A stretch of 64,000 nucleotides of DNA from Natronomonas sp. (GTDB taxonomy: Archaea; Halobacteriota; Halobacteria; Halobacteriales; Haloarculaceae). The notes under the pieces are model-generated. The model was not told where the DNA came from. It saw only the letters and a list, made by a program, of their open reading frames with translations, and ran no database searches. Every line of letters begins with the position of its first letter. Positions within the stretch are counted from its first letter, which is position 1. The stretch is from contig NZ_JBLGBY010000001.1 of assembly GCF_047616845.1 (NCBI RefSeq), forward strand, positions 18,631-82,630, in the 5' to 3' direction. A program made the translations under genes and the position numbers. Below, one piece after another: positions 1-64,000 of the stretch.

Positions 1-2
1 AA

Positions 3-1202
3 ATCGTCGACCTGCCGGAGTTCGCCTACGACCCCCGCGACCAGGGCGGCGTCGGCCAGGGACAGGGCGATACGCCCGACGTGGGCGCCCCCGTCGGCGA
101 ACCTGAACCCCAGTCCGGCGACAGCGACGACGATGGCGACGGCGACGAACCCGGTGAGGAGGGCGGTGAACACGAGTACTACGAGATGGATCCCGAGGAG
201 TTCGCCCAAGAGCTTGACGAGGAACTCGGCCTCGACCTCGACCCCAAGGGGAAGAAGGTCATCGAAGAGAAGGAGGGTGACTTCACGGACATCACGCGCA
301 GCGGCCCGGCCTCGACGCTCGACTTCGAGCGGCTGTTCAAGGAGGGCCTCAAGCGGAAACTGGCGATGGACTTCGACGGCGAGTACGTCAGGGAGGCGCT
401 CCGCGTCGACGGCTGGGGCCCCGCCCGCGTGTTCGAGTGGGCGCGAGCGAACCACATCCCGGTTTCGCGGGCCTGGATCGAGGACGCCTACGAGGAGCTT
501 TCGGGCGACGAAACCGACCGCTGGGCGTCCATCGAGGAGATGGAATCGAACGTCGACAAGGAGTCGACCGCCACCCGCATCCGCCGGGAGGGCGTCGACC
601 AGATTCCGTTCCGCCGCGAGGACGAGCGGTACCGCTATCCCGAGATCATCGAGGAACGGGAGAAGAACGTCGTCGTCGTCAACATCCGCGACGTTTCGGG
701 GTCGATGCGGCAGTCCAAACGCGAGCTCGTCGAGCGGACGTTCACGCCGCTGGACTGGTATCTGACGGGCAAGTACGACAACGCCGAGTTCGTCTACATC
801 GCCCACGACGCCGACGCCTGGGAGGTCGACCGCGAGGAGTTCTTCGGCATCCGCTCGGGCGGTGGCACCCGCATTTCCAGCGCCTACGAACTGGCTGCCG
901 AAATCCTGGAAGAGCGGTATCCCTGGAACGAGTGGAATCGCTACGTCTTCGCCGCTGGCGACTCCGAGAACTCCTCGAACGACACCGAGAAGAACGTCAT
1001 CCCGTTGATGGAGGAGATCGCGGCGAACCTCCACGCCTACGTGGAGACCCAGCCGTCCGGCAACGCCATCAACGCGACCCACGCACCGGAGGTCGAAGAC
1101 CACTTCGACGAACGAGGCAACGTCGCCGTCGCGTACGTCAAAAGCGCGGACGACGTCGTCGCCGCCATCGACACCATCCTCAGCACCGAGGAGGAATCAT
1201 AG
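3..1202 (+). CDS. YeaH/YhbH (DUF444) family vWA-domain protein, 5'-truncated by window edge
   Basis: Frame is open from base 3 ([10 protein letters not shown]...). vWA-like DVSGSM and GGGT motifs; directly upstream of SpoVR as in PrkA-YeaH-SpoVR operons. Confidence 0.85.
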
Positions 1203-1203
1203 C

Positions 1204-3192
1204 ATGAGCACCGACGACCGACTCGAGAAACAGCGCATTGCAGACGACCTGGAGGAGCCAGCACGGGAGGCAAACCGCCTCGCCCGCAAGCTCGGCCTCG
1301 ATCCCTTCGACGTGAACTACTGGGTCGTCGACTACGACGAGATGAACGAGCTCATCGCCTACGGTGGCTTCCAGAAGCGCTACCCCCACTGGCGCTGGGG
1401 CATGGGCTACGACCGCCAGCAGAAACAGCGGCAGTTCCTCGGCGGCAAGGCCTTCGAAATCGTCAACAACGACGACCCCTCGAACGCGTTCCTCCAGGAA
1501 TCCAACGAGATGGCCGACCAGAAGGCGGTCATCACACACGTCGAGGCCCACGCCGACTTCTTCAAGAACAACGAGTGGTTCCGGATGTTCGGCACGTCGC
1601 CGGACGCGGCGGCCATGCTGGAACGCCACGGCGAGACCGTCGAGGAGTACATGGACGACCCCGACGTCTCTCGGGAGGATGTCGAAGAGTGGATCGACCA
1701 CGTGCTGTGTCTGGAGGACAACATCGACCAACACCGGCCGTTCTCGACGGCCGAAGAGTGGGCCGATGAGTCGCCGACGCCCGAAGCCCTCGCCGACAAA
1801 CTCGAGGAACTGGAGTTCTCCGAGGAGGTTCGCGAACAGGTGTTCAACGAGGACTGGCTCGACGCGATGGCTGACGACGAGGACGGCCCGACGTTCCCGC
1901 CGGAGCCTGAAAAGGACATCCTCGCGTTCCTGCGCGCCCACGGGAAAGCCTACGATGAGGAATCCGGGAAAGCCGCCGACTACGAGGAGTGGCAGCGCGA
2001 AGTGCTCGAACTGCTCCGGAAGGAGGCGTACTACTTCGCGCCACAGAAGATGACGAAGGTGCTCAACGAGGGTTGGGCGGTGTTCTGGGAGTCGAAAATG
2101 ATGTCCGACGAGCACTTCGCCGGCGCCGACGAGTTCGTCTCCTACGCCGACCACATGGCGCAGGTGCTCGGCTCGCCGGGGCTGAACCCCTACAAGCTCG
2201 GGTTCGAGCTGTGGCAGTACGTGGAGAACCGCCGGAACCGCCGGGAGGTCATCGAGCATCTGCTCCGCGTCGAGGACGTGACCTGGCGGAACTTCTCGGA
2301 TACGGTCGACCTCGATGCCGTCCTGGAGTTGCTCGAACCGGACGCCGCAATCGACCGGATTCGCCCGGAAACGCTGTCAGACCTCGACCCCGACGACCCA
2401 CGCGTCGACGCTGAGATGCTCGAACGGGCCAAGGCCGGCGAGGTCGATATCGAGGCGTATCCGTGGAAGGTGCTCACCTACGAGGGGCTGGCCGAACGCC
2501 ACTACTCGCTCGTCCGGCCGGAGCACCGCGGCTTCCTCAAGCGCGTCACGCAGGCGGAACTGGAGCGCACCTCGCGGTATCTGTTCGACACTCAGCGGTA
2601 CGGCTCCATCGAGGAGGCAATCGCCGAGGTCGATTCCACGGCTGGCTGGGATCGGATGCGCGAGATTCGGGAGAGCCACAACGACGTGACGTTCATCGAC
2701 GAGTTCCTCACTGACGAGTTCGTCGACGAAAACGACTACTTCACCTACGAGTACACGCACACGACGCGTGACTTCCGGGTCACCTCGACGGAGGCCGAGG
2801 ACGTGAAGAAGAAGATGATGCTGCAGTTCACGAACTTCGGGAAGCCGACCATCGCCGTTCAGGACGGCAACTTCCGGAACCGCAACGAACTGCTCTTGGC
2901 CCACCAGTACAACGGCGTCCAACTCGACATGCAGCAGGCTCAACAGACGCTCGAACGTGTTTTCGAGCTGTGGGGTCGGCCGGTCGCGCTGAAAACCATC
3001 GTCAAGGAACTCGACGAACACGATATCGAGGTCGCGCGCCGACGCGACCGGGAGCCGCAGCCGACCGAGCAGGGCCGGCTCATCCGCTTCGATGGTGACT
3101 CTTTCGAGGAGGAAGACCTCCCGGACAGCGAAATCGAGGACATCGCCGCGACCGATGTCGATTACGACACCAAGCCGGACGATTGGCTGTAA
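1204..3192 (+). CDS. SpoVR family protein
   Basis: RYPHWRWG, HVEAHADFFKNN, KVLNEGWA and NPYKLG motifs typical of SpoVR/YcgB. Confidence 0.9.
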   Translation: MSTDDRLEKQRIADDLEEPAREANRLARKLGLDPFDVNYWVVDYDEMNELIAYGGFQKRYPHWRWGMGYDRQQKQRQFLGGKAFEIVNNDDPSNAFLQESNEMADQKAVITHVEAHADFFKNNEWFRMFGTSPDAAAMLERHGETVEEYMDDPDVSREDVEEWIDHVLCLEDNIDQHRPFSTAEEWADESPTPEALADKLEELEFSEEVREQVFNEDWLDAMADDEDGPTFPPEPEKDILAFLRAHGKAYDEESGKAADYEEWQREVLELLRKEAYYFAPQKMTKVLNEGWAVFWESKMMSDEHFAGADEFVSYADHMAQVLGSPGLNPYKLGFELWQYVENRRNRREVIEHLLRVEDVTWRNFSDTVDLDAVLELLEPDAAIDRIRPETLSDLDPDDPRVDAEMLERAKAGEVDIEAYPWKVLTYEGLAERHYSLVRPEHRGFLKRVTQAELERTSRYLFDTQRYGSIEEAIAEVDSTAGWDRMREIRESHNDVTFIDEFLTDEFVDENDYFTYEYTHTTRDFRVTSTEAEDVKKKMMLQFTNFGKPTIAVQDGNFRNRNELLLAHQYNGVQLDMQQAQQTLERVFELWGRPVALKTIVKELDEHDIEVARRRDREPQPTEQGRLIRFDGDSFEEEDLPDSEIEDIAATDVDYDTKPDDWL

Positions 3193-3240
3193 CCCGGCCC
3201 CGCAGTTACCTTCTTGTCGGCGGCCTCACAAACCTTCACC

Positions 3241-3789
3241 GTGCAACAGCCGGTGGACTCCCCCGAAGCGAATGACGCCCTCGATGAGGGCGATATCCAC
3301 GACGTGCTGGGGAACGACCGCCGTCGACTGGCCATCGAGGTGCTTCGGGAGCGGGACGGCACGGGTGCGGTCAGAGACCTCGCCGAGGTGGTTGCGGCCC
3401 GCGAGACGGGCGAAAGCCCGCCACCGCGCGATAAACGCCAGTCCGTGTACGTCTCCCTCCACCAGACGCATCTGCCGAAACTCGACGACCTCGGCATCGT
3501 CGAATACGACGCCGACAGCAAGGCGGTTCGGCTCCGAGACCGCGTCAAGGAGGTGGAGGTGTACATGGAAGTCGTCCCGCAGTACGGCCTCTCGTGGGGT
3601 GAGTTCTACTTCGGACTCGGCGTGCTCGGCGTGCTCTCGATAATCGCCGTCCTCATCGGCGTGCCCGGCATCTCCGGCGTCGGCATGAGCCTCCTCGCAG
3701 GAACCTTCTTCCTGGTTCTGATGGCCGCTGCTGCCTACCAGGTGTACAGCCAGCAGGACAGAATCGTGTTCCAAAGACTCCTCGAATGA
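3241..3789 (+). CDS. Haloarchaeal winged-HTH protein with two C-terminal TM helices (DUF7344-like)
   Basis: LGNDRRR...VYVSLHQTHLPKL wHTH signature followed by hydrophobic segments. Start uncertain (GTG 3241 or TTG 3214). Confidence 0.75.
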   Translation: MQQPVDSPEANDALDEGDIHDVLGNDRRRLAIEVLRERDGTGAVRDLAEVVAARETGESPPPRDKRQSVYVSLHQTHLPKLDDLGIVEYDADSKAVRLRDRVKEVEVYMEVVPQYGLSWGEFYFGLGVLGVLSIIAVLIGVPGISGVGMSLLAGTFFLVLMAAAAYQVYSQQDRIVFQRLLE

Positions 3790-4178
3790 CCGACACTGGC
3801 ACCACGTTCACCGTCGAAACCGACCGCCGAACGCAGGTCGTCGACATCACGGAACGCGTCGCCGCGGCGCTGCCGGAGGATGCGACCGGCACGGCCACCG
3901 TCTTCGTTCGGCACACGACCGTTGGGGTGACGGTCAACGAAGCCGAATCGAGATTGCTGTCGGATTTCGAATCGTTCCTCGAATCGGCCGTCGCGGACGA
4001 AGGCTGGCAACACGACCAACTCGACGGTAACGCGGACTCCCATCTCCGTGCGCTGTTGTGTGGCCCCTCCGAGACGGTGCCGGTGACGGATGGAAGACTC
4101 GACCTCGGAACCTGGCAGTCCGTGTTGGTCGTGGAGTGTGACGGCCCACAGTCACGAACCGTCGAAATCCGTGTTTGA
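3786..4178 (+). CDS. YjbQ/UPF0047 family protein (secondary thiamine-phosphate synthase)
   Basis: HTT...NE, NADSHLRA and LGTWQS motifs. Confidence 0.88.
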   Translation: MTDTGTTFTVETDRRTQVVDITERVAAALPEDATGTATVFVRHTTVGVTVNEAESRLLSDFESFLESAVADEGWQHDQLDGNADSHLRALLCGPSETVPVTDGRLDLGTWQSVLVVECDGPQSRTVEIRV

Positions 4179-4354
4179 CTGCCCTCGTGTCCCATCGCCT
4201 GCGAGCCATGATGGCAGCGTGACCCCGCCGCCGACTCCGGCGAACGCACAATCCGTTTCAGGTTTTCGGTCGGAACGAACTGTGGCATAGCCGAAAGGCC
4301 TAAACGCGTATAATAGGTTTATTAGCGTGACAGCCGACACTGTCTCCCCCGAGA

Positions 4355-5008
4355 ATGCGCTATTTCGACCTCACGCTCACTCCCGAGGACGGCGCCTTAC
4401 ACCCGGTAGACCGGGCTCTTGCGGAGACGCCGTCGATCTCCCGACTCGCGATTCTGCATTTCGACTCCTTCGGTGACGGGACGGGCGTGTTGCTCTACAA
4501 GCTCGCGGGCGACCCCGACGTGCTCGTTCAGGACATCGAAGAGCACCCGGACGTCGTCGCCTTCGACCTCCTCGAGGCCGACGACGAGGAGTTCCATCTG
4601 TATCTGCACGTTCATCCCGGCGACCCGGCGGGGACAGTGATGAACCTCACCCAGAAGTACGCGCTGATGATCGACACCCCGATCGAGTTCACGAACCGTG
4701 GCGCAGTGCAGATGACGGTTATCGGCAGCCACGACATGCTCCAGCAGGCCATGGACGAGATGCCGGACGCCGTCTCAATCGCCGTCGACGAGGTCGGCAA
4801 CTACACGCCCGACCGGAAGGACATGCTCTCTATGTTGACCGACCGACAGCTCGAAGTGTTCCAGAAGGCGGTCGAACTCGGATACTACGAGATTCCCCGC
4901 AGAGCGACACACGAGAAGATCGCCGACAATCTCGAATGTGCCCCTTCGACGGTTGACGAACACCTTCGGAAGGCGGAATCCCGCGTGCTGCGGGCGCTGG
5001 TCGGCTGA
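4355..5008 (+). CDS. HTH_10 (bacterio-opsin activator-type) transcriptional regulator
   Basis: C-terminal LTDRQLEV...GYYEIPR...EHLRKAE signature. Confidence 0.88.
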   Translation: MRYFDLTLTPEDGALHPVDRALAETPSISRLAILHFDSFGDGTGVLLYKLAGDPDVLVQDIEEHPDVVAFDLLEADDEEFHLYLHVHPGDPAGTVMNLTQKYALMIDTPIEFTNRGAVQMTVIGSHDMLQQAMDEMPDAVSIAVDEVGNYTPDRKDMLSMLTDRQLEVFQKAVELGYYEIPRRATHEKIADNLECAPSTVDEHLRKAESRVLRALVG

Positions 5009-6706
5009 TTAGAAGAAGACGGTACCGTGGTGTCGCGGTCGGTCGTCGCGGCTTTTCGTTCGGTAGGTGTCGAGACGCACTTCCAGTTGCTCCCGGAGGT
5101 CGCCGGCCGGGATGAGTTCGTCGACCTGCATCTTGCCGGCCTGCTTTTTGATGTCGATGTGCTTGTCGAACTCCTGTTTGGCGGATTCGATGAAGGCGTC
5201 CGTGGCCTCCTCGTCCATGTCCTCGATTTGGCCGCCGAACAGCGCGTGGACGGCCGCGTCCGGGCCCATGACCGAGATTTCCGCCGAGGGAAGCGCGAGC
5301 GTGGCATCGGGGCCGAACGAGGGGCCAGCCATCGCGTAGATGCCGGCACCGTAGGCTTTCCGCGTGATGACGCAGAACTTCGGCACCTGTGCGTTCGAGG
5401 TGGCGTAAATGAACTTCCGGCCCTTCCGGAGGACGCCATCTTTCTCGACCTGTGAGCCGATCATGAAGCCGGGCGTGTCACAGAGGTAGACGAGCGGGAT
5501 GTTGTAGGCGTCACACGTCCAGACGAAGCCGGCGCCCTTGTCTGCTGAATCGGGGAAGATAGCCCCGGAGATGTGTTCCGGCTGATTGGCGACGATGCCA
5601 ACCACCTGCCCGTCGATGCGCCCGAGGCCGGTGACGAGTTCGGGCGCGAAGTCGGGTTTCATCTCGATGAACGAATCCCGGTCGACGACACGGTCGATGA
5701 CCTCGGTGACGTCGTAGGCCTTGTTCGGCTCATCGGGAATGATGTCGTCGAGGCTGTAGGGGTTCTTCTTCGGCGGCTTTGGCGTCGCCTCCGGCGGGTC
5801 GTTGTCGTAGTTCTGGGGCAACATCCCGAGGATGTCCGTTGCCTTCTCGGCGGCCGTCTCCTCGTCGGGAACGACGAGGTCGGTACTGCCGGAGTGGTTG
5901 GCATGGACGCGCGGGCCGCCGAGCTGTTGCATGTCGGTTTTCTCGCCGGTCATCGCCTCGACGATGCGTGGCGATGCGATGGCCATGCCGGCGATGTCCT
6001 CGACCATGATGAGGTAATCACAGAACACTGGCGTGTACGCGGAGCCGGCCACGTCCGGACCGTAGAGCACGCCGATCTGCGGGATTTCGCCGGACATCCG
6101 GCACTGATTGTAGAACATCTTGCCGCCGCGGTATCTGTCCATGTGGGTGTCGCCAGGTTCGCGCTCCTCGGCGTTGAGCCGCGCGCCCGTGGAATCGACC
6201 AGCCGCAGCATGGGAATACCGAGGTCGAGGGCGCGCTCTTGGATGCGGATGACCTTCTCGACGCCCATCTGGCCGAGTGAGCCGGCCTTGACTGTGTAAT
6301 CGTTGGCGGTGAAGGCGACTTTCCGGCCGTCGATGGTTCCGATACCGGTGATGAGACCGTCCGCCGGGAGTTCGTCGTCGTCTCCGTTGCGCGCGAAAGT
6401 GCCGTCCTCGTACTCGATGGTGTCGAAGATCAGATCGAGGCGGTCGCGGACGAACACCTTCCCGAGATCTTCGATTTTATCGAAGCCGCGCTCCGGCCCG
6501 CCGGAGAGGACATCCTCGATCTCCTCGCGAATCGCCTCTTCGCGCTCGGTGATGACGGCGCCTTCCTCGCTCCAGTTCTCCCCAGCCTCCGCGAGCGTGC
6601 CGCTGGTGCCGACCAGTTCGACGCCCCGTCCGAGGTGTTCCGAAACTGCCGTCGCGATGGCCTGTGCGATCTCTTCGTCGGTGTCGTTGTCGATGTTTAT
6701 CTCCAT
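5009..6706 (-). CDS. Acyl-CoA carboxylase carboxyltransferase (beta) subunit
   Basis: DYTVKAGSLG, DSTGARL, DTPGFMIG and RKAYGAG carboxyltransferase motifs. Confidence 0.9.
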   Translation of the reverse strand: MEINIDNDTDEEIAQAIATAVSEHLGRGVELVGTSGTLAEAGENWSEEGAVITEREEAIREEIEDVLSGGPERGFDKIEDLGKVFVRDRLDLIFDTIEYEDGTFARNGDDDELPADGLITGIGTIDGRKVAFTANDYTVKAGSLGQMGVEKVIRIQERALDLGIPMLRLVDSTGARLNAEEREPGDTHMDRYRGGKMFYNQCRMSGEIPQIGVLYGPDVAGSAYTPVFCDYLIMVEDIAGMAIASPRIVEAMTGEKTDMQQLGGPRVHANHSGSTDLVVPDEETAAEKATDILGMLPQNYDNDPPEATPKPPKKNPYSLDDIIPDEPNKAYDVTEVIDRVVDRDSFIEMKPDFAPELVTGLGRIDGQVVGIVANQPEHISGAIFPDSADKGAGFVWTCDAYNIPLVYLCDTPGFMIGSQVEKDGVLRKGRKFIYATSNAQVPKFCVITRKAYGAGIYAMAGPSFGPDATLALPSAEISVMGPDAAVHALFGGQIEDMDEEATDAFIESAKQEFDKHIDIKKQAGKMQVDELIPAGDLREQLEVRLDTYRTKSRDDRPRHHGTVFF

Positions 6707-6848
6707 GATTTCCTTTGGAAACTCACAGTTAGTTTAGAGTTTCTAGCGTCCGCCTGTGCCGTGATATACCAACGCAAGTAAAAAACATTGTGGGTGTTCC
6801 GGATTGAGGCCTCGAAACTGATAAACATGAGAGCCGAGTGCACACCGC

Positions 6849-8015
6849 ATGGCACTCGGTGAATCCGAACTCCATGACCTCATCAGGGAATCGGTGCGCG
6901 ACATCTCGGACGATTTCGACCGGGAGTACTGGCGTGAGCATATCGAGAACAAGGAGTTCCCCGACGAGTACTGGCAGGCACTGGCGGACGACGGCTGGCT
7001 CGGCGTGACGATTCCCGAAGAGTACGGTGGGGAGGGGCTCGGCATGCTGGAGATGAGCATCATCATCGAAGAGCTCTCGCGCGGCGGCGGCCAGGGGGGC
7101 ATCATCTTCGTTCTGACGCCCGTCTTCGGCGGCATCGGCATCCAGCGCCACGGCGACGAAGCACAGAAAGCGGAGTATCTCCCGAAAATCGCAAGCGGTG
7201 AGATGAAATTCTGCATGGGGCTGACCGAACCCACCGCGGGAACGAACACGCTCAACATCGATACGACCGCCCGGCGGGACGGCGAGGAGTTCCTCGTTAA
7301 CGGACAGAAGACGTTCATCAGCGGCGTCGAGAACGCCGATACGATGTTGCTCGTCGCCCGCACCTCGGAGTTCGACGAATCGAACCCGACCCACGGTGTG
7401 ACGCTGTTCCTCGTCGACGACCCGGCGGAGCGTGCTGGAATTGGCCTCTCGGAGGTCGACACCGCTGTCCCGTGGTTCGAACGCCAGTATCAGGTCACGT
7501 TCGACGACCTCGAAGTGACGGAAGAGGACATCCTCGGCACGGAAGATGGCGGGCTCTACCTGCTTTGGGACACGCTCAACACGGAACGGCTCGCAGGCGC
7601 TGCCTCCTCGCTCGGCGGTGGCCTCCGGGCTATCGACCTTGCGGTGGAGTACGCGAACGACCGCAACGTCTTCGGCCAGCCCATCGGTGGCCACCAGGGC
7701 ATCCAACACCCGCTTGCGGAGTCGTACGCGAAGCTCATGGCGTCCCGAGAAATCCTGTATAAGGGCGCGACGAAGTGGGACGACGACGAGGACTGTGGAC
7801 TGGAGGCCAACGTCGCAAAGCTGCTCACCTCACGGGCGGGAACCGAGGCGGCCGACCACGCGATACAGACGCACGGCGGCAACGGCTTCACCCACGAATA
7901 CGAGGTGTACGACATCTGGCAGAACCTCCGGCTCACCCAGACCGTCCCCGTCTCCAACGAGATGGTGCTGAACTACATCGGCGAACACGAACTCGGCCTC
8001 CCGAAGAGTTACTGA
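6849..8015 (+). CDS. Acyl-CoA dehydrogenase
   Basis: LTEPTAGT, NGQKTFIS, FGQPIG and IQTHGGNGF motifs. Confidence 0.92.
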   Translation: MALGESELHDLIRESVRDISDDFDREYWREHIENKEFPDEYWQALADDGWLGVTIPEEYGGEGLGMLEMSIIIEELSRGGGQGGIIFVLTPVFGGIGIQRHGDEAQKAEYLPKIASGEMKFCMGLTEPTAGTNTLNIDTTARRDGEEFLVNGQKTFISGVENADTMLLVARTSEFDESNPTHGVTLFLVDDPAERAGIGLSEVDTAVPWFERQYQVTFDDLEVTEEDILGTEDGGLYLLWDTLNTERLAGAASSLGGGLRAIDLAVEYANDRNVFGQPIGGHQGIQHPLAESYAKLMASREILYKGATKWDDDEDCGLEANVAKLLTSRAGTEAADHAIQTHGGNGFTHEYEVYDIWQNLRLTQTVPVSNEMVLNYIGEHELGLPKSY

Positions 8016-8500
8016 GCGTCGTCGGGCACGACCGGGAGTTTCTCGACCACGTCGATATCGCGCTCCCGAAGTTCCCGGATGAATCGCAACGCGGCGACGT
8101 ATCCGATGAGACCGAGCACGATTGCGATGATGACGTTGCCGACGAACAGTCGGAAGAGCACGTCCTGGCCGAGCGACAGCGAGAGGGTCGAGACGGACGC
8201 CCCCTCGACTGGGCCGAACAGTTTCGACCCGAGCCAGAAACTCGCCACGTAGACGGCCCACTTCGCCGGGGGGTTCATGACGACGACCGCAGCGACCAGT
8301 GCGAGTTTGCTCACCCGGTCGGCGAAATACGCCAGGGCGGCAAAGACCACGAGCGCGATCCCGAAGTTCGGCAGCGCGGCGAGAAAGAGGCCGAACGAGA
8401 AACTCGATGCGGTGTCCTTCGGCGGTACGTCATCATTGAACGCCGCTTTTAGCTTCTGCCGAACGTGCGCGCGATACGCCGCCAGCCGCTGTCGTACCAT
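8009..8500 (-). CDS. DUF2062-like membrane protein
   Basis: Hydrophobic 163-aa ORF with ASSFSFGLFLAALP pattern. Confidence 0.7.
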   Translation of the reverse strand: MVRQRLAAYRAHVRQKLKAAFNDDVPPKDTASSFSFGLFLAALPNFGIALVVFAALAYFADRVSKLALVAAVVVMNPPAKWAVYVASFWLGSKLFGPVEGASVSTLSLSLGQDVLFRLFVGNVIIAIVLGLIGYVAALRFIRELRERDIDVVEKLPVVPDDAQ

Positions 8501-8540
8501 CAGTTCCCTATGACCGCCGACGGATAAGAAGGCTCGGCCG

Positions 8541-8957
8541 CTACCGCAGGAAATCGAAGCTGACCTCGTCAGACGGCACGTCCGGCTCGACCTCCTCGCC
8601 CTCGTCGAACTTCACGAAACTCAGATAATACGGTTCACCACAGCCTTCGCCGTCGGTTTCGGCGGCGCCACAGACGATGGTGATGCCGTCCGCGTCCTCG
8701 AACGCTCGCGGGTCGCTGGACTCACGGGTCGCTACGCTCCCCGTTCGTCTGTCCGAGGCGCGACCGTCGGTCGCGCCTCGCTCTCCCTCCCCGCTCTCGT
8801 TACCCGAGGCGCTCCGCGCCTCGCTATCCTCGTAGGCGTTGGCGTACTCCCACCCCTCCAACGGTTCGGCGGTGACGCATTTGTCGTCGAGGTAGGCGTC
8901 CCGCTCCAGTTCGGCGATCGCGTCACACCGCGGGCAGTAGTACGAGACAGTGACCAT
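8541..8957 (-). CDS. Hypothetical Cys-rich (CPRC...C...CG) protein carrying an in-frame repeat-derived insertion
   Basis: ATG at 8957 (MVTVSYYCPRC); acidic composition apart from a ~41-aa S/R/A/G-rich insert encoded by hairpin DNA. Confidence 0.7.
   Translation of the reverse strand: MVTVSYYCPRCDAIAELERDAYLDDKCVTAEPLEGWEYANAYEDSEARSASGNESGEGERGATDGRASDRRTGSVATRESSDPRAFEDADGITIVCGAAETDGEGCGEPYYLSFVKFDEGEEVEPDVPSDEVSFDFLR
8703..8825 (-). repeat. Nested palindromic hairpin element (AGCGAG-hairpin / GAGCGNAGCGA family) inside CDS
   Basis: Perfect stems at 8754-8780 (12 bp) and 8805-8823 (8 bp), plus ACGGG-TCGCTACGCTC-CCCGT at 8724-8744. Aligns by eye with the element in leuD. Confidence 0.8.
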
Positions 8958-9041
8958 ACCCACCGTACGGCCTGAACCGCCATAGGGGCGTCGGACAGCC
9001 CGCCCCGAAGGCATATGAACGGGCCGGACGACGCTCACTGC

Positions 9042-9896
9042 ATGATAGACGAGACCGTTGAGGAGATTCGTGAGATGCAGACCCACTCGTCATCGACCGT
9101 CGCGATCAAGGCGGCAGAATCACTTCGGGAGCTGCTCGACCGTGAGTACGCCACCGTCGAGGAGTACGTCCGCGCGCTCGACCGCAACAGCAGCGCGCTT
9201 CGGCGCGCCCAGCCATCTCACGCGTCGCTGCACAACACCCAGCGCGAAATCGTCGACCGGGTCGAGGATGCCGACCCTGAAACGGTCGAGGAAGCGAAAG
9301 CCCTGACCGAGTCGGCCATCGAGGACGTTGTCGAGGACGTCGAGACGGCCAAACACGAGGCCGCACAGAACGCCGTCGAACTCCTGCCGGACGGCGCGAC
9401 GGTGCTTACACACGATTACTCCTCGACCGTCGTCGAAGCCATTGAACTCGCCGCCCGCGAAGGCCACCACATCGACGTGTACGTCACTGAGGCCCGCCCT
9501 CGGTTCCTGGGCCGGAAGACGGCCCGCACGCTGGCCGCCATCGACCGCGTGAACACCACACTCATCGTCGATAGCGCTGCTGGCCACTATCTCGACGAGT
9601 GCGACCGCATCGTCATCGGGATGGACTGCATCGTCGACGACATCCTCTACAACCGCGTCGGCACGTTCCCGATCGCGGCGACGGCCGCGGAGTTAGCCGT
9701 GCCCGTCTCCGTGCTCGGGTCAAGTGCGAAGCTCATCGAAGAGGGCTTCGCCTTCCAGAACGAGTTCCGGTCGCCGAGCGAGGTAATGCGGGAGCCAGCG
9801 GAGGGGTTCGACATCGAGAATCCGGCCTACGATGCGACGCCAGCGCACCTCCTAGAGAACGTTGTGACTGACGACGGTATCCACAAACTGCAGTAG
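9042..9896 (+). CDS. aIF-2B alpha / ribose-1,5-bisphosphate isomerase-like protein
   Basis: LTHDYSSTV, TEARP, NRVGT and ENPAYDATP motifs of the IF-2B family. Confidence 0.85.
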   Translation: MIDETVEEIREMQTHSSSTVAIKAAESLRELLDREYATVEEYVRALDRNSSALRRAQPSHASLHNTQREIVDRVEDADPETVEEAKALTESAIEDVVEDVETAKHEAAQNAVELLPDGATVLTHDYSSTVVEAIELAAREGHHIDVYVTEARPRFLGRKTARTLAAIDRVNTTLIVDSAAGHYLDECDRIVIGMDCIVDDILYNRVGTFPIAATAAELAVPVSVLGSSAKLIEEGFAFQNEFRSPSEVMREPAEGFDIENPAYDATPAHLLENVVTDDGIHKLQ

Positions 9897-10115
9897 CGGG
9901 CCGACCATCGTCCGGTCGCGGCCCGCCGAGGCGTCGAACCGTGGCTGGCTCACGACCAGGTGGCCACAGTCCGGACACTGGATATCCGTCCGTTCGTCGT
10001 GGTCGTCGACTGCCCACACACCATCGACCGCGTCGTCGTACCCACAGACCGAACAGAACAGCACCGCCTTCTTGCCATCCGGGCCGTCTGGGGTTCCGTT
10101 TGTGGCGGTCATCAC
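9852..10115 (-). CDS. Small zinc-finger protein (CxxCG...CPxCG)
   Basis: CSVCG and CPDCG knuckles, typical of haloarchaeal small proteins; 45-bp convergent overlap with neighbour. Confidence 0.7.
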   Translation of the reverse strand: MMTATNGTPDGPDGKKAVLFCSVCGYDDAVDGVWAVDDHDERTDIQCPDCGHLVVSQPRFDASAGRDRTMVGPLLQFVDTVVSHNVL

Positions 10116-10220
10116 GTGAAATACGCTGCCCCGACGTATATGCTTGATGCCTCTAATAACCGTCTGATGGTACTCAATGGTTTAGGGTGTATAAAATTGG
10201 TTCGGCGGAAGAGGCGGGCC

Positions 10221-12491
10221 CTATTGGAACGTCCGGCTGACTTCGGGCTCGTCCGGCTCCTGACCGGGGCCAAACTCCTCTTCGACTTCCTCGTAGCGTT
10301 CGCGCGTCTCCTCGTCGACGCTTGCGTGCACCTCATCGAGCGCCTGCTCGAAGTGCTCGCGGGTCACGCGGACGTTCTCGACGCTCTGGGCTGCCTCCTC
10401 GGGCGAGACGCTGTTGATGAACTCCCGCGTCGCGGCCATGGAGGCCTCTCGGCAGACCGCCTCGATGTCGGCGCCGACGTAGCCGTCGGTCTCCGCCGCC
10501 AACTCGTCGAGGTCGACGTCGTCGGCCAGCGGCTTCTTCCGGGTGTGCACCTGGAAGATGGCCTTCCGGGCGTCCTCGTCCGGAACCGGGACGTGGACGT
10601 GGCGGTCGAGTCGACCCGGACGCAGTAGCGCCGAATCGATGAGGTCGGGCCGGTTCGTCGTCGCGATGACGACGACGTCCTCCAGCTCTTCGAGGCCGTC
10701 GAGCTCCGTTAAGAGCTGTGAGACGACGCGCTCACCGACGCCGGAGTCGCCCATGCGTCCACCACGCTCACCGGCGATGGAGTCGATCTCGTCGAAGAAC
10801 ACGACGGTCGGCGCGTTCGCCCGAGCTTTCTCGAAGACCTCACGGACGCCCTTCTCGGACTCCCCGACGTACTTGTTCAGCAGTTCGGGGCCTTTGATGG
10901 AGATGAAGTTCGACTGCGCCTCGTTGGCGACGGCCTTCGCCATCAGGGTCTTCCCGGTGCCCGGCGGGCCGTACAGCAGGACGCCCTTCGCGGCCTGCAT
11001 GTCCATGGCCTCGAAGACATCGGGGTACTCGAGGGGCCACTGGATGGTCTCATGGAGGCGCTCTTTGGTGTCTTCGAGGCCACCCACCCGATCCCAGGTG
11101 ATGTCCGGAACCTCGACGAACACCTCGCGCATCGCACTCGGCGAGATGCCTTTCAGTGCGTCCTTGAAGTCGCGCTCGGTGACCTGCATCGACTCCAGTA
11201 TCTCGGCGTCGATCTCGTCGGCTTCGAGGTCGAGCTCGGGACGGATGCGTCGGAGCGCGTTCATCGCAGCCTCCTTCGTCAGACTCTCGAGGTCGGCGCC
11301 GACGAAGCCATGCGTGCTCTCCGAATACTGATCGAGGTCGATGCCCTCGACGAGCGGCATGCCACGGGTGTGCACCTGGAGGATTTCCTTGCGGCCCTCC
11401 TTGTCCGGGACGCCGATCTCGATTTCGCGGTCGAATCGGCCGCCACGGCGAAGCGCGGGGTCGAGTGCGTCGACGCGGTTCGTCGCGCCGATGACGATGA
11501 CGTCGCCACGCTCGTCGAGCCCGTCCATCAGGCTCAGAAGCTGGGCGACGACGCGGCGCTCGACGTCACCACTCGTCTCACCGCGCTTGGGCGCGATGGA
11601 GTCGATCTCGTCGATGAAGACGATGGCCGGCGCGTTCTCGGAGGCCTCCTCGAACACCTCTCGGAGCTGCTCTTCGCTCTCCCCGTAGTATTTCGACATG
11701 ATCTCGGGGCCGGAGATGTTCGTGAAGTGAGCGTCGATTTCGTTTGCGACGGCTTTCGCCATCAGGGTCTTTCCGGTGCCAGGCGGGCCGTGCAGCAGGA
11801 CGCCCTTCGGCGGTTCGATACCGAGCTGCTGGAACAGTTCGGGGTGTCGCATCGGCAGCTCGATCATCTCCCGAACCTGTTCGAGCTCGCGGTCGAGGCC
11901 ACCGATGTCCTCGTAGGTGACCGACGGCGTGGCGGACTCGCCGCCAGCGGAGCCGCCGCCCTTCTGTGCGATCTGCTCGGCGGGCTTTTCGCTCACCTGA
12001 ATCTCGGTCGAATCCGTGACGACGACCGTGCCGCTCGGGTCGGTTTCGGCGATCTTCAGCGGAATGCGCTGGCCGCTCTTCGAGGAGAGCGGGCCGAGAC
12101 CGAGCGAGAACGGGACGTTCTGGCCCTCGGTGACGGCCTGGCCGCTGAGCTTGTCCCGGATGTGGGGGCCGATGTTCCCGCGGATACGGAGGTTCTGCGG
12201 GAGTGCGACCGTGACCTGTTTCGCGGGGCTGACATCGGCCGGCTCGACCTCGACGTTGTCATCGATTCCGACGTCGGCTTCCTGACGGAGGCGGCCGTCG
12301 ATACGGATGACGCCCTGGCCCTCGTCTTCGGGGTAGCCCGGCCAGACGCGGGCGACGGCGCGGGAGCCGTCACTCTGGATGACGATGTAATCGCCGTTCT
12401 CTAAGTCGAGTTCCTGCATTGCTGCCCGATCGATGGCCGCGAGTCCGCGACCGGCGTCCTTCTGTTTGAGGGGTTTGACCGTCAGTTTCAT
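10221..12491 (-). CDS. cdc48: CDC48/VCP-family AAA ATPase
   Basis: N-domain plus two AAA modules (GPPGTGKT x2, FIDEID/FFDEID, RPGRLDR). Confidence 0.96.
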
Positions 12492-12494
12492 CGG

Positions 12495-12731
12495 TTATCG
12501 CTCCACCTCGACAGTGACGATTCCGTTGTTCATAATAGCACGGGACGCACCCACAGGGACGTCGAACTCGTACTGCTCACCGTCGGCGATGACGATGGCC
12601 GTGCCGTCGACGACGTCTACGGAGCCCTCGACGTGACCGAAATCGGCGACGAGGATGTCCTCGGCTTCGTATTCGTAGCGACGGACAACGCCGTCAACGT
12701 CGCCGCGAATCGTTTGGCTGTATTCACTCAT
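12495..12731 (-). CDS. Small Hsp20-like protein co-transcribed with cdc48
   Basis: 78 aa, beta-rich, ending NNGIVTVE (alpha-crystallin-like NGVL motif); 3 bp from cdc48. Confidence 0.7.
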   Translation of the reverse strand: MSEYSQTIRGDVDGVVRRYEYEAEDILVADFGHVEGSVDVVDGTAIVIADGEQYEFDVPVGASRAIMNNGIVTVEVER

Positions 12732-12732
12732 G

Positions 12733-12764
12733 CTAACTCAGAGTTAGTCGTCCTAACATATAAA
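12733..12764 (-). promoter_or_regulatory. TATA box plus CTAAC-N5-GTTAG palindromic operator candidate
   Basis: CTAACTCAGAGTTAG at 12733-12747, third half-site CTAAC at 12753-12757, TTTATA on minus strand at 12759-12764. Confidence 0.65.
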
Positions 12765-12897
12765 TGTTCCTCCGAAAACCGCATGACGTGATATCTCATA
12801 CGACTATCGGTTGAATTGCGGTTCGCGGCCAATCGGGAGACGAATCACGCCGTTCCGTTGCCGCCGCGTTTATCGCTCGACCGGCCAACTAACCGGT

Positions 12898-13659
12898 ATG
12901 GAGACCGTCACTCACGACGGCCGCGAGACCGCGTATCGCACGACCGACTTCGGCGATGGCCCGACCGTCTGCTACGTTCACGGCGCCGGCGGCAGCCACG
13001 AGGTGTGGGTCGAGCAGTACGGCGACCGCGAAGGGCCACCTGCCGTCGCCGTTGACCTCTCCGGACACGGCGATAGCGAGGATATCGACACCGCACCGGG
13101 AACCGAGACGCTCGATGCCTACGCCGACGACGTCGTCGCCGTTTGTGAGGCGACGGGCGCGACCGTCCTCTGTGGGAATTCCATGGGCGGCGCCGTCTCG
13201 CTTTGGGTCGCCCTCGAACGCGACCTCGAGCTTGATGCGCTCGTCCTCTCCGATACCGGCGCCAAACTCGGCGTCGACGAGGGCTTCCTCGAAGCGCTCG
13301 CCCGGAACTACGAGAGCGCCGTCGCATCGCTCCACGTCCCCGATACGCTGTTTCATGACCCCGAGGACGACCTCGTCGAGGTATCGAAGCGTGGCCTTCT
13401 TTCGACAGGACAAGCCGTCACGACTCGCGATTTCGAGACTTGCGACGCCTTCGACGTCCGCGACCGCCTCGGGGAGATCGAGGTGCCCGCCCTCGCGCTT
13501 TGTGGGGAACACGACCCGCTCACCCCGCCGTCGTTCTCTGAGTATCTCGAAGCGGAGCTGCCGAACTGTGAGTACGAACTGATTGAGGATGCCGCCCACA
13601 TGCCGATGCTCGAACGACCCGAGCGGTTCAACGACGCCGTCCGGTCGTTCCTACTCTAA
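12898..13659 (+). CDS. Alpha/beta hydrolase
   Basis: HGAGG, GNSMGG nucleophile elbow, GEHD and AHMP motifs. Confidence 0.9.
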   Translation: METVTHDGRETAYRTTDFGDGPTVCYVHGAGGSHEVWVEQYGDREGPPAVAVDLSGHGDSEDIDTAPGTETLDAYADDVVAVCEATGATVLCGNSMGGAVSLWVALERDLELDALVLSDTGAKLGVDEGFLEALARNYESAVASLHVPDTLFHDPEDDLVEVSKRGLLSTGQAVTTRDFETCDAFDVRDRLGEIEVPALALCGEHDPLTPPSFSEYLEAELPNCEYELIEDAAHMPMLERPERFNDAVRSFLL

Positions 13660-14613
13660 CCGTTCGGCGGCGTCCTTGTCGACGAGGACGTCCGCGTTCG
13701 GCTCCGGGAGCGTGACGACGTCTTCGGGGCCGAGATCGTAATCGCGGTTGTCCGCGCCAACGACCTCTCCCACGTCGGCCGTGACACGAACCGTCGTCCG
13801 CGGAATGCCTGGAATATCACGCTCGCTTGAGGTCGGCGCCGGACGTTCGTCCTCGGGCTCCGAAGACGGCTCGTCAGGCTCGTTCGGGGGTTCGCCGGGC
13901 GGCTCCGAGTCCGGTGGCACCTCTGTCGGCGCCGCCGTCTCGGATTCAGATTTCGCACCCTGTGTCGGCTCCGACGCGCCGTCCTCCGTCCCTGGCGCCG
14001 CGTCAACAGGGTCGGTCTCCGCCGCCGGCTCCGTATCGGGGCCGCTTCCCATCAGGTCGGCCGCGCTGACGCCGTCGGTGTCGGACGGCAATGGGTCGGG
14101 GTCGAAATCCGGCTCCGGAGTTGACTCGGGCGCCTGTTCGTCGCCTCCGCTTGGTGCTGCGGTCGTTTCAGGTGACGTGACCGCCGAATCGGTGGCGCCG
14201 TCCACCGAGCAGGAGACGGAGGGTGCATCGCCGTCGAGCACCGACAGCACGGTGTCGCGACTCTGTTCGATACGGGCCACGAGGTCTTCGAAGAGCGCTT
14301 CCTCCTCTTGGGTCAGCCCGTCATCATCGACCGGCATGTCCGCGGCGGCGATGGAGGCCTTCTTTACTACCTTGCCGACACGGCGCTCGTAGATTGCCTC
14401 GACGGTCTGTTCGGCCGTCTCGATGTCGTCCGTGAGCTGTCGGACTTCCGGCGAGGAGAACGGGTCGTCAGCCTGGTCGACGACCTGGGCGCGGCGCTCG
14501 GTGAGCTCCTGGATGTACTCGCCCACCTCACGATAGAACGACGAACGCAGATGCTGGAGGTCACTCGACTGTCGTTCCCGTGCCTGCACGGATTGGAGTT
14601 CGTCGAGATTCAT
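13651..14613 (-). CDS. ginS: DNA replication factor GINS (Gins51-type) with long acidic Pro-rich linker
   Basis: LQHLRSSFY...YERRVGKVV A-domain, C-terminal B-domain (GEVVGAD...YDL...VVTLP); ATGA overlap with priS. Confidence 0.85.
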   Translation of the reverse strand: MNLDELQSVQARERQSSDLQHLRSSFYREVGEYIQELTERRAQVVDQADDPFSSPEVRQLTDDIETAEQTVEAIYERRVGKVVKKASIAAADMPVDDDGLTQEEEALFEDLVARIEQSRDTVLSVLDGDAPSVSCSVDGATDSAVTSPETTAAPSGGDEQAPESTPEPDFDPDPLPSDTDGVSAADLMGSGPDTEPAAETDPVDAAPGTEDGASEPTQGAKSESETAAPTEVPPDSEPPGEPPNEPDEPSSEPEDERPAPTSSERDIPGIPRTTVRVTADVGEVVGADNRDYDLGPEDVVTLPEPNADVLVDKDAAERLE

Positions 14614-15791
14614 TCTCCTGCCTTGGTTGCGTGACCGCGGGCCATCGCGAATATGCCCGCGTACTCTGCTACCGTGGACACACCCTCCGAGAGCCTAAAG
14701 CTTTCCCCGCCGAGTTCGACGGTCGTCGGTTCCTCCGCGTACACGGTGATGTCGTTGCCGACGAACGTCTCCGGAATCGTATCCACGAGCGGGTCGAACG
14801 CCTCGAGTTCGTCGGGGTCGAGATATTTCACCTTCAGTCCCGTCCCCCCATGGAGACTCCCCGGAAGCCGAATGAGTCGGTTGATGTCCGTCGTCACTGG
14901 CTCGTCTATCGGTGCGGTCTGGGCTTCGAGTACCCCCTCGAAGAGGATTCGGGCGATGCTGTACATCGCGGGGTGGACGTCGACGTTCCCCCCCGCGAGT
15001 TCTTCGCGGTTGTTCTTCGCCGCATTGAGCGCCGCGTTTGCCTTCCCCTCGCCGATGCCCTCGAACTCCATGAGACGCTCGCCCGCGTCGTCCTCGTCCA
15101 TCGTGAGCAACTCCTCGATGAACGAATCCAGTCGCTCGCGCGTGCGGCCGGCCCATCCACCCTCCGGAAGGCTCCGTTTGTCGGCCGGCGAAGAACGGCC
15201 CGCGCTGCCCGCGACGGCTTCCGTCGAGACGATGTCGTCGAACTCGATGCCGTCACCCAGCACGTAATCGACGATTTCCCGGCGGGCAGTGCGGCTCAAC
15301 TCTAGGACGCCCTTATCGCGGACGTGGACGTGGTAGCCGCGGCCCCCCGAGAAGACGACGGTCATATTGTCGAACGAGAAGTCGTTCTCGAGTAAGTCGA
15401 GCAATCTGAGGAGCGCGCCCTTACACTCCCGCAGCATTTCGCCGTAACTGTCGGCTTCGGGGTCGACGCCGGGAAGGTGGTCGGCGTCCAGGTCGAACAC
15501 GAGGTCGGAACTGCGCCACCCCTTCTGTCCCATGCTTCCCGCGCCGGGGTCGTCGTATCGACCTGCGGAGAAGTAGACGTGTCGCGGACGCTCTCCCGCG
15601 AGGAAATCGCCGAGGTCGCCGCCGCCGACGAGGTCGAGATACGAGTGATGCCGAACCATCGTCGTGCCGCCCGCACTCCACGTGATGTAGCCCCATTCGC
15701 GCTCGTTGGCCGCGGGCGGCGGTGACACCGACGCACGCCGGTAGTGGTCACCGAAGCGCCCCTTCAAGTAGTCTCGTGTGCGGCCATCCAT
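14610..15791 (-). CDS. priS: DNA primase small subunit
   Basis: DLVFDLDAD, FSGGRGYH and RLIRLPGSLH motifs. Confidence 0.95.
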   Translation of the reverse strand: MDGRTRDYLKGRFGDHYRRASVSPPPAANEREWGYITWSAGGTTMVRHHSYLDLVGGGDLGDFLAGERPRHVYFSAGRYDDPGAGSMGQKGWRSSDLVFDLDADHLPGVDPEADSYGEMLRECKGALLRLLDLLENDFSFDNMTVVFSGGRGYHVHVRDKGVLELSRTARREIVDYVLGDGIEFDDIVSTEAVAGSAGRSSPADKRSLPEGGWAGRTRERLDSFIEELLTMDEDDAGERLMEFEGIGEGKANAALNAAKNNREELAGGNVDVHPAMYSIARILFEGVLEAQTAPIDEPVTTDINRLIRLPGSLHGGTGLKVKYLDPDELEAFDPLVDTIPETFVGNDITVYAEEPTTVELGGESFRLSEGVSTVAEYAGIFAMARGHATKAGE

Positions 15792-15890
15792 GGCCCCGAC
15801 TTTGCGACTCGGGTGAAAAAACGTTGGCTTATTCCGCCGGTCGGCTCCGGGTACTGCCTCGCACGACTGGGCGACTGAGTACAGCCGAGC

Positions 15891-16379
15891 TCAGTTGCCC
15901 GGCATGAACCGAGATAGCTTCGATGCGATGCCGCCATCGCCGAGTCGGAGGTAGTAGGCGTCGCCGCGGTCTTCGTAGTAGTTGTCGACGCGGCGCTGCA
16001 CCTCGAAGCCGAGATGTTCGTAGAAGGAAAGCGCCGAATCGTTCGTGGCCCGCGCATGGCAGGTCACGGAGCTGTGGTCGTCCGCGACGGCGGCGACCAG
16101 CTGCCGGCCGAAGCCCTCGCCGCGATACTCGGGGTTGACGGCCAGAAACAGGATGTAGCCGTCGCGTCGCGTTGCGGCGAAGCCGACGAGCGTCTCACCG
16201 TCGTACCCGGGTTCGACGAGCGCGTACACGCGGGAACGGCGGTAGGCGTCCGTGAAGAAGCCGCGGCGCTGCTTGAGGATGCCCTCATCGCGGCGAATCT
16301 GCTCTTTCAGCTCCCACGCCTGCTCGACGAACTGGTCGTCCCCGGTGCCGACGACGCGGATGTCGACGGTGACACTCAC
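15891..16379 (-). CDS. GNAT family N-acetyltransferase
   Basis: LAVNPEYRGEGFG and FYEHLGF motifs. Confidence 0.88.
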   Translation of the reverse strand: MSVTVDIRVVGTGDDQFVEQAWELKEQIRRDEGILKQRRGFFTDAYRRSRVYALVEPGYDGETLVGFAATRRDGYILFLAVNPEYRGEGFGRQLVAAVADDHSSVTCHARATNDSALSFYEHLGFEVQRRVDNYYEDRGDAYYLRLGDGGIASKLSRFMPGN

Positions 16380-16464
16380 TACCAGAACTGTACGGAATCG
16401 GCGAATATAACTCCACCGCCACAGCCCACAAGGTTTTCACGTACCGGGTGAGTCCAGCCGACAT

Positions 16465-17340
16465 ATGCCGTCAGCGCCGGCCGACATCGAAGCAGCCGAG
16501 GAGCTGATGTCGGAACGGCCGAACCCATCCAGCGTGCTCCGGAAAGCGTTCATCAAGGGGCTCGCGATTCTACTGCCCGTCGTCATTACGCTACTCATCA
16601 TCTCGTTCGTCATGGGCTTCATCGCCGATGCGCTCAGCCCCTTGACGACGGTGTTGACCGGCACCTCGCTTTTCAGCAGCCAGTTCGTCGTCACCATCCT
16701 CACGTTCATCGTGTTCTTCGTGCTCGTTCTCGCAACTGGGTTCACAGCCGAGTATGGCACGAAAAGCGGCCGACTGAGCGAGCAGTTCGACGAGTTTATG
16801 CTCTCGATTCCGGGCATCGCCTCGGTGTACAACAGCTTCAACGAGATGAGCGACCTGCTGCTCGATTCGGACACCGACAGCTTCCAGGACGTCAAACTGG
16901 TCGAATACCCCGGTAAGGACTCCTACGTCGTCGCGTTCAAAACCGCTGAAACACCGGATGTCATCGCCGATGAGACGGGCAACGAGGATATGATCACGCT
17001 GTTCATGCCGATGGCACCGAACCCCGTTATGGGCGGGTTCGTCATCCACGTCTCCCGCGAGCGCGTCGTCGACGTCGACCTCACTGTCGAGCAGGGCATC
17101 CGCTCCATCGTCACGAGCGGCGTCGCTATCGGCGAGAACCCCTCTGCTGTGTCGGGGCTCTCGGAGGCCCAGATGCGGGAACTGAGCAATGCGAGCACCG
17201 CCGACCGCATCGACGGGAACGACGAATCCGACACCGCACCGATCGACGAGGCGCCGCGCCCGGATCGGGGAGAGTACCAGGAGCGTCTCGACGACCTCGA
17301 CACCGGCGAGGATACCAACGGCGACGGTGACGAACAATGA
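16465..17340 (+). CDS. DUF502 family membrane protein
   Basis: GLAILLPVVIT, IPGIASVYN, VKLVEYP and PMAPNPVMGG patterns. Confidence 0.82.
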   Translation: MPSAPADIEAAEELMSERPNPSSVLRKAFIKGLAILLPVVITLLIISFVMGFIADALSPLTTVLTGTSLFSSQFVVTILTFIVFFVLVLATGFTAEYGTKSGRLSEQFDEFMLSIPGIASVYNSFNEMSDLLLDSDTDSFQDVKLVEYPGKDSYVVAFKTAETPDVIADETGNEDMITLFMPMAPNPVMGGFVIHVSRERVVDVDLTVEQGIRSIVTSGVAIGENPSAVSGLSEAQMRELSNASTADRIDGNDESDTAPIDEAPRPDRGEYQERLDDLDTGEDTNGDGDEQ

Positions 17341-17747
17341 GCTTCGAACTCCGGCGACACACCGCGGACGTGGCCGTCGAAGCCACCGCGTCCGACCTCG
17401 CCTCGACGTTCGAGGACGTCGCAGCAGGCCTCACGGCTGCCCACTGTGAGTCGGTTCCCGACGGCGTCGGCGACCGATTCCACCTCGGCGTCAGGGCCGA
17501 ATCCAGGGAGGCGTTGCTGTTCGATTATCTGGACGAACTCATCTACGAGCGGGACGTCCGGAGCGTACTGCCGGCCGACCACGAGGTGACAATTCACTGG
17601 AACGGCGTGTGGGCCCTCGAAGCCTCCGCCCGTGGCGTCCCGCTGGATGCGGTCGACGCTCGCGAAATCAAGGCCGTCACCTACTCCGAGATGGAGCTCG
17701 CCGAGACGGATACCGGATGGCGCGCGTACGTCGTCTTCGACGTTTAG
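17337..17747 (+). CDS. Archease
   Basis: HTAD N-terminus, IKAVTY and VVFDV C-terminus. Confidence 0.92.
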   Translation: MSFELRRHTADVAVEATASDLASTFEDVAAGLTAAHCESVPDGVGDRFHLGVRAESREALLFDYLDELIYERDVRSVLPADHEVTIHWNGVWALEASARGVPLDAVDAREIKAVTYSEMELAETDTGWRAYVVFDV

Positions 17748-18550
17748 TATACGTCGTCGATGTCCGATTCGTAGTGGCTGTGCTCCTCGGCAGGGAACTC
17801 GCCGCTTTCGACGGCCTCGGCGTAGGAATCGATGGCATCCCGCATCTCGCTGCGGACGTCGCCGAACTGTTTCGAGAAGGGCGCCGTTCCCTCAGAGAGT
17901 CCGATGACCTCGTCGATGACGAGCACCTGTCCGTCACAGTTCGGGCCGGCGCCGATGCCGATTGTCGGAATCGAGATGGCGTCCGTGACCGCCTCCGCGA
18001 GGTTGGCCGGGACGTGTTCGAGGACGAGCGAGAACGCACCCGCGGCCTCGTGTTCGCGCGCGAGATCGATGATTTCGCTGGCGGATTCCTCGTCGGTGCC
18101 CTGCCGGTAGAGCCCCGTCTCGTTTTCCCGCTGTGGCGTCAGGCCGAGATGTGCTTGTACGGGGATGCCGAGGCGCGTCAGTTTACGCGTCAGGTCGACG
18201 GTGTGGTGGCCGGATTCGAGTTTGACGGCATCGGCGTCGGCTTCCTTGAGCATTCGGCCGCAGTTCTCGATGGCGTCGGCATCGCCGGCGCCGTATGAGA
18301 GAAACGGCATGTCGGCGATAACCAAGGCGTCGTCCGTCGCACGGGCCACGGCGGCGGTGTGGCTCGCCATCTCGTCGTTGGTCACCGGCAGTGTCGAATC
18401 ATAGCCGAGTCTGACGTTGCCGACGGAGTCGCCGACGAGCACCATGTCGATGTCGGCTTCATCGACCAACTGTGCGGTCGGTGCGTCGTAGGCCGTCAGC
18501 ATCGTGATCGGCTCGTCGCCAGCCTTCGCACGAATATCCCTCGCTCGCAT
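17744..18550 (-). CDS. panB: 3-methyl-2-oxobutanoate hydroxymethyltransferase
   Basis: MLTAYD, LVGDS, ADMPF, HLGLTPQ and IGIGAG motifs; ATG at 18550. Confidence 0.95.
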   Translation of the reverse strand: MRARDIRAKAGDEPITMLTAYDAPTAQLVDEADIDMVLVGDSVGNVRLGYDSTLPVTNDEMASHTAAVARATDDALVIADMPFLSYGAGDADAIENCGRMLKEADADAVKLESGHHTVDLTRKLTRLGIPVQAHLGLTPQRENETGLYRQGTDEESASEIIDLAREHEAAGAFSLVLEHVPANLAEAVTDAISIPTIGIGAGPNCDGQVLVIDEVIGLSEGTAPFSKQFGDVRSEMRDAIDSYAEAVESGEFPAEEHSHYESDIDDVY

Positions 18551-18637
18551 GCCTGTCGATGAGGTGCCGCGTGGGTTAAACGCTCTCCCTCGTGGCGAAC
18601 CGTAACCGCTTACCCGCTGACGACCCGACACCCACCA

Positions 18638-18880
18638 ATGCCCACGAGCGTCGAGACGACCGATCCGGCCGGCATCGACTACGGCTGGGTGATGCAGGTG
18701 ACGTTCGTACTCACCATCGTCGTCGGCGCACCGGTCGTCGCGGCGCTGTCGCTTTTCGTGACGCTACCGACGTGGAACGCACGCGCGAACTTCGCCATCC
18801 GGGTCGGGGCGGTCGTGTGGCTCTGTATCGGGATTCCCGTCTACGCGTATGCCCGGAGCCACTCGGAGATGTCGACGTAA
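18638..18880 (+). CDS. Small membrane protein (DUF5822-like)
   Basis: Two TM segments, GIDYGWVMQVTF pattern. Confidence 0.65.
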   Translation: MPTSVETTDPAGIDYGWVMQVTFVLTIVVGAPVVAALSLFVTLPTWNARANFAIRVGAVVWLCIGIPVYAYARSHSEMST

Positions 18881-19380
18881 TCGGTATCGGCGCGCTCGGC
18901 TGTTTTCTCGTCCCGTTTCGTGTCCCCGATGAAAAGCGTCGTCGAGGGGTCGCCGTCGAGCCGTCGAACCGTCTCCAGAAGCGGTTCAGGGTCTGGTTTT
19001 CGTGTTGTGACGCTATCGCGGCCGATGACCACACTGACGCCCTCGATATCGTGTTTCTCGATGGCGATGTGAACGGCGTCCTCGCAGTTCAGTGAACAGA
19101 CGCCGACCGGACACGACGGTATGGTGTCGGCGGCGGCGAGTCGCTCCGAGTCGTGCGCGCCATCCCGCTCGTGGTCGGCGATGACGCGCTCGACGGCCGC
19201 TCTGTTGTCAGTTTCCTCGGATGTCTCCAACATCCCCCACAGCGTATCGGGCGGTGTCACGCCGCGCTCACGGAGCGTCTCGGCGACCTCACTGGCGACG
19301 GTGGCCCAGTCGACCCCGAGATGGACGAGCGTCCCGTCGAGGTCGAACACGACCGTCTCGTGTGCTTCGTGCTCCATCAT
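18841..19380 (-). CDS. HAD superfamily hydrolase
   Basis: FDLDGTL, KPDPEP and IGD motifs. Confidence 0.88.
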   Translation of the reverse strand: MMEHEAHETVVFDLDGTLVHLGVDWATVASEVAETLRERGVTPPDTLWGMLETSEETDNRAAVERVIADHERDGAHDSERLAAADTIPSCPVGVCSLNCEDAVHIAIEKHDIEGVSVVIGRDSVTTRKPDPEPLLETVRRLDGDPSTTLFIGDTKRDEKTAERADTDYVDISEWLRAYA

Positions 19381-19787
19381 TCTGTGACCACGTCTTCGAC
19401 CGCATCGACAAGCGGCGTGACGGCGGTGCCTGGAGCCACCGTGAGGAACACGCCTTCCGTCTCGGTCACGACGCGGATAGCGATGTTCGTCCCCATGTAC
19501 GTGACGAACGCCCGGACGCCATCGGGGTCGAGAAACAGCTCATCGAACAGTTCCCGCTCCGTGAAATCCAGGTGGACGTAGGAGTGAATCTGTCCGAAAT
19601 GTTCGATGCGGGCGTCTTCGTCGGGATACAGGGCGTCGACACGTTCGTCGACGTACATCGTCCGGAACTCGGTTTCGTCGTAGACGACACAGAGGAGGAG
19701 GGCATCGTCGTCGACGGTTTCTCGGGCCACATCGAGGGCCCTCTCGGCGCCGAACGAAACGACCCAATCGCCCTCGTCTTCTGCCAT
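19377..19787 (-). CDS. Conserved haloarchaeal hypothetical protein
   Basis: Acidic ORF from ATG 19787 (IHSYVHLDFTE), 4-bp overlap with HAD gene. Confidence 0.65.
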   Translation of the reverse strand: MAEDEGDWVVSFGAERALDVARETVDDDALLLCVVYDETEFRTMYVDERVDALYPDEDARIEHFGQIHSYVHLDFTERELFDELFLDPDGVRAFVTYMGTNIAIRVVTETEGVFLTVAPGTAVTPLVDAVEDVVTE

Positions 19788-19830
19788 TATCTGTGCTCGG
19801 TGCTTCGATGACAAAAGCGTATGGCCGAGG

Positions 19831-20958
19831 TCAGTCCAGTAGTTCGCGGGCGATGACCGTCTTCTGGATCTGGGTCGTCCCCTCGTAGATGGTCGTGATT
19901 TTGGCGTCACGGTAGAGCCGCTCGACGGGGAAATCGGTCGTGTACCCGTAGCCGCCGTGTACCTGAATCGCCTCGTTCGTCACGTCCATCGCCGCCTCAC
20001 TGGCAAAGTATTTCGCGGTGCTGGCCGCCATCGCTGGCGGTTCGTCGCCATCCAGCCCGCGAGCCGCATCGTAGGTCAACAGTCGGCTCGCCTGCGTCTG
20101 CGTATGCATGTCCGCGAGCTTGTGTCGAATCGACTGGATATCGCGTATCGGCCCGTCGAACTGCTCGCGCTCTTCGGCGTACTCGATTGCGAGGTCGAGT
20201 GCCGACTGGGCGAGGCCGACCGACTGGGCAGCGATGCCGACGCGGCCCCCCGTCAGAATCGAGAAGGCGGCCGACAGCCCACGGCCGACCTCCGTCAGCC
20301 GGTTCTCTTTCGGAATCCTGACATCGTCGAAGATGAGCGTCGTCGTATCGCTGGCTCGGAGACCGAGTTTCTCCTCTTTCTTGCCGACCGCAAGCCCGTT
20401 GGCGTCCTTCGGGACGACGAACTGCGTCACGGTTCCGGGGTCGTCGGCATCCGTCTTCGCAAAGAGGATGACGACGTCGGAGCGGACGCCGTTCGTAATC
20501 CACTGCTTCGTGCCGTTGATGACGTACTCGTCGCCGTCCGGCGCCGCCTCGGTCGACATCTCTGCGGGATTCGAGCCGGCGTCGGGCTCCGAGAGCGCGA
20601 ACGCACCCACTGGGCGGCCCTCGGCCATCTCGGGCAGCCACCGCTCTTTCTGTGCTTCGGTGCCGAACTCCGCGAGACAGGACGTGGCGAGACAGTGGAC
20701 GGAAAGCGCCGTTGCGACCGCTAACTGCCCGTAGGCGACCTCCTCGTTGACGAGGGCGTACGTCAGCCCGTCGACATCAAGCCCACCGTACTCCTCGGGG
20801 ACGGTCATTGCCGTCAGCTCCATCTCGGCGAGGCCGTCCCAGACCTCCTCCGGGAACGATTCGTTCTCGTCGGCTTCGCGGGCGGTCGGGCGGATCTCCT
20901 CGAGTGCGAACTCCCGAACCGTCTCCCGGATGGCGCGCTGCTCGGACGTCAGTTCCAT
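19831..20958 (-). CDS. Acyl-CoA dehydrogenase
   Basis: LSEPDAGS, NGTKQWITNG, KLGLRAS, QVHGGYGY and IYEGT motifs. Confidence 0.94.
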   Translation of the reverse strand: MELTSEQRAIRETVREFALEEIRPTAREADENESFPEEVWDGLAEMELTAMTVPEEYGGLDVDGLTYALVNEEVAYGQLAVATALSVHCLATSCLAEFGTEAQKERWLPEMAEGRPVGAFALSEPDAGSNPAEMSTEAAPDGDEYVINGTKQWITNGVRSDVVILFAKTDADDPGTVTQFVVPKDANGLAVGKKEEKLGLRASDTTTLIFDDVRIPKENRLTEVGRGLSAAFSILTGGRVGIAAQSVGLAQSALDLAIEYAEEREQFDGPIRDIQSIRHKLADMHTQTQASRLLTYDAARGLDGDEPPAMAASTAKYFASEAAMDVTNEAIQVHGGYGYTTDFPVERLYRDAKITTIYEGTTQIQKTVIARELLD

Positions 20959-21006
20959 GCAGGCCCGTTGGCGTCGACCGGCAAAAATTGTCCGCTCGCC
21001 GAAGCG

Positions 21007-21210
21007 CTACGCCTCTCGGAGGAAGTCGACCACAGTTTCACCGTCCGCATCGAGGCCACCGGCCTGCGCGACCGTTGGTGAGCCGCCGTCACCACCACCG
21101 AACACGCGGAGTAGAAACGTCTCCGAGAGGACGACCTCGCTGCCGCCGTCCTCGACGGTCGCCTCGAACGAGCGCGTCTCGGGGTTGTCTGGCGCTTGCG
21201 ACGGAGCCAT
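21007..21210 (-). CDS. Small hypothetical protein
   Basis: Acidic 67-aa ORF filling the gap between two co-oriented genes; no recognised motif. Confidence 0.4.
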   Translation of the reverse strand: MAPSQAPDNPETRSFEATVEDGGSEVVLSETFLLRVFGGGDGGSPTVAQAGGLDADGETVVDFLREA

Positions 21211-21257
21211 GGCTGTCGAGAGGTCGGTCGGCAACAAAAGCCGGTCGGAAGCGGACG

Positions 21258-21782
21258 TTACTCCTCTGCGAGTTCGACGTCGAGTCGCTGTTCGAGGGCT
21301 GCGATGAGCGCGCCGCCGACGTTTGCGCGGGCCGCACGCCCCTGCTCGACGGCGATGATGGCGTCCTCGTCGACGCCGAGCTCGTCTGCGAGTTCGTCGA
21401 TCTGAAGGCCGGCGTCCTGCCGCGCTTCCTCCACGCGGTCGCCGTAGCCACGGACGAGATACGGGAGGGGATCGTCCTCGTAATCGGTGCCCTCCTCCCA
21501 GTCGGTAGTTGCCTGCTGTGCGTCACGGAGCTTGGCAGCGTTCTGGGCGGCCTTTTTGCGGCGCTTGCGTTCGGAGTCGCGCCCCGAACTGCCGCCGCTC
21601 GCACCGCCGCCGCTGCCACCGCCACTACCGTTCGACCCCTCGCCGTGGTGAGCGCACTCACCACAGACATCGAGCTCCGCTCCGGCGACAGTCGCGGTTT
21701 CGAGGTCGCGTCCCTCGGCCCCGCAGAGTTCGCAGGCGCCACCAGAGTCGCCCCCGACGCCACCAGTCGAGTATTTAGCCAT
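21258..21782 (-). CDS. aMBF1-like Zn-ribbon plus XRE-HTH protein
   Basis: CELCG...CGEC ribbon, Gly/Ser linker, C-terminal HTH (VEEARQDAGL...VEQG). Confidence 0.8.
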   Translation of the reverse strand: MAKYSTGGVGGDSGGACELCGAEGRDLETATVAGAELDVCGECAHHGEGSNGSGGGSGGGASGGSSGRDSERKRRKKAAQNAAKLRDAQQATTDWEEGTDYEDDPLPYLVRGYGDRVEEARQDAGLQIDELADELGVDEDAIIAVEQGRAARANVGGALIAALEQRLDVELAEE

Positions 21783-21908
21783 AGAGAGTATCAGCGCTGC
21801 AGCATACTTCAACCCCGCGCTCCCGTGCGAACTTCTCCCGGCCGGCGGCCAAAGGAAAGCCCTTTTATCGTCCCCCGATTTACCCACGAGTGCAGCAAGA
21901 GACACCGT

Positions 21909-21993
21909 GCGTGGGTAGCCAAGCTAGGCCAACGGCGCAGCGTTGAGGGCGCTGTCCTGTAGAGGTCCGCCGGTTCAAATCCGGTCCCACGCA
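21909..21993 (+). tRNA. tRNA-Leu(GAG)
   Basis: Acceptor GCGTGGG/CCCACGC, anticodon arm CAGCG-TTGAGGG-CGCTG, long variable arm, TTCAAAT T-loop; CCA not encoded. Confidence 0.95.
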
Positions 21994-22153
21994 CTGCCGG
22001 CGATCACAGTCGCCGAAGTCAGTGCGGGTGCTCGAAGACAGCACCCACGCAAACTTCTCACGAAACCAACTGAAAAGCGGCGCTGCCGTCCGTTGTAACA
22101 CGACAGACAGCCGGCTGGCTATCCGCCCACAGCGACCACTCATCGAGAAGCGA

Positions 22154-22288
22154 CTAGAGACTGCGACTGACGCCGATGTTCTTGAGGTAGCCGCCGCACG
22201 AACAGAGGCGACCATCCGGGTCTTGCTCCCGGTGTCCACAGTCGATACACTCGAACAGCGGTTCCTCGTCTGGTTGAGCTCCGCGCAT
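22154..22288 (-). CDS. Small rubrerythrin-like/zinc-ribbon protein
   Basis: FECIDCG...CSCGG.LKN pattern in 44 aa. Confidence 0.7.
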   Translation of the reverse strand: MRGAQPDEEPLFECIDCGHREQDPDGRLCSCGGYLKNIGVSRSL

Positions 22289-22397
22289 TCCGTTCGGATG
22301 GTTTGTGCTCTGTATTGTTAACAGTTGCCATGGCTGTGCATCCAATTACGACCGTCGAATCACCAACTCTAACCACCGACCGATCGTACCATACGCC

Positions 22398-22961
22398 ATG
22401 GAAACTCGGACGTGGGCCAGAGAGCACGTACCAGCGCTGACGGCGCTACTGACTGCCGTATCGCTGGCGCTCGTCTTCGGCGCCGCATTACAGCTGTTGC
22501 CCGTCGATGCACTGCCGAATCCCGAGGCACTGCTTTCGGCGATTCCGCACGTCAACGCCGTCATCAGCCTGCTCGCCATCGGGACGATAAGCGCCGGCGT
22601 TCGCTACATCAGGCGTGGCGATGTTCGGAAACACCGCACGCTCATGCTCACCAGTTTCGGGCTGTTCGCGCTGTTCCTCGCGCTGTATCTCTACCGGGTC
22701 GCACTCCTCGGCCCGACCGAGTTCACCGGCCCTGCAGTCGTCGAAACGTATCTCTACTACCCGTTCCTCTTCGTCCACATCTCGCTGGCCATCGTCTGTG
22801 TGCCGTTCGTCTTCTACGCGCTGTTGATCGCCGGCACCCGGCCCGTTGCCGACATCTACGAAACCAGACACCGCATTGCGGGCCGAATCGCCGCGAGCCT
22901 GTGGCTCATCTCCTTTTCGATGGGCATCGCTATCTACGCGATGCTGTATCACGTCTTCTGA
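22398..22961 (+). CDS. DUF420 family membrane protein
   Basis: PHVNA, HRTLML, HISLA and HRIAGR conserved His pattern. Confidence 0.85.
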   Translation: METRTWAREHVPALTALLTAVSLALVFGAALQLLPVDALPNPEALLSAIPHVNAVISLLAIGTISAGVRYIRRGDVRKHRTLMLTSFGLFALFLALYLYRVALLGPTEFTGPAVVETYLYYPFLFVHISLAIVCVPFVFYALLIAGTRPVADIYETRHRIAGRIAASLWLISFSMGIAIYAMLYHVF

Positions 22962-22980
22962 AACGGAGAAATAACCGCGC

Positions 22981-24816
22981 TCAGTACGAGCGAACCTTCG
23001 GCTCGTACTCCTTGTTCTCGCCTTCGAGGATGACGGGCTTGTAGTAGAGGTCGGGAGTGCCGTCGTTCCAGGCGATCATGGTGTGTTTGAGCCAGTCTTC
23101 GTCCTTCCGCTCTTGGTGTTCCTGCCGCCAGTGGGCGCCACGGAACTCCTCGCGGGCGAGCGCGCCAAGGGTGATGGTCTCGGCGATATCGATGAGGTTG
23201 CCCGTCTCGATGGTGTGGATGAGGTCGGTGTTGAACGTCCGCGAGGGGTCGGCGACGGCGACGTCCTGATACCGTTCGCGACACTCCCGGATCGTCTCCA
23301 GCGCCTGCTGAAGACCCTCCTTGTTCCGGAAGACGTTGACGTTCTCCGTCATCGCCTTCTGGAGGTCTTCGCGGATTTCGGCGTGGTTCGTGCCGTCGCG
23401 TTCGAGCATCCCCTCGATGCGAGCGCGCTCGGCTTCGACGGCGTGTTCGACGACCGAGTCGGCGTCGACCATCGCACCATCGGCGGCGATGTCCTCGTCG
23501 CCTGTGTCGAGGGCACCGGGTTCGACTGGCGTGTCGAGGGAGTCTTCGTCTTCGCTCCGGGCGGAGGTGCCCGTCTGGACTTCGGCTTCGCCGAGGTCGC
23601 GGCCTGCCGCGTGGTGGCCGGCGCGGGCGCCGAAGACGATGAGTTCCGGCAGGGCGTTGCCGCCAAGACGGTTCGAGCCGTGGACGGACGCACAGGCACA
23701 CTCACCGGCAGCGTAGAGGCCGTCGATGCACGTCTGACCGTGCTCGTTCGTCTCGATGCCGCCCATGTGGTAGTGCTGGCCGGGCTTGACCGGCATCGGC
23801 TCCTCGACGGGGTTGACGCCCTCGAAGTCCTCCGCGAGGTGGATGATGTTCTCCAGGCGGTCGTAGACGCGCTCGTCGCCGAGATGGCGCATGTCGAGAT
23901 AGACGTACTCGTCGTTGATGCCGCGGCCTTCGTTGACCTCGGTCAGCTCGGCGCGGGCGACGACGTCGCGCGAGGCGAGTTCGCCGGCGTTGTTCGCGTA
24001 GCCACGCTCGAACATGAAGCGCTCGCCCTCGCTGTTGTAGAGGATGCCACCCTCACCGCGGACACCCTCGGAGATGAGCACACCCGTGCTCGGGAGCGTT
24101 GTCGGGTGGAACTGAACGAACTCCATGTCCTCGACTGGGACGCCCGCACGATACGCCATCGCGGGGCCGTCGCCGGTGTTCGCGACAGCGTTTGTCGTGT
24201 GGTCGAAGACCTGGCCGTCGCCACCCGTCGCGAGAATGACGCCGTTCGTGGCCTGGAAGCCGACGACCTCGCCCGACTTGATGTCGTAGGCGACGACGCC
24301 GTGGCACTCGCGGTCTTCGGGGTCGTCGTGGTCGGTGACGCCGAGCTGTGAGACGTAGAACTCGTCGTACACCTGAATACCTCGCTTGACGACCTGCTCG
24401 TACATCGTGTGCAGCAGGTGGTGGCCGGTCTCGGCGCCCGCGTACGTGGTACGGGGGAACGAGAGGCCGCCGAACGGACGCTGGGAGACGCGGCCGTCCT
24501 CTTCGCGGGAGAAGGGCATGCCCCAGTGTTCGAGCTGGATGACCTCGTCGGGGGCGTCCTGTGCCAGCGTCTCGATTACGGGTGCGTCTCCGAGGTAGTC
24601 GGAGCCCTTCATCGTGTCGTAGGCGTGCAGTTCCCAGTCGTCGCCGTCGCGGAGCGCGGCGTTGATGCCGCCCTCTGCGGCACCCGTGTGGGAACGAACT
24701 GGATGAAGCTTCGTGACCATGGCGACGTCGGCGCCTTCCTCGTGGGCCGCGATGGCCGCACGGAGACCGGCGCCGCCGGCACCGACCACGATTACGTCGT
24801 GTTCGTGTAATGTCAT
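22981..24816 (-). CDS. sdhA: Succinate dehydrogenase flavoprotein
   Basis: GAGGAG, RSHTGAAEGG, QFHPT and HGSNRLGGN motifs. Confidence 0.96.
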   Translation of the reverse strand: MTLHEHDVIVVGAGGAGLRAAIAAHEEGADVAMVTKLHPVRSHTGAAEGGINAALRDGDDWELHAYDTMKGSDYLGDAPVIETLAQDAPDEVIQLEHWGMPFSREEDGRVSQRPFGGLSFPRTTYAGAETGHHLLHTMYEQVVKRGIQVYDEFYVSQLGVTDHDDPEDRECHGVVAYDIKSGEVVGFQATNGVILATGGDGQVFDHTTNAVANTGDGPAMAYRAGVPVEDMEFVQFHPTTLPSTGVLISEGVRGEGGILYNSEGERFMFERGYANNAGELASRDVVARAELTEVNEGRGINDEYVYLDMRHLGDERVYDRLENIIHLAEDFEGVNPVEEPMPVKPGQHYHMGGIETNEHGQTCIDGLYAAGECACASVHGSNRLGGNALPELIVFGARAGHHAAGRDLGEAEVQTGTSARSEDEDSLDTPVEPGALDTGDEDIAADGAMVDADSVVEHAVEAERARIEGMLERDGTNHAEIREDLQKAMTENVNVFRNKEGLQQALETIRECRERYQDVAVADPSRTFNTDLIHTIETGNLIDIAETITLGALAREEFRGAHWRQEHQERKDEDWLKHTMIAWNDGTPDLYYKPVILEGENKEYEPKVRSY

Positions 24817-24853
24817 AGTGTTGTGTTAGGACTTGGTATCCGTTAGCGTGCGG

Positions 24854-25720
24854 TTACCAGAACTTCAGGTTGCTCTTGACGGCTTCCCGTTTGAGCTCCT
24901 GGATGTGTTCTGTCAGCGGGATGTCTTTCGGACACACCTCGGTACAGGAGAACTGGGTCTGACAGCGCCAGACGCCGTGTTCCTGCTCGATGATGTTGAG
25001 GCGGTGTTCCGTCATGTCGTCGCCCTCGCGTTCGTCCATCGCAAAGCGGTACGCTTTGTTGATGGCCGCGGGGCCGAGATACTCGTTGTCGCCGGCCGCG
25101 ATGTTACATGAGGACATACACGCGCTACACCAGATACAGCGCGTGGACATCTTCACCTTCTCGCGGTTCTCGCGGGTCTGTCGCTGCTCTTCGTCGGCGC
25201 CCGGGAGGTCGTTCGTCTGGAAGTACGGTTCGACGGATTCCATCTGGTCGTAGAAATGCTCCATGTCGACGACGAGGTCTTTGACCACGTCGGCGTGCGG
25301 GAGCGGCTCGATGCGGACGGGCCACTCGAGGTCGGACATCTGTGTCTTGCAACCGAGTCGCTGGGAGCCGTTGATGAACAGCGCGTCGGAGCCACAGATG
25401 GCCTGCCGACAGGAGTGTCGGAAGGTCAGGCTGGAATCGAAGTGGTCGCGGGCGTAGATGAGCGCGTCGAGTACCGTCATCCCCTTGGTGAACGGGATAC
25501 GGAAGGTGTCGAACCGCGGCTCCTCTTTGCCCTTGACCTCGGGGTCGAAGCGGAAGACCTTGATTTTGACAGTCTCCTCGGTGCCCGAGAGGTCTTCTTC
25601 GGCGCGTTCGCGCATGCCGGCGCGTTCGCGTTTCTCGGCCAGGCGTCGTTGCTGGTGGGCGGACTTCTGTTCGGTTTCCGGTTCGGTCTCGGTCTCTTGT
25701 TCGGTTACTTGCGTGCTCAT
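24854..25720 (-). CDS. sdhB: Succinate dehydrogenase iron-sulfur subunit
   Basis: SCRQAICGSD, CIWCSACMSSC and C...CTEVCP clusters; ATG at 25720. Confidence 0.95.
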   Translation of the reverse strand: MSTQVTEQETETEPETEQKSAHQQRRLAEKRERAGMRERAEEDLSGTEETVKIKVFRFDPEVKGKEEPRFDTFRIPFTKGMTVLDALIYARDHFDSSLTFRHSCRQAICGSDALFINGSQRLGCKTQMSDLEWPVRIEPLPHADVVKDLVVDMEHFYDQMESVEPYFQTNDLPGADEEQRQTRENREKVKMSTRCIWCSACMSSCNIAAGDNEYLGPAAINKAYRFAMDEREGDDMTEHRLNIIEQEHGVWRCQTQFSCTEVCPKDIPLTEHIQELKREAVKSNLKFW

Positions 25721-25722
25721 GG

Positions 25723-26088
25723 TTAGACGAGGTTCGTCATGGCGAGGGAGACGCGGATGCCCTGAACGATGAGCATGACGCCGGCGACGCCCAGCAGCCA
25801 TTTGACGGCCGTTTTGGGGGTGCCGTCCAGTCCCTGGTTGACGAGAGCGTTGTACACGCCGTTGACGCCGTGGAACGTGGCGGTGATGAGGAAAAGCACC
25901 ATCGTCGTGAAGTAGCCGACCTGTCCCATGCGCGCGGTCGTCCCGGCGAAGGTGATTTCTGCTGCGTGGTTGACGAAGTGAAGCAGCATGAAGTGATACG
26001 CCAACACGACAACGAGGAACGCGGCCGTGATGCGCTGGAGCAGCCAGCGTGTGCCCTTCGGTTCGAATGAGGAGTAGTAGTCTGCCAT
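25723..26088 (-). CDS. sdhD: Succinate dehydrogenase membrane anchor
   Basis: WLLQRITA and FHGVNG motifs; operon position. Confidence 0.88.
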   Translation of the reverse strand: MADYYSSFEPKGTRWLLQRITAAFLVVVLAYHFMLLHFVNHAAEITFAGTTARMGQVGYFTTMVLFLITATFHGVNGVYNALVNQGLDGTPKTAVKWLLGVAGVMLIVQGIRVSLAMTNLV

Positions 26089-26090
26089 CG

Positions 26091-26480
26091 TTAGAACCCT
26101 CCGAGGAACGTGGGAATACTCGCGACCGTGATAGCGGCCGTAGCGATCAGTGCGGCGTAGAACGCCTTATCCTGTGCCTCAAGCCCGATACCGAGGTCGA
26201 CGAACAGCAGGCGGACGCCGTTGAGAATGTGGAAGACGGCGACGGCCAGCAGGCCGACCTCGAGGAATCGAACGAGGAGGAGTTCCTCCAGCCCCTGAAG
26301 CGTCGTCGTGTACGTCCCAGGGTCGACCGTGGCGGTGCTCAGAACGGCGATGTGTGTAAACAGGTAGCCGATGAGCACCCAGCCGGTGAACTTGTGGAAA
26401 ATCCAGGCCCACATACCGGCAGAGAACTCCTGCCACCGCCCGAAGTCCTCTATCAGACCTCGGTCGTACGATTGACTCAT
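26091..26480 (-). CDS. sdhC: Succinate dehydrogenase cytochrome b556 subunit
   Basis: WIFHKFTG and FHILNGVR motifs; ATG at 26480. Confidence 0.9.
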
Positions 26481-26778
26481 GCAGTCGAGGGTCAGTACGC
26501 CGCTGGTATAGTAGTTACTACCTGCGAACGTCTCACAGACACGAACCGGCACGTTTCGCCGGGGCTTCGAGGTATCTTGTTTTGTGTCGGTCGGCGCGGT
26601 CGGCTCACATCACCGTCACGACTTCGTGGCCGTTACTTGTGAACTGCCCCATGTTCGATGTAGATACATTGTTGGTACATATAACGGCCGGGCGGTGGTG
26701 TCACGACTGACCTACGCGGCCGCATACTCGTTCGTAACCTGATAGGAATTTAAGTAAGTGGACGCGGAACACGTTTGG

Positions 26779-27330
26779 ATGGAACCTTCAGATGAACAGC
26801 GAATCCCCATCCTGAGCGATTTTGCTGATGCGCTCGAACGCGCCGTGTTCACGGGTTGGTATCGGCGATTCATCCGGATGCTCATCGTAGCCGTCGTGAT
26901 ACTCGGTATCCTCCAGTTGCTGCGGTTGGGAACCGACCTCAGCGTGTTCTCGGCGGGATTCACCGAAACGCTCAATCTGGTGACAAGCGTGGCGGTTTCG
27001 GTGTTCGTCATCGCGGGCGCCCTGCAGTTGCTTATTTTCTCCCGTGGCGTCCGGCGACGCGAGGCGATGGTCGCGAAATCAGCTGAGGACGTCGAACGCT
27101 CCGCAGCGGACGTCACCAAGGCCGCCGAAGAGCTCGACAAGGCCATCGAGGAGCCCGAACAGATAGAAAAAGACCCAGACGAGATCGAAGACACGGTCGA
27201 GCAGGTCGAAGAGCAGGCCACCGAGGCAAAAGAGACCGCGGAGAAGGTGAAAGGCGACCTGCAACCGCCCGCCGAGGAAGAACAGGCGGACGCCGATGAC
27301 GATGCCGAGGACGACGAAGAGCGTCGATAA
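26779..27330 (+). CDS. Hypothetical membrane protein with acidic coiled-coil tail
   Basis: Two TM helices then E/K/A-rich tail; TTTAAG TATA-like box about 27 nt upstream. Confidence 0.65.
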   Translation: MEPSDEQRIPILSDFADALERAVFTGWYRRFIRMLIVAVVILGILQLLRLGTDLSVFSAGFTETLNLVTSVAVSVFVIAGALQLLIFSRGVRRREAMVAKSAEDVERSAADVTKAAEELDKAIEEPEQIEKDPDEIEDTVEQVEEQATEAKETAEKVKGDLQPPAEEEQADADDDAEDDEERR

Positions 27331-27353
27331 GCGATAAAACGGCCGAGCCGTAC

Positions 27354-28814
<1,461 letters not shown>

Positions 28815-28817
28815 CGG

Positions 28818-29324
28818 CTACTCGTCGGTCAGAATCTCCGAAGATTCCATGTGCTCACGCGAGAGCTCCACGTAGCGTTGGCCTGCATAGGCCCACGGCG
28901 AGTCCTCGACCTCCTTGATCTTCTCCGCCGGCGTGCCGGCATAGAGGGTGTTCGGCTCGATTTCGCTGTCTTCCGTGACGAGGCTGTTGGCACCGACCAT
29001 CGCCTCTTCGCCGATGGTCGAGCGGTCGAGAACGGTCGCGCTCATGCCGACAAGGGCGCGTTCCTCGACGGTCGCGTTGTGGACGATTGCAGTGTGGCCG
29101 ACCGTCGCGTACGGGCCGATCTGGGCACCCTCATGGAGCACGGCGTTGTCCTGGACGTTTGAGCCCTCTTCGAGCCGGATGTTCCCGTGGTCGCCACGAA
29201 TCGTCACGTTCGGCCAGACGCTTGCGTCCTTCTCGATGGTCACATCGCCGATGACGACTGCTGTGGGGTCAACGTACGCATCCTCGTGGACGTCCGGTTC
29301 GATGCCGTCGAAACTGCGGAGCAT
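28818..29324 (-). CDS. Gamma carbonic anhydrase family (hexapeptide repeat) protein
   Basis: IRGD, SNVQDNAVLH, VGHTAIVH and AGTPA motifs. Confidence 0.9.
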   Translation of the reverse strand: MLRSFDGIEPDVHEDAYVDPTAVVIGDVTIEKDASVWPNVTIRGDHGNIRLEEGSNVQDNAVLHEGAQIGPYATVGHTAIVHNATVEERALVGMSATVLDRSTIGEEAMVGANSLVTEDSEIEPNTLYAGTPAEKIKEVEDSPWAYAGQRYVELSREHMESSEILTDE

Positions 29325-29654
29325 ATCGGACACTCCGGAGGTGGCGTGTTAAACGTACGGTCGGCGGTGGACGGTCGACCGCAAGGATGAATATTTGTCA
29401 ACTTCCGAACCGCGCGCGAGCCGCAAAACTGGTTGTTTCTCCACTCATAGGGCGAAATCATCTATCACACGATTATTTAAGCAGGGTATGCACGGGCTCT
29501 GGCACTGTAGCATACAAGGACGGCCGAAGAGATATTAGGCATTTACGTCGTGCGGTTTCGACGATTCGGCCGGATAGCACGTCCTCTGAATACCCGTCCA
29601 ACATCTGTTTCAAAGACAGCTTTAAATACCTGGAACGCGCTTGCATCGATTGCA

Positions 29655-29720
29655 ATGACACAGCACGAGGATACGTCGCCTTCGGCGGCGGATCGAGTTC
29701 TTCCAGGGCACGCTAGATAG
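29655..29720 (+). CDS. 21-aa upstream ORF overlapping the leuA frame (MTQHEDTSPSAADRVLPGHAR)
   Basis: ATG about 27 nt after TTTAAATA (29621-29628), the spacing of a leaderless start; stop TAG at 29718-29720. Confidence 0.55.
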   Translation: MTQHEDTSPSAADRVLPGHAR

Positions 29721-30870
29721 TACCTCGGAGATAAGCGAGGCCCGAATTTTCGATACGACGCTGCGCGACGGCGAACAGTCACCGCGAACTTCGTTCAGTT
29801 ACGAGGATAAACGCGAGATAGCCGCCATCCTGGATGACATGGGAACACACGTCATCGAGGCCGGCTTCCCCGTGAACTCCGACGCGGAGTTCGAAGCGGT
29901 ACAGGACATCGCCGACGCGACATCCACCACGGTCTGCGGGCTCGCCCGCGTGGTGGAGAAGGACATCGACGCCGCGCTGGATTCCGGCGTCGAGATGGTG
30001 CACGTCTTCGCGTCCACCAGCGATGTCCAGCTGCAGGATTCGATGCACGCCACACGTCAGGAGGCGCTCGACCGGTCGGTAGCGGCCGTCGAGCGCGTCA
30101 AAGACGCCGGCGTTACCTGCATGTACTCGCCGATGGACGCCACGCGCACCGATGAATCGTTCCTGATCGACGTCATCGAGGCCGTCTCCGACGCCGGGAC
30201 GGACTGGATAAACATTCCCGACACCTGTGGGGTCGCAACGCCACGACGGTTCTACGACATGGTCGAGAACGTCTGTGCGCACACGGACGCCAACGTCGAC
30301 GTCCACACCCACGACGACTTCGGACTGGCCTCCGCCAACGCCCTTTCGGGCTTCGAGGCGGGCGCCGCCCAATCGCAGGTGTCCGTCAACGGCATCGGCG
30401 AACGCGCCGGCAACGCGGCCTACGAAGAGGTCGTCATGGCGCTTGAGTCGCTGTACGACGTCGACACGGGCATCAAAACCGAACGCATCACGGAGTTGGC
30501 CCGGCTCGTCGAGGAGAAAAGCGACATCCCGGTTCCGGCGAACAAGCCGGTCGTCGGCGACAACGCGTTCTCCCACGAATCCGGCATCCACGCCGCCGGC
30601 GTCATCGAGAACGCCGACACGTTCGAACCTGGCGTGATGACCCCGGAGATGGTCGGTGCGACGCGTGAACTGGTGCTCGGAAAACACACCGGCACGCACT
30701 CGGTACGAGAGCGGCTGGAAGACGCCGGTTTCGACCCGACCGACGCGGAAGTCCGTGAGGTGACCCGCATGGTGAAAGACCGCGGCGCGCAAAAGGAGAA
30801 GGTCACCTTCGAGCGGCTCAAGGAGTTTGCCCGCGAGGTGGGCGTCCGACGCGAGGAGGTTCGCGCATAG
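29659..30870 (+). CDS. leuA: 2-isopropylmalate/citramalate synthase family enzyme without canonical start codon and without C-terminal regulatory domain
   Basis: Open frame 29659-30870 with DTTLRDGEQ (29752-29778), HTHDD, GIGERAGN and HESGIH. First ATG (29839) lies after the catalytic motif. Confidence 0.88.
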   Translation, partial: HSTRIRRLRRRIEFFQGTLDSTSEISEARIFDTTLRDGEQSPRTSFSYEDKREIAAILDDMGTHVIEAGFPVNSDAEFEAVQDIADATSTTVCGLARVVEKDIDAALDSGVEMVHVFASTSDVQLQDSMHATRQEALDRSVAAVERVKDAGVTCMYSPMDATRTDESFLIDVIEAVSDAGTDWINIPDTCGVATPRRFYDMVENVCAHTDANVDVHTHDDFGLASANALSGFEAGAAQSQVSVNGIGERAGNAAYEEVVMALESLYDVDTGIKTERITELARLVEEKSDIPVPANKPVVGDNAFSHESGIHAAGVIENADTFEPGVMTPEMVGATRELVLGKHTGTHSVRERLEDAGFDPTDAEVREVTRMVKDRGAQKEKVTFERLKEFAREVGVRREEVRA

Positions 30871-30999
30871 GAATGTCCACCGCGGACGGCTTTCATCCAC
30901 GACAGCGACGGGTGAACGGCGGCATCGACGGACGGGCACGGAGCAACGCTTGCCCAACGCGGAACGCTTATGATCGTCCACTGCGGTATTATCGACGTG

Positions 31000-31074
31000 A
31001 TGAGGGACGTGACCGCTGGCACTCGAACGCCCCCGCGTTCGCCCAGCATCGCGATTATTGTAGGGGCTGTCTAG
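31000..31074 (+). CDS. Putative Ile/Val-rich leader peptide of the ilvB operon (MRDVTAGTRTPPRSPSIAIIVGAV)
   Basis: ATG about 27 nt after a TTATGA TATA-like box; ends ATC GCG ATT ATT GTA GGG GCT GTC TAG. Confidence 0.6.
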   Translation: MRDVTAGTRTPPRSPSIAIIVGAV

Positions 31075-31082
31075 CCCCTACA
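31059..31082 (+). promoter_or_regulatory. Hairpin over leader-ORF stop codon (attenuator-like)
   Basis: TGTAGGGGCT-GTCT-AGCCCCTACA, perfect 10-bp stem, followed by pyrimidine-rich TTCTCTTC. Confidence 0.55.
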
Positions 31083-31195
31083 CAACCGTTCTCTTCGTTG
31101 CAGTTCGCATCGCTTTCAGACAGTTTCACGGACAGAATAATGTACACACGAGACACCAATCGACGGTATCGCACACACGACGGAGGTGCGTCGGC

Positions 31196-32941
31196 ATGAG
31201 CGACGCGCCACAACAGACGCCCCAGGAGGCCGACAGTGCCGAAGCGGGGCCCACGGACATCGAGACGGGCGCTGACGCGGTCGTTCGCGCGCTGGAAAAC
31301 GCCGGCGTCGAACACCTCTTCGGCGTGCAGGGTGGGGCTATCATGCCTGTTTACGACGCCCTGTATCACTCGGATATGACGCACATCACGATGGCCCACG
31401 AGCAGGGTGCCGCCCACGCCGCCGACGCATACGGCATCGTCAGCGGCGAGCCGGGCATCTGTATGGCCACCTCCGGGCCGGGCGCGACGAACCTCGTTAC
31501 CGGGCTGGCCGACTCGAACATGGATTCCGACCCCGTAGTCGCGTTGACCGGCCAGGTGCCGACGGATTTCGTCGGCAGCGACGCCTTCCAGGAGACGGAC
31601 ACCATCGGCGTTACGACGCCAATCACGAAGGCGAACTTCTTCGCCGACGACCCCGAATCGGTCGGCACGGACGTCGGCACGGCCTTCGCGCTGGCGAAGC
31701 GCGGCCGACAGGGCCCGACGCTCGTCGACCTCCCGAAGGACGTAACGAAGGGTGAGGCAAGCGACGACCCCGGCGCCCCCGAGACCCCCGCGACGTACCA
31801 CCCGCCGGAGACGGCCGAACCCGAAGCGGTGACCGAAGCCGCCGACGTCCTCGCGGCGGCCGACAAGCCGATCATCCTCGCCGGCGGCGGCGTCATCAAA
31901 GCCGAAGCCAGCGACGAGATTCGTGCCTTCGCGAAAGAACACGAGATTCCGGTCGTCACGACGATGCCCGGCATCGGCGCGTTCCCGGAAGACCACGAAC
32001 TCGCCTTGGAGATGGCTGGCATGCACGGCACCGGCTACGCCAACATGGCCATCACGATGACCGACTGCATGCTGGCGGTCGGCACCCGATTCGACGACCG
32101 CCTGACTGGCGGCGTCGAGACGTTCGCACCCGACGCGGAGATCATTCACGTCGAAATCGACCCGCCGGAGGTCTCGAAGAACGTCGAGGCCGACTACCCG
32201 CTCATCGGCGACGCGAAAGCCGTGATGGAGCAGCTGGAGACCGCGATGCCGCGGTCGCCGGCCGCCGACACCTGGCGCTCGCAGACTCAGCAGTGGAAAA
32301 AAGAGTATCCGATGGATTATGCGGCGCCGGAAGACGAGCCGGTCAAACCGCAGTACGTCGTCGAGGCTTTCGACAACGCGACGGCCGACGACGCCATCGT
32401 CACGACCGGCGTCGGCCAACACCAGATGTGGGCCTGCCAGTACTGGACGTACAAGGAGCCCCGGACGTGGGTCTCCTCACACGGCCTCGGCGCGATGGGC
32501 TACGGCGTGCCCGCCACCATCGGCGCGAAGCTGGCGGCGCCTGACAAGGACGTCGTCTGCTTTGACGGCGACGGCTCTTTCCTGATGACGTGTCAGGGCC
32601 TCTCCGTGGCAGTGCGTGAGAACCTCGACATCACCATCGTCGTGTTGAACAACGCGGCTATCGGCATGGTTCGACAGTGGCAGGACGCCTTCTTCGGCGA
32701 GCGCCACATGGCCTCGGAATACCCCTGGATTCCGGATTTCGACACGCTCGCAGAGGCGTTCGGAGCCCGCGGCTTCCGAATTGACACCTACGACGAGGTC
32801 GAAGAGGTCGTTGAGGAAGCCATCGCGTACGACGGCCCGAGCATCGTCGACGCACACATCGACCCCGGTGAGAACGTCTATCCGATGGTGCCGAGCGGCG
32901 GCGACAACGGCATGTTCGCCCTCTCGGAGGAGCAGCTATGA
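31196..32941 (+). CDS. ilvB: Acetolactate synthase large subunit
   Basis: HEQGAAH, TSGPGATN, GVGQHQMW and GDGSF...NN TPP motif. Confidence 0.96.
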   Translation: MSDAPQQTPQEADSAEAGPTDIETGADAVVRALENAGVEHLFGVQGGAIMPVYDALYHSDMTHITMAHEQGAAHAADAYGIVSGEPGICMATSGPGATNLVTGLADSNMDSDPVVALTGQVPTDFVGSDAFQETDTIGVTTPITKANFFADDPESVGTDVGTAFALAKRGRQGPTLVDLPKDVTKGEASDDPGAPETPATYHPPETAEPEAVTEAADVLAAADKPIILAGGGVIKAEASDEIRAFAKEHEIPVVTTMPGIGAFPEDHELALEMAGMHGTGYANMAITMTDCMLAVGTRFDDRLTGGVETFAPDAEIIHVEIDPPEVSKNVEADYPLIGDAKAVMEQLETAMPRSPAADTWRSQTQQWKKEYPMDYAAPEDEPVKPQYVVEAFDNATADDAIVTTGVGQHQMWACQYWTYKEPRTWVSSHGLGAMGYGVPATIGAKLAAPDKDVVCFDGDGSFLMTCQGLSVAVRENLDITIVVLNNAAIGMVRQWQDAFFGERHMASEYPWIPDFDTLAEAFGARGFRIDTYDEVEEVVEEAIAYDGPSIVDAHIDPGENVYPMVPSGGDNGMFALSEEQL

Positions 32942-33570
32942 GCCGCAATCAGAACACCCACCGGAACGGGCTGGAAGGCCCCGAGCCGGAGGAACGGCAG
33001 CGACCTGTCGGCCGACGCAACTCTCAAGGTATCCGCGTCGACCCAGAGGTCGAGGCCGAACACGAGCCACGACGCACCATTATCTCCGCGTACGTGGCCG
33101 ACGAGCCGGGCGTGCTCGCACGCGTCTCCGGGCTGTTCCACCGACGGCAGTTCAACATCGAGTCGCTGACGGTCGGCCCGACGCAGAACGAGGGCTACTC
33201 CCGTATCACCCTCGTCATCGAGGAGCCCGAACCCGGTATCGAGCAGGCAAAAAAGCAGCTGAACAAGGTGCTTCCGGTCGTCCACGTTCGGGAACTCGAT
33301 CCCGACCCCGTCGCCCGCGAGCTTGTCATCCTGAAGGTCAACGGCGACGAGCCGGACAAGGTGCAGGCCATCACGGAGATGTACGACGGTGAGACGCTCG
33401 ACGCCGGCCCGCGGACGATTTCGGTGCAGATCACCGGCGACGAGAGCAAGATCGACGACGCTATCGACGCCTACGAACAGTTCGGCATTCGGGAGATCGC
33501 CCGCACCGGACAGGCGGCACTGGCCCGTGGCGAAGAGGAAACCGCACGCGTTGACGAGACACACACATGA
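32938..33570 (+). CDS. ilvN: Acetolactate synthase small subunit
   Basis: [24 protein letters not shown] domain and EIARTG. Confidence 0.94.
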
Positions 33571-34559
33571 GTGCAGACATCTACTACGACGACGACGCTG
33601 ACAGCACCGTACTCAACGACACGACCGTGGCCGTACTCGGCTACGGCAGCCAGGGCCACGCCCACGCACAGAACCTCGATGAATCCGGCGTGGACGTGGT
33701 TGTTGGACTCCGAGAGGAGTCGTCCTCCCGCTCGGCCGCGAAGGCCGACGGCCTCGACGTGGAGACACCGCGAAACGCCGCGGAACAGGCCGACGTCGTG
33801 AGCGTGCTGGTGCCCGACACCGTCCAGCCTACCGTTTACGAGGAAATCGAAAGCGTCCTCACGCCGGGTGATACGCTGCAGTTCGCCCACGGATTCAACA
33901 TCCACTACGGCCAGATCGAGCCGAACGAGGACATCAACGTCACGATGGTCGCGCCGAAATCGCCCGGCCATCTCGTCCGCCGAAATTACGAGAACGACGA
34001 GGGCACGCCCGGCCTCCTGGCAGTGTATCAGGACGCCGCCGGCGACGCCCACGATGTCGGGTTGGCGTACGCGAAAGCCATCGGCTGCACGCGCGCCGGC
34101 GTCGTCGAGACGTCGTTCCGCGAGGAGACCGAAACCGACCTCTTCGGCGAGCAGGCCGTCCTCTGTGGCGGCGTCACCAGCCTCGTCAAGCAGGGCTACG
34201 AGACGCTCGTCGATGCGGGCTACAGCCCCGAAATGGCATATTTCGAGTGTCTGAACGAGCTGAAACTCATCGTCGACCTGATGTACGAAGGCGGGCTCGG
34301 CGAAATGTGGGACTCCGTTTCCGACACCGCCGAATACGGCGGGCTGGTTCGCGGCGACGAAGTCGTCGACGAGCACGCCCGCGAGAACATGGAGGAAGTC
34401 CTGGAGGCCGTCCAGGACGGCACGTTCGCACGCGAGTGGATCAACGAGAATCAGGCTGGCCGACCAAGCTACAAGCAGTTGCGACAAGCCGAGAAGAACC
34501 ACGAGATCGAGGACGTGGGCGAAGACCTGCGTTCGCTGTTCGCGTGGGGTGAAGAATGA
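33567..34559 (+). CDS. ilvC: Ketol-acid reductoisomerase
   Basis: [14 protein letters not shown] and ETDLFGEQ motifs. Confidence 0.96.
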
Positions 34560-34792
34560 CAGACGAAACCGACAAACAGACACTGGGAGAGATGAGCCAC
34601 ACCAACCCCTACACGGGGAAGGTGTTCGGCGATACACAGACGTACAGCCGCGGGACGACCATCGCCGCAGACGGCGGCGAGGCGGAGGCCGTTCCCGAGG
34701 AGACCGACACACTGGGCGAGATGAGCCATACCCCACCGAGGGACGCCAAGAGCGCCCAACGCGCCTATGACCGTGGTGTAGACGATGAGTGA
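34556..34792 (+). CDS. Small acidic protein with internal duplication
   Basis: Overlaps ilvC stop and leuC start; TLGEMSHT occurs twice. Confidence 0.7.
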
Positions 34793-36209
34793 GGGGACGC
34801 TGTACGACACGGTCTGGGACACCCACAAGGTGACGACGCTGCCGAACGGCCAAGACCAGCTGTTCGTCGGCCTGCATCTCATCCACGAGGTGACGAGCCC
34901 GCAGGCGTTCGGCATGCTCCGGGAGCGAGATATCGATGTCGCACGGCCCGACCTGACGCATGCGACCGTCGACCACATCGTCCCGACGGACGACCAATCG
35001 CGCCCGCTGGACAACGAGGCGGCCGAGGAGATGATGGCCGAACTCGAGGAGAACGTCCGCGATGCGGGCATCGAACTGGACGACCCGACGACGGGCGACC
35101 AGGGTATCGTTCACGTCATCGGGCCGGAGCAGGGGCTCACCCAGCCCGGCATGACCATCGTCTGTGGTGACAGCCACACCTCGACGCACGGTGCCTTCGG
35201 CGCTCTGGCGTTCGGCATCGGCACCTCACAGATTCGCGACGTGCTGGCGACCCAGACCATCGCGATGGAGAAAAAGAAGGTGCGCAAAATCGAGGTCACC
35301 GGCGAACTCGGTGACGGCGTCACCGCAAAGGACGTCATCCTGACCATCATCCGTCGGCTCGGCACCGACGGCGGCGTCGGCTACATCTACGAGTACGCCG
35401 GCGAGGCCATCGAGAGCCTCGGAATGGAGGGTCGGATGTCCATCTGTAACATGTCCATCGAGGGCGGCGCCCGTGCGGGCTACGTGAATCCCGACGAGAC
35501 CACCTACGAGTGGCTGCGGGAGACGGACGCCTTCGATGACGACCCCGAGCGCTTCGAGCGGCTGAAACCGTACTGGGAGTCCATCCGCTCCGAGGACGAC
35601 GCCGAGTACGACGACGTCGTCACAATTGACGGCTCGGCAATCGAGCCGGTCGTGACCTGGGGAACGACCCCTGGCCAGGGCATCGGTATCTCCGAGGAGA
35701 TTCCGGCCCCCGAAGCCCTGCCCGAGGACAAACAAGACACCGCACGACGCGCCCAAGAGCACATGCGCGTCGAGCCCGGCGAGACGATGGACGGGTACGA
35801 CATCGACGTCGCCTTCCTGGGTTCCTGTACGAACGCGCGGCTGCCCGACCTTCGTGCGGCCGCAGAGATCGTCGATGGCCGCCAGGTCGACGACTCCGTC
35901 CGCGCGATGGTCGTCCCCGGCAGCCAGCGCGTCAAGGCCGCCGCCGAAGCGGAGAGCCTCGACGAGGTGTTCACCGAAGCCGGCTTTGATTGGCGCGAGG
36001 CCGGCTGTTCGATGTGTCTCGGCATGAACGACGACCAACTCGAGGGCGACGAGGCGTGTGCCTCCTCCTCGAACCGGAACTTCGTCGGCCGACAGGGCTC
36101 GAAGGACGGCCGAACCGTCCTGATGAGCCCCGAGATGGTCGCTGCGGCGGCGGTCACGGGTGAAGTGACCGACGTGCGTGACCTGCCGACGGCGGAGGTG
36201 GAAGCATGA
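34785..36209 (+). CDS. leuC: 3-isopropylmalate dehydratase large subunit
   Basis: [20 protein letters not shown] and GCSMCLGMN motifs. Confidence 0.96.
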
Positions 36210-36892
36210 CGAGCGAGGAACGGAGTTCCTCGAGTAGCCGAGCGGAGAGCGAAGCGACCCGCGAGTCCGAGGAAATCCCGAGCGTCGACTACGTCGAGGG
36301 CTCGGCCATCCCCATCCGCGGGAACGACATCGACACCGACCAGATCATCCCCGCGCGATTCATGAAGGTCGTTACGTTCGACGGCCTCGGGGAGTTCGCG
36401 TTCTTCGACCAGCGATTTGACGACGAGGACAACCCGAAAGACCACCCGTTCAACGAAGAGCAGTACCAGGACGCGTCGGTCATGGTGGTCAACTCCAACT
36501 TCGGCTGTGGCTCCTCGCGCGAGCACGCCCCGCAGGCGCTCGTCCGCTGGGGTATCGACGCCATCATCGGCGAGTCGTTCGCCGAGATCTTCGCGGGCAA
36601 CTGCCTCGCACTCGGCGTCCCAACGATTACCGCCGACACGGAGACCATCCAGGAGTTGCAGGGCTACGTCGAAAAGTACCCCGATGCGGAGGTCGAAATC
36701 GACGTCGAAGCCGAGACGGTGTCCTACGACGACCGGGTCATCGAGGTCGACGTCGACGAAGCCCAACGGAAGGCACTCGTCGAAGGTATCTGGGATACGA
36801 CGGCCCTGATGAAGTCCAACCGGGAGGCCATCGAAGAGACGGCGGACTCGCTGCCGTACATCGACTCCAAGACGGGCCACGCTGATGACTGA
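36206..36892 (+). CDS. leuD: 3-isopropylmalate dehydratase small subunit with N-terminal repeat-derived insert
   Basis: [24 protein letters not shown] and SFAEIF motifs. Confidence 0.95.
36212..36265 (+). repeat. 54-bp palindromic hairpin element in frame within leuD
   Basis: AG-CGAGGAAC-GGA-GTTCCTCG followed by GCGGA-GAGCGAAGCGA-CCCGC-GAG; encodes [18 protein letters not shown]. Confidence 0.78.
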
Positions 36893-37862
36893 GACGATAC
36901 TGGTCGTCCCGGGCGACGGCATCGGCCAGGAGGTCGTCCCCGCTGCCGTCGACGTGCTCGAAGCGGTCGCTGACTTCGAGTTCGTCGAGGCAGCGGCTGG
37001 CGACCACGTCAAGACGGAGACGGGCGAAGCGCTGCCCGAGGAGACGTATCGCCTCGCGACCGAGGCGGACGCGACGCTTTTCGGCGCGGCCGGCGAATCG
37101 GCCGCTGACGTCATCCTGCCGCTTCGTGAAGCCGTCGGCTCCTTCGCGAACGTTCGGCCGGCGCGAGCCTATCCCGGCGTCGACGCTGTTCGACCCGACA
37201 CCGACCTCGTCTTCATCCGCGAGAACACCGAGGGCGTCTACTCCGGCATCGAATCGGAAATCGCCGACGGCGTCACGACGTTGACGCGTGTCATCACCGA
37301 GAAGGCCTCCCGACGTATCGCCGAATACGGCTTCGAATACGCCGAGGAGAACGGCTACGACGACGTGACGCTGGCGCACAAGGCCAACGTGATGCGAGTC
37401 ACGGACGGGCAGTTCCTCGATGCGGCCCGTGCTGTCGGTGACGACCGCAGCGCCGAGTACGACGAGGCGTTGATGGACGCACTGGCGATGCATCTCGTGC
37501 TCCGGCCCGAGGAGTACGGCGTCGTCATCTGCCCGAACCTCGCTGGCGACATGCTTTCAGACCTCGCGGCGGGCCTGGTCGGCGGTCTCGGACTGTTGCC
37601 CAGCGCCAACGTCGGCGCGGAGAACGCGCTGTTCGAGCCCGTTCACGGCTCGGCACCCGACATCGCCGGCGAGGGCATCGCCAACCCCGCAGCGACGATT
37701 CTGTCGGCGGCGATGCTACTGGAGCATCTCGGCTACGACGAGGAAGCGGCGACCGTGCGAACCGCAGTCGAAGGCGTGCTCGCGGACGGCCCACGAACGC
37801 CTGACCTCGGTGGGTCGGCCTCGACGGAGGACGTCACCGCTGCGATTGTCGATCGGCTCTAA
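36885..37862 (+). CDS. leuB: 3-isopropylmalate dehydrogenase
   Basis: PGDGIG, RENTEG and [12 protein letters not shown] motifs. Confidence 0.93.
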
Positions 37863-38327
37863 CTACTCGACTTTTCGTTCCGCGGCCGCAGCAGCTCTGA
37901 CTTCCCCCCAGCGGCCCTCCGCCTCCAGATGCGTCTGTAACTCCTCAGCGTAGGCGGCGACGAGCGTCTCAGCAGCTTCGAGTTTCTCCTCGTCGACGTC
38001 GGATTCGCTGCCGCCATCGCGGCCGAAGCCGAGCGCTTCGAAAACCGAGTCAAGCAAGCCACCGCCGCTGTCCTGCTGGCCTTGTGGTTGCCCCATCGGG
38101 CCCATGCTCGCGACCTTCTCGACTTCGGGCATCATCGTCGGGAGTTCGGAGGTGTCGGCGACGAGTTCGGCGGCTGTCTCGTCGTCCGGGTTCTCGATTT
38201 CGAACGTCGTCGCGGTCATGATGAGGCCCCACTCCTGCCGGGAGAACGGAGAGTTGTCGACGCGTGCGGAGAACTCGTTGTCGACGGCCATCCGGTCGCC
38301 CACGATCATGTCCTGCCAGTCGCTCAT
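37863..38327 (-). CDS. Conserved haloarchaeal protein (DUF5799-like)
   Basis: W.D.IVGDRM.VD and FSRQEWGLIMTA pattern; acidic. Confidence 0.7.
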   Translation of the reverse strand: MSDWQDMIVGDRMAVDNEFSARVDNSPFSRQEWGLIMTATTFEIENPDDETAAELVADTSELPTMMPEVEKVASMGPMGQPQGQQDSGGGLLDSVFEALGFGRDGGSESDVDEEKLEAAETLVAAYAEELQTHLEAEGRWGEVRAAAAAERKVE

Positions 38328-38520
38328 ACAGTACGCACGGGACGCAGGATATTAACCCCGTTGCGAGCAGGCGGCGCTGTACTGTCCGGCGGCCGCGCAG
38401 TATCTGAACCCGGACAGCGGGTCACTGGCGCATGGGGCCGCCTGGTCGCGTCTTCGTACATAAAGAATCGGCTGGGCAAGAACCGGCAAGGACGGACGAA
38501 AACTGGAGCTTCAGGCGGCT

Positions 38521-38919
38521 TCAGAACGCGTCGGTTGTGACGTCGATATCGGCGTAGAGGTCTTCTTTCATCGCGGCGTGGACGTGACAGATGTCCTCGC
38601 CGAGTTCGAGGAGGTCGTCGACCTCGTCGTCATCGAGGTTGGCCTCGACGTGCATGTGGAAGCTGACGGACGTGAGGTCGTCCTCGTCGTCGAGGTCGGC
38701 CTCGGCTTCGGTTTCGACTTTGCCGAGTTCGATGTCGAGTTCGCGCTGGGCGCCGGCGCGGCACGCGAACGTGAAACAGGATGCGTAGTCGGCGACCAGC
38801 ACCTCGTTGGGTGTCGGCCCTTCGGCACCCGTCGCGTCGATGCTAAGCTCAAAATCACCGGCTCGGCTCAGTGCGTGGAACTTCTCTTCGTTGACAGTGG
38901 TGGTTTCGATGTCGGCCAT
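38521..38919 (-). CDS. OsmC family protein
   Basis: GPTPNE...ASC and C-terminal ICHVH two-Cys pattern. Confidence 0.82.
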   Translation of the reverse strand: MADIETTTVNEEKFHALSRAGDFELSIDATGAEGPTPNEVLVADYASCFTFACRAGAQRELDIELGKVETEAEADLDDEDDLTSVSFHMHVEANLDDDEVDDLLELGEDICHVHAAMKEDLYADIDVTTDAF

Positions 38920-38971
38920 TACACGCGCATCCACTCACGGCTGGCATAAAAAGATAGGCTGCGGGAACCGA

Positions 38972-39691
38972 TTACAGTTCGAACGTCTCGTCGCCGTCGA
39001 GGATGACGGCCTCGGCGGGCGCGCCGGCGGCTTTCAGTTCGCGCTCGAACTCGTCGGTGTCAAGTTCGATGGGCGGGAACGTATCGTAATGCATCGGACA
39101 GGTGTAGTCGGCGTCGATCCAGTCAGCAGCGATGGCTGCCTGTGCCGGCCCCATCGTGAAGTGGTCGCCAGCAGGCAGTGCGGCGAAGTCGGGCTCCAGG
39201 AACGGCCCGATGATGTCCCGCATCTCGACCATGAGGCTGGTGTCGCCGGCATGGTAGAACGAGGTGCAATCGGGGTCGGCCTCCTGGGTCGGCTTCTTGT
39301 CGGTGATGACGAATCCGGCCGGCATGCCGGCGGAAGCGCCGTAATCCGTCTCGATGCCGTTCGTGTGGTCGGCCCGAACCATCGTGACCCACGCGTCACC
39401 GCACTCGACGGTACCGCCGAGGTTCATGCCCATCCCGCCGACGGCATCTTCGTAGCCGAAGTTGTCCTTGGCGTAGCTGACGAGCTCCGGCACCGCGACG
39501 AGCGTCGACCCGGAGAATCGGTCTGCGTCGCCGATGTGGTCGGCGTGGCCGTGCGTCAACAGGACGTAGTCCGGATCGAGCTCTTCGGGGTCGGTATCCG
39601 TATGCGGGTTCTCGAAGAACGGGTCGATGACCAGATCGGTCTCGCCTACGCGAACGTGCCACGTCGAGTGGCCGTGCCAGGTAAGTTCCAT
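38972..39691 (-). CDS. Metallo-beta-lactamase fold hydrolase (UPF0173)
   Basis: THGHADH, YHAGDT and PMHYDTFP motifs. Confidence 0.9.
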
Positions 39692-39788
39692 GTCGTGAGC
39701 AGCTTCGCACGAGAGCGTCTTAAGCGTGGGTGCCGCGGCGAGGCAGTCGAACCGAGAAAGTTACCAGCGTTCCAGAGTACGTGTGACC

Positions 39789-40214
39789 ATGGACGTTCGT
39801 CGGGTCGAAAGCGAGACGGAACTTGAGGACGCACTCACCGTCCGCAGAGCGGTGTTCATCGAAGAGCAGGGCGTCCCTGAACACCGCGAGCTGGACGGCA
39901 AAGACGAGACAGCGACCAATTTCGTCGCCTACGACGGCGACCAGCCTGTCGGTGCGGCGCGACTCCGCGAGTACGACGACGCGGCCGGGAAGGTCGAACG
40001 CGTCGCCGTGCTCGAAGCCCGCCGTGGCGAAGGACTGGGCCGCGAAATCATGGATGCGGTCGAGGCTGCCGCGAAGGCCGCCGGGTGCGAGGCCGTCGTA
40101 CTCCACGCACAGGTTCCGGTCGTCGAGTTCTACGACCGCCTCGGCTACGAGGTGATGAGCGAGGAGTTCGAGGACGCTGGCATCCCCCACCGCGAGATGC
40201 GGAAATCGCTTTAG
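39789..40214 (+). CDS. GNAT acetyltransferase (ElaA/YjcF-like)
   Basis: VFIEEQ, RRGEGLG, LHAQ and EDAGIPH motifs. Confidence 0.9.
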   Translation: MDVRRVESETELEDALTVRRAVFIEEQGVPEHRELDGKDETATNFVAYDGDQPVGAARLREYDDAAGKVERVAVLEARRGEGLGREIMDAVEAAAKAAGCEAVVLHAQVPVVEFYDRLGYEVMSEEFEDAGIPHREMRKSL

Positions 40215-40648
40215 CGGACGAGCGTAACTGTCGTATCGGCTTTTCTGGACACCTCATCAGCGACGGTGCCGAGTGTCGCGTCGGTGTAGCCGCCGTGGCC
40301 GTGGCTCCCGAGGACGACGGCATCGACGTCCGCCTCGTCGACGTACGAGAGGATGATATCAGCCGGGTCGCCCTCCTCGATTTCGGTCTCCAGCGGCACC
40401 CCGGGGTCGCGCTCGCGTGCCTCCGTACAGACCTGCTTGGCCTGGTCTCGGGCAGCCTCCCACCACGCATCGCTGGCGCCGGGGTACGTCGCCGGCGCGT
40501 CCGCCGGTAACTCCTCGGGCGCGACGTAACTCGGGTCGGTCGGATCGATGACCGTCAGTGCCGTCACGTGCATCGGTTCGCTCTCGAACGCTTCATCCAG
40601 CGCCCGCATCGACGCGTCCGACCCGTCTATCGGGACGAGAACATGCAT
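40211..40648 (-). CDS. Universal stress protein
   Basis: VLVPIDGS and VLGSHG...LGTVA motifs. Confidence 0.9.
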   Translation of the reverse strand: MHVLVPIDGSDASMRALDEAFESEPMHVTALTVIDPTDPSYVAPEELPADAPATYPGASDAWWEAARDQAKQVCTEARERDPGVPLETEIEEGDPADIILSYVDEADVDAVVLGSHGHGGYTDATLGTVADEVSRKADTTVTLVR

Positions 40649-40717
40649 GTCTCGCGATACTCGTGATACTCACTTGATACTAGGGGCCTTTTATGCTCCG
40701 GGGATGACGTGGGACGT

Positions 40718-41629
40718 GTGACACGACTCGTCGTCGCAGTCGGTGGGAACGCACTCGCTGCCGACGGCACGTTCGAGGCTCAACAGCGGACGGTGGCGAA
40801 GACGGCAGCCACGCTCGCCGAGACTGAGGCCGTCACGGAGGCAGAGCTGGTCGTCACGCACGGCAACGGCCCGCAGGTCGGCTACGAACTGCTGGAGGTC
40901 GAGGCGGCCGACACGCCCGAGCGACCGCTCGACGTGCTCGTCGCGGAGACGCAAGCCTCGCTTGGGAGCCTCCTCCAGCGTTCGCTCGATGCCGACCTCG
41001 ACCGTCCCGTCGCAGCGATGGTCACCCGCGCTATCGTCGACCCAGATGACCCGGCCTTCGAGACGCCGACAAAGCCCATCGGGCCGTGGTACACCGAAGC
41101 CGAGGCCGAAGCCAAGCCGTTCACGACGAAACAGGTCGGACGAGGTGAGAAGTCGTATCGACGGGTCGTCCCCTCGCCGGAGCCGACGGAGGTGCCCGAG
41201 ACGGATGCCGTTTCGGCTCTGCTCGAGGCCGGACAGGCAGTCATCTGCGGCGGCGGTGGCGGCGTCCCGGTCGCCCGAACCCCGGATGGTTTCGAAGGCG
41301 TCGAGGCTGTCATCGACAAGGATTACACCTCCCACCACATCGCCGACGGCGTCGGCGCAGACCGCCTCGTCTTCTTGACCGACGTTCCCTACGCCTACCT
41401 CGGTTACGGCACGGACGACCAGCGCCCGCTGGAATCCGTGCCCCCCGAGGAGGTGCGGAGGTATCTCGATGCGGGCGAGTTCGCTGAGGGGTCGATGGCG
41501 CCGAAGATGCGGGCCTGCGCGCGATTCGCCGAATCGGGCGGTGAGGCAGTCGTCGCGAGCATCGACGACCCGGCTGCGGCGCTTTCCGGCGAGACGGGGA
41601 CAGTCGTTCAGAAGAGTTCTGATTCGTAA
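40718..41629 (+). CDS. arcC: Carbamate kinase
   Basis: AVGGNAL, THGNGPQVG, RRVVPSP, EAVIDKD and GSMAPK motifs. Confidence 0.93.
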   Translation: MTRLVVAVGGNALAADGTFEAQQRTVAKTAATLAETEAVTEAELVVTHGNGPQVGYELLEVEAADTPERPLDVLVAETQASLGSLLQRSLDADLDRPVAAMVTRAIVDPDDPAFETPTKPIGPWYTEAEAEAKPFTTKQVGRGEKSYRRVVPSPEPTEVPETDAVSALLEAGQAVICGGGGGVPVARTPDGFEGVEAVIDKDYTSHHIADGVGADRLVFLTDVPYAYLGYGTDDQRPLESVPPEEVRRYLDAGEFAEGSMAPKMRACARFAESGGEAVVASIDDPAAALSGETGTVVQKSSDS

Positions 41630-42924
41630 GCGTCAAGGAAGTCGCCGAAATCCCCGTCGTGGAACTCGACGCGGTACCGCGCGCGGACGATGGGAATATC
41701 GATGTCGACGACAGCCCCGAGATCGTGTGGCGTGCCCGCGATGACATAGTCGGCGTCCATGTTCTCGATAGTCGCTTCGAGGTCGGCGATCTGTTCGTCG
41801 GAGTAGCCGACCGCTGGAAGCAGGCGGTCGAGACGTGGGTAGTTCTCCAGCGTCTCCGCGACCGTTCCGACAGCGTGTGGGCGCGGGTCGACGCGCTCGG
41901 CGTCGTAGCGTTTCGCCGCAATCGTCCCGGCGCCATAATCGGCATCGCCGTGGGTAAGCGTCGGCCCGTCCTCGACCACCAGCACCCGCGTTCCCTCGAT
42001 GCGGTCGGGGCCGTCGACGGTCACGACCGAATCGGCGTGCCAGCGGTCGGCGTCCGTCAGTTCCCGGACGGTCGATTCGACCTGCTCGATGGCCTTCTTG
42101 TCAGCGCTGTTTTCCTTGTTGGAGATGACGACATCGGCCCGACGGAGGTTCGTCTCGCCGGGATGGTAGCCCGTCGTGTGGTCGGGGCGAAGCGGGTCGA
42201 CCAGGACGACGTGGAGGTTCGGCTCCGCGAAGGCGAGTTCGTTGTTGCCGCCGTCCCAGACGATGACATCGGCTTCCTCCGCGGCTGCCGCGAACACGTC
42301 GGCGTAATCGACGCCTGCGAAGACGACGTGGCCGCGGTCGATGTGCTGTTCGAACTCCTCGCGTTCCTCGATGGTGACGTCTTCGAGGTCATCACGGTCG
42401 GCGAACCGCTGGACGCGACGCGTTTCGAGGTCGCCATACGGCATCGGCTCGCGGACGACGGCGACCTCGTGGCCGCGCTCGTCAAGTTCAGTGGCGACGC
42501 CGCGGGCGACCTGGGATTTGCCACAGCCGGTTCGGACGGCGTTGACCGCGAGCACGGGCACGTCGACGGACAACTGTATCGAATCGGGGCCCAGCAGTCG
42601 GAAATCAGCCCCAGCGGATTCGGCACGCGAAGCGGCTTCCATCACATGCTCGAAGGAGATGTCCGAATAGGAGAAGACGACCTGGTCGACGTCGTGGTCG
42701 TCGATGAGTTCCTCCAATCGAGCCTCGGGTTCGATGGGAATCCCGTTCGGATACCCATCACCGGCCAGCGATGCCGGATAGCGGTCGTTCGTCGTTTCGA
42801 GTTCGCCGAGGTTCTGCCCCGGCGCCTGCGTGAACGCGACCACGTTGACGTCCTCGCGGCCGCGAAACACGGTGTTGAAATCGTGGTAATCACGGCCGGC
42901 CGCACCCATGATGAGGAGACGCAT
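41608..42924 (-). CDS. COG2403 P-loop enzyme (cyclic 2,3-diphosphoglycerate synthetase / arginine synthetase ArcE family)
   Basis: MGAAGRDYHDFN, AVRTGCGKS, PMPYGDL, TIEEREE, WDGGNN and VEDGPTLTHG motifs; next to carbamate kinase. Confidence 0.8.
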   Translation of the reverse strand: MRLLIMGAAGRDYHDFNTVFRGREDVNVVAFTQAPGQNLGELETTNDRYPASLAGDGYPNGIPIEPEARLEELIDDHDVDQVVFSYSDISFEHVMEAASRAESAGADFRLLGPDSIQLSVDVPVLAVNAVRTGCGKSQVARGVATELDERGHEVAVVREPMPYGDLETRRVQRFADRDDLEDVTIEEREEFEQHIDRGHVVFAGVDYADVFAAAAEEADVIVWDGGNNELAFAEPNLHVVLVDPLRPDHTTGYHPGETNLRRADVVISNKENSADKKAIEQVESTVRELTDADRWHADSVVTVDGPDRIEGTRVLVVEDGPTLTHGDADYGAGTIAAKRYDAERVDPRPHAVGTVAETLENYPRLDRLLPAVGYSDEQIADLEATIENMDADYVIAGTPHDLGAVVDIDIPIVRARYRVEFHDGDFGDFLDAYESELF

Positions 42925-42972
42925 CACTGGCGAGTCGTCTGGCCGGCGCAAAAAGATTGCTCCGCTGTCAGG

Positions 42973-43377
42973 TTACGACGTCGGCCACGGCGCCGATTCG
43001 GCGTCGACGAGCTCGAAGAGGTCGTCGTACTCGTCCGGCAATCCCTCTTCGAGATCATCGATTTCGCCCTCGGGGATGACATCGGCGAGCAGATCGACGA
43101 TGGCCTGTGCGTGGAAGGCCGCGTCTGGCTCCTCCGCGTGGGCCCGTTCGGCGATACGGTCGACGAACTCGTCGTAGCCGAACCGCTGGCCGTGCTCGGC
43201 TGCGAGTACGTAGTGGTCGATCTCCATCGGCAGCGGGGCGGCGAGGTCGGTCGCTTCCCCCGCCTGTATCCGTTCGCTGATGGTGGTGAGGACGGCCCGC
43301 GTTGCGCGGACGGCCTCGCCCTGTTTGCCGAGCTCGAGTCGATGCTGTACTTCGCCGGTGAAGTCGTTGAAATCCAT
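42973..43377 (-). CDS. DUF2267 family protein
   Basis: ATRAVL...ERI..GEA.DLAAPLP pattern. Confidence 0.8.
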   Translation of the reverse strand: MDFNDFTGEVQHRLELGKQGEAVRATRAVLTTISERIQAGEATDLAAPLPMEIDHYVLAAEHGQRFGYDEFVDRIAERAHAEEPDAAFHAQAIVDLLADVIPEGEIDDLEEGLPDEYDDLFELVDAESAPWPTS

Positions 43378-43395
43378 GATAATCCCTCCGAGTGG

Positions 43396-43575
43396 TTACG
43401 AGGCGGCGTCGCGAAGCACTTCGAGATCGCGATTGGTTCGTGCGAACTCCGACAGCGAATGTCGTGCCCCACAGTCCGGGCAGACGAGCGATTCATCCGG
43501 GGCCGGAAGTTCGTCCGCTGAGTTCTCCCAGTGCTTCTCACAGTCGGGACACACGAGTTCGACGAACGCCTCCAT
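43396..43575 (-). CDS. 59-aa CPxC/CPxCG zinc-finger protein (absent from ORF track)
   Basis: Hand translation: MEAFVELVCPDCEKHW...LVCPDCGARHSLSEFARTNRDLEVLRDAAS. Confidence 0.8.
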   Translation of the reverse strand: MEAFVELVCPDCEKHWENSADELPAPDESLVCPDCGARHSLSEFARTNRDLEVLRDAAS

Positions 43576-43620
43576 ACACGTTCAACTCCGCCCGCCGACC
43601 ACAAATAAGTGGTGGTCAAT

Positions 43621-44583
43621 TTACATTTCCTCGCCAACCATTTCGATGAACGCCTGCTGGTCGGGCGACGATGAGAGGAACTCAATTTCGTCGAATCCGG
43701 CCGCCCGATGGCGGTCGATGACATCGAATACGTCGTCGATGTCGGTCGTGATGAGCCCCCACTCGTCCATCTCGGAGAGCGGCACCTCACGGCCTTGCCG
43801 TTCGATTTCGCGGGGGTCGGCGATGCCCTCGCTGAAATCGACGGCCATCGTCCCTCGCCAGAAGCCGGCCGCCTCTCGACAGGCGTCGAGGTCGTCGCCG
43901 TACGAAAGCGTGAACTGTCGGATACGCTCGATTTCGTCTGGGTTGCGGCCCTCGCGCTCGGCGCCGCGTTCCAGCGCCGGAACGAGCGTTTCTTCGTAGG
44001 TGTCGATGTCGACGAGTGTGAGGAAGCCGTCAGCGAATCGGCCCGCGATTTCGGCGGTCTGGGGGCCGTTGCCGGCGACGTACAGCGGGACGCGCTCGTC
44101 GGGAAGCGTGTAGAGCCGTGCGCTGTCGAGGTTCCAGTAGTGGCCGTCGTAGTCGTGGAAGCCGCCGTCCCACAGGCGCGTGATGATTTCACAGGCATCG
44201 TCCAGCCGCGCGTTCCGCTCGGGGAAATCAGGCCATTCGTAGCCGAGCGGGCGTTCGTTCATCGCCTCGCCGGTCGCCAGCGTGACGTGGACGCGCCCCG
44301 GGTACATCGCGCCCAGCGTGGCGAACGTCTGGGCAATGAGACCTGGGTGATACCGGCTGATGGGCGGTGTCACACCCGTTCCGAATCGTACTTCGTCGGT
44401 GCGTTCGAGCGCGGCGCCGAGCCACGGCCAGGCGGCGCCACAGTGGATCTCGGTGTGCCACCAGGGGTGGAAGTGGTCGCTCGTCCACACGGTGTCGAAG
44501 CCGGCCCTCTCGGCGGCTTCTGCGTGGTCGAGGAGGGTCGTCGGGGCATGCTGTTCGTGGGCTGTGAACAGACCGACTCGCAT
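43621..44583 (-). CDS. F420-dependent LLM-class oxidoreductase (G6PDH-like)
   Basis: HEQ, SDHFHPW and TGEAMNE motifs. Confidence 0.87.
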   Translation of the reverse strand: MRVGLFTAHEQHAPTTLLDHAEAAERAGFDTVWTSDHFHPWWHTEIHCGAAWPWLGAALERTDEVRFGTGVTPPISRYHPGLIAQTFATLGAMYPGRVHVTLATGEAMNERPLGYEWPDFPERNARLDDACEIITRLWDGGFHDYDGHYWNLDSARLYTLPDERVPLYVAGNGPQTAEIAGRFADGFLTLVDIDTYEETLVPALERGAEREGRNPDEIERIRQFTLSYGDDLDACREAAGFWRGTMAVDFSEGIADPREIERQGREVPLSEMDEWGLITTDIDDVFDVIDRHRAAGFDEIEFLSSSPDQQAFIEMVGEEM

Positions 44584-44663
44584 ACGACCCGATTCGACAG
44601 CCAGCTAACAAAAGGTTGGGGCACTCCGGGAACGCTTTTGAGGTGCCCGTTCCATCAGAGCGT

Positions 44664-45434
44664 ATGCGACAGGTACGCTTTCGTGACCCGGGCGGCGACG
44701 TTCGGAACGGCGAATGGACGGGGAAACCAGGCGCCGAGATTCGGGCGACGCCCGCCCACGGCAGCCGGATTCGGCTCGAAGACGAGCAGTTCGCCGAGGC
44801 CGACGTCGAGGTCTTGCCGCCGTGTGAACCCACGAAGATCGTCTGTGTCGGTCTGAACTACGCCGACCACGCGGCCGAGCAGGGCAAGGAGGTACCCGAC
44901 CGCCCGCTTCTGTTCCTCAAGCCGCCGAACACAGTCGCGAGCCACGGCCAGACGGTCAAGTTGCTCCCCGACAAGGAGCGGTTAGATTACGAGGCTGAAC
45001 TCGGCGTCGTCATCTCCGACCGCTGTCGGAACGTCGCCGCACGGAACGCGGCGGATTACGTCGCCGGATTCACCTGTGTCAACGACCTCTCGAACCGCGA
45101 CGACCAGGCCGTCGAAACCAACTGGGTGCGTGGGAAGGCGTTCGACAACGCCGCCCCAATCGGCCCCGTCATCGCGACGCTGGACGAGGTGCCGAAAGAC
45201 GCGGCCGTCAGGTGCCGTGTCAACGGCGACCTCCGGCAGGACTCCTCACGAGAGCAGTTCATCTTCTCGGTTCCGGAGCTCATCGAGGAGATCTCGGCGT
45301 ATATGACGCTGGAACCGGGCGACGTAATCTCGACCGGAACGCCCGAGGGCGTCGGGCCACTCTCCGATGGCGACACCGTCGAAGTCGAGGTGGAGGGCGT
45401 CGGAACGCTTCGCAACGAAATCGAAATCCCCTGA
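44664..45434 (+). CDS. Fumarylacetoacetate hydrolase family protein
   Basis: KIVCVGLNY, DYEAEL, GKAFD and TGTPEGVG motifs. Confidence 0.92.
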   Translation: MRQVRFRDPGGDVRNGEWTGKPGAEIRATPAHGSRIRLEDEQFAEADVEVLPPCEPTKIVCVGLNYADHAAEQGKEVPDRPLLFLKPPNTVASHGQTVKLLPDKERLDYEAELGVVISDRCRNVAARNAADYVAGFTCVNDLSNRDDQAVETNWVRGKAFDNAAPIGPVIATLDEVPKDAAVRCRVNGDLRQDSSREQFIFSVPELIEEISAYMTLEPGDVISTGTPEGVGPLSDGDTVEVEVEGVGTLRNEIEIP

Positions 45435-45647
45435 ATGTATTACTGGTTCCGTCCGCCCGTACATTTCTGTGAATCAGCGGACGCAGAGCGGGCGCTCTGT
45501 GGAACGAAAATCACGGGTCTCTCGCCGACGATTCGCGAAGTCTCCGAGGACGAAGACCCCCTGGAGCTGTTCGAAGACCGGGACGTGAGCGTCTGTAACA
45601 ACTGCCGCCGGGTCGTCACCGCGAGAGCGAAACGGGAATCAGAGTAG
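45435..45647 (+). CDS. Small hypothetical, possibly metal-binding protein
   Basis: Starts directly after the FAH stop; H...LCG...CNNC ligand pattern. Confidence 0.5.
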   Translation: MYYWFRPPVHFCESADAERALCGTKITGLSPTIREVSEDEDPLELFEDRDVSVCNNCRRVVTARAKRESE

Positions 45648-46097
45648 CGGCGACGGCGTCCCGAGCAGCCCTGCCACGATGAGGAGGCCGACTGCGAGGA
45701 CGGCCGCAGCGAGGTAGAACGGGCGAGCCTCTCGGGCCGGTTCGCGGATTTTTTCCTTATCGACGCCGCGCTGGGCTTTCGCGCTGCCGATTTCGATGAC
45801 CGCGGCGAGCCCGAGCCACAGCGCCAACATCGTGAGCACGAGATACCCCTGACCGCTGCCGGTCAGTGATTCAGCCGTGTACAGCGTTCCAGCGAGATGA
45901 CCGCCGGTGATGAACATCAGGAGCGCACTGATTCGCGTCACCCACTGGAGTTTCGAGACCACGCCGCCGAATGCCTTGGGTGCGATATCGCCGCTCATCG
46001 CGAGTGGGAGCACGGCGGCGACGACGAACAGCACGGAACCAACCCACAGCGACGCGAAGGCGGTGTGGATGGTGTACATCACGGTGTCTACAACCAT
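45639..46097 (-). CDS. CopD-like membrane protein
   Basis: H...ASLWVGSVLF, TGG and four TM helices. Confidence 0.7.
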   Translation of the reverse strand: MVVDTVMYTIHTAFASLWVGSVLFVVAAVLPLAMSGDIAPKAFGGVVSKLQWVTRISALLMFITGGHLAGTLYTAESLTGSGQGYLVLTMLALWLGLAAVIEIGSAKAQRGVDKEKIREPAREARPFYLAAAVLAVGLLIVAGLLGTPSPLL

Positions 46098-46176
46098 ACA
46101 TCCGCTGTGACCGCCGGTCACTTATATACACGACAATCGGCAGAGCCGTTTTGTGCCGGGCCATCGACCATCACGT

Positions 46177-46899
46177 ATGAACCTTCGTCAGGCGTTCTCC
46201 CCGGAGGGCGTGGTCGCGGTCGTCGGCGCCGGCGGGAAGAAGTCGACGCTGTACGCGCTCGCGGCCGAGCTCGACCGCGCGGTCGTGACCGCATCCGTCC
46301 GCATCCCACCCTTCGAGGGCCAAGTCGAGCGACTCGCCGTCACCGATGACCCAGCCACTGTGGTCGAAGACAACGACGCGTGGCCGCTCGGCCTCGTTCC
46401 AGGCCGCGACGGCGACCGGGAGCGGTATCTGGGCTACGACCCCGCCACCATCGACGCGCTCGCGGAAGCCATCGACGTGCCGATACTCGTCAAGGCCGAC
46501 GGCGCCCGAACCCGGTGGTTCAAAGCGCCCGATGTCGATGAGCCGCAGATTCCCGACTCCGCGAGCGTTGTCGTTCCCGTCGCGAGCGTCAAAGCGGTCG
46601 GCGAACCGCTTTCGGAGGAACACGTCCACCGTCCGGAGCGAATCGCGGCACTGACCGACCGTGAAATCGGCGACGACATCCAACCCGAAGATGTCGTGAC
46701 TGTCCTCACCCACGAGGACGGCGGCCTGAAGGGCGTCCCGGACGATGCCTGCATCGTCGTGCTGTTGAACATGGTCGACGACGAGGAACTCGAAGCGACG
46801 GCGCGCGGGATAGGCGGCGACCTGCTTGACTACGTGGCCATCAATCGCGTCGTTCTCGGAAGGATGGATAATGGACGCGTCGTGGACGTTCTCGAATAG
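46177..46899 (+). CDS. yqeC: YqeC family (selenium/molybdenum hydroxylase accessory) protein
   Basis: VVGAGGKKS, VKADGAR...KAP...EP.IP and HRPE motifs. Confidence 0.82.
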   Translation: MNLRQAFSPEGVVAVVGAGGKKSTLYALAAELDRAVVTASVRIPPFEGQVERLAVTDDPATVVEDNDAWPLGLVPGRDGDRERYLGYDPATIDALAEAIDVPILVKADGARTRWFKAPDVDEPQIPDSASVVVPVASVKAVGEPLSEEHVHRPERIAALTDREIGDDIQPEDVVTVLTHEDGGLKGVPDDACIVVLLNMVDDEELEATARGIGGDLLDYVAINRVVLGRMDNGRVVDVLE

Positions 46900-46940
46900 C
46901 GTGCCCGCAACGTATCGAAGCCGGGCGAGCGGACGGATAC

Positions 46941-47657
46941 TTACAAGAACTCGATGCTCTGCGTGCCGTTCGTGACGTGAACCTCGTGGGTCATCGTCTC
47001 GACGTCCTGCTCGACGAGCGACCAGTAGGAGTTGGCAATCGCGTCAGGGTCGAGGAACGATACCGGGTCGCGGTTGTCGGGAACGCCGTCAGGCGGCAGT
47101 ATCTGACCGTCGATGACGACGTGGGCGACGTGGATGCCCTCGGGGCCGAGTTCTCGTGCCATCGACTGGGCCATCCCGCGGCAGGCGAACTTCGCGGCAC
47201 TGAAGCCGAGCGCACCCTCCCGGCCCCGCTGTGAGGTCGTCGCGCCGGTGAAGATGATGGTACCGCCGTCGCCGGTCGCCATCTCGTCGACGACCGCCTT
47301 CGAGCAGTGCAGCGCGGCTTCCGGGCCGACGGCCAGCGCCCGGCGGAAGGTCTCGGCGTCCTGTTCGCGGACGCCCTCCCACGTCGCCGCGCTGGCGTGA
47401 TTGACCAGGACGTCGACCGCTCCGAGCGATTCCCGTACCTCCTCGAACGCCGCGTCGATAGTCAGTGGGTCGGCAAGATCGGTCGGGACGGCGAGTGCCG
47501 TTCCCGGCGACTGCTCGTCGATACGTTCCGCGAGGTCGTCGAGATACGACTCCGAGCGGGCGAGCAATCCGACGGCGTATCCCTCCGCTGCGAACCGTTC
47601 GGCCAGCGACTCGCCCAGCCCCGGCCCGACGCCAGCGATGACTGCTGTTCGTGTCAT
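46941..47657 (-). CDS. Short-chain dehydrogenase/reductase
   Basis: GVGPGLG, FTGAT, AAKF and HVAHVVIDG motifs. Confidence 0.88.
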   Translation of the reverse strand: MTRTAVIAGVGPGLGESLAERFAAEGYAVGLLARSESYLDDLAERIDEQSPGTALAVPTDLADPLTIDAAFEEVRESLGAVDVLVNHASAATWEGVREQDAETFRRALAVGPEAALHCSKAVVDEMATGDGGTIIFTGATTSQRGREGALGFSAAKFACRGMAQSMARELGPEGIHVAHVVIDGQILPPDGVPDNRDPVSFLDPDAIANSYWSLVEQDVETMTHEVHVTNGTQSIEFL

Positions 47658-47708
47658 GCACCGACAGACGACCGCCCTCGGTAAGAATCGTCGGGGCGCT
47701 TCGACTGG

Positions 47709-48329
47709 CTAGCCGTCCTCGGCGTACTGCGCTTCGGCCCAGTGGAGGTCGTCGGGCGTGTCGACGCTCTCGAAGCTGTCCAGCGAGCCGTGAGCTACGA
47801 GGTCGCTTCGCTCGACGACGACGTAATCGAGCGAGAACAGCGGTTCGATGATGCGCGTGTCCGCCTCCTGAAGCGCCTCCTCGCAGGCCTCGGCCATCGG
47901 CTCCGGCCGGTAGACGGCGTGGATCGGTTCGAACCAATCGCCCGGTCGCGGAACCGCAGCGTCGTGTCCCTCAGCCCGTTCGAAGAGATATTCGATAAGT
48001 TCGGGGTCGAGCACGGGCATGTCCGCGGCGACGACGGCCGCGTACTCGGTGTCGGCTGCTTTCAGCCCCGTGGCGATGCCGCCGACGGGGCCGCGGTCGG
48101 GTTCCTCGTCGGTGGCGAACGTGGGATCGAGTCCGTCAAGCGCCTCGGCTATCGCCACTCGCTGGTCGCTCCGGCAGTTGACGACGAGTTCGTCGGTCAC
48201 TTCGAGCAGGCGGTCGGCAGCACGTCTGATGAGCGGCGTACCGGCGACGTCGACCACGGTTTTGTCGCGGTCGCCCATCCGCGTCGACCGGCCGCCGCCG
48301 ACGACAACACCTGTCTTCTGTTCAGTCAT
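47709..48329 (-). CDS. mobA: Molybdenum cofactor guanylyltransferase
   Basis: GGRSTRMG.DK, GPVGG, ADMP and EPIHAVY motifs. Confidence 0.88.
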   Translation of the reverse strand: MTEQKTGVVVGGGRSTRMGDRDKTVVDVAGTPLIRRAADRLLEVTDELVVNCRSDQRVAIAEALDGLDPTFATDEEPDRGPVGGIATGLKAADTEYAAVVAADMPVLDPELIEYLFERAEGHDAAVPRPGDWFEPIHAVYRPEPMAEACEEALQEADTRIIEPLFSLDYVVVERSDLVAHGSLDSFESVDTPDDLHWAEAQYAEDG

Positions 48330-51300
48330 CAGTTGCGACGCTCACTCCACCGGCACCGTCGAGCGGATGCACCCTGACGCTTGCGACTTTGTACTCGGGG
48401 ATGCCGCTCGTCGGGTCGTACTCCTCGCCAGTAAGGGCGTTCGCCGGGCCGTCGACGAAGTGCATCGGGACGAAGACGACGCCCTCGCCGGGGCGTTCGG
48501 TCACCTGGGAGCGCACGTCGATGCTCCCGCGACGGGACTGGACGCAGACGGTCTGGCCGTCGGTGATGCCCAGTTCCGCGGCCGTTCGCGGATGGATTTC
48601 GACGAAGCTCTCGCCGACGTGGTCGGTCAACGCGTCGACCCGGCGGGTGAGCGTGCCCGTATGGAAGTGATACAGCACGCGCCCGGTCGTGAGCGTGAGC
48701 GGATACTCCTCGTCCGGCAGCTCGCCGGGTTCGCCCATGTCGGCGGGGACGAACCGCGCTTTGCCGTCCTCGAAGTTGAAGCCGTCCTCGTAGAGGAACT
48801 TCGTCCCCGGATGGTCGTCGTCGGGACAGGGCCACTGGAGGCCGCCCTCCCGTTCGAGACGGTCGTGGCTGATGCCGCCGTAGATGGGTGCGACCTGCGC
48901 GATTTCGTCCATGATTTCGGCAGGGGTTTCGTAATCCCAGTCGGCGCCCATCCGGGTCGCAAGCGACTGGACGATCTCCCAGTCCGGGCGGGCCCGACCG
49001 GGCGGGTCGATGGCCGGCGAGACGAGCTGTACCCGGCGTTCCGTGTTCGTGAACGTCCCGGATTTCTCGGCGAAGGATGCTGCCGGGAGGATCACGTCGG
49101 CGTGTTCGGTCGTCTCCGTCGGGAAGATGTCTGCGACAGCGAGGAAGTCTAACTCCGCGAGGGCCTCCTCCGCGTGGGCGATGTCCGGCTCGGACAGGGC
49201 GGGGTTTTCGCCCATCACGAACAGGCCTCGGACGGCGCCGTCGTGGATGGCCTCGAACACCTCCGTGACCTGCAGGCCGACCTCTTCGGGCGGGCGTGTG
49301 CCCCACACGTCCTCGTATCGGTCGACGACCTCGGGGTCGGTCACGTCGCCGTATCCGGGCAGTTTGTTCGGAAGCGTGCCCATATCGCCGCCGCCACCCT
49401 GGACGTTGTTGTGGCCGCGGAACGGCGAGAGGCCGGCGTTCGGCTTGCCGACGTTGCCCGTGAGCAGCGCGAGGTTCGCCATCGCCAACACGTTGTTCGT
49501 GCCGTGGCTGTGCTGGGTGAGGCCCATCGCCCACCCGAAGACGCAGGAATCGGCTTCAGCAATGGTCTCTGCGGCCTCTTTCAGCGCTTCGGGCGGAATG
49601 CCTGCGAGGCGCTCGACCTCCTCGGGTGTGAACGGCTCCACTTTCTCCCGAAGCGCCTCGAAATGGTGGACGTTCTCGTCGACGAACGCCTCGTCGTAGA
49701 GGTCTTCCTCGATGATGTAGCGGGCCATGCCGTTCAGCCAGGCCACGTCGAAGCCGGGCTTCGAGCGGAGATACTGGTCTGCGTGCTCTGCGATGCCGAC
49801 CTCGCGTGGGTCGATGACGACGAGGTCGGCGCCGTCCCGAACGTTCCGCTTGACCTTCGTCGCGAGGACGGGATGGGATTCGGTCGTGTTCGTCCCCGAG
49901 AACAGATAGCAGTCGGCGTTGGCGACGTCGTCGATGCTGTTGGACATCGCGCCGTAGCCGACGGTCTGCAGCAGCGCCGCGACGGTCGAGGAGTGGCATA
50001 GGCGCGCGCAGTTGTCGACGTTCGGCGTGTCGAGGACGGTGCGGGCGAACTTCTGAAGCAGGTAATCGTCCTCGTTCGTGCATTTCGAGGAGGCGAACGC
50101 AGCGACGGAGTCCGGGCCGTCCTCACGTCGAATTTCGCCCAGCTCCTCGGCGATTCGGCCGAGGGCTTCGTCCCACGAGGCCTCGCGAAGTTCGCCGTCC
50201 TCGCGTATCTGCGGCTTCTCCAGTCGGTCGTCGCTGCCGGTGAAGTCGTAGCCGAATTTCCCTTTCACGCACGTCGAGAAGTCGTTTGCGGGGGCGGCGT
50301 CTGGGTCGGTCGCGCGGACGCCGAGAATCTCGTCATCCTTCGAGTGGACGTCGAACCGACAGCCCACGGCACAGTAGCCGCAGGTGGTTTCGGTCGCGTC
50401 GATGCTCCGCATTCTGGCGTCGGCGACCCGCTTTGCAATGCCGAAGAGGATGCCCTCGGAGAAGACACCCGCAGCGATGTCCTCGGCGGCGTGTTCGCCG
50501 GCTTTCACCGCCTGCTCGCCGAGCCGTTTCGCGCTCCCTTTTGCCCGTTTCATGAAGCCCGCAACGCCGGGTTCGGGCTCCGCCGGTGGTTCCGGCTCCT
50601 CCCGTTCCAGCACCTCGCCGACGGAGTTTCGCTGGGTGAATCCGGGGAACGGCAGCGTCGTCGCGTCGACCAGCCCCTCCTCGACGAGGCTGCCGGTCGG
50701 ACACACCGTCGCGCAGTGTCCGCAGGTGACGCAGGTCGAATCGGCCATCGTCTCCGCGCCCGTCTGGAAGCCGATTCGGGTGTCTTCGCCAGTGCCCTCG
50801 ACCCGGAGGACGCCCTCCACCTGGACATCGTTGCAGGCCTCGACGCACCGATTACAGAGGATGCATTTGTTGCGGTCGATGTTGATTGGCGAGGATGCAT
50901 CGAGCGCTTCGTACTCGCTGCGCTCGTCGAAGACGCCGTAGCGTGGATGGGTCACGTCGGCCTCGATGGAGGCGTCCTGCAGTTCACAGCGACCGTTCTT
51001 CCCGCAGGTCGTACATCGGAGATTGTGGTTCGACAACACGAGGTCGAGATTGACGCTCCGGGCCTCGGCAGCATCGGGAGCATCGGTTCGCACCGAGAGG
51101 CCATCGACCGCGGGCGTTGAGCAGGCGGCGACGAGCCCCTCGCGGTCGGTCTCGACCATGCAAGTGCGGCACGTCGACCGCGGGCCGATTTCCTCGCCGG
51201 CCTCGGTATCGCGGCCGTAGTGACACAACGCCGGCACCTCGCTGCCTGCGGCCTCGACCGCATCAAGCAACGTTCCACCGGGCGGAACGGCGACAGTTTC

Positions 51301-51456
51301 GCCGTCGACGGTCAGCGTCGTTGGCTCCTCACCAACCCCATCTCTGGGCGGGTCGTTCGCCGTCCCGGTTCGGAAGTCCTCCGTCAGCGGCGTCGAGGGG
51401 CGAGGGTCATCGATTTCCGGAATACCGGGCGTCGGCTCGGAGTCGTCGGTGCTCAT
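48322..51456 (-). CDS. fdhF: Formate dehydrogenase alpha subunit with N-terminal NuoG-like Fe-S domains
   Basis: 2Fe-2S and 4Fe-4S Cys motifs, CGYCAVGC, active-site ARLCH (Cys form), RGHNNVQG, molybdopterin C-terminal domain. Confidence 0.92.
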   Translation of the reverse strand: MSTDDSEPTPGIPEIDDPRPSTPLTEDFRTGTANDPPRDGVGEEPTTLTVDGETVAVPPGGTLLDAVEAAGSEVPALCHYGRDTEAGEEIGPRSTCRTCMVETDREGLVAACSTPAVDGLSVRTDAPDAAEARSVNLDLVLSNHNLRCTTCGKNGRCELQDASIEADVTHPRYGVFDERSEYEALDASSPINIDRNKCILCNRCVEACNDVQVEGVLRVEGTGEDTRIGFQTGAETMADSTCVTCGHCATVCPTGSLVEEGLVDATTLPFPGFTQRNSVGEVLEREEPEPPAEPEPGVAGFMKRAKGSAKRLGEQAVKAGEHAAEDIAAGVFSEGILFGIAKRVADARMRSIDATETTCGYCAVGCRFDVHSKDDEILGVRATDPDAAPANDFSTCVKGKFGYDFTGSDDRLEKPQIREDGELREASWDEALGRIAEELGEIRREDGPDSVAAFASSKCTNEDDYLLQKFARTVLDTPNVDNCARLCHSSTVAALLQTVGYGAMSNSIDDVANADCYLFSGTNTTESHPVLATKVKRNVRDGADLVVIDPREVGIAEHADQYLRSKPGFDVAWLNGMARYIIEEDLYDEAFVDENVHHFEALREKVEPFTPEEVERLAGIPPEALKEAAETIAEADSCVFGWAMGLTQHSHGTNNVLAMANLALLTGNVGKPNAGLSPFRGHNNVQGGGGDMGTLPNKLPGYGDVTDPEVVDRYEDVWGTRPPEEVGLQVTEVFEAIHDGAVRGLFVMGENPALSEPDIAHAEEALAELDFLAVADIFPTETTEHADVILPAASFAEKSGTFTNTERRVQLVSPAIDPPGRARPDWEIVQSLATRMGADWDYETPAEIMDEIAQVAPIYGGISHDRLEREGGLQWPCPDDDHPGTKFLYEDGFNFEDGKARFVPADMGEPGELPDEEYPLTLTTGRVLYHFHTGTLTRRVDALTDHVGESFVEIHPRTAAELGITDGQTVCVQSRRGSIDVRSQVTERPGEGVVFVPMHFVDGPANALTGEEYDPTSGIPEYKVASVRVHPLDGAGGVSVATDD

Positions 51457-52955
51457 TGGAGCCCTCCACAGGCGCCGGCCGGACATTCGCCGTTGGCGTG
51501 TGCGCGAAACTCACCCTCGAAGGCGTCGAGTGCGGTTCTGACGGGGCGGGCGGCCGCCTCGCCGAACGCACAGAGACTCGACGTCCGCATGACGCGGCTC
51601 AACTCCCGAAGGCCACCGTCATCGAACTCGCCGTCGTAGACGTCTCTGAGCGCTTCGTGGAGCTGTTTCGACCCTTCTCGACAGGGCACACAGCGGCCGC
51701 AGTTCTCCTCGCGAGCGAAGGCTGCCCGTTCGCCGACGGCCGCGACGACGCAGTGGTTCGGCCCGAATACCTCAACGATGCCCGCCGTTCCGAGGCCGGC
51801 CGCCTCCAGAGCGGGGCCCGCGGCGGGAACGTCGAGCGAGTCGGTCAGGCCGCCGAACCGCCCGCCGACGATAAATCTGGCGTCCGCCATCGTCCATGCG
51901 TCTCGGCTGCTGGCTGCCACCTCGACCGCCGAGAGTGCCTGCCCGAGCGACATCTCTGTCGGCAGTTCGACGGTCGCCGGTGCGACCACGTCGCCCCCGA
52001 CGCTGACGACCCGTGTTCCGGGGTCTGCGGCGTCCGTATCGAAGGCGTCGGGATTCCGCCAGAGTTCCGCCAACTGCAGCAGCGTTCGGGGCGTGTGTAC
52101 GAGCGTCGGCCGGCCGTACAGCCCCCACTCTTCGGGGCCGGGCGGTCGCCGGCGCGCCTCGACGCGGTCGTTGCCCTCCAGTGCCTCAAGCGCCATCGTC
52201 GGCTCGCCGAGTCGGAAATTCGCGTCGGCCGTCGCGACTTGCCAGCCATCGACCTCGCGGACGCGGTCGACGACGAGGTCGTCCTCACTTGGCGCGAACA
52301 CGACGATGTCCTCGGCGCCAACGATAGCCGCGACCGCCTCGGCAGCGTCTTGGAGTCGCCCCGTCGCGGCCGCACAGAGCACTCTGTCCGCGTTCGCCTC
52401 TGGGTCAGCATCGTTCGCGTTGACGACGAGTACGGGGTCACCGTCGGCGTTTCGTGCGCGCTGCCATACCGCTGTGAGCGGCTCATCAGCCGCGATATCA
52501 GCCCGACCGCGACCACGGAGCCCAACACGCTCGACGGTCGAGACGGCGTTCTCGGGAGCATCGGCTACCTCGGCTGCGACGGGTGACGGCACGTCTGTCG
52601 GCTCACGCCACCCGCAGCCACGCAGGACGCGACGCTTGCCGACTGCAAGCGGGCCGTCATCGGGTTGCGGGGGCTGTTCGCCGTCCGAAACTACCGTCGC
52701 GTCCTCGGTCGGGAGTCGGCCGGCCTCGCAGGCATCGAGGAGCCGTTCGACGCTCGATTCGGTGACGCCGGCGTGCAGCGCCGTCCGGCCATTGACGGTG
52801 ACGTAGACGTATGGCCCGCCGGGGGCACCCGTCGGCCCGGCTTCGACGATTCGTGTCTGGTTCCCTGCCAGCGCGGTCGCCCGATCGAGAACGCGGGCCG
52901 AACGACCGTCACCGACGGCCACCCGAACCGTCGGCGCGTCGGGTGATTCTGTCAT
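51453..52955 (-). CDS. Divergent NuoF/FdsB-like subunit
   Basis: GLRGRG, SLBB domain, ENCGRCVPCREG...LCAFG 4Fe-4S motif; 4-bp overlap with fdhF. Confidence 0.82.
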   Translation of the reverse strand: MTESPDAPTVRVAVGDGRSARVLDRATALAGNQTRIVEAGPTGAPGGPYVYVTVNGRTALHAGVTESSVERLLDACEAGRLPTEDATVVSDGEQPPQPDDGPLAVGKRRVLRGCGWREPTDVPSPVAAEVADAPENAVSTVERVGLRGRGRADIAADEPLTAVWQRARNADGDPVLVVNANDADPEANADRVLCAAATGRLQDAAEAVAAIVGAEDIVVFAPSEDDLVVDRVREVDGWQVATADANFRLGEPTMALEALEGNDRVEARRRPPGPEEWGLYGRPTLVHTPRTLLQLAELWRNPDAFDTDAADPGTRVVSVGGDVVAPATVELPTEMSLGQALSAVEVAASSRDAWTMADARFIVGGRFGGLTDSLDVPAAGPALEAAGLGTAGIVEVFGPNHCVVAAVGERAAFAREENCGRCVPCREGSKQLHEALRDVYDGEFDDGGLRELSRVMRTSSLCAFGEAAARPVRTALDAFEGEFRAHANGECPAGACGGLQ

Positions 52956-53046
52956 CTCGTGAACGGTAGGACGATGTCGTGAAAAGCGTTACCACACAGC
53001 AGGAAAGATGGACGCCTACTTATGCCGCGCGGCACAGTATTTCCGT

Positions 53047-54114
53047 ATGGAACCACGGGACCTGTCGGCGCACGTCGCCTACGAGGCCGGCCGGGGTGTC
53101 GAGGAGGTCGCACGTGACCTCGGTCTCGACCCCGAGTCCCTCGTGAAGCTCTCCTCCAACGAGAACGCGTACGGGCCCTCGCCGAAGGCGGCCGATGCCA
53201 TCCGCGAGTACGCCTCGCGGGTGCACACGTATCCGAAATCCTCCGCAGCCGACCTCCGCGAGCGACTCGCCGACCGGTGGGCCGTCACGCCCGAACAGAT
53301 CTGGCCCGCAAACGGCGGCGACGGCGCGCTCGATTACCTCGCCCGCGCGATGCTCGACCCGGGCGACAGCGTCCTCGTCCCGAACCCTGGCTTTGCGTAC
53401 TATGGTATGAGCGCCCGCTATCACCACGGGACGGTCAACGAATACCCAGTTCGCCGCGAGAACGATTTCGCACAAAACCCCGATACCGTGCTGCCGCATT
53501 ACAACGGCGAGCGCATCATCTATCTCACGAGTCCCCACAACCCCTCGGGCAGTGAGGTGTCTTTGTCCGATATCGAGGCAATCGCCGACGGAACCGACGA
53601 CGAGACGCTCATCGTCGTCGACGAGGCCTACGGCGAATTCTCCCAATCACCGACCACCACAGCACTCGTCGAGGAGCGCGATGACGTCGCCGTGCTCCGG
53701 ACGTTCTCGAAGGCCTACGGCCTGGCCGGCGTTCGACTCGGCTACGCCATCGTGCCCGACGAGTGGGCCGACGCCTACGCCCGCGTCAACACGCCGTTCG
53801 CGGCCTCCGAGATAGCTTGCCGTGCCGGCCTCGCCGCGCTCGAAGACGACGACCACGTCGAACAGACCGTCGAGGGCGTCCACTGGGCGCGGGAGTATTA
53901 CCACGACAATCTCGACTGCCGCACCTACGAGAGCGCGGGCAACTTCGTGCTCTGTCATGTCGGTGACGGAAGCGCCGTCGCGGATGCGGCCCAGCGTGAG
54001 GGCGTCATCGTTCGCGATACCTCCTCGTTCGGGCTGCCCGAGTGTATCCGCGTGACCTGCGGCACCCGCGAGGAGACGGAACGCGCCGTGGAGGTGTTGA
54101 ACGACGTCATATGA
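53047..54114 (+). CDS. hisC: Histidinol-phosphate aminotransferase
   Basis: KLSSNEN, SPHNPSG, DEAY and RTFSKAYGLAGVRLGY motifs. Confidence 0.94.
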   Translation: MEPRDLSAHVAYEAGRGVEEVARDLGLDPESLVKLSSNENAYGPSPKAADAIREYASRVHTYPKSSAADLRERLADRWAVTPEQIWPANGGDGALDYLARAMLDPGDSVLVPNPGFAYYGMSARYHHGTVNEYPVRRENDFAQNPDTVLPHYNGERIIYLTSPHNPSGSEVSLSDIEAIADGTDDETLIVVDEAYGEFSQSPTTTALVEERDDVAVLRTFSKAYGLAGVRLGYAIVPDEWADAYARVNTPFAASEIACRAGLAALEDDDHVEQTVEGVHWAREYYHDNLDCRTYESAGNFVLCHVGDGSAVADAAQREGVIVRDTSSFGLPECIRVTCGTREETERAVEVLNDVI

Positions 54115-54617
54115 GGGTCGCAATCACTGGCACCCCCGGCACGGGCAAGACGACCGCGACCGAACACGTCGAGACCGACCTCGATGTGCTTCACCTCAAC
54201 GACCTCATCCGCGATGAGGGGCTTGCCGAGGGCGAAGACCCCGAACGAGGCAGCCTGATTGCGGATATCGAGGCCGTCACAGAGCGCCTCGAAGACCGTG
54301 ACGACGTTCTCATCGAGTCGCATCTGGCACACCATCTCGATGCCGACCGCGTCATCGTGTTGCGGTGTGACCCACGACAGCTCCGCGAGCGCCTGCTCGA
54401 ACGCGGTGAAGGCGGCGCGAAGGCAGCCGAAAACGCGGAGGCCGAAGCCCTCGATGTCGTCCTCTCGGAGGCCGTCAGCGAGCACGGCGTCGACAACGTG
54501 TATGAAATCGAGACGACTGACCGCACGCCGGAGGATGTCGCCGAAGAGATCGAGGCGGTCATCGCCGGCGACCGCGAGCCCTCGGCTGGTGAGGTGGATT
54601 TCCTCGATTTCCTATGA
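54111..54617 (+). CDS. Adenylate kinase (AK6/Fap7-type)
   Basis: ITGTPGTGKTT, ESHL and ENAEAE motifs. Confidence 0.88.
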   Translation: MRVAITGTPGTGKTTATEHVETDLDVLHLNDLIRDEGLAEGEDPERGSLIADIEAVTERLEDRDDVLIESHLAHHLDADRVIVLRCDPRQLRERLLERGEGGAKAAENAEAEALDVVLSEAVSEHGVDNVYEIETTDRTPEDVAEEIEAVIAGDREPSAGEVDFLDFL

Positions 54618-55243
54618 CGCTCGATAAACTCCGCCCGGTCGCCGACCGCGCGCTCGCCCCGTTCGTCCGCGCTGCCGACCGCGTCGGCCTCACGCCCGAC
54701 GGCATCAGCATCGTCGCGTTTGGCTTCGCCGCCCTCGCTGCCGGGGCCTACACCCTCGGGGGCGCGGCCGTAGCGGGTGTTGGCCCGCGACAGGAACTGT
54801 ACCTCCTCGGTGCTGTCTTCGTCTTCGTAAACGGCTGGCTGGACTTGCTCGACGGTGCGCTCGCACGACTCCAGGGGACGGACTCGATGGCCGGCGACCT
54901 GCTTGACCACGTCCTCGACCGCTATGCCGACATCGTCATCATCGCGGGCCTCGCCGCCGGCACCACCGAGTACCTCCTCGGATTCCTCGCCGTCACAGGT
55001 GTCGTGATGACGTCGTATCTCGGGACGCAGGCACAGGCTGTCGGCCTCGAACGGGTGTACGGTGGCCTGGTCGGTCGTGCCGACCGCCTCGCTATCATCG
55101 GCGCCACGACCGTCGCGACGGCCGTGTATCCGTCCGAACTGTACGGACTGACGCTCGTCGGCTGGCTTCTGGTCTTTCTGGCCGTCGTCGGCCACCTCAC
55201 CGCTCTCCAGCGGTTCTACTACTCGATGGCGGCGCTGGATTGA
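54614..55243 (+). CDS. CDP-alcohol phosphatidyltransferase
   Basis: DLLDGALAR...GDLLDHVLDRYAD signature. Confidence 0.92.
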   Translation: MTLDKLRPVADRALAPFVRAADRVGLTPDGISIVAFGFAALAAGAYTLGGAAVAGVGPRQELYLLGAVFVFVNGWLDLLDGALARLQGTDSMAGDLLDHVLDRYADIVIIAGLAAGTTEYLLGFLAVTGVVMTSYLGTQAQAVGLERVYGGLVGRADRLAIIGATTVATAVYPSELYGLTLVGWLLVFLAVVGHLTALQRFYYSMAALD

Positions 55244-55256
55244 GAGAAAAGCGTCG

Positions 55257-55640
55257 TCAGTCGAGCCGCGTTTCGAGTTGCTCCGCGAGATAGACGATGA
55301 TGGGGACATCTTCGTCCTCGACGAACCGGGCCAGTTCCTCACCGCTGTCCGCGTCCTCGACGACCACGGTCGGGATGAGTTCGATGTCGTACGCCTCAAC
55401 GTTGGGGCCGACCTTCGAGCCATCGTCTTCCTTTTCCACGGGGTAGTGTTCGACGGTCTCGACGCCAGCAACATCGAGCGCCGCGCCGAAATCTGGCAGC
55501 TGTGAGCGGCAGTCCTTACACCAGTCGCCGCCCCACACCTTCACCACGATATCGTCAGCGAGTGCTTCGAACACGGCGACGGCGTCCTCGTAAGAATCCG
55601 AATCCCAGACGGGGTTGGGCCGCATCGTTTCCAGTTCCAT
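55257..55640 (-). CDS. Thioredoxin family protein
   Basis: WCKDC active site and cis-Pro IPT. Confidence 0.85.
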   Translation of the reverse strand: MELETMRPNPVWDSDSYEDAVAVFEALADDIVVKVWGGDWCKDCRSQLPDFGAALDVAGVETVEHYPVEKEDDGSKVGPNVEAYDIELIPTVVVEDADSGEELARFVEDEDVPIIVYLAEQLETRLD

Positions 55641-55697
55641 ACCTACGGATTGCTCGCACGACTCTTAAGGAACGCGCTCCGGGCAGGTACCGACGGC

Positions 55698-56126
55698 TCA
55701 GAGTTCCTCGCGGATGGTCTCCTCGATGATGTGTCGATGACACCGCTTGTCGTCGCCCTCGAAGCAGACCAAAGCGATGTCCTCACCGTCTCGAACCCGC
55801 TCACGGAGGTCGTTCAGGGCGGCACGGGCAGTATCGTCGCTGTCCAGATACTCTCGGTAACGTCCCTCGAAATCCGTCTCCTCCCAGGCGGCGTTGTGCG
55901 CGCCGGTGTCGCACATGCCCGCCATCGCCAGGTCGTCACGCCGCGTCTCGACCTCCTCAAGCAGCAACTCCGGTGGCCCGAGTTCTTGGACGTTCTCCGC
56001 GATGACGCCGTGGAACCACCCTGTCGGTTTCCGAACCACACCGACCGGCGTGGCGCCGTCGAGTTTCACGAGGTCGTGCTGGATCGCGGCCACGTAGGTC
56101 TCGGAAACGGTGCCTGGTTCGGCCAT
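55698..56126 (-). CDS. DUF488 family protein
   Basis: ELGPP.ELL and ALVCFE...CHR motifs. Confidence 0.78.
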   Translation of the reverse strand: MAEPGTVSETYVAAIQHDLVKLDGATPVGVVRKPTGWFHGVIAENVQELGPPELLLEEVETRRDDLAMAGMCDTGAHNAAWEETDFEGRYREYLDSDDTARAALNDLRERVRDGEDIALVCFEGDDKRCHRHIIEETIREEL

Positions 56127-56168
56127 GTTGCAGGCTAGCACAGCAGCGAGCAAAAGCCTGTCTGTCAG

Positions 56169-57644
56169 TCAGCCGTCCACGGGACACTGGTACGTACCGA
56201 GCGAGCGCCGGGTGCGCTGTGGTTCGTCTGCATCCAGCGTCACCGGCTCGCTGACGTAGTAGATCGTGAGTTCTGCGATGTTCTCCCCGTGACTGTCAGC
56301 AGCGTTCGAACAGAGATAGGCGGCGAAATACCGCTGCTGTGTCTCCCCACCGAGACGCATCCGCGTCAGGTATTTTCGCCAGCGTGCGTTCGGGTAGGTG
56401 TCGCCGATGTCGTCGGGGCGATTCCAGCCGGTGTCGGAGTGTGGGTAGACGTGGACGCGCTCGCCGGACTCCAGTTCGGCGGGCACGACGTACCAGCCGT
56501 CCGTCTCCGGCGGCCCCGGCGCGAACAGCTTCCAGCTTTGCTCCTCCGGGTTGACGCTCGATTCCTGTGGCGTCGCAACGATGCCGACTGCCGCCGCTTG
56601 CCAGAGGAGGCCGACGACGAGTATCGTCGCGGTGACGGCCGGCACGGCTCTACTGATGGCGCGGCGAGCCGAGTGGGGCAACAGTGGCGAGTAATCGACA
56701 GCGAATCCCGGCGTCCGGCTCACTATTTCCGTCTCCGTGACTGCGACACGACTCTCCAGGCTGTTCCAGACGCACGGCGGGAGGAAAAGGAGGAGACACG
56801 CCATCATGACGAGCGGGAACAGCCCGAGACTCATCGTGAGCAGCATACCGGTGTGCGCGGCAGCGAAGACAGCGACTGTGAGAGCGCGGAGCCAGCCGGT
56901 GAGTACGAACAAAAGCGGCGCGGCGACGAGCATCGTCAGCCACAGCCAGTTGATGGCGACGAGCAGGCGCGGGAACGCAGCGAGATACTCGCCGAGAAAC
57001 ACCGTGAACCGCTCAAGCTCGAACACGTGCCTGACGGCAGTCCCGTCCAGCCAGTGGCCACCCTGAAGCTTGAACGCCGCGTTCGTCGTGTAGACGAGGA
57101 CAACCTGTGTCAGGATGGCGACCGTAGCGAAATCAGTGACTCGTTTCGTGTGGTCGGCGTCCGTGCGGTCGGCGGCGAGTGCGTCCAGCGACCAGCGCTC
57201 ACCGAGTGGCAGAAACAGCGCGATGAACAACACGACGAGAAGCACCGTATCACCGCCGTTGAGGACGAAGTAGTTGCGCGCCTGCAGCGACGCGAGCAGG
57301 AGCCACGAGACGGCCGCGACGAGCCGTGTCCGGTAGCCGACGAGCAACAGCACCGCGAAGCCAAAAGCGATACCGAAAAGCACCGCCTGAACCCACAGCG
57401 AGCCCGAAACAGCGTGCAATGAGAGCCGCGAGAGCGTGGGGAACGACTCGGCGAGCGCGGCCCTCGGAAAGACGCCAGCATCCGTGTAGAAGGCGGTCAT
57501 ATCTCGCGCTCGCAGAAGGAGGTCTGCGAGGAGAAGGAATGCGGCAGCGATTCGGAACGCCGAGAGCGCCCGCGTATCGATTCCCAGCCGGCGCTCGGTT
57601 GCTGCACGGAGTCTGCCAGCAGCATCGGAGCGCGTCCAGCCCAT
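56169..57644 (-). CDS. HTTM-domain membrane protein
   Basis: GIDTRAL..FRI, FYTDAGVFP, LPLG.RWSLD, W.LFAP and WRKY motifs. Confidence 0.82.
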   Translation of the reverse strand: MGWTRSDAAGRLRAATERRLGIDTRALSAFRIAAAFLLLADLLLRARDMTAFYTDAGVFPRAALAESFPTLSRLSLHAVSGSLWVQAVLFGIAFGFAVLLLVGYRTRLVAAVSWLLLASLQARNYFVLNGGDTVLLVVLFIALFLPLGERWSLDALAADRTDADHTKRVTDFATVAILTQVVLVYTTNAAFKLQGGHWLDGTAVRHVFELERFTVFLGEYLAAFPRLLVAINWLWLTMLVAAPLLFVLTGWLRALTVAVFAAAHTGMLLTMSLGLFPLVMMACLLLFLPPCVWNSLESRVAVTETEIVSRTPGFAVDYSPLLPHSARRAISRAVPAVTATILVVGLLWQAAAVGIVATPQESSVNPEEQSWKLFAPGPPETDGWYVVPAELESGERVHVYPHSDTGWNRPDDIGDTYPNARWRKYLTRMRLGGETQQRYFAAYLCSNAADSHGENIAELTIYYVSEPVTLDADEPQRTRRSLGTYQCPVDG

Positions 57645-57818
57645 TATCGCGTAACTGCTCGTTCGGTGTCCGAACGAGAATCGCTTTGGGCTGGCGGTTC
57701 TGTCGACATTCAGGAAGCGGTTTCGGCGCGTGGCTGTTAGCAGTTCGGATGCTGTCGGCCGCGGCATTCCATCCCGCCTCCACGGGGGTTTTATATCGCC
57801 GTGTCGAACGTCGCGGCA

Positions 57819-58808
57819 ATGAAACGGGGCATTCTCGGAACGGTCGGGTCACCGCTCGTACAGGTCGAGTCGCCCCCCGGCTCCGTCATCACGGCGAAGA
57901 TCGAATCGAAGAACCCCGGCGGCTCCGCGAAGGATCGCCCGGCACTTGCGATGGTCGAAGCCGCCGAAAAGGAAGGCGAGCTTCAACCGGGCGACCGCAT
58001 CGTCGAGCCCACGTCCGGCAACACCGGAATCGGACTCTCGATGGTCGCCGCCGCGAAAGGGTACGACATCACAGTCGTCATGCCCGCCTCGAAATCACCG
58101 GAGCGGCGAGCCATCATGAACGCCTACGGTGCCGACCTCGAACTCGTCGAGGGAACCATCTCGGAGGCGAAAGACCGCGCCGACGAACTCGAAGCCGAGG
58201 AAGGGATGGTACAGGTCAGGCAGTTCGAGAACCCCGCGAATCCGGAAGCCCACTACCGAACCACGGGCGCGGAAATCATCGAACAAGTCGGCGACCGAAC
58301 CGTCGACGCCCTGGTCGCTGGCATCGGCACTGGTGGGACGATTACGGGCACCGGTCGACGGCTGAAAGAGGCCTTCCCCGGTATGGAGGTCGTCGGCGTC
58401 GAGCCGGCGGGCAACGCGGTGCTGACGGGCGGCGAGACCGGCGACGACGACTTCCAGGGGATGGGCCCCGGATTCGTCCCGCCGAACCTGGATGAGGAGT
58501 TGCTCGACGACGTCGAAGTCGTCGACCTTGACTCGGCGGAAGCAGAATGTCGCCGCCTCGCAGAAGAGGAGGGAATCCTTGTCGGGCAATCCTCGGGTGG
58601 CTCGCTGCTCGCCGCAAAGCGCGTCGCAGAGCGGTTGGCCGAGGAGCGTGGCATCGACCCCGAGCGCTGTCCCGGCCCCGATAACGACGTGGGGATTCTA
58701 AACGACGAGCCGGCCGACTACGACGAGATACCGGAGGAGTGCCCGCTCGTCGTCACCGTCTTCTGGGACTCCGGCGAGCGATACATGTCGACGGGCATGT
58801 TCGACTAA
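57819..58808 (+). CDS. cysK: Cysteine synthase (PLP-dependent)
   Basis: NPGGSAKDR, EPTSGNTG, GIGTGGT and DSGERY motifs. Confidence 0.9.
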   Translation: MKRGILGTVGSPLVQVESPPGSVITAKIESKNPGGSAKDRPALAMVEAAEKEGELQPGDRIVEPTSGNTGIGLSMVAAAKGYDITVVMPASKSPERRAIMNAYGADLELVEGTISEAKDRADELEAEEGMVQVRQFENPANPEAHYRTTGAEIIEQVGDRTVDALVAGIGTGGTITGTGRRLKEAFPGMEVVGVEPAGNAVLTGGETGDDDFQGMGPGFVPPNLDEELLDDVEVVDLDSAEAECRRLAEEEGILVGQSSGGSLLAAKRVAERLAEERGIDPERCPGPDNDVGILNDEPADYDEIPEECPLVVTVFWDSGERYMSTGMFD

Positions 58809-58809
58809 G

Positions 58810-59670
58810 TTATCGTTCGAGCCAGGCTTCGAGCCGCGAGACGAACGCCTCGGGACATTCCCGGGGCACCCAGTGGCCGCATTCGTGGAGCGTGAACAGA
58901 TCCGCCACCGGCGCAGCGTCGGCGGCGCGTTTCGACTGCTCGACCGGGATGAGTTCGTCGTCCTCGCCGTGGACGAAGAGGGTGGGGACGGGCAGGTCGC
59001 TCATCCGGTCTGCGTAGTTCGTCCGTAGTTGCGACCAGCCAACTTCGGCGCGCTGGAAACGGCGATAGGCGTCGCCAGCGTTCGGGCGCTGCACCGCAGC
59101 ATAGGCGTCCTCGACGAGCGATTCGATATCCGAATCCGGATGGGTGACGTTCTCGACGGCACCCTTCGTCACGCCTCGGCTCCGCTTCATTGCCCACCAC
59201 GTCGCTTCGAGCAGTTTGGGCGCTTTCACGTACGCTGCGCCGGTCTTGCCGCCGGGTACCTCGCCGCCAAGCCCGTAGCTGTCCACGAGCGCGAGTCGGG
59301 CAACTCGTGCCGGCTGCTCGAGCGTATAGCCCAGGGCAGCGCCGCCGCCCTTCGAGATGCCGATAAGCGTCGCCTGGACGAGCTCGAGCGTCGAGAGAAG
59401 CTCATCAAGCACGTCGATGTAGTAGTCGACGTGCGGCGTCACGCCCGCCGGAACCGGGTCGCTCTCGCCGTAGCCCGGCCAGTCGGGGGCGTACAGCCGG
59501 TATTCGTCCGCGAGTGCCGGAAACACTTCGCCCCACGACACCGCTGCGGCGTCCATGCCACCGCCGTGTAATAACACGAGTGGCTGGCCATCCTCAGGGC
59601 CAGCGACCTGACAGCGAACCGCCGTTCCATCGACGTCTATGACGCGTTCGGTCGCGTCAGTTCCGTTCAT
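58810..59670 (-). CDS. Alpha/beta hydrolase
   Basis: LLHGGG, PGYGES, GISKGG, HGEDD and GHW motifs. Confidence 0.88.
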   Translation of the reverse strand: MNGTDATERVIDVDGTAVRCQVAGPEDGQPLVLLHGGGMDAAAVSWGEVFPALADEYRLYAPDWPGYGESDPVPAGVTPHVDYYIDVLDELLSTLELVQATLIGISKGGGAALGYTLEQPARVARLALVDSYGLGGEVPGGKTGAAYVKAPKLLEATWWAMKRSRGVTKGAVENVTHPDSDIESLVEDAYAAVQRPNAGDAYRRFQRAEVGWSQLRTNYADRMSDLPVPTLFVHGEDDELIPVEQSKRAADAAPVADLFTLHECGHWVPRECPEAFVSRLEAWLER

Positions 59671-59712
59671 ACACAGACCTTGTCGTCGGGCGGTAAATAG
59701 TGGTCGCAGAAC

Positions 59713-60165
59713 TCAGGCGCCAAACTCGGATTCGGTAACACGAACGACCAGTGTCTCGTCGACGTCGTGGAGGTCGTACTCCGGTAGTTCATGGCCTGTC
59801 CGAGTCACGAACATCGGTTCCAGCAGTTCGTCGTCGGCGACGCCGTACACCTTCAGGAAACGGCCCGATTCATCCGGGTCAATTTCGTTGTCCCGAATCG
59901 CCTCCGCGAGGTCACGGGAGAGCCACTCTTCGTCGCTCACGGAGGCGTCGAAGATCAGCGCGGTATTGACGAACCGGACGAGATACCAGTTGAGGTCGTT
60001 CAGAAGCGCAACGGCGCTGCCGAGTGAGACGGACTCCAGCGCGACCGCGTTCTGGTAGGGTTCCCGGAGATCGTAGGTCGCGAGCGCCTCACGGGCAGTC
60101 TCGCGGCTGACGAGTTCGTAGCGTAACTCGATGTCGTCCTTGCCAACGAGACAGACCCGGGTCAT
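59713..60165 (-). CDS. Conserved archaeal protein (DUF5804-like)
   Basis: L.SRETAR and SLG.AV.L..DL.WY pattern. Confidence 0.72.
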   Translation of the reverse strand: MTRVCLVGKDDIELRYELVSRETAREALATYDLREPYQNAVALESVSLGSAVALLNDLNWYLVRFVNTALIFDASVSDEEWLSRDLAEAIRDNEIDPDESGRFLKVYGVADDELLEPMFVTRTGHELPEYDLHDVDETLVVRVTESEFGA

Positions 60166-60207
60166 GGTCGGCAATATCGGCCGACGGAAAAAGCGGTTTC
60201 GCTCGGG

Positions 60208-60321
60208 CTACGGGACGGTGCCGGGCATCGACCCACGAACCCACTGGCCGGTCTTGGTGCCGCAGGCGGTACACCATGCGAGGACGGCCGCCTCGTCCTT
60301 TGTAATCCGAACGTGTTCCAT
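60208..60321 (-). CDS. Possible 37-aa microprotein with single CxxCG knuckle
   Basis: Hand translation MEHVRITKDEAAVLAWCTACGTKTGQWVRGSMPGTVP; ATG 3 nt after the mat stop. Confidence 0.35.
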   Translation of the reverse strand: MEHVRITKDEAAVLAWCTACGTKTGQWVRGSMPGTVP

Positions 60322-60324
60322 CAG

Positions 60325-61530
60325 TCAGAACGTCGAGAGCTCGCCTTCGATGACTTGCTCGGTGATCGACGTGACGTTGGCGAGCTCGCGGTCGATGATG
60401 TCGGTGACTTCGCTTTCGATATCGCCGACCTCGACGCCGTTCTCGGTGACGAGGCTGGCGTCGGCGACATGGGGCTGGTCGATGGGCTGGCCGATCTGGG
60501 AGAGCAGACGGATGCGGAGTTCGCGGATGCCGTCGACCTCGTCGACGACGCTTTCGGCGATTTCCGTCGACAAGAGGTTGTATATCTTCCCGATGTGATT
60601 GACGGGGTTCTTACCGGACGTGGCCTCCATCGACATCGAGCGATTCGGCGTGATGAGGCCGTTGGCGCGGTTCCCGCGGCCGACGGAGCCGTCGTCGCCC
60701 TGTTCGGCGCTCGTGCCCGTCGAGGTCAGGTAGATGGAGCCCTCCTCGTAATCGTCGGCGGTGTTGACGTGGACGTCGACCTCGCGGTCGGTGTAATCGG
60801 AGGCGAGGTCGGTGACGAACTCACGAACCCCACCGACAGCGTCGTCGTAATCGTCGAGGTCGTCGACGTAGCGGTCGACCATCGCGGCCGCAATCGTCAC
60901 GTCGATGGTGTCGCCCTCACGCTTGCCCATGACCTTCACGTCCTGGCCGAGAACGGGGTTCTCGTCGCTGTAGTGGCCGTTCAGCTGCTTTTCGGCTTCG
61001 AGAACGATCTTCTCGGTTTCGGTCAGTGGAGCATGACCGACGCCGAAGGAGGTGTCGTTCGCCATCGGCACTTCGACGCCGTCCTCGCCGAAGACATCCT
61101 GGAGGTCGCCGGAGCCCTCGCCGAGTTTGACGTCGACGACGACATCCGTTCCGAAGTCGAGATAGGGGAAGTTCTGCTGGAAATATTCGCGGGCCGCACG
61201 GAGCGCGATGGTCTCTGCGGGAATCTTCGTCCCCTGATACTCCTTCGTCGCCCGCCCGGTGATAAGCAGGTAGATGGGGTCGATGACTTCGCCGCCGCCG
61301 AACGCGGGCGCAGAGCGGCCAGCGACGAGCTGTGTTTCGTCCGTGTTGTAGTGGAGCACCTTGCCGACCCGGTCGAGGTACGCACGGGCGAGCGCCTGCG
61401 AAACGTGTTCCGCGATGCCGTCGCAGAGGGAGTCGGGATGGCCGAGCCCCTTGCGCTCGACGATTTCGACCTCCTGGTCTTCGACCGCGCGGCCGACGAC
61501 CGGCTCGGCGCGGATGTTTCGATTACTCAT
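60325..61530 (-). CDS. mat: Archaeal-type S-adenosylmethionine synthetase
   Basis: [24 protein letters not shown] and GKNPVNH motifs. Confidence 0.95.
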
Positions 61531-61603
61531 TACACGTAGGTATCCGTCGGCCGGTTCTATAACTTACGGAAACCTCGGTGGCTGTTCTAATTACCCTTGG
61601 ACA

Positions 61604-62137
61604 TTAATCGCCGTCCAGCAGCAAGCCGAGATACGAGGTGCGAATCTGTTCGCTCGGGTCGAGCCCGAGGTCGCAAAGCACGTCGAGGGCACCCTCGCGT
61701 GCAGCTTCGACCTCTTCGGCTTCGGTTTCGACCTCGACGTACTCGCCGAGCCCTGCGACAGTATCGAGCGTGACAGTGTAGCCGTCGTACTCAAAGCGCT
61801 CGCGAACTTTCTCGACGGTCGCCGCCGGCTCGAACCCCAGTTTGGCCAGCACGCTCGCCATCGTCTCGCCGTTCTCGACGCCGGTTTCCAGTTCCTCGCG
61901 AGTCTTCGATTCGGCCTCGACGAGCGGCCCCTTGTACGTCACTTTCGCCTCCATCTCGCCGTCGAACGTCTCTCGACGGATTCGCAGGGCCTCGTCGGTC
62001 TCGGCGAACTCCCGAACCGGGTGGTCGTAGTAGGTGTCGGCCTGCTCGACGGTGCCGGCAGGGTCGGCCCCGAGTTCGGCCAACCGCTCACGGACTGCGT
62101 CGTGTTCGGCCTGCACCTTCACCTCGACTTCGTACAT
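61604..62137 (-). CDS. cyaB: CYTH/class IV adenylate cyclase
   Basis: YEVEVK, ALRIR, TYKGP and YVEVE motifs. Confidence 0.9.
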   Translation of the reverse strand: MYEVEVKVQAEHDAVRERLAELGADPAGTVEQADTYYDHPVREFAETDEALRIRRETFDGEMEAKVTYKGPLVEAESKTREELETGVENGETMASVLAKLGFEPAATVEKVRERFEYDGYTVTLDTVAGLGEYVEVETEAEEVEAAREGALDVLCDLGLDPSEQIRTSYLGLLLDGD

Positions 62138-62229
62138 GCTCGCTCCGTCGCTCGGGGCGGCCAAAAGCGCCGCGACTCGCGCGAACGCGAAACGTGATTG
62201 TTAAGGGTGCGACGACTGACGTTCCGTGT

Positions 62230-63204
62230 ATGAGTGATGAACCCGATGAGGTCGAGGGGACCGATGCAGCGGCCGAAGAGGCCGACAAGGAAGTGACCGA
62301 AACCGAGACCGAGGAGCAGGAAGCCGAAGAACAAGCGATTGAGGGACTGCAGGACGGCGATTTCATCCGTATCGCCTACACCGCTCGAACCGTTGAGGAC
62401 GGCCAGCTCGTCGACACGACCGACGAAGAAGTCGCAGAGGAGGAGGGCGTCGCCGACCAGGGCACCTTCGAGCCCCGCGTCATCGTGCTCGGTGAGGGCC
62501 ACCTCTTCCCGGAGGTCGAAGACGACATCCGCGGCACGGAAGTCGGTGACGAGGGCAACGTCGTCGTGTCCGGCGAGGACGCCTTCGGCGAATACGACGA
62601 AGACCAGGTTCGCACCGTCTCCGCGGACAAGGTCGACGAGGACGACCGCTACCCCGGCGCCCGTATCCAAATCGACGGCGAGCAGGGCGTTCTCGAAACC
62701 ATCGTCGGCGGCCGCGCTCGCGTCGACTTCAACCACCCGCTCGCGGGCGAGGACATCGAGTACGACTACGAGGTTCTCGAGGAGGTCGAGGGAGATCTCG
62801 AGAAGGCAGAAGGCCTGCTGAACATGCTCCTCGATGTCGATCTCGAGATGTGGGTCGAGACCGACGAGGTCGAGGAGACGAGCGTCGAAGAGCCCGAAGC
62901 GGAGGACGAGGAGCCCGAGACCATCACCGAGACGGTCGAGAAGCGCACCCTCTACGTCGAATCCACGCCGCAGCTGGCGATGAACCAGCAGTGGATGATG
63001 CAGAAACAGCAGGTCGCCCAGCAGATCATCGATCTGACCGACGTCGACCGCATCCTGATTCAGGAAATCCTCGACGGTAGCGGCATGGGGATGCCCGGCA
63101 TGATGGGCGGCATGGGTGGTGGCGCAGGCGGCGAAGACGTCGATATCGAGGAAGCCCTCGAAGAGGCCGACATCGACGCCGACGAGATCGCGGAAGAGCT
63201 CTAG
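62230..63204 (+). CDS. Long-type FKBP peptidyl-prolyl isomerase
   Basis: LVDTT, AFGEYD and VDFNHPLAG motifs; acidic C-terminal domain with Gly/Met tail. Confidence 0.92.
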   Translation: MSDEPDEVEGTDAAAEEADKEVTETETEEQEAEEQAIEGLQDGDFIRIAYTARTVEDGQLVDTTDEEVAEEEGVADQGTFEPRVIVLGEGHLFPEVEDDIRGTEVGDEGNVVVSGEDAFGEYDEDQVRTVSADKVDEDDRYPGARIQIDGEQGVLETIVGGRARVDFNHPLAGEDIEYDYEVLEEVEGDLEKAEGLLNMLLDVDLEMWVETDEVEETSVEEPEAEDEEPETITETVEKRTLYVESTPQLAMNQQWMMQKQQVAQQIIDLTDVDRILIQEILDGSGMGMPGMMGGMGGGAGGEDVDIEEALEEADIDADEIAEEL

Positions 63205-63208
63205 TAAA

Positions 63209-63470
63209 CCCACTTTTTGCACGAGAACGCGGGTCGAGCGCGAAGCGCTCGACACCGGTTCTCGGCAAAAACTTGGGGAAAATATGCGCGCCTCCCTCCT
63301 CAGGGAGACTCGCTCCGCTCGTCTCCCAACGCTCTCGTTCGCTTCGCTCACGAGACCAGCCGCCGCGCTCCCTACGGTCGCGCGGCGTTAGTCGGTCGGC
63401 GCTACGGCGACTCGCTTCGCTCGTCGCCGGAAACCGCCTCGGGGGCGTTCAAAGAACGCCCCCGAGGCGG
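63209..63470. repeat. Intergenic array of six hairpins (MITE/REP-like composite)
   Basis: Long hairpin 63209-63277 capped by GCGAAGC; four stems with TC-NN-TNC-NN-TC loops (63303-63327, 63333-63355, 63361-63387, 63405-63429); perfect 17-bp stem 63434-63470. Confidence 0.85.
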
Positions 63471-63625
63471 ATGCTGGAACGGATTAGACGATCGGTCTGT
63501 GTAGGAGTTTCAGGAATCGGTGGTTCTGGATAAACGGCCTAACGAATGACCGTTGTTAAGTGAAAAATGCAGTTTAATCTTGAATCTCAGCGAACCTTTT
63601 TAATTGTGCTTGGAGAAGCATTGGT

Positions 63626-64000
63626 ATGAAATATTCACGCAAGCCCATCAGGGCCGGAGTTGGTATCGGTGCTACCGGCGTCACTATCAGTCTGTTCGCG
63701 ACAGCAATCATCTATCTCATCCCTCGGTTTGTCCTCGCTCCAGACCAGCGACAGTCGTATCTTGAGACGTGGATGGAACCGACGGCAACACTCTCCAGCC
63801 AAATCGAAACCCTCGGGATTCCCCTGCTTGCCGCCGGTGTAGCTATCTACCTTGTGAAGCAGTCGGACGCCTCAATCAGAGATACCATGACAGGGCTCCT
63901 TATAGCTGGCCTCCTCTTCGGATTCGGTGTTACACTCATTAACTGGGGCGTGACACATCCAGGGGCACGAACTACCACTTGGACATATATCTATCATGCG
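63626..64000 (+). CDS. Hypothetical multi-pass membrane protein, 3'-truncated, lower GC
   Basis: Open 125-codon frame from ATG 63626 (MKYSRKPIRAGVGIG...) with three hydrophobic segments; TTTTTAAT about 25 nt upstream. Confidence 0.65.
   Translation, partial: MKYSRKPIRAGVGIGATGVTISLFATAIIYLIPRFVLAPDQRQSYLETWMEPTATLSSQIETLGIPLLAAGVAIYLVKQSDASIRDTMTGLLIAGLLFGFGVTLINWGVTHPGARTTTWTYIYHA

Follow-up and report, generated by a model that had tools for sequence, protein, structure and literature searches.

How is leuA translated when its reading frame offers no start codon ahead of the catalytic motif? This question was raised by a window of 64,000 nucleotides of Natronomonas sp. DNA (contig NZ_JBLGBY010000001.1), in which a sequence-only reading had noted that the leuA frame is closed upstream by a TGA at 29656 and lacks a start before the DTTLRDGEQ motif at 29752. 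Our reading of the sequence confirmed this and found no ATG, GTG or TTG in the leuA frame until 29839. It also bore out a 21-codon upstream ORF (uORF) that opens at ATG 29655, one base out of frame, and contains GTT CTT (29697-29702) as its only branched-chain codons (Table 1). The leuA frame lies one base ahead of the uORF and overlaps it, and uORF codons 1-15 are predicted to encode the N-terminus of LeuA.

Table 1. Features of the leuA locus, in window coordinates
Feature	Positions	Strand	Basis
TATA-box-like element TTTAAATA	29621..29628	+	sequence; putative function
uORF, 21 codons + TAG (29718-20), peptide MTQHEDTSPSAADRVLPGHAR	29655..29720	+	ATG 29655-57
TGA shutting leuA frame upstream	29656..29658	+	sequence
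6-bp hairpin (arms 29674-79 and 29685-90), predicted 5' stimulator	29674..29690	+	conservation, covariation, fold
G-rich SD-like run GGCGG within hairpin 3' arm	29687..29691	+	putative role
CGA (Arg), predicted E-site codon	29694..29696	+	CGA 139, CGG 7 of 146
GTT-C, predicted slip site, peptidyl-tRNA-Val(GAC) GUU to UUC	29697..29700	+	GTT 146/146; re-pairing table
CTT (Leu), predicted A-site sensor codon	29700..29702	+	Leu in 148/148 Halobacteria loci
leuA frame past shift, 389 codons + TAG; product of 404 aa predicted	29701..30870	+	
ilvB, ilvN, ilvC, small ORF, leuC, leuD, leuB-like, downstream	31196..37862	+	context

The product is a predicted short-form LeuA, an enzyme of the LeuA/CimA family, with HMGL-like and HCS_D2 domains and no LeuA allosteric domain (PF08502). 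An HMGL-like barrel carrying DTTLRDGEQ in an ilv/leu gene context is what is expected of 2-isopropylmalate synthase, and the ilv and leu genes downstream support this assignment; the best NCBIfam score, 462 bits, lies below the curated cut-off of 517. At the predicted junction, DRV from the uORF would be joined directly to FQGTL; a second shift in the computed translation, at residue 293, is an artefact that comes from letting the slip rule act everywhere. Leu makes up 4.3% of LeuA (48 orthologues) versus 8.8% of this genome's crude gene set. Genes for tRNA-Val(GAC) and tRNA-Leu(GAG) were called in the genome, and no 16S gene end was found in its assembly. A search of positions 28800-31400 against Rfam matched no family at E values up to 1, and no 'leuA-Halobacteria' motif appears in the main text of PMC5737381.

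We compared 148 leuA 5' regions obtained by orthologue searches of 61 family-level and 121 class-level genomes (G061, G068, G075 and G164 were left out for room, and G059, G023, G036, G041, G010 and G056 as fragmented assemblies). A conserved ATG that is out of frame, which the sequence-only reading had proposed to look for by such an alignment, was found in 148/148 loci, and in all of them, from nine families, the uORF contains Arg-(Val/Phe)-Leu and ends at an early stop. The site reads CG(A/G) GTT CT(T/C) in the uORF frame at 146 loci; the other two, from a single family (f3), have the same uORF with CGT TTT TTG, and the sensor codon is accordingly CTT in 142, CTC in 4 and TTG in 2. Invariance had been expected of the whole of GAGTTCTTCCA and holds for CG-R-GTT-CT only. 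In the 146 core-bearing loci, the uORF has an open ATG 27-54 nt upstream and a stop 4-10 codons from GTT throughout. Counted by frame, an ATG 27-57 nt upstream of the core occurs at all 146 loci for the uORF frame, at 8 for the leuA frame and at 2 for the third. A stop within 10 codons was present at 48/48 full-length loci versus 6.5% of control positions; this and the frame bias of the ATG show that the layout exceeds chance. Leu codons are rare before the site (11 in 2079 uORF codons). In-frame ATG, GTG or TTG codons within 150 nt of the motif occur at 43/146 loci; they are scattered, most of them level with the TATA box or above it. When named genomes were scanned with the pattern, which selects for the motif itself, 78 of the 80 matches listed preceded leuA, 77 of them with the uORF ATG; the one leuA locus lacking it is severed at a contig end. 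The two bacterial matches among those listed do not precede leuA and are unrelated.

A TATA-like match lies 26-35 nt above the uORF ATG at 129/146 loci. The TATA-like sequence noted upstream by the sequence-only reading stands, but the leaderless distance that it assigned to the ATG does not quite: the spacing peaks at 32-34 nt, compared with 29-30 nt for ordinary genes of this genome (a crude, over-called set), and the extra 3 nt or so make a leader of a few bases likelier than none.

The coding constraint changes frame at the site. Upstream of it, the variants found among the 146 loci (CGA/CGG, 139/7; GAT/GGT/GAA/AGT; CTT/CTC, 142/4) have no effect or a mild one on the uORF peptide but disrupt the leuA reading, CGA/CGG and CTT/CTC being silent in the uORF frame only; past it, the Gly, Thr and Leu codons show synonymous variation when read in the leuA frame.

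The same layout was found outside Halobacteria. A phylum search returned best matches in 88 genomes of other families, of which 79 were examined and nine left out, some being cut at the 5' end. An out-of-frame ATG leading to NTT, a Leu codon and an early stop is present at 50/79 loci, in 13 families (50 of their 51 loci), and 28 loci in five families have ordinary in-frame starts; two incidental NTT-Leu matches in one ordinary-start family were excluded. The codon pairs at the 50 sites are TTT-TTA (22), CTT-CTT (11), CTT-TTA (7), TTT-CTT (5), TTT-CTA (2), GTT-CTA (2) and CTT-CTC (1). Because this selection had used the Leu codon, we repeated it with an anchor on positions -10 to -1 only. Under this Leu-blind anchor, 58/79 loci were anchored, 46 of them on NTT, and Leu came next in 45/46, compared with Leu after NTT in 7/226 coding controls; 13 of the 58 gave no NTT-Leu, 12 of these being anchors elsewhere under a loose threshold. 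The Phe codon is TTC in 13/13 cases before Phe, where TTT would lose the Leu, and TTT in 27/31 before Tyr. Some of the other-family uORFs contain two or three Leu codons in a row. In three families (f14, f15 and f23), an in-frame ATG stands between the site and the catalytic motif at 13/13 loci, and for Methanosarcina mazei MM_1284 the annotated start is an in-frame ATG ahead of the motif (PMC11456600), so that the shift may be non-obligatory there. Neither 'frameshift' nor 'leuA' occurs in the main text of PMC11456600.

A hairpin and a Shine-Dalgarno (SD)-like run, both missed by the sequence-only reading, lie just upstream of the site. All 92 distinct 33-nt windows above GTT in Halobacteria fold at -10 kcal/mol or below, and 88 of the 92 hold a hairpin with 6/6 pairs versus 2.4% of 6440 coding-region controls, although these sequences are kin and the counts are not independent. 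In this test the 3' arm was fixed at -12 to -7 from the slip codon and five registers differing in loop length were used, with a matched control. The arms covary, with changes on both sides at four pair positions. A 79-nt fold of the 5' end at the Natronomonas locus alone is unremarkable (z -0.6), and the case for the hairpin thus rests on conservation. The G-rich run at -10 to -6, 5 nt from the slip codon, gives the best pairing with the 16S 3' end, whose motif was found in 5/5 genomes checked; the internal SD of prfB stands 3 nt before the P-site codon. In the families outside Halobacteria that have the element, the hairpin is mostly absent and an SD-like run occurs at the same place. Ribosome footprints of H. 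volcanii measure 27 nt, of which 15-16 nt separate the P site from the 3' edge (PMC7261190), which suggests that about 11-12 bases are protected upstream and that, with GUU in the P site, the 3' arm would stand where the mRNA leaves the ribosome. Upstream hairpins that refold promote +1 shifts and counteract -1 shifts in yeast (PMC3639245) and in 70S extracts (PMC6321510).

An isoleucine twin of the element, also missed by the sequence-only reading, precedes the paralogue cimA. Among the 30 best of 37 matches to cimA-like loci of Halobacteria, 29 have the uORF with Ile at the sensor place, the site being GAA ATT C in 24 (with the hairpin at -12 to -7) and TTT ATT C in 5; the cimA identity of these loci is putative, as HMMs fail to separate leuA and cimA. 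This genome's own cimA copy, on contig C7, carries the element. The SD-like run is weaker in haloarchaeal cimA. A +1 slip from GAA to AAA keeps pairs 2 and 3, as GUU to UUC does, so the choice of slip codon tracks the sensor codon's first base. In other families, TTT or ATT followed by ATT or ATC was found at 14/14 cimA loci picked from families that have the leuA element, their uORFs starting with ATG in 12 and GTG in 2; the slip there, UUU or AUU to UUA, would have a poor third pair. Among 20 second-best matches of the phylum search, the element was present in 6 and absent from 14. In a quick, unrooted tree, 24 Leu-site and 22 Ile-site genes are split by one branch (SH-aLRT 100), so the swap counts as one event, not many. 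In H. volcanii, the paralogue HVO_0644 is associated with isoleucine auxotrophy (PMC8305020), and a leaderless ORF detected by Ribo-seq in its 5' region, sORFribo45 (PMC10117724, supplement table 5D), contains TGT GAA ATT C and is the cimA uORF. The main text of PMC10117724 does not discuss sORFribo45, and the portion of its Ribo-seq supplement covered showed no leuA uORF. A first genome scan for genes of this kind gave five matches, with leuA alone convincing; an in-frame GTG hid cimA from it. When this genome was scanned blind for a TATA box, an ATG, the hairpin and an extended +1 frame, leuA and cimA came up together with two weak matches, and the same scan for the other frame returned three weak matches.

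Which tRNA slips? If the tRNA on NUU slips +1, the second and third anticodon pairs are preserved at 198/198 leuA sites (148 from Halobacteria and 50 from other families), with anticodons assumed from standard decoding. The codon before Leu is Val, Phe or Leu by lineage, the next codon is always Leu, and the one after it is unconstrained (Pro, Arg, His, Gln, Cys or stop). From these re-pairing counts and the free codon after Leu, the Leu codon is best read as a codon waiting in the A site and the preceding codon as the slip site. The sequence-only reading had suggested that valine might be sensed as well, and the variety of the preceding codon speaks against it. It had also modeled the slip on prfB, with tRNA-Leu re-pairing from the P site, and in this respect it was probably wrong. 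Either such a slip of Leu-tRNA itself (+1, giving RV-L-QGTL, or -2, giving RV-L-F-QGTL) or a fixed low-rate throttle without leucine sensing is unlikely in our view. At the Natronomonas site CUU can re-pair well on UUC whether the slip goes forward or backward, Leu-tRNA slippage would work at 157/198 sites (+1) or 163/198 (-2), and at the cimA ATT-C sites a P-site Ile-tRNA could likewise re-pair on TTC. However, re-pairing fails at CTA, TTA, TTG and CTC sites (41/198 for +1; 35/198 for -2), the free codon after Leu leaves no conserved pause, a backward slip would be opposed by a 5' hairpin (PMC3639245), and a fixed throttle does not explain why Leu and Ile match the pathway products.

A ribosomal frameshift of some kind at leuA is very likely, and that a leucine-sensing, A-site +1 frameshift gates the gene is probable; this much of the switch first proposed at GTT CTT is supported. 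In this mechanism, translation would be initiated at the out-of-frame ATG 29655, and the ribosome would arrive with GUU in the P site and CUU in the A site. When charged tRNA-Leu is scarce, peptidyl-tRNA-Val would slip one base, from GUU to UUC, into the LeuA frame; when leucine is plentiful, CUU would be decoded without a shift and translation would end six codons further on. The 3' arm of the hairpin at the mRNA exit of the paused ribosome, or the SD-like run elsewhere, probably biases the slip forward, and cimA would be gated by the same device with an Ile codon as the sensor.

Could LeuA instead be started within the leuA frame, either from a codon other than AUG or through re-initiation past the uORF stop, with the uORF acting as a modulating leader peptide? 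An in-frame CTG has been proposed in Haloferax (PMC8305020), an SD-like run is present, an Ile codon lies close to the uORF stop at 106/146 loci, and f14, f15 and f23 have the downstream in-frame ATGs noted above. Nevertheless, no candidate start is conserved. ATA 29671 and ATC 29692, which had been put forward as alternatives, can be rejected: the former falls within the variable hairpin base, and the position of the latter is ATC in 72, GTC in 62 and AAC in 12 of 146 loci. Furthermore, the leuA frame has a stop here where Haloferax has the CTG region, the leuA frame preserves the amino acids Gly-Thr-Leu ahead of the uORF stop, and re-initiation would be expected to raise LeuA at abundant leucine, which is the wrong sign. 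We therefore regard a start of this kind as quite improbable.

Very improbable, too, is mending of the message at the RNA level, by excision of a hairpin intron, editing or polymerase slippage, or transcription attenuation through the uORF. A conserved hairpin does exist, and runs of at least six T occur at several non-halophile sites. However, RNA-run contigs covering a named Haloferax locus cross the site without gap or joint in 4/4 runs from four studies, with the proviso that rare forms are lost from such contigs and that DNA may be among them; by eye, the folds showed no evident bulge-helix-bulge, GTTCTTC contains no homopolymer, and attenuation would supply no start codon. A sequencing indel, which the 86.5% completeness and 94 contigs of the source assembly might have suggested, or a decayed pseudogene has a practically negligible probability, since the same phase is shared by 148/148 Halobacteria loci, many from one- or two-contig genomes, and by 77/78 leuA loci among the pattern-scan matches listed, and the H. 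volcanii protein has been detected (PMC8305020).

In its bare form, the idea of the leucine-sensing frameshift has been published before, as a speculation. Pfeiffer and Dyall-Smith (2021; PMC8305020) left open the start codon of H. volcanii leuA2 (HVO_1510), pointed out that use of a conserved ATG lying out of frame would require ribosomal slippage, and speculated that translation might occur only at leucine shortage. Their HVO_1510 puzzle concerns the same orthologue set as the leuA studied here. Their DNA comparison was confined to Haloferax and left CTG versus ATG open, and the portions of the paper available to us name no slip site, direction, sensor codon, hairpin, wider spread or cimA twin. 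They reported LeuA peptides upstream of the first in-frame Met, and an 18-residue in-frame peptide at positions 43-61 that is missing without explanation (PMC8305020, S2.f). From the paper's numbering and the named Haloferax loci, positions 43-61 span the site, and the peptide would be missing as the shifted junction predicts. They also cited a transcription start that maps 2-4 nt downstream of the ATG, about which they were uncertain; if exact, it tells against our model. The dRNA-seq table of PMC4983044 lists no start near the ATG and gives one internal and two antisense starts for leuA.

Apart from this speculation, no described mechanism was found in the literature searched, which was mainly open-access papers. 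The element is unmentioned in PMC7261190, as far as main-text terms and one supplement go, and in the available part of PMC13759103. In a 2021 review, fucA1 is the only cellular archaeal frameshift, and neither 'leuA' nor 'isopropylmalate' occurs in the available part of it (PMC8211752). The programmed frameshift of Saccharolobus fucA1 is archaeal as well but differs from that proposed for leuA in being a -1 shift at a heptamer, limited to certain strains and without a known sensing role (PMC8211752).

How does the leuA element compare with known recoding and attenuation systems? Like general +1 frameshift genes, leuA has a uORF that holds the only start and a conserved +1 overlap (148/148 Halobacteria loci), together with the conserved P-site re-pairing described above. 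In prfB, which encodes RF2, a short 0-frame ORF leads to a +1 P-site slip at a slow A-site codon, with a 5' SD as the stimulator and negative feedback as the outcome. The prfB hallmarks of a P-site CUU re-pairing on UUY and an A-site stop sensed by a release factor are absent from leuA, where CTT is the P-site codon at just 19/198 sites and the A site holds Leu (Ile in cimA). The prfB slip site is CUUUGA (PMC6321510); in contrast, the archaeal leuA has an end-product sense codon in its A site, not a stop, its slipping tRNA would be that for Val, Phe, Leu or Glu by lineage, and a hairpin replaces or masks the SD in Halobacteria. The +1 frameshift of yeast Ty1 (PMC3639245) and the starvation-induced shifts at 'hungry codons' (PMC8211752) resemble the proposed event in that the P-site tRNA slips with an ill-supplied sense codon waiting in the A site, but they work at a fixed ratio or are errors, whereas the leuA codon corresponds to what the gated pathway makes and the site persists across a phylum. 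The leuA element would work like prfB or Ty1 and belongs to neither, because the codon that waits is an end-product sense codon.

Metabolite-responsive +1 shifting is known from eukaryotic antizyme, in which a short ORF1 with the only start ends in a stop codon and polyamines act as the signal. The leuA element is similar in that the start lies only in a short first ORF; antizyme does not sense aminoacyl-tRNA. In bacterial leu and ilv attenuation, cognate codons of a uORF read tRNA charging and control a biosynthetic gene. Here the output would be a change of frame into the enzyme itself, with a single sensor codon: this uORF contains one Leu codon, not tandem cognate codons, and no independent start of the enzyme was found for leuA.

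We lean toward a wider reading, somewhat less firmly held than that of leuA itself, in which a phylum-wide family of hungry-codon +1 switches serves as an amino-acid gauge, for Leu in leuA and Ile in cimA. One end-product sense codon would decide entry into the frame of the first committed enzyme; the device would be older than the leuA/cimA split or would have been copied between the two genes. An SD-driven form may have given way to a hairpin-driven one in Halobacteria, and this may have let haloarchaeal LeuA lose its allosteric domain.

If true, the mechanism would be an archaeal counterpart of attenuation and a natural, endogenous case of a hairpin-stimulated +1 shift. It would also settle a published annotation puzzle and correct the N-termini of many LeuA and CimA proteins, and it would provide Haloferax and Methanosarcina with a small sensor of leucine or isoleucine that is genetically encoded. 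Translational tuning of amino-acid synthesis in archaea is largely open, and a product-sensing +1 shift would supply a mechanism for it, with two core enzymes gated across Halobacteria and 13 other families.

The 54 nt past the predicted +1 slip site of leuA (window 29703-29756) and the same stretch in its orthologues have a GC content of 0.53, compared with 0.66 in the remainder of the gene, and contain many rare codons, TTA and ACA among them. Both features are consistent with selection for weak downstream structure or for an early stop of the uORF, the short leader frame overlapping the start of leuA. Across the leuA coding regions of loci L001-L048, Leu codon usage leans away from CTC/CTT and towards CTG, which accounts for 0.50 of Leu codons there versus 0.26 in the crude gene set of this genome, and the Leu content of the products is halved; the gene is possibly avoiding the tRNA that reads its own sensor codon. 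In HVO_1510, the Haloferax volcanii orthologue, an internal RNA 5' end lies about 60 nt past the predicted slip site, within the codons for DTT of the catalytic motif DTTLRDGEQ (PMC4983044, table S1, row 1467), and could be a processing product or a stall-linked cut.

Several loci depart from the usual layout. At L137 (G028), CTT is followed by G, unique among the loci, and this base makes an in-frame TTG nine bases past the SD-like run; this lineage may have gained an ordinary start. The uORFs of L295, L296, and L410 are very short, with a stop codon immediately after the sensor codon, and those of L296 and L410 span only five to six codons. Downstream in the window, an SD-like GGAGGTG precedes ilvB in the gap behind leuA, and the ORF between ilvC and leuC carries a repeated TLGEMSHT motif.

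The cimA-like paralogue of the same genome (L370) has the uORF, hairpin, and slip layout of leuA with Ile as the sensor codon. Beyond its GAA ATT C site by 12-15 codons lie a second, TTT ATT remnant lacking an ATG and an in-frame GTG, as though an older and a newer version of the device were present side by side. Among 30 Halobacteria cimA-like loci, L389 (G097) was the sole case where a search across 70 codons found no Ile site; an in-frame ATG lies 21 codons upstream of its catalytic motif.

Coordinates of the features discussed
Feature	Location	Remark
Family f3 leuA loci	L287 (G063), L133, L134	
uORF region of cimA-like paralogue L370	G000:C7:54664-54741	uORF and GAA ATT C site at C7:54721
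leuA-ilvB gap	window:30871-31195	325 nt
ORF between ilvC and leuC	window:34556-34792	78 codons

The LeuA proteins of f3, a Halobacteria family, retain the C-terminal allosteric domain. Their genes carry the site in a TTT-TTG form; the hairpin there is weakened, and another, stronger one lies farther upstream. The f3 LeuA branch adjoins that of all other Halobacteria LeuAs; this suggests that the frameshift arose before the allosteric domain was lost.

Follow-up and report, generated by a model that had tools for sequence, protein, structure and literature searches.

The window analysed here is a 64,000-nt stretch of a contig from Natronomonas sp., and it carries a leuA-like gene (ending at 30870), ilvB (starting at 31196), ilvN, ilvC, leuC, leuD and a leuB-like gene in this order. 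These identities, assigned by NCBIfam, agree with the ilvBNC-leuCDB operon named in the original prediction, which had placed an attenuator-like Ile/Val leader peptide in front of it. IlvB is 82-93% identical to the named relatives, and the host is closest to Natronomonas. The features found at this locus are collected in Table 1.

Table 1. Features of the leuA-ilvB region, with positions counted from the first nucleotide of the window
Feature	Position	Strand	Remarks
leuA leader ORF, 21 codons	29655..29720	+	leuA frame lacks a start codon here and is +1 to the leader ORF at GTT CTT C (29697-29703)
SD-like GAGGAGGT in the last leuA codons (E-E-V), 5' of the bridge AUG	30853..30860	+	SD match of at least 6 nt in 161/175 loci
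Bridge ORF of 108 codons, read in the -1 frame relative to the leader peptide	30873..31199	+	conserved open frame, no Pfam family
Internal promoter, BRE-like GGAAC and TATA-like TTATGA	30961..30973	+	from sequence; conserved AA at -37/-36 and TTAT at -32..-29
Leaderless leader-peptide ORF, MRDVTAGTRTPPRSPSIAIIVGAV-stop	31000..31074	+	24 codons and TAG, C-terminal I-A-I-I-V-G-A-V
Regulatory codons ATT ATT GTA (Ile Ile Val)	31054..31062	+	Ile before GTA in 178/184
Hairpin over the leader stop	31059..31082	+	core kept across loci: GGGG(C) 31063-31067 paired to (G)CCCC 31074-31078
G-depleted C/U-rich tract	31079..31097	+	candidate FttA/aCPSF1 loading site (inferred)
Conserved TCGCATCG-C-TTTCA element	31105..31118	+	predicted RNA 3' end near 31118
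SD-less internal AUG in the bridge frame, short ORF MYTRDTNRRYRTHDGGASA-stop	31140..31199	+	likely ribosome entry on read-through mRNA from the internal promoter
SD motif GGAGGTG before ilvB	31182..31188	+	SD match of at least 4 nt in 123/152 ATGA-type loci
ilvB start overlapped by the bridge stop (ATGA)	31196..31199	+	ATGA in 152/184; 13 more overlap by +1, +8 or +11

The upstream regions of ilvB were gathered from the named contigs and from further genomes, and gave 191 distinct leaders, which belong to related genomes so that the counts below overstate independence. Nine further ilvB loci were skipped because their upstream flank was too short or the N-terminus found no match, and a low-similarity subset was formed by the 103 leaders that are less than 70% similar. 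When the 211-nt leader region of the window was folded by itself, it folded no better than its shuffles (z -1.06, not significant), and therefore the case for a leader rests on comparison. Rfam covariance models gave no significant match between positions 29000 and 38500 of the window or in the leaders of 10 homologous loci.

The original prediction had suggested an alignment of ilvB leaders as a check, and this comparison showed that the Ile-Val (GTA) codons and the core of the stem are kept across them, with GTAGGGG found in 184 of the 191. The seven leaders without it comprise three ilvB paralogues (L201-L203) having ATT ATT GGGG, which end Ile-Ile-Gly and contain up to six Ile codons, one leader (L185) that keeps GTA with its stem redesigned to GGGCC/GGCCC, one leuA-type leader, and two from distant genomes where the leaderless ORF is absent. 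The pattern ATY-RTW-GGGG, followed by a stop and CCCC, occurred in 56 of 61 genomes, nearly always at one site, and the reversed control gave 3 matches. The arrangement seen in the original prediction is thus real and far above chance. One match to the ATY-RTW-GGGG pattern, in genome G062, falls in a tRNA-like gene.

Direct reading confirmed the individual elements of the predicted leader, namely the TATA-like box at 30968-30973, where TTATGA is read, the 24-codon ORF with its I-A-I-I-V-G-A-V terminus, and the 121 nt that separate the leader stop from ilvB. Transcription is predicted to start at about 30997. Alternative in-frame starts are present, an ATG at 30970 inside the TATA box and a GTG at 30997; the ATG at 31000 is favoured because of the conserved spacing, the ATG lying 32 nt after the first T of the TATA box in 124 cases. 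When the TATA box was searched first, an ATG was found 25-36 nt downstream in 174/184 loci, and 166 of those ATGs were in frame with GTA. Similarly, an open in-frame ATG lies 15-40 codons upstream in 179/184 loci, compared with 4 and 23 in the other two frames, and the ORF spans 19-42 codons among the ilvB loci. The low-similarity leaders gave the same result, with the ATG in frame in 94/96 and Ile before GTA in 99/103. In the body of the leader, no constraint at the amino-acid level was found.

The leader peptide of locus L137 corresponds to HVO_1509 of Haloferax volcanii, which is listed as uncharacterised in public sources. In Table S1 of PMC4983044, a transcription start determined by TEX-enriched dRNA-seq lies 3 nt before this ORF with a TATA box at -28; a start downstream of the ORF had been named as evidence against the leader, and the homologous start is not downstream. 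When RNA reads were placed on L137, the two most deeply sequenced of four runs showed depth climbing by a factor of about 40-60 where the leader begins, and these bulk RNA-seq data confirm the internal promoter. Low depth was continuous from leuA into the bridge ORF in three of the four runs, read-through from leuA amounting to a few percent of the leader RNA. Table S1 of PMC7237163 gives an RNA 3' end 47 nt past the HVO_1509 stop for cells in the amino-acid-rich media Hv-YPC or Hv-Ca, and according to the same source such 3'-end sites can be processing sites.

Codon usage in the leader is strongly biased. In the long acidic ORFs of the genome GTA accounts for 3.8% of the Val codons and ATT for 11.8% of the Ile codons, which bears out the earlier remark that these codons are uncommon, and a looser pattern revealed no synonymous Val variant of GTA among the ilvB leaders. 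The genome G000 encodes a tRNA-Val(TAC). Bias to one synonymous codon is described as a signature of sensitive regulatory codons in the portion of PMC1183508 available. Ile and Val are concentrated at the foot of the hairpin, with Ile at 97% at position -1, 29% at -3 to -2, and at most 1% beyond -7, and the leader stop comes 3-8 codons after GTA.

The same layout was searched for in the genome of the window by a heuristic scan, whose strict version missed the ilvB leader itself and whose looser version returned three loci: the ilvB leader, argG and valS. A leaderless ORF of the same layout, ending in Arg codons, is present at each of the 30 argG loci examined; CGA makes up 83 of the 112 Arg codons near the stop, compared with 13% genome-wide, and the stem begins 1-2 nt past the last CGA in 23/30. 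The pairs of the argG stem vary in compensating ways that preserve the helix, and behind it lies a C-rich tract. The valS leaders end GTA GTA CGT in 9/11 loci. The identity of the codons at the hairpin foot follows the pathway, being Ile-Val, Ile-Ile, Arg-Arg or Val-Val.

The hairpin itself was described in the original prediction as a perfect 10-bp stem. Such a stem is present in the window, where 31059-31068 pairs with 31073-31082 around a loop at 31069-31072 and the stop TAG (31072-31074) straddles the loop and the 3' arm, but the length of 10 bp is particular to this genome. Over the 184 leaders, GGGG/CCCC pairs in all 184 and the next inner pair in 158, whereas the outer pairs are formed in 129, 82 and 126. 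Because these outer pairs are not conserved, GTA is conserved independently of pairing. CCCC closely trails the leader stop whether the stop falls after 3 or 4 codons, and the spacing of the arms ranges over 5-9 nt. The second hairpin of the original prediction, with 7 bp, is present at 31024-31041, but it shows no consensus pairing among the leaders and no role for it is supported.

An alternative reading is that the conserved letters are a signal in RNA or DNA, such as a protein site or a processing or stability hairpin, and that the ORF merely loads a ribosome and senses nothing. Conservation of TATTGTAGGGG reaches the third positions of codons (CGT, GGT, ATT), as such a signal would have it, Table 5A of PMC10117724 marks HVO_1509 as undetected in both Ribo-seq and MS, and the possibility that the mapped 3' end is a processing site points the same way. 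This non-detection also counts against our main reading, as does the absence of an entry at the HVO_1509 coordinates from Table S1 of PMC7261190. Against the alternative, leaders of different pathways have different codons at the hairpin foot, the interchange of ATT, ATC and ATA is synonymous in the leader frame but would give Cys, Arg or Ser in the bridge frame, and the variable spacing of the arms is unlike a dimeric DNA site. We regard this alternative as improbable, and consider that the leader very probably senses Ile and Val by decoding. The original prediction of ribosome stalling on these codons is upheld in part: the conserved leaderless ORF, the codons at the stop hairpin and the codons tracking the pathway speak for it, but the parts that invoked a terminator made of the hairpin and pyrimidine tract, and the 7-bp hairpin, are not supported.

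The region downstream of the hairpin has several conserved parts. G is reduced to 0-4% in most of positions 5-17 past CCCC, and the resulting C/U tract avoids pairing, since its pairing with the RNA downstream is poorer than for permuted partners (z +3.7 and +5.5). A CGNAYCG motif is conserved downstream of the tract and is followed by a U-tract, where TT[TC] occurs in 119/184 leaders compared with 10/184 in a window further downstream. In the alignment, the predicted 3' end at 31118 falls on the mapped H. volcanii site, which lies 47 nt past the HVO_1509 stop and comes directly after TTTTCA. Haloferax-type leaders have TTTT at -3 to -6 and TAT T at -14 to -17 of the 3' end, a loose fit to the signal described in the available part of PMC11616081. 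The original prediction took the hairpin and the adjacent pyrimidine tract as the terminator; this is not supported by the mapped 3' end, which lies about 25 nt beyond the tract, after TTTCA. Likewise, an intrinsic terminator hairpin directly before the U-run is absent, the 3' end being about 40 nt beyond the hairpin with no conserved helix there.

Alternative helices were looked for in the 184 leaders. With GGGG masked, the mean pairing probability of CCCC was 0.07 and exceeded 0.5 in 5/184, and no co-variation for an antiterminator helix was seen. A switch between alternative helices of the bacterial type is therefore not supported, and since there is no antiterminator helix, the element is not an attenuator of the E. 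coli type. A search of 36 window pairs for a helix that sequesters the RBS or co-varies between leader and downstream RNA also gave none (best z -2.4, at most 0.7 kcal). In this window a 9-bp stem lies over the ilvB start, and it is not general among the loci. A hairpin was considered as the cause of read joints near the ilvB start and rejected, as the joints match a 10-nt direct repeat.

These observations bear on a second alternative, in which the leader senses Ile and Val but acts on translation or on mRNA survival instead of on termination at the U-tract. The time that a ribosome spends on the leader would set the rate of initiation at the SD-less AUG, untranslated ilvB mRNA being cut or terminated just inside ilvB. 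In the four RNA runs the ratio of ilvB to leader depth was 0.13, 0.83, 0.42 and 0.86, and the change across the +47 site was +19, -8, -6 and -30%. Little or no drop is thus seen at the mapped 3' end, but such libraries tend to lose 150-nt RNAs, and the runs neither support nor rule out a terminator at +47. The main drop occurred 20-40 nt inside ilvB, not at +47, in two of the four, as this alternative would have it. The conserved SD-less AUG, with an initiation signal nearby, fits as well, and the mycobacterial leaderless poly-Cys ORFs act on translation according to the accessible part of 10.1101/834739. On the other side, none of the 36 window pairs joins the leader to the AUG region or to the downstream motif by a co-varying helix, and the mapped 3' end and the conserved U-tract precede the SD-less AUG. 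Moreover, stalling would lessen any simple transfer of ribosomes from the leader to the AUG, an effect opposite in sign to the one required. We judge this alternative unlikely, though less so than a bare RNA or DNA signal.

The first AUG past the leader stop is in the bridge frame in 154/184 loci; it lies 60-70 nt after the stop and is without SD in 167/184. Table S1 of PMC7261190, obtained by harringtonine Ribo-seq of H. volcanii, lists two starts 5' of ilvB, annotated there as N-terminal extensions of IlvB; one call is 5 nt from the SD-less AUG, where the codon is not a start, and the other is 35 nt downstream. Neither this AUG at 31140 nor the bridge ORF, described below, was part of the original prediction.

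The bridge ORF begins 2 nt past the leuA stop TAG (30868-30870), crosses the internal promoter, the leader peptide, the hairpin and the U-tract, and ends with a TGA that overlaps the ilvB ATG (ATGA). An ATG lies within -4 to +5 nt of the leuA stop in 172/181 loci, and in 169 of the loci this ATG has the -1 phase with a frame that stays open beyond GTA. When GTG was also counted, a bridge was found in 175/181 (start at -4 to +8 nt of the leuA stop). These bridges have 52 different lengths, ranging from 73 to 223 codons, and the bridge overlaps the ilvB start in 161/181, and in 95/100 among dissimilar leaders. Stops in the bridge frame numbered 1 in 6643, 0 in 3793 and 6 in 4569 triplets in three segments, compared with 114-146, 136 and 42-43 in the other frames (about 1-3.6%). 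As a control, a comparable ORF was present in only 10 of 127 similar gaps of genome G000. Where the bridge ends early, a relay AUG at its stop continues to ilvB in 12 of the 14 cases examined; two other exceptions, which read in frame into ilvB, were left out of this count. In one distant genome (L188), leuA directly overlaps ilvB and there is no leader.

The features found at the leuA-bridge and bridge-ilvB junctions, a stop/start overlap or near-overlap with an upstream SD, are the hallmarks of termination-reinitiation. The SD-like GAGGAGGT also encodes the conserved E-E-V of LeuA, and the two causes of its conservation are not separated. The bridge was also considered as a protein gene and rejected: there was no Pfam match, an exact look-up in a protein collection was empty, and in 25 and 27 close pairs the substitutions favoured none of the three codon positions, so that no constraint on the amino acids is seen. 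We hold it highly probable, from the conserved frame and its junctions, that the bridge is translated and selected, and it appears to be kept for the act of translation and not for its peptide.

The phase of ilvB relative to the leader is explained in the same way. ilvB is in the +1 phase in 154/184 loci, although the spacer spans 76-286 nt, and this is kept because the bridge ORF runs in the -1 frame; the leader motif carries stops in frames 0 and +1, so that -1 is the sole way through. The conserved phase, together with the -1 frame open from GTA to ilvB in most loci and the +1 frame open to the gene start in 8/9 valS leaders, might instead suggest that starved ribosomes frameshift from the leader, either into the -1 frame or by +1 on GGGG into the ilvB frame. 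The open -1 frame, however, already begins upstream of the promoter, with the AUG found at the end of leuA, and thus the bridge explains it. It is not kept in the ilvB paralogues lacking leuA, and the argG leaders of the same design keep no phase (14/8/8). In addition, no slippery sequence precedes the Ile/Val codons, and the +1 frame is closed in 67/154 loci with an ordinary density of stops. The -1 frameshift was dropped on the upstream start of the open frame and its absence from argG leaders, and the +1 slip into IlvB was rejected because of the closed frame; we consider frameshifting from the leader highly improbable, the least probable of the alternatives.

A shift in frame is suggested at the other end of leuA. 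At the leuA 5' ends, no in-frame ATG is present in 124/143 loci and no in-frame start of any kind in 78, and slippage into leuA2 (HVO_1510) on leucine shortage was already speculated on in PMC8305020; the part of its supplement available contains no mention of HVO_1509, HVO_1508, attenuation or a leader peptide. The original prediction that the ilvB leader and the leuA uORF form a two-part sensing system holds up, and gains in the bridge ORF a physical link between the two.

We propose, as the model that fits best, attenuation by factor-dependent termination. When Ile and Val are plentiful, the ribosome would complete the leader and depart, and the hairpin would reform. With the ribosome gone, about 65 untranslated nt would be open to archaeal termination by the U-tract and FttA, and ilvB would not be reached. 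FttA attaches to U-rich RNA and cuts about 23 nt behind the polymerase; PMC11616081 and PMC8116511 put forward the hypothesis that a coupled ribosome keeps it out. When Ile or Val is scarce, the ribosome would linger on ATT or GTA, covering the 5' arm, and would stay near or coupled to RNA polymerase; termination would then be missed, and the SD-less AUG may admit ribosomes that go on to ilvB by reinitiation at the AUGA overlap. How the stalled ribosome would block termination is the weakest step of the model, as there is no antiterminator helix and the U-tract lies too far downstream of this ribosome to be covered by it directly; our guess is that coupling through Spt5 may be retained, with the hairpin acting as a synchronising pause.

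A second input would come from leuA, for whose translation a slip of +1 at a Leu codon is likely required. After finishing leuA, ribosomes would start again on the bridge, and the terminator region would stay under translation until they reach ilvB. In this way a lack of leucine would also switch on the operon, of which leuCDB are part, and the outcome would be an OR gate that responds to all three branched-chain amino acids. The full model, an Ile/Val attenuator of ilvBNC-leuCDB together with a ribosome bridge from leuA to ilvB, is the reading to which we lean, with somewhat better than even confidence. We give the wider proposal slightly less than even odds and offer it as tentative: a ribosome-based amino-acid regulon of haloarchaea with rare cognate codons, a stop hairpin, a C/U tract for FttA and no antiterminator, found in front of ilvB, its paralogues and argG, plus, at the leu-ilv operon, a bridge that would take ribosomes from a leucine-gated leuA past the internal promoter and the Ile/Val attenuator, the whole making a translational OR gate for Leu, Ile and Val.

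The element bears on whether archaea sense amino acids through the translating ribosome, and on whether exclusion of FttA by the ribosome regulates. It is present as HVO_1509 in the genetically tractable H. volcanii, where its start and 3' end are already mapped. The bridge ORF would be a functional element of a kind that annotation misses, as its frame and both of its ends are conserved while its peptide is not, and it would explain how one ilv and leu operon answers three amino acids.

In the enterobacterial attenuators, the regulatory codons are located at the 5' foot of the 1:2 pause hairpin, which covers the stop. In the haloarchaeal leader one Ile and one Val codon are near-invariant, whereas the E. 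coli leaders have more, a point that counts against our reading. In tnaC of E. coli, a lingering ribosome blocks Rho-dependent termination at a C-rich, G-poor tract after the leader ORF; the tnaC ribosome stalls at the stop when the amino acid is plentiful, whereas the haloarchaeal stall is predicted at hungry codons, with FttA as the factor. The nearest archaeal precedent may be the trp leader of Methanothermobacter, which reportedly has TrpY and a short Met-Trp ORF. There is also a 'leuA-Halobacteria' RNA motif, which we take to be a possible overlap with the present locus; it is not named in the main text of PMC5737381, and a full-text search for it was empty. A search of the full-text literature, to which most subscription journals are external, gave no description of the haloarchaeal element or of an archaeal leader-peptide attenuator.

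Among reported systems, the passages available on the actinobacterial ilvB attenuators (M. tuberculosis ilvB1, PMC13236596; Corynebacterium ilvBNC, PMC10272879 and PMC11857589) describe a similar branched-chain uORF before acetolactate synthase and a short leader RNA ending before ilvB, and a figure legend of PMC13236596 names GUA as a regulatory codon, as in the haloarchaeal leader. These attenuators, however, are described there as mutually exclusive terminator and antiterminator hairpins with Rho-independent termination, whereas the haloarchaeal leader has one small stop hairpin, an end at a U-tract and a bridge. The mycobacterial polycysteine leaderless ORFs share a sensory first cistron and a design repeated with the cognate codon, but this type unmasks a sequestered RBS, as far as the text seen of 10.1101/834739 goes, and no such duplex co-varies in the haloarchaeal leader. 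For the bridge, the closest likeness is the reinitiation coupling at AUGA/UGAUG in H. volcanii, where, in the sections available of PMC6728339, the AUGA overlap comes with an SD inside the upstream ORF and gives strict translational coupling. The bridge differs from it as an upstream ORF of variable length without peptide conservation, which overlaps a promoter and another ORF. The enterobacterial attenuators (leu, thr, ilvGMEDA, ilvBN, trp and his) have cognate codons with synonymous bias, GTA being akin to the CUA of leu, as given in the part of PMC1183508 available; the haloarchaeal leader differs in being without 2:3 or 3:4 helices, in its leaderless mRNA and in the archaeal machinery. In its mode of action the putative element would resemble the leader-peptide attenuators of bacteria, although two features that define them are missing from it.

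A leader peptide with Arg codons was found upstream of argG in all 30 loci examined, and its design is that of the leader before ilvB. These argG leaders carry a run of CGA codons and a hairpin that covers the stop codon, with compensating changes in the stem, followed by a C-rich tract, and an AUG without a Shine-Dalgarno (SD) sequence is located 58-153 nt downstream. No phase link from the leader to argG was observed in the 30 loci.

Leader-related features and their positions
Feature	Genome or locus	Position	Strand	Further loci
argG leader	G000, genome of the window (L246/L247)	C14:246-329		L248-L276
valS leader	G000 (L277/L278)	C8, from 10211	minus	L279-L288
ilvB paralogues outside the leuA operon	L201, L202, L203 (second ilvB copies); L198
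9-bp stem at ilvB start	window	31184-31210
leuA region without in-frame start	window	29655-29720
tRNA-Leu(GAG) gene	window	21909-21994
Antisense RNA reads	L137 (Haloferax volcanii)	576-650; 1200-1920

The ilvB paralogues located outside the leuA operon are preceded by leaders with Ile codons only, up to six of them, and these genes may encode enzymes specific to the Ile pathway. A panB-like gene, assigned by reading the sequence, adjoins the paralogue of L201, and an eL15 leader (Rfam match) adjoins that of L202.

Several ilvB loci departed from the usual arrangement. At L179 (G178), the usual leader is replaced by one of the leuA type (GTA GTA ... GAT CGA GTT CTT CC), approximately 1.3 kb from leuA, a leader swap or duplication. 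At L188 and L189, from distant genomes (IlvB 53-55% identical), leuA is joined directly to ilvB by an ATGA overlap or a 6-nt gap, without a leader, possibly the state predating insertion of the attenuator. At L001, the leader and the bridge (the -1-frame ORF from the leuA stop to the ilvB start) are both out of frame compared with the near-identical L087, with the shift at a C run, reflecting either an assembly error or a recent loss.

In the genome of the window, the loop of a 9-bp stem contains the start of ilvB, and the stem partly covers the SD; this stem was not general across the loci compared. The antisense reads in H. volcanii lie over the ilvB start region and within leuA, and antisense starts within HVO_1510 (leuA2) are among those listed in PMC4983044.

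leuA in the window lacks an in-frame start and is overlapped there by a leaderless ORF, whose conserved GTT CTT C site would lead into leuA by a +1 slip. The tRNA-Leu(GAG) gene lies approximately 8 kb 5′ of leuA.

At 9 of 11 loci, valS is preceded by a leader ORF of 9-11 codons that ends in GTA GTA CGT; at the threshold used, the ValS type of G000 was matched in only 11 of 41 genomes. These leaders lack the hairpin of the ilvB-leader type. In 8 of 9 cases, the +1 frame of the leader extends as far as the start of valS, which suggests a Val sensor of a different kind, possibly based on frameshifting.
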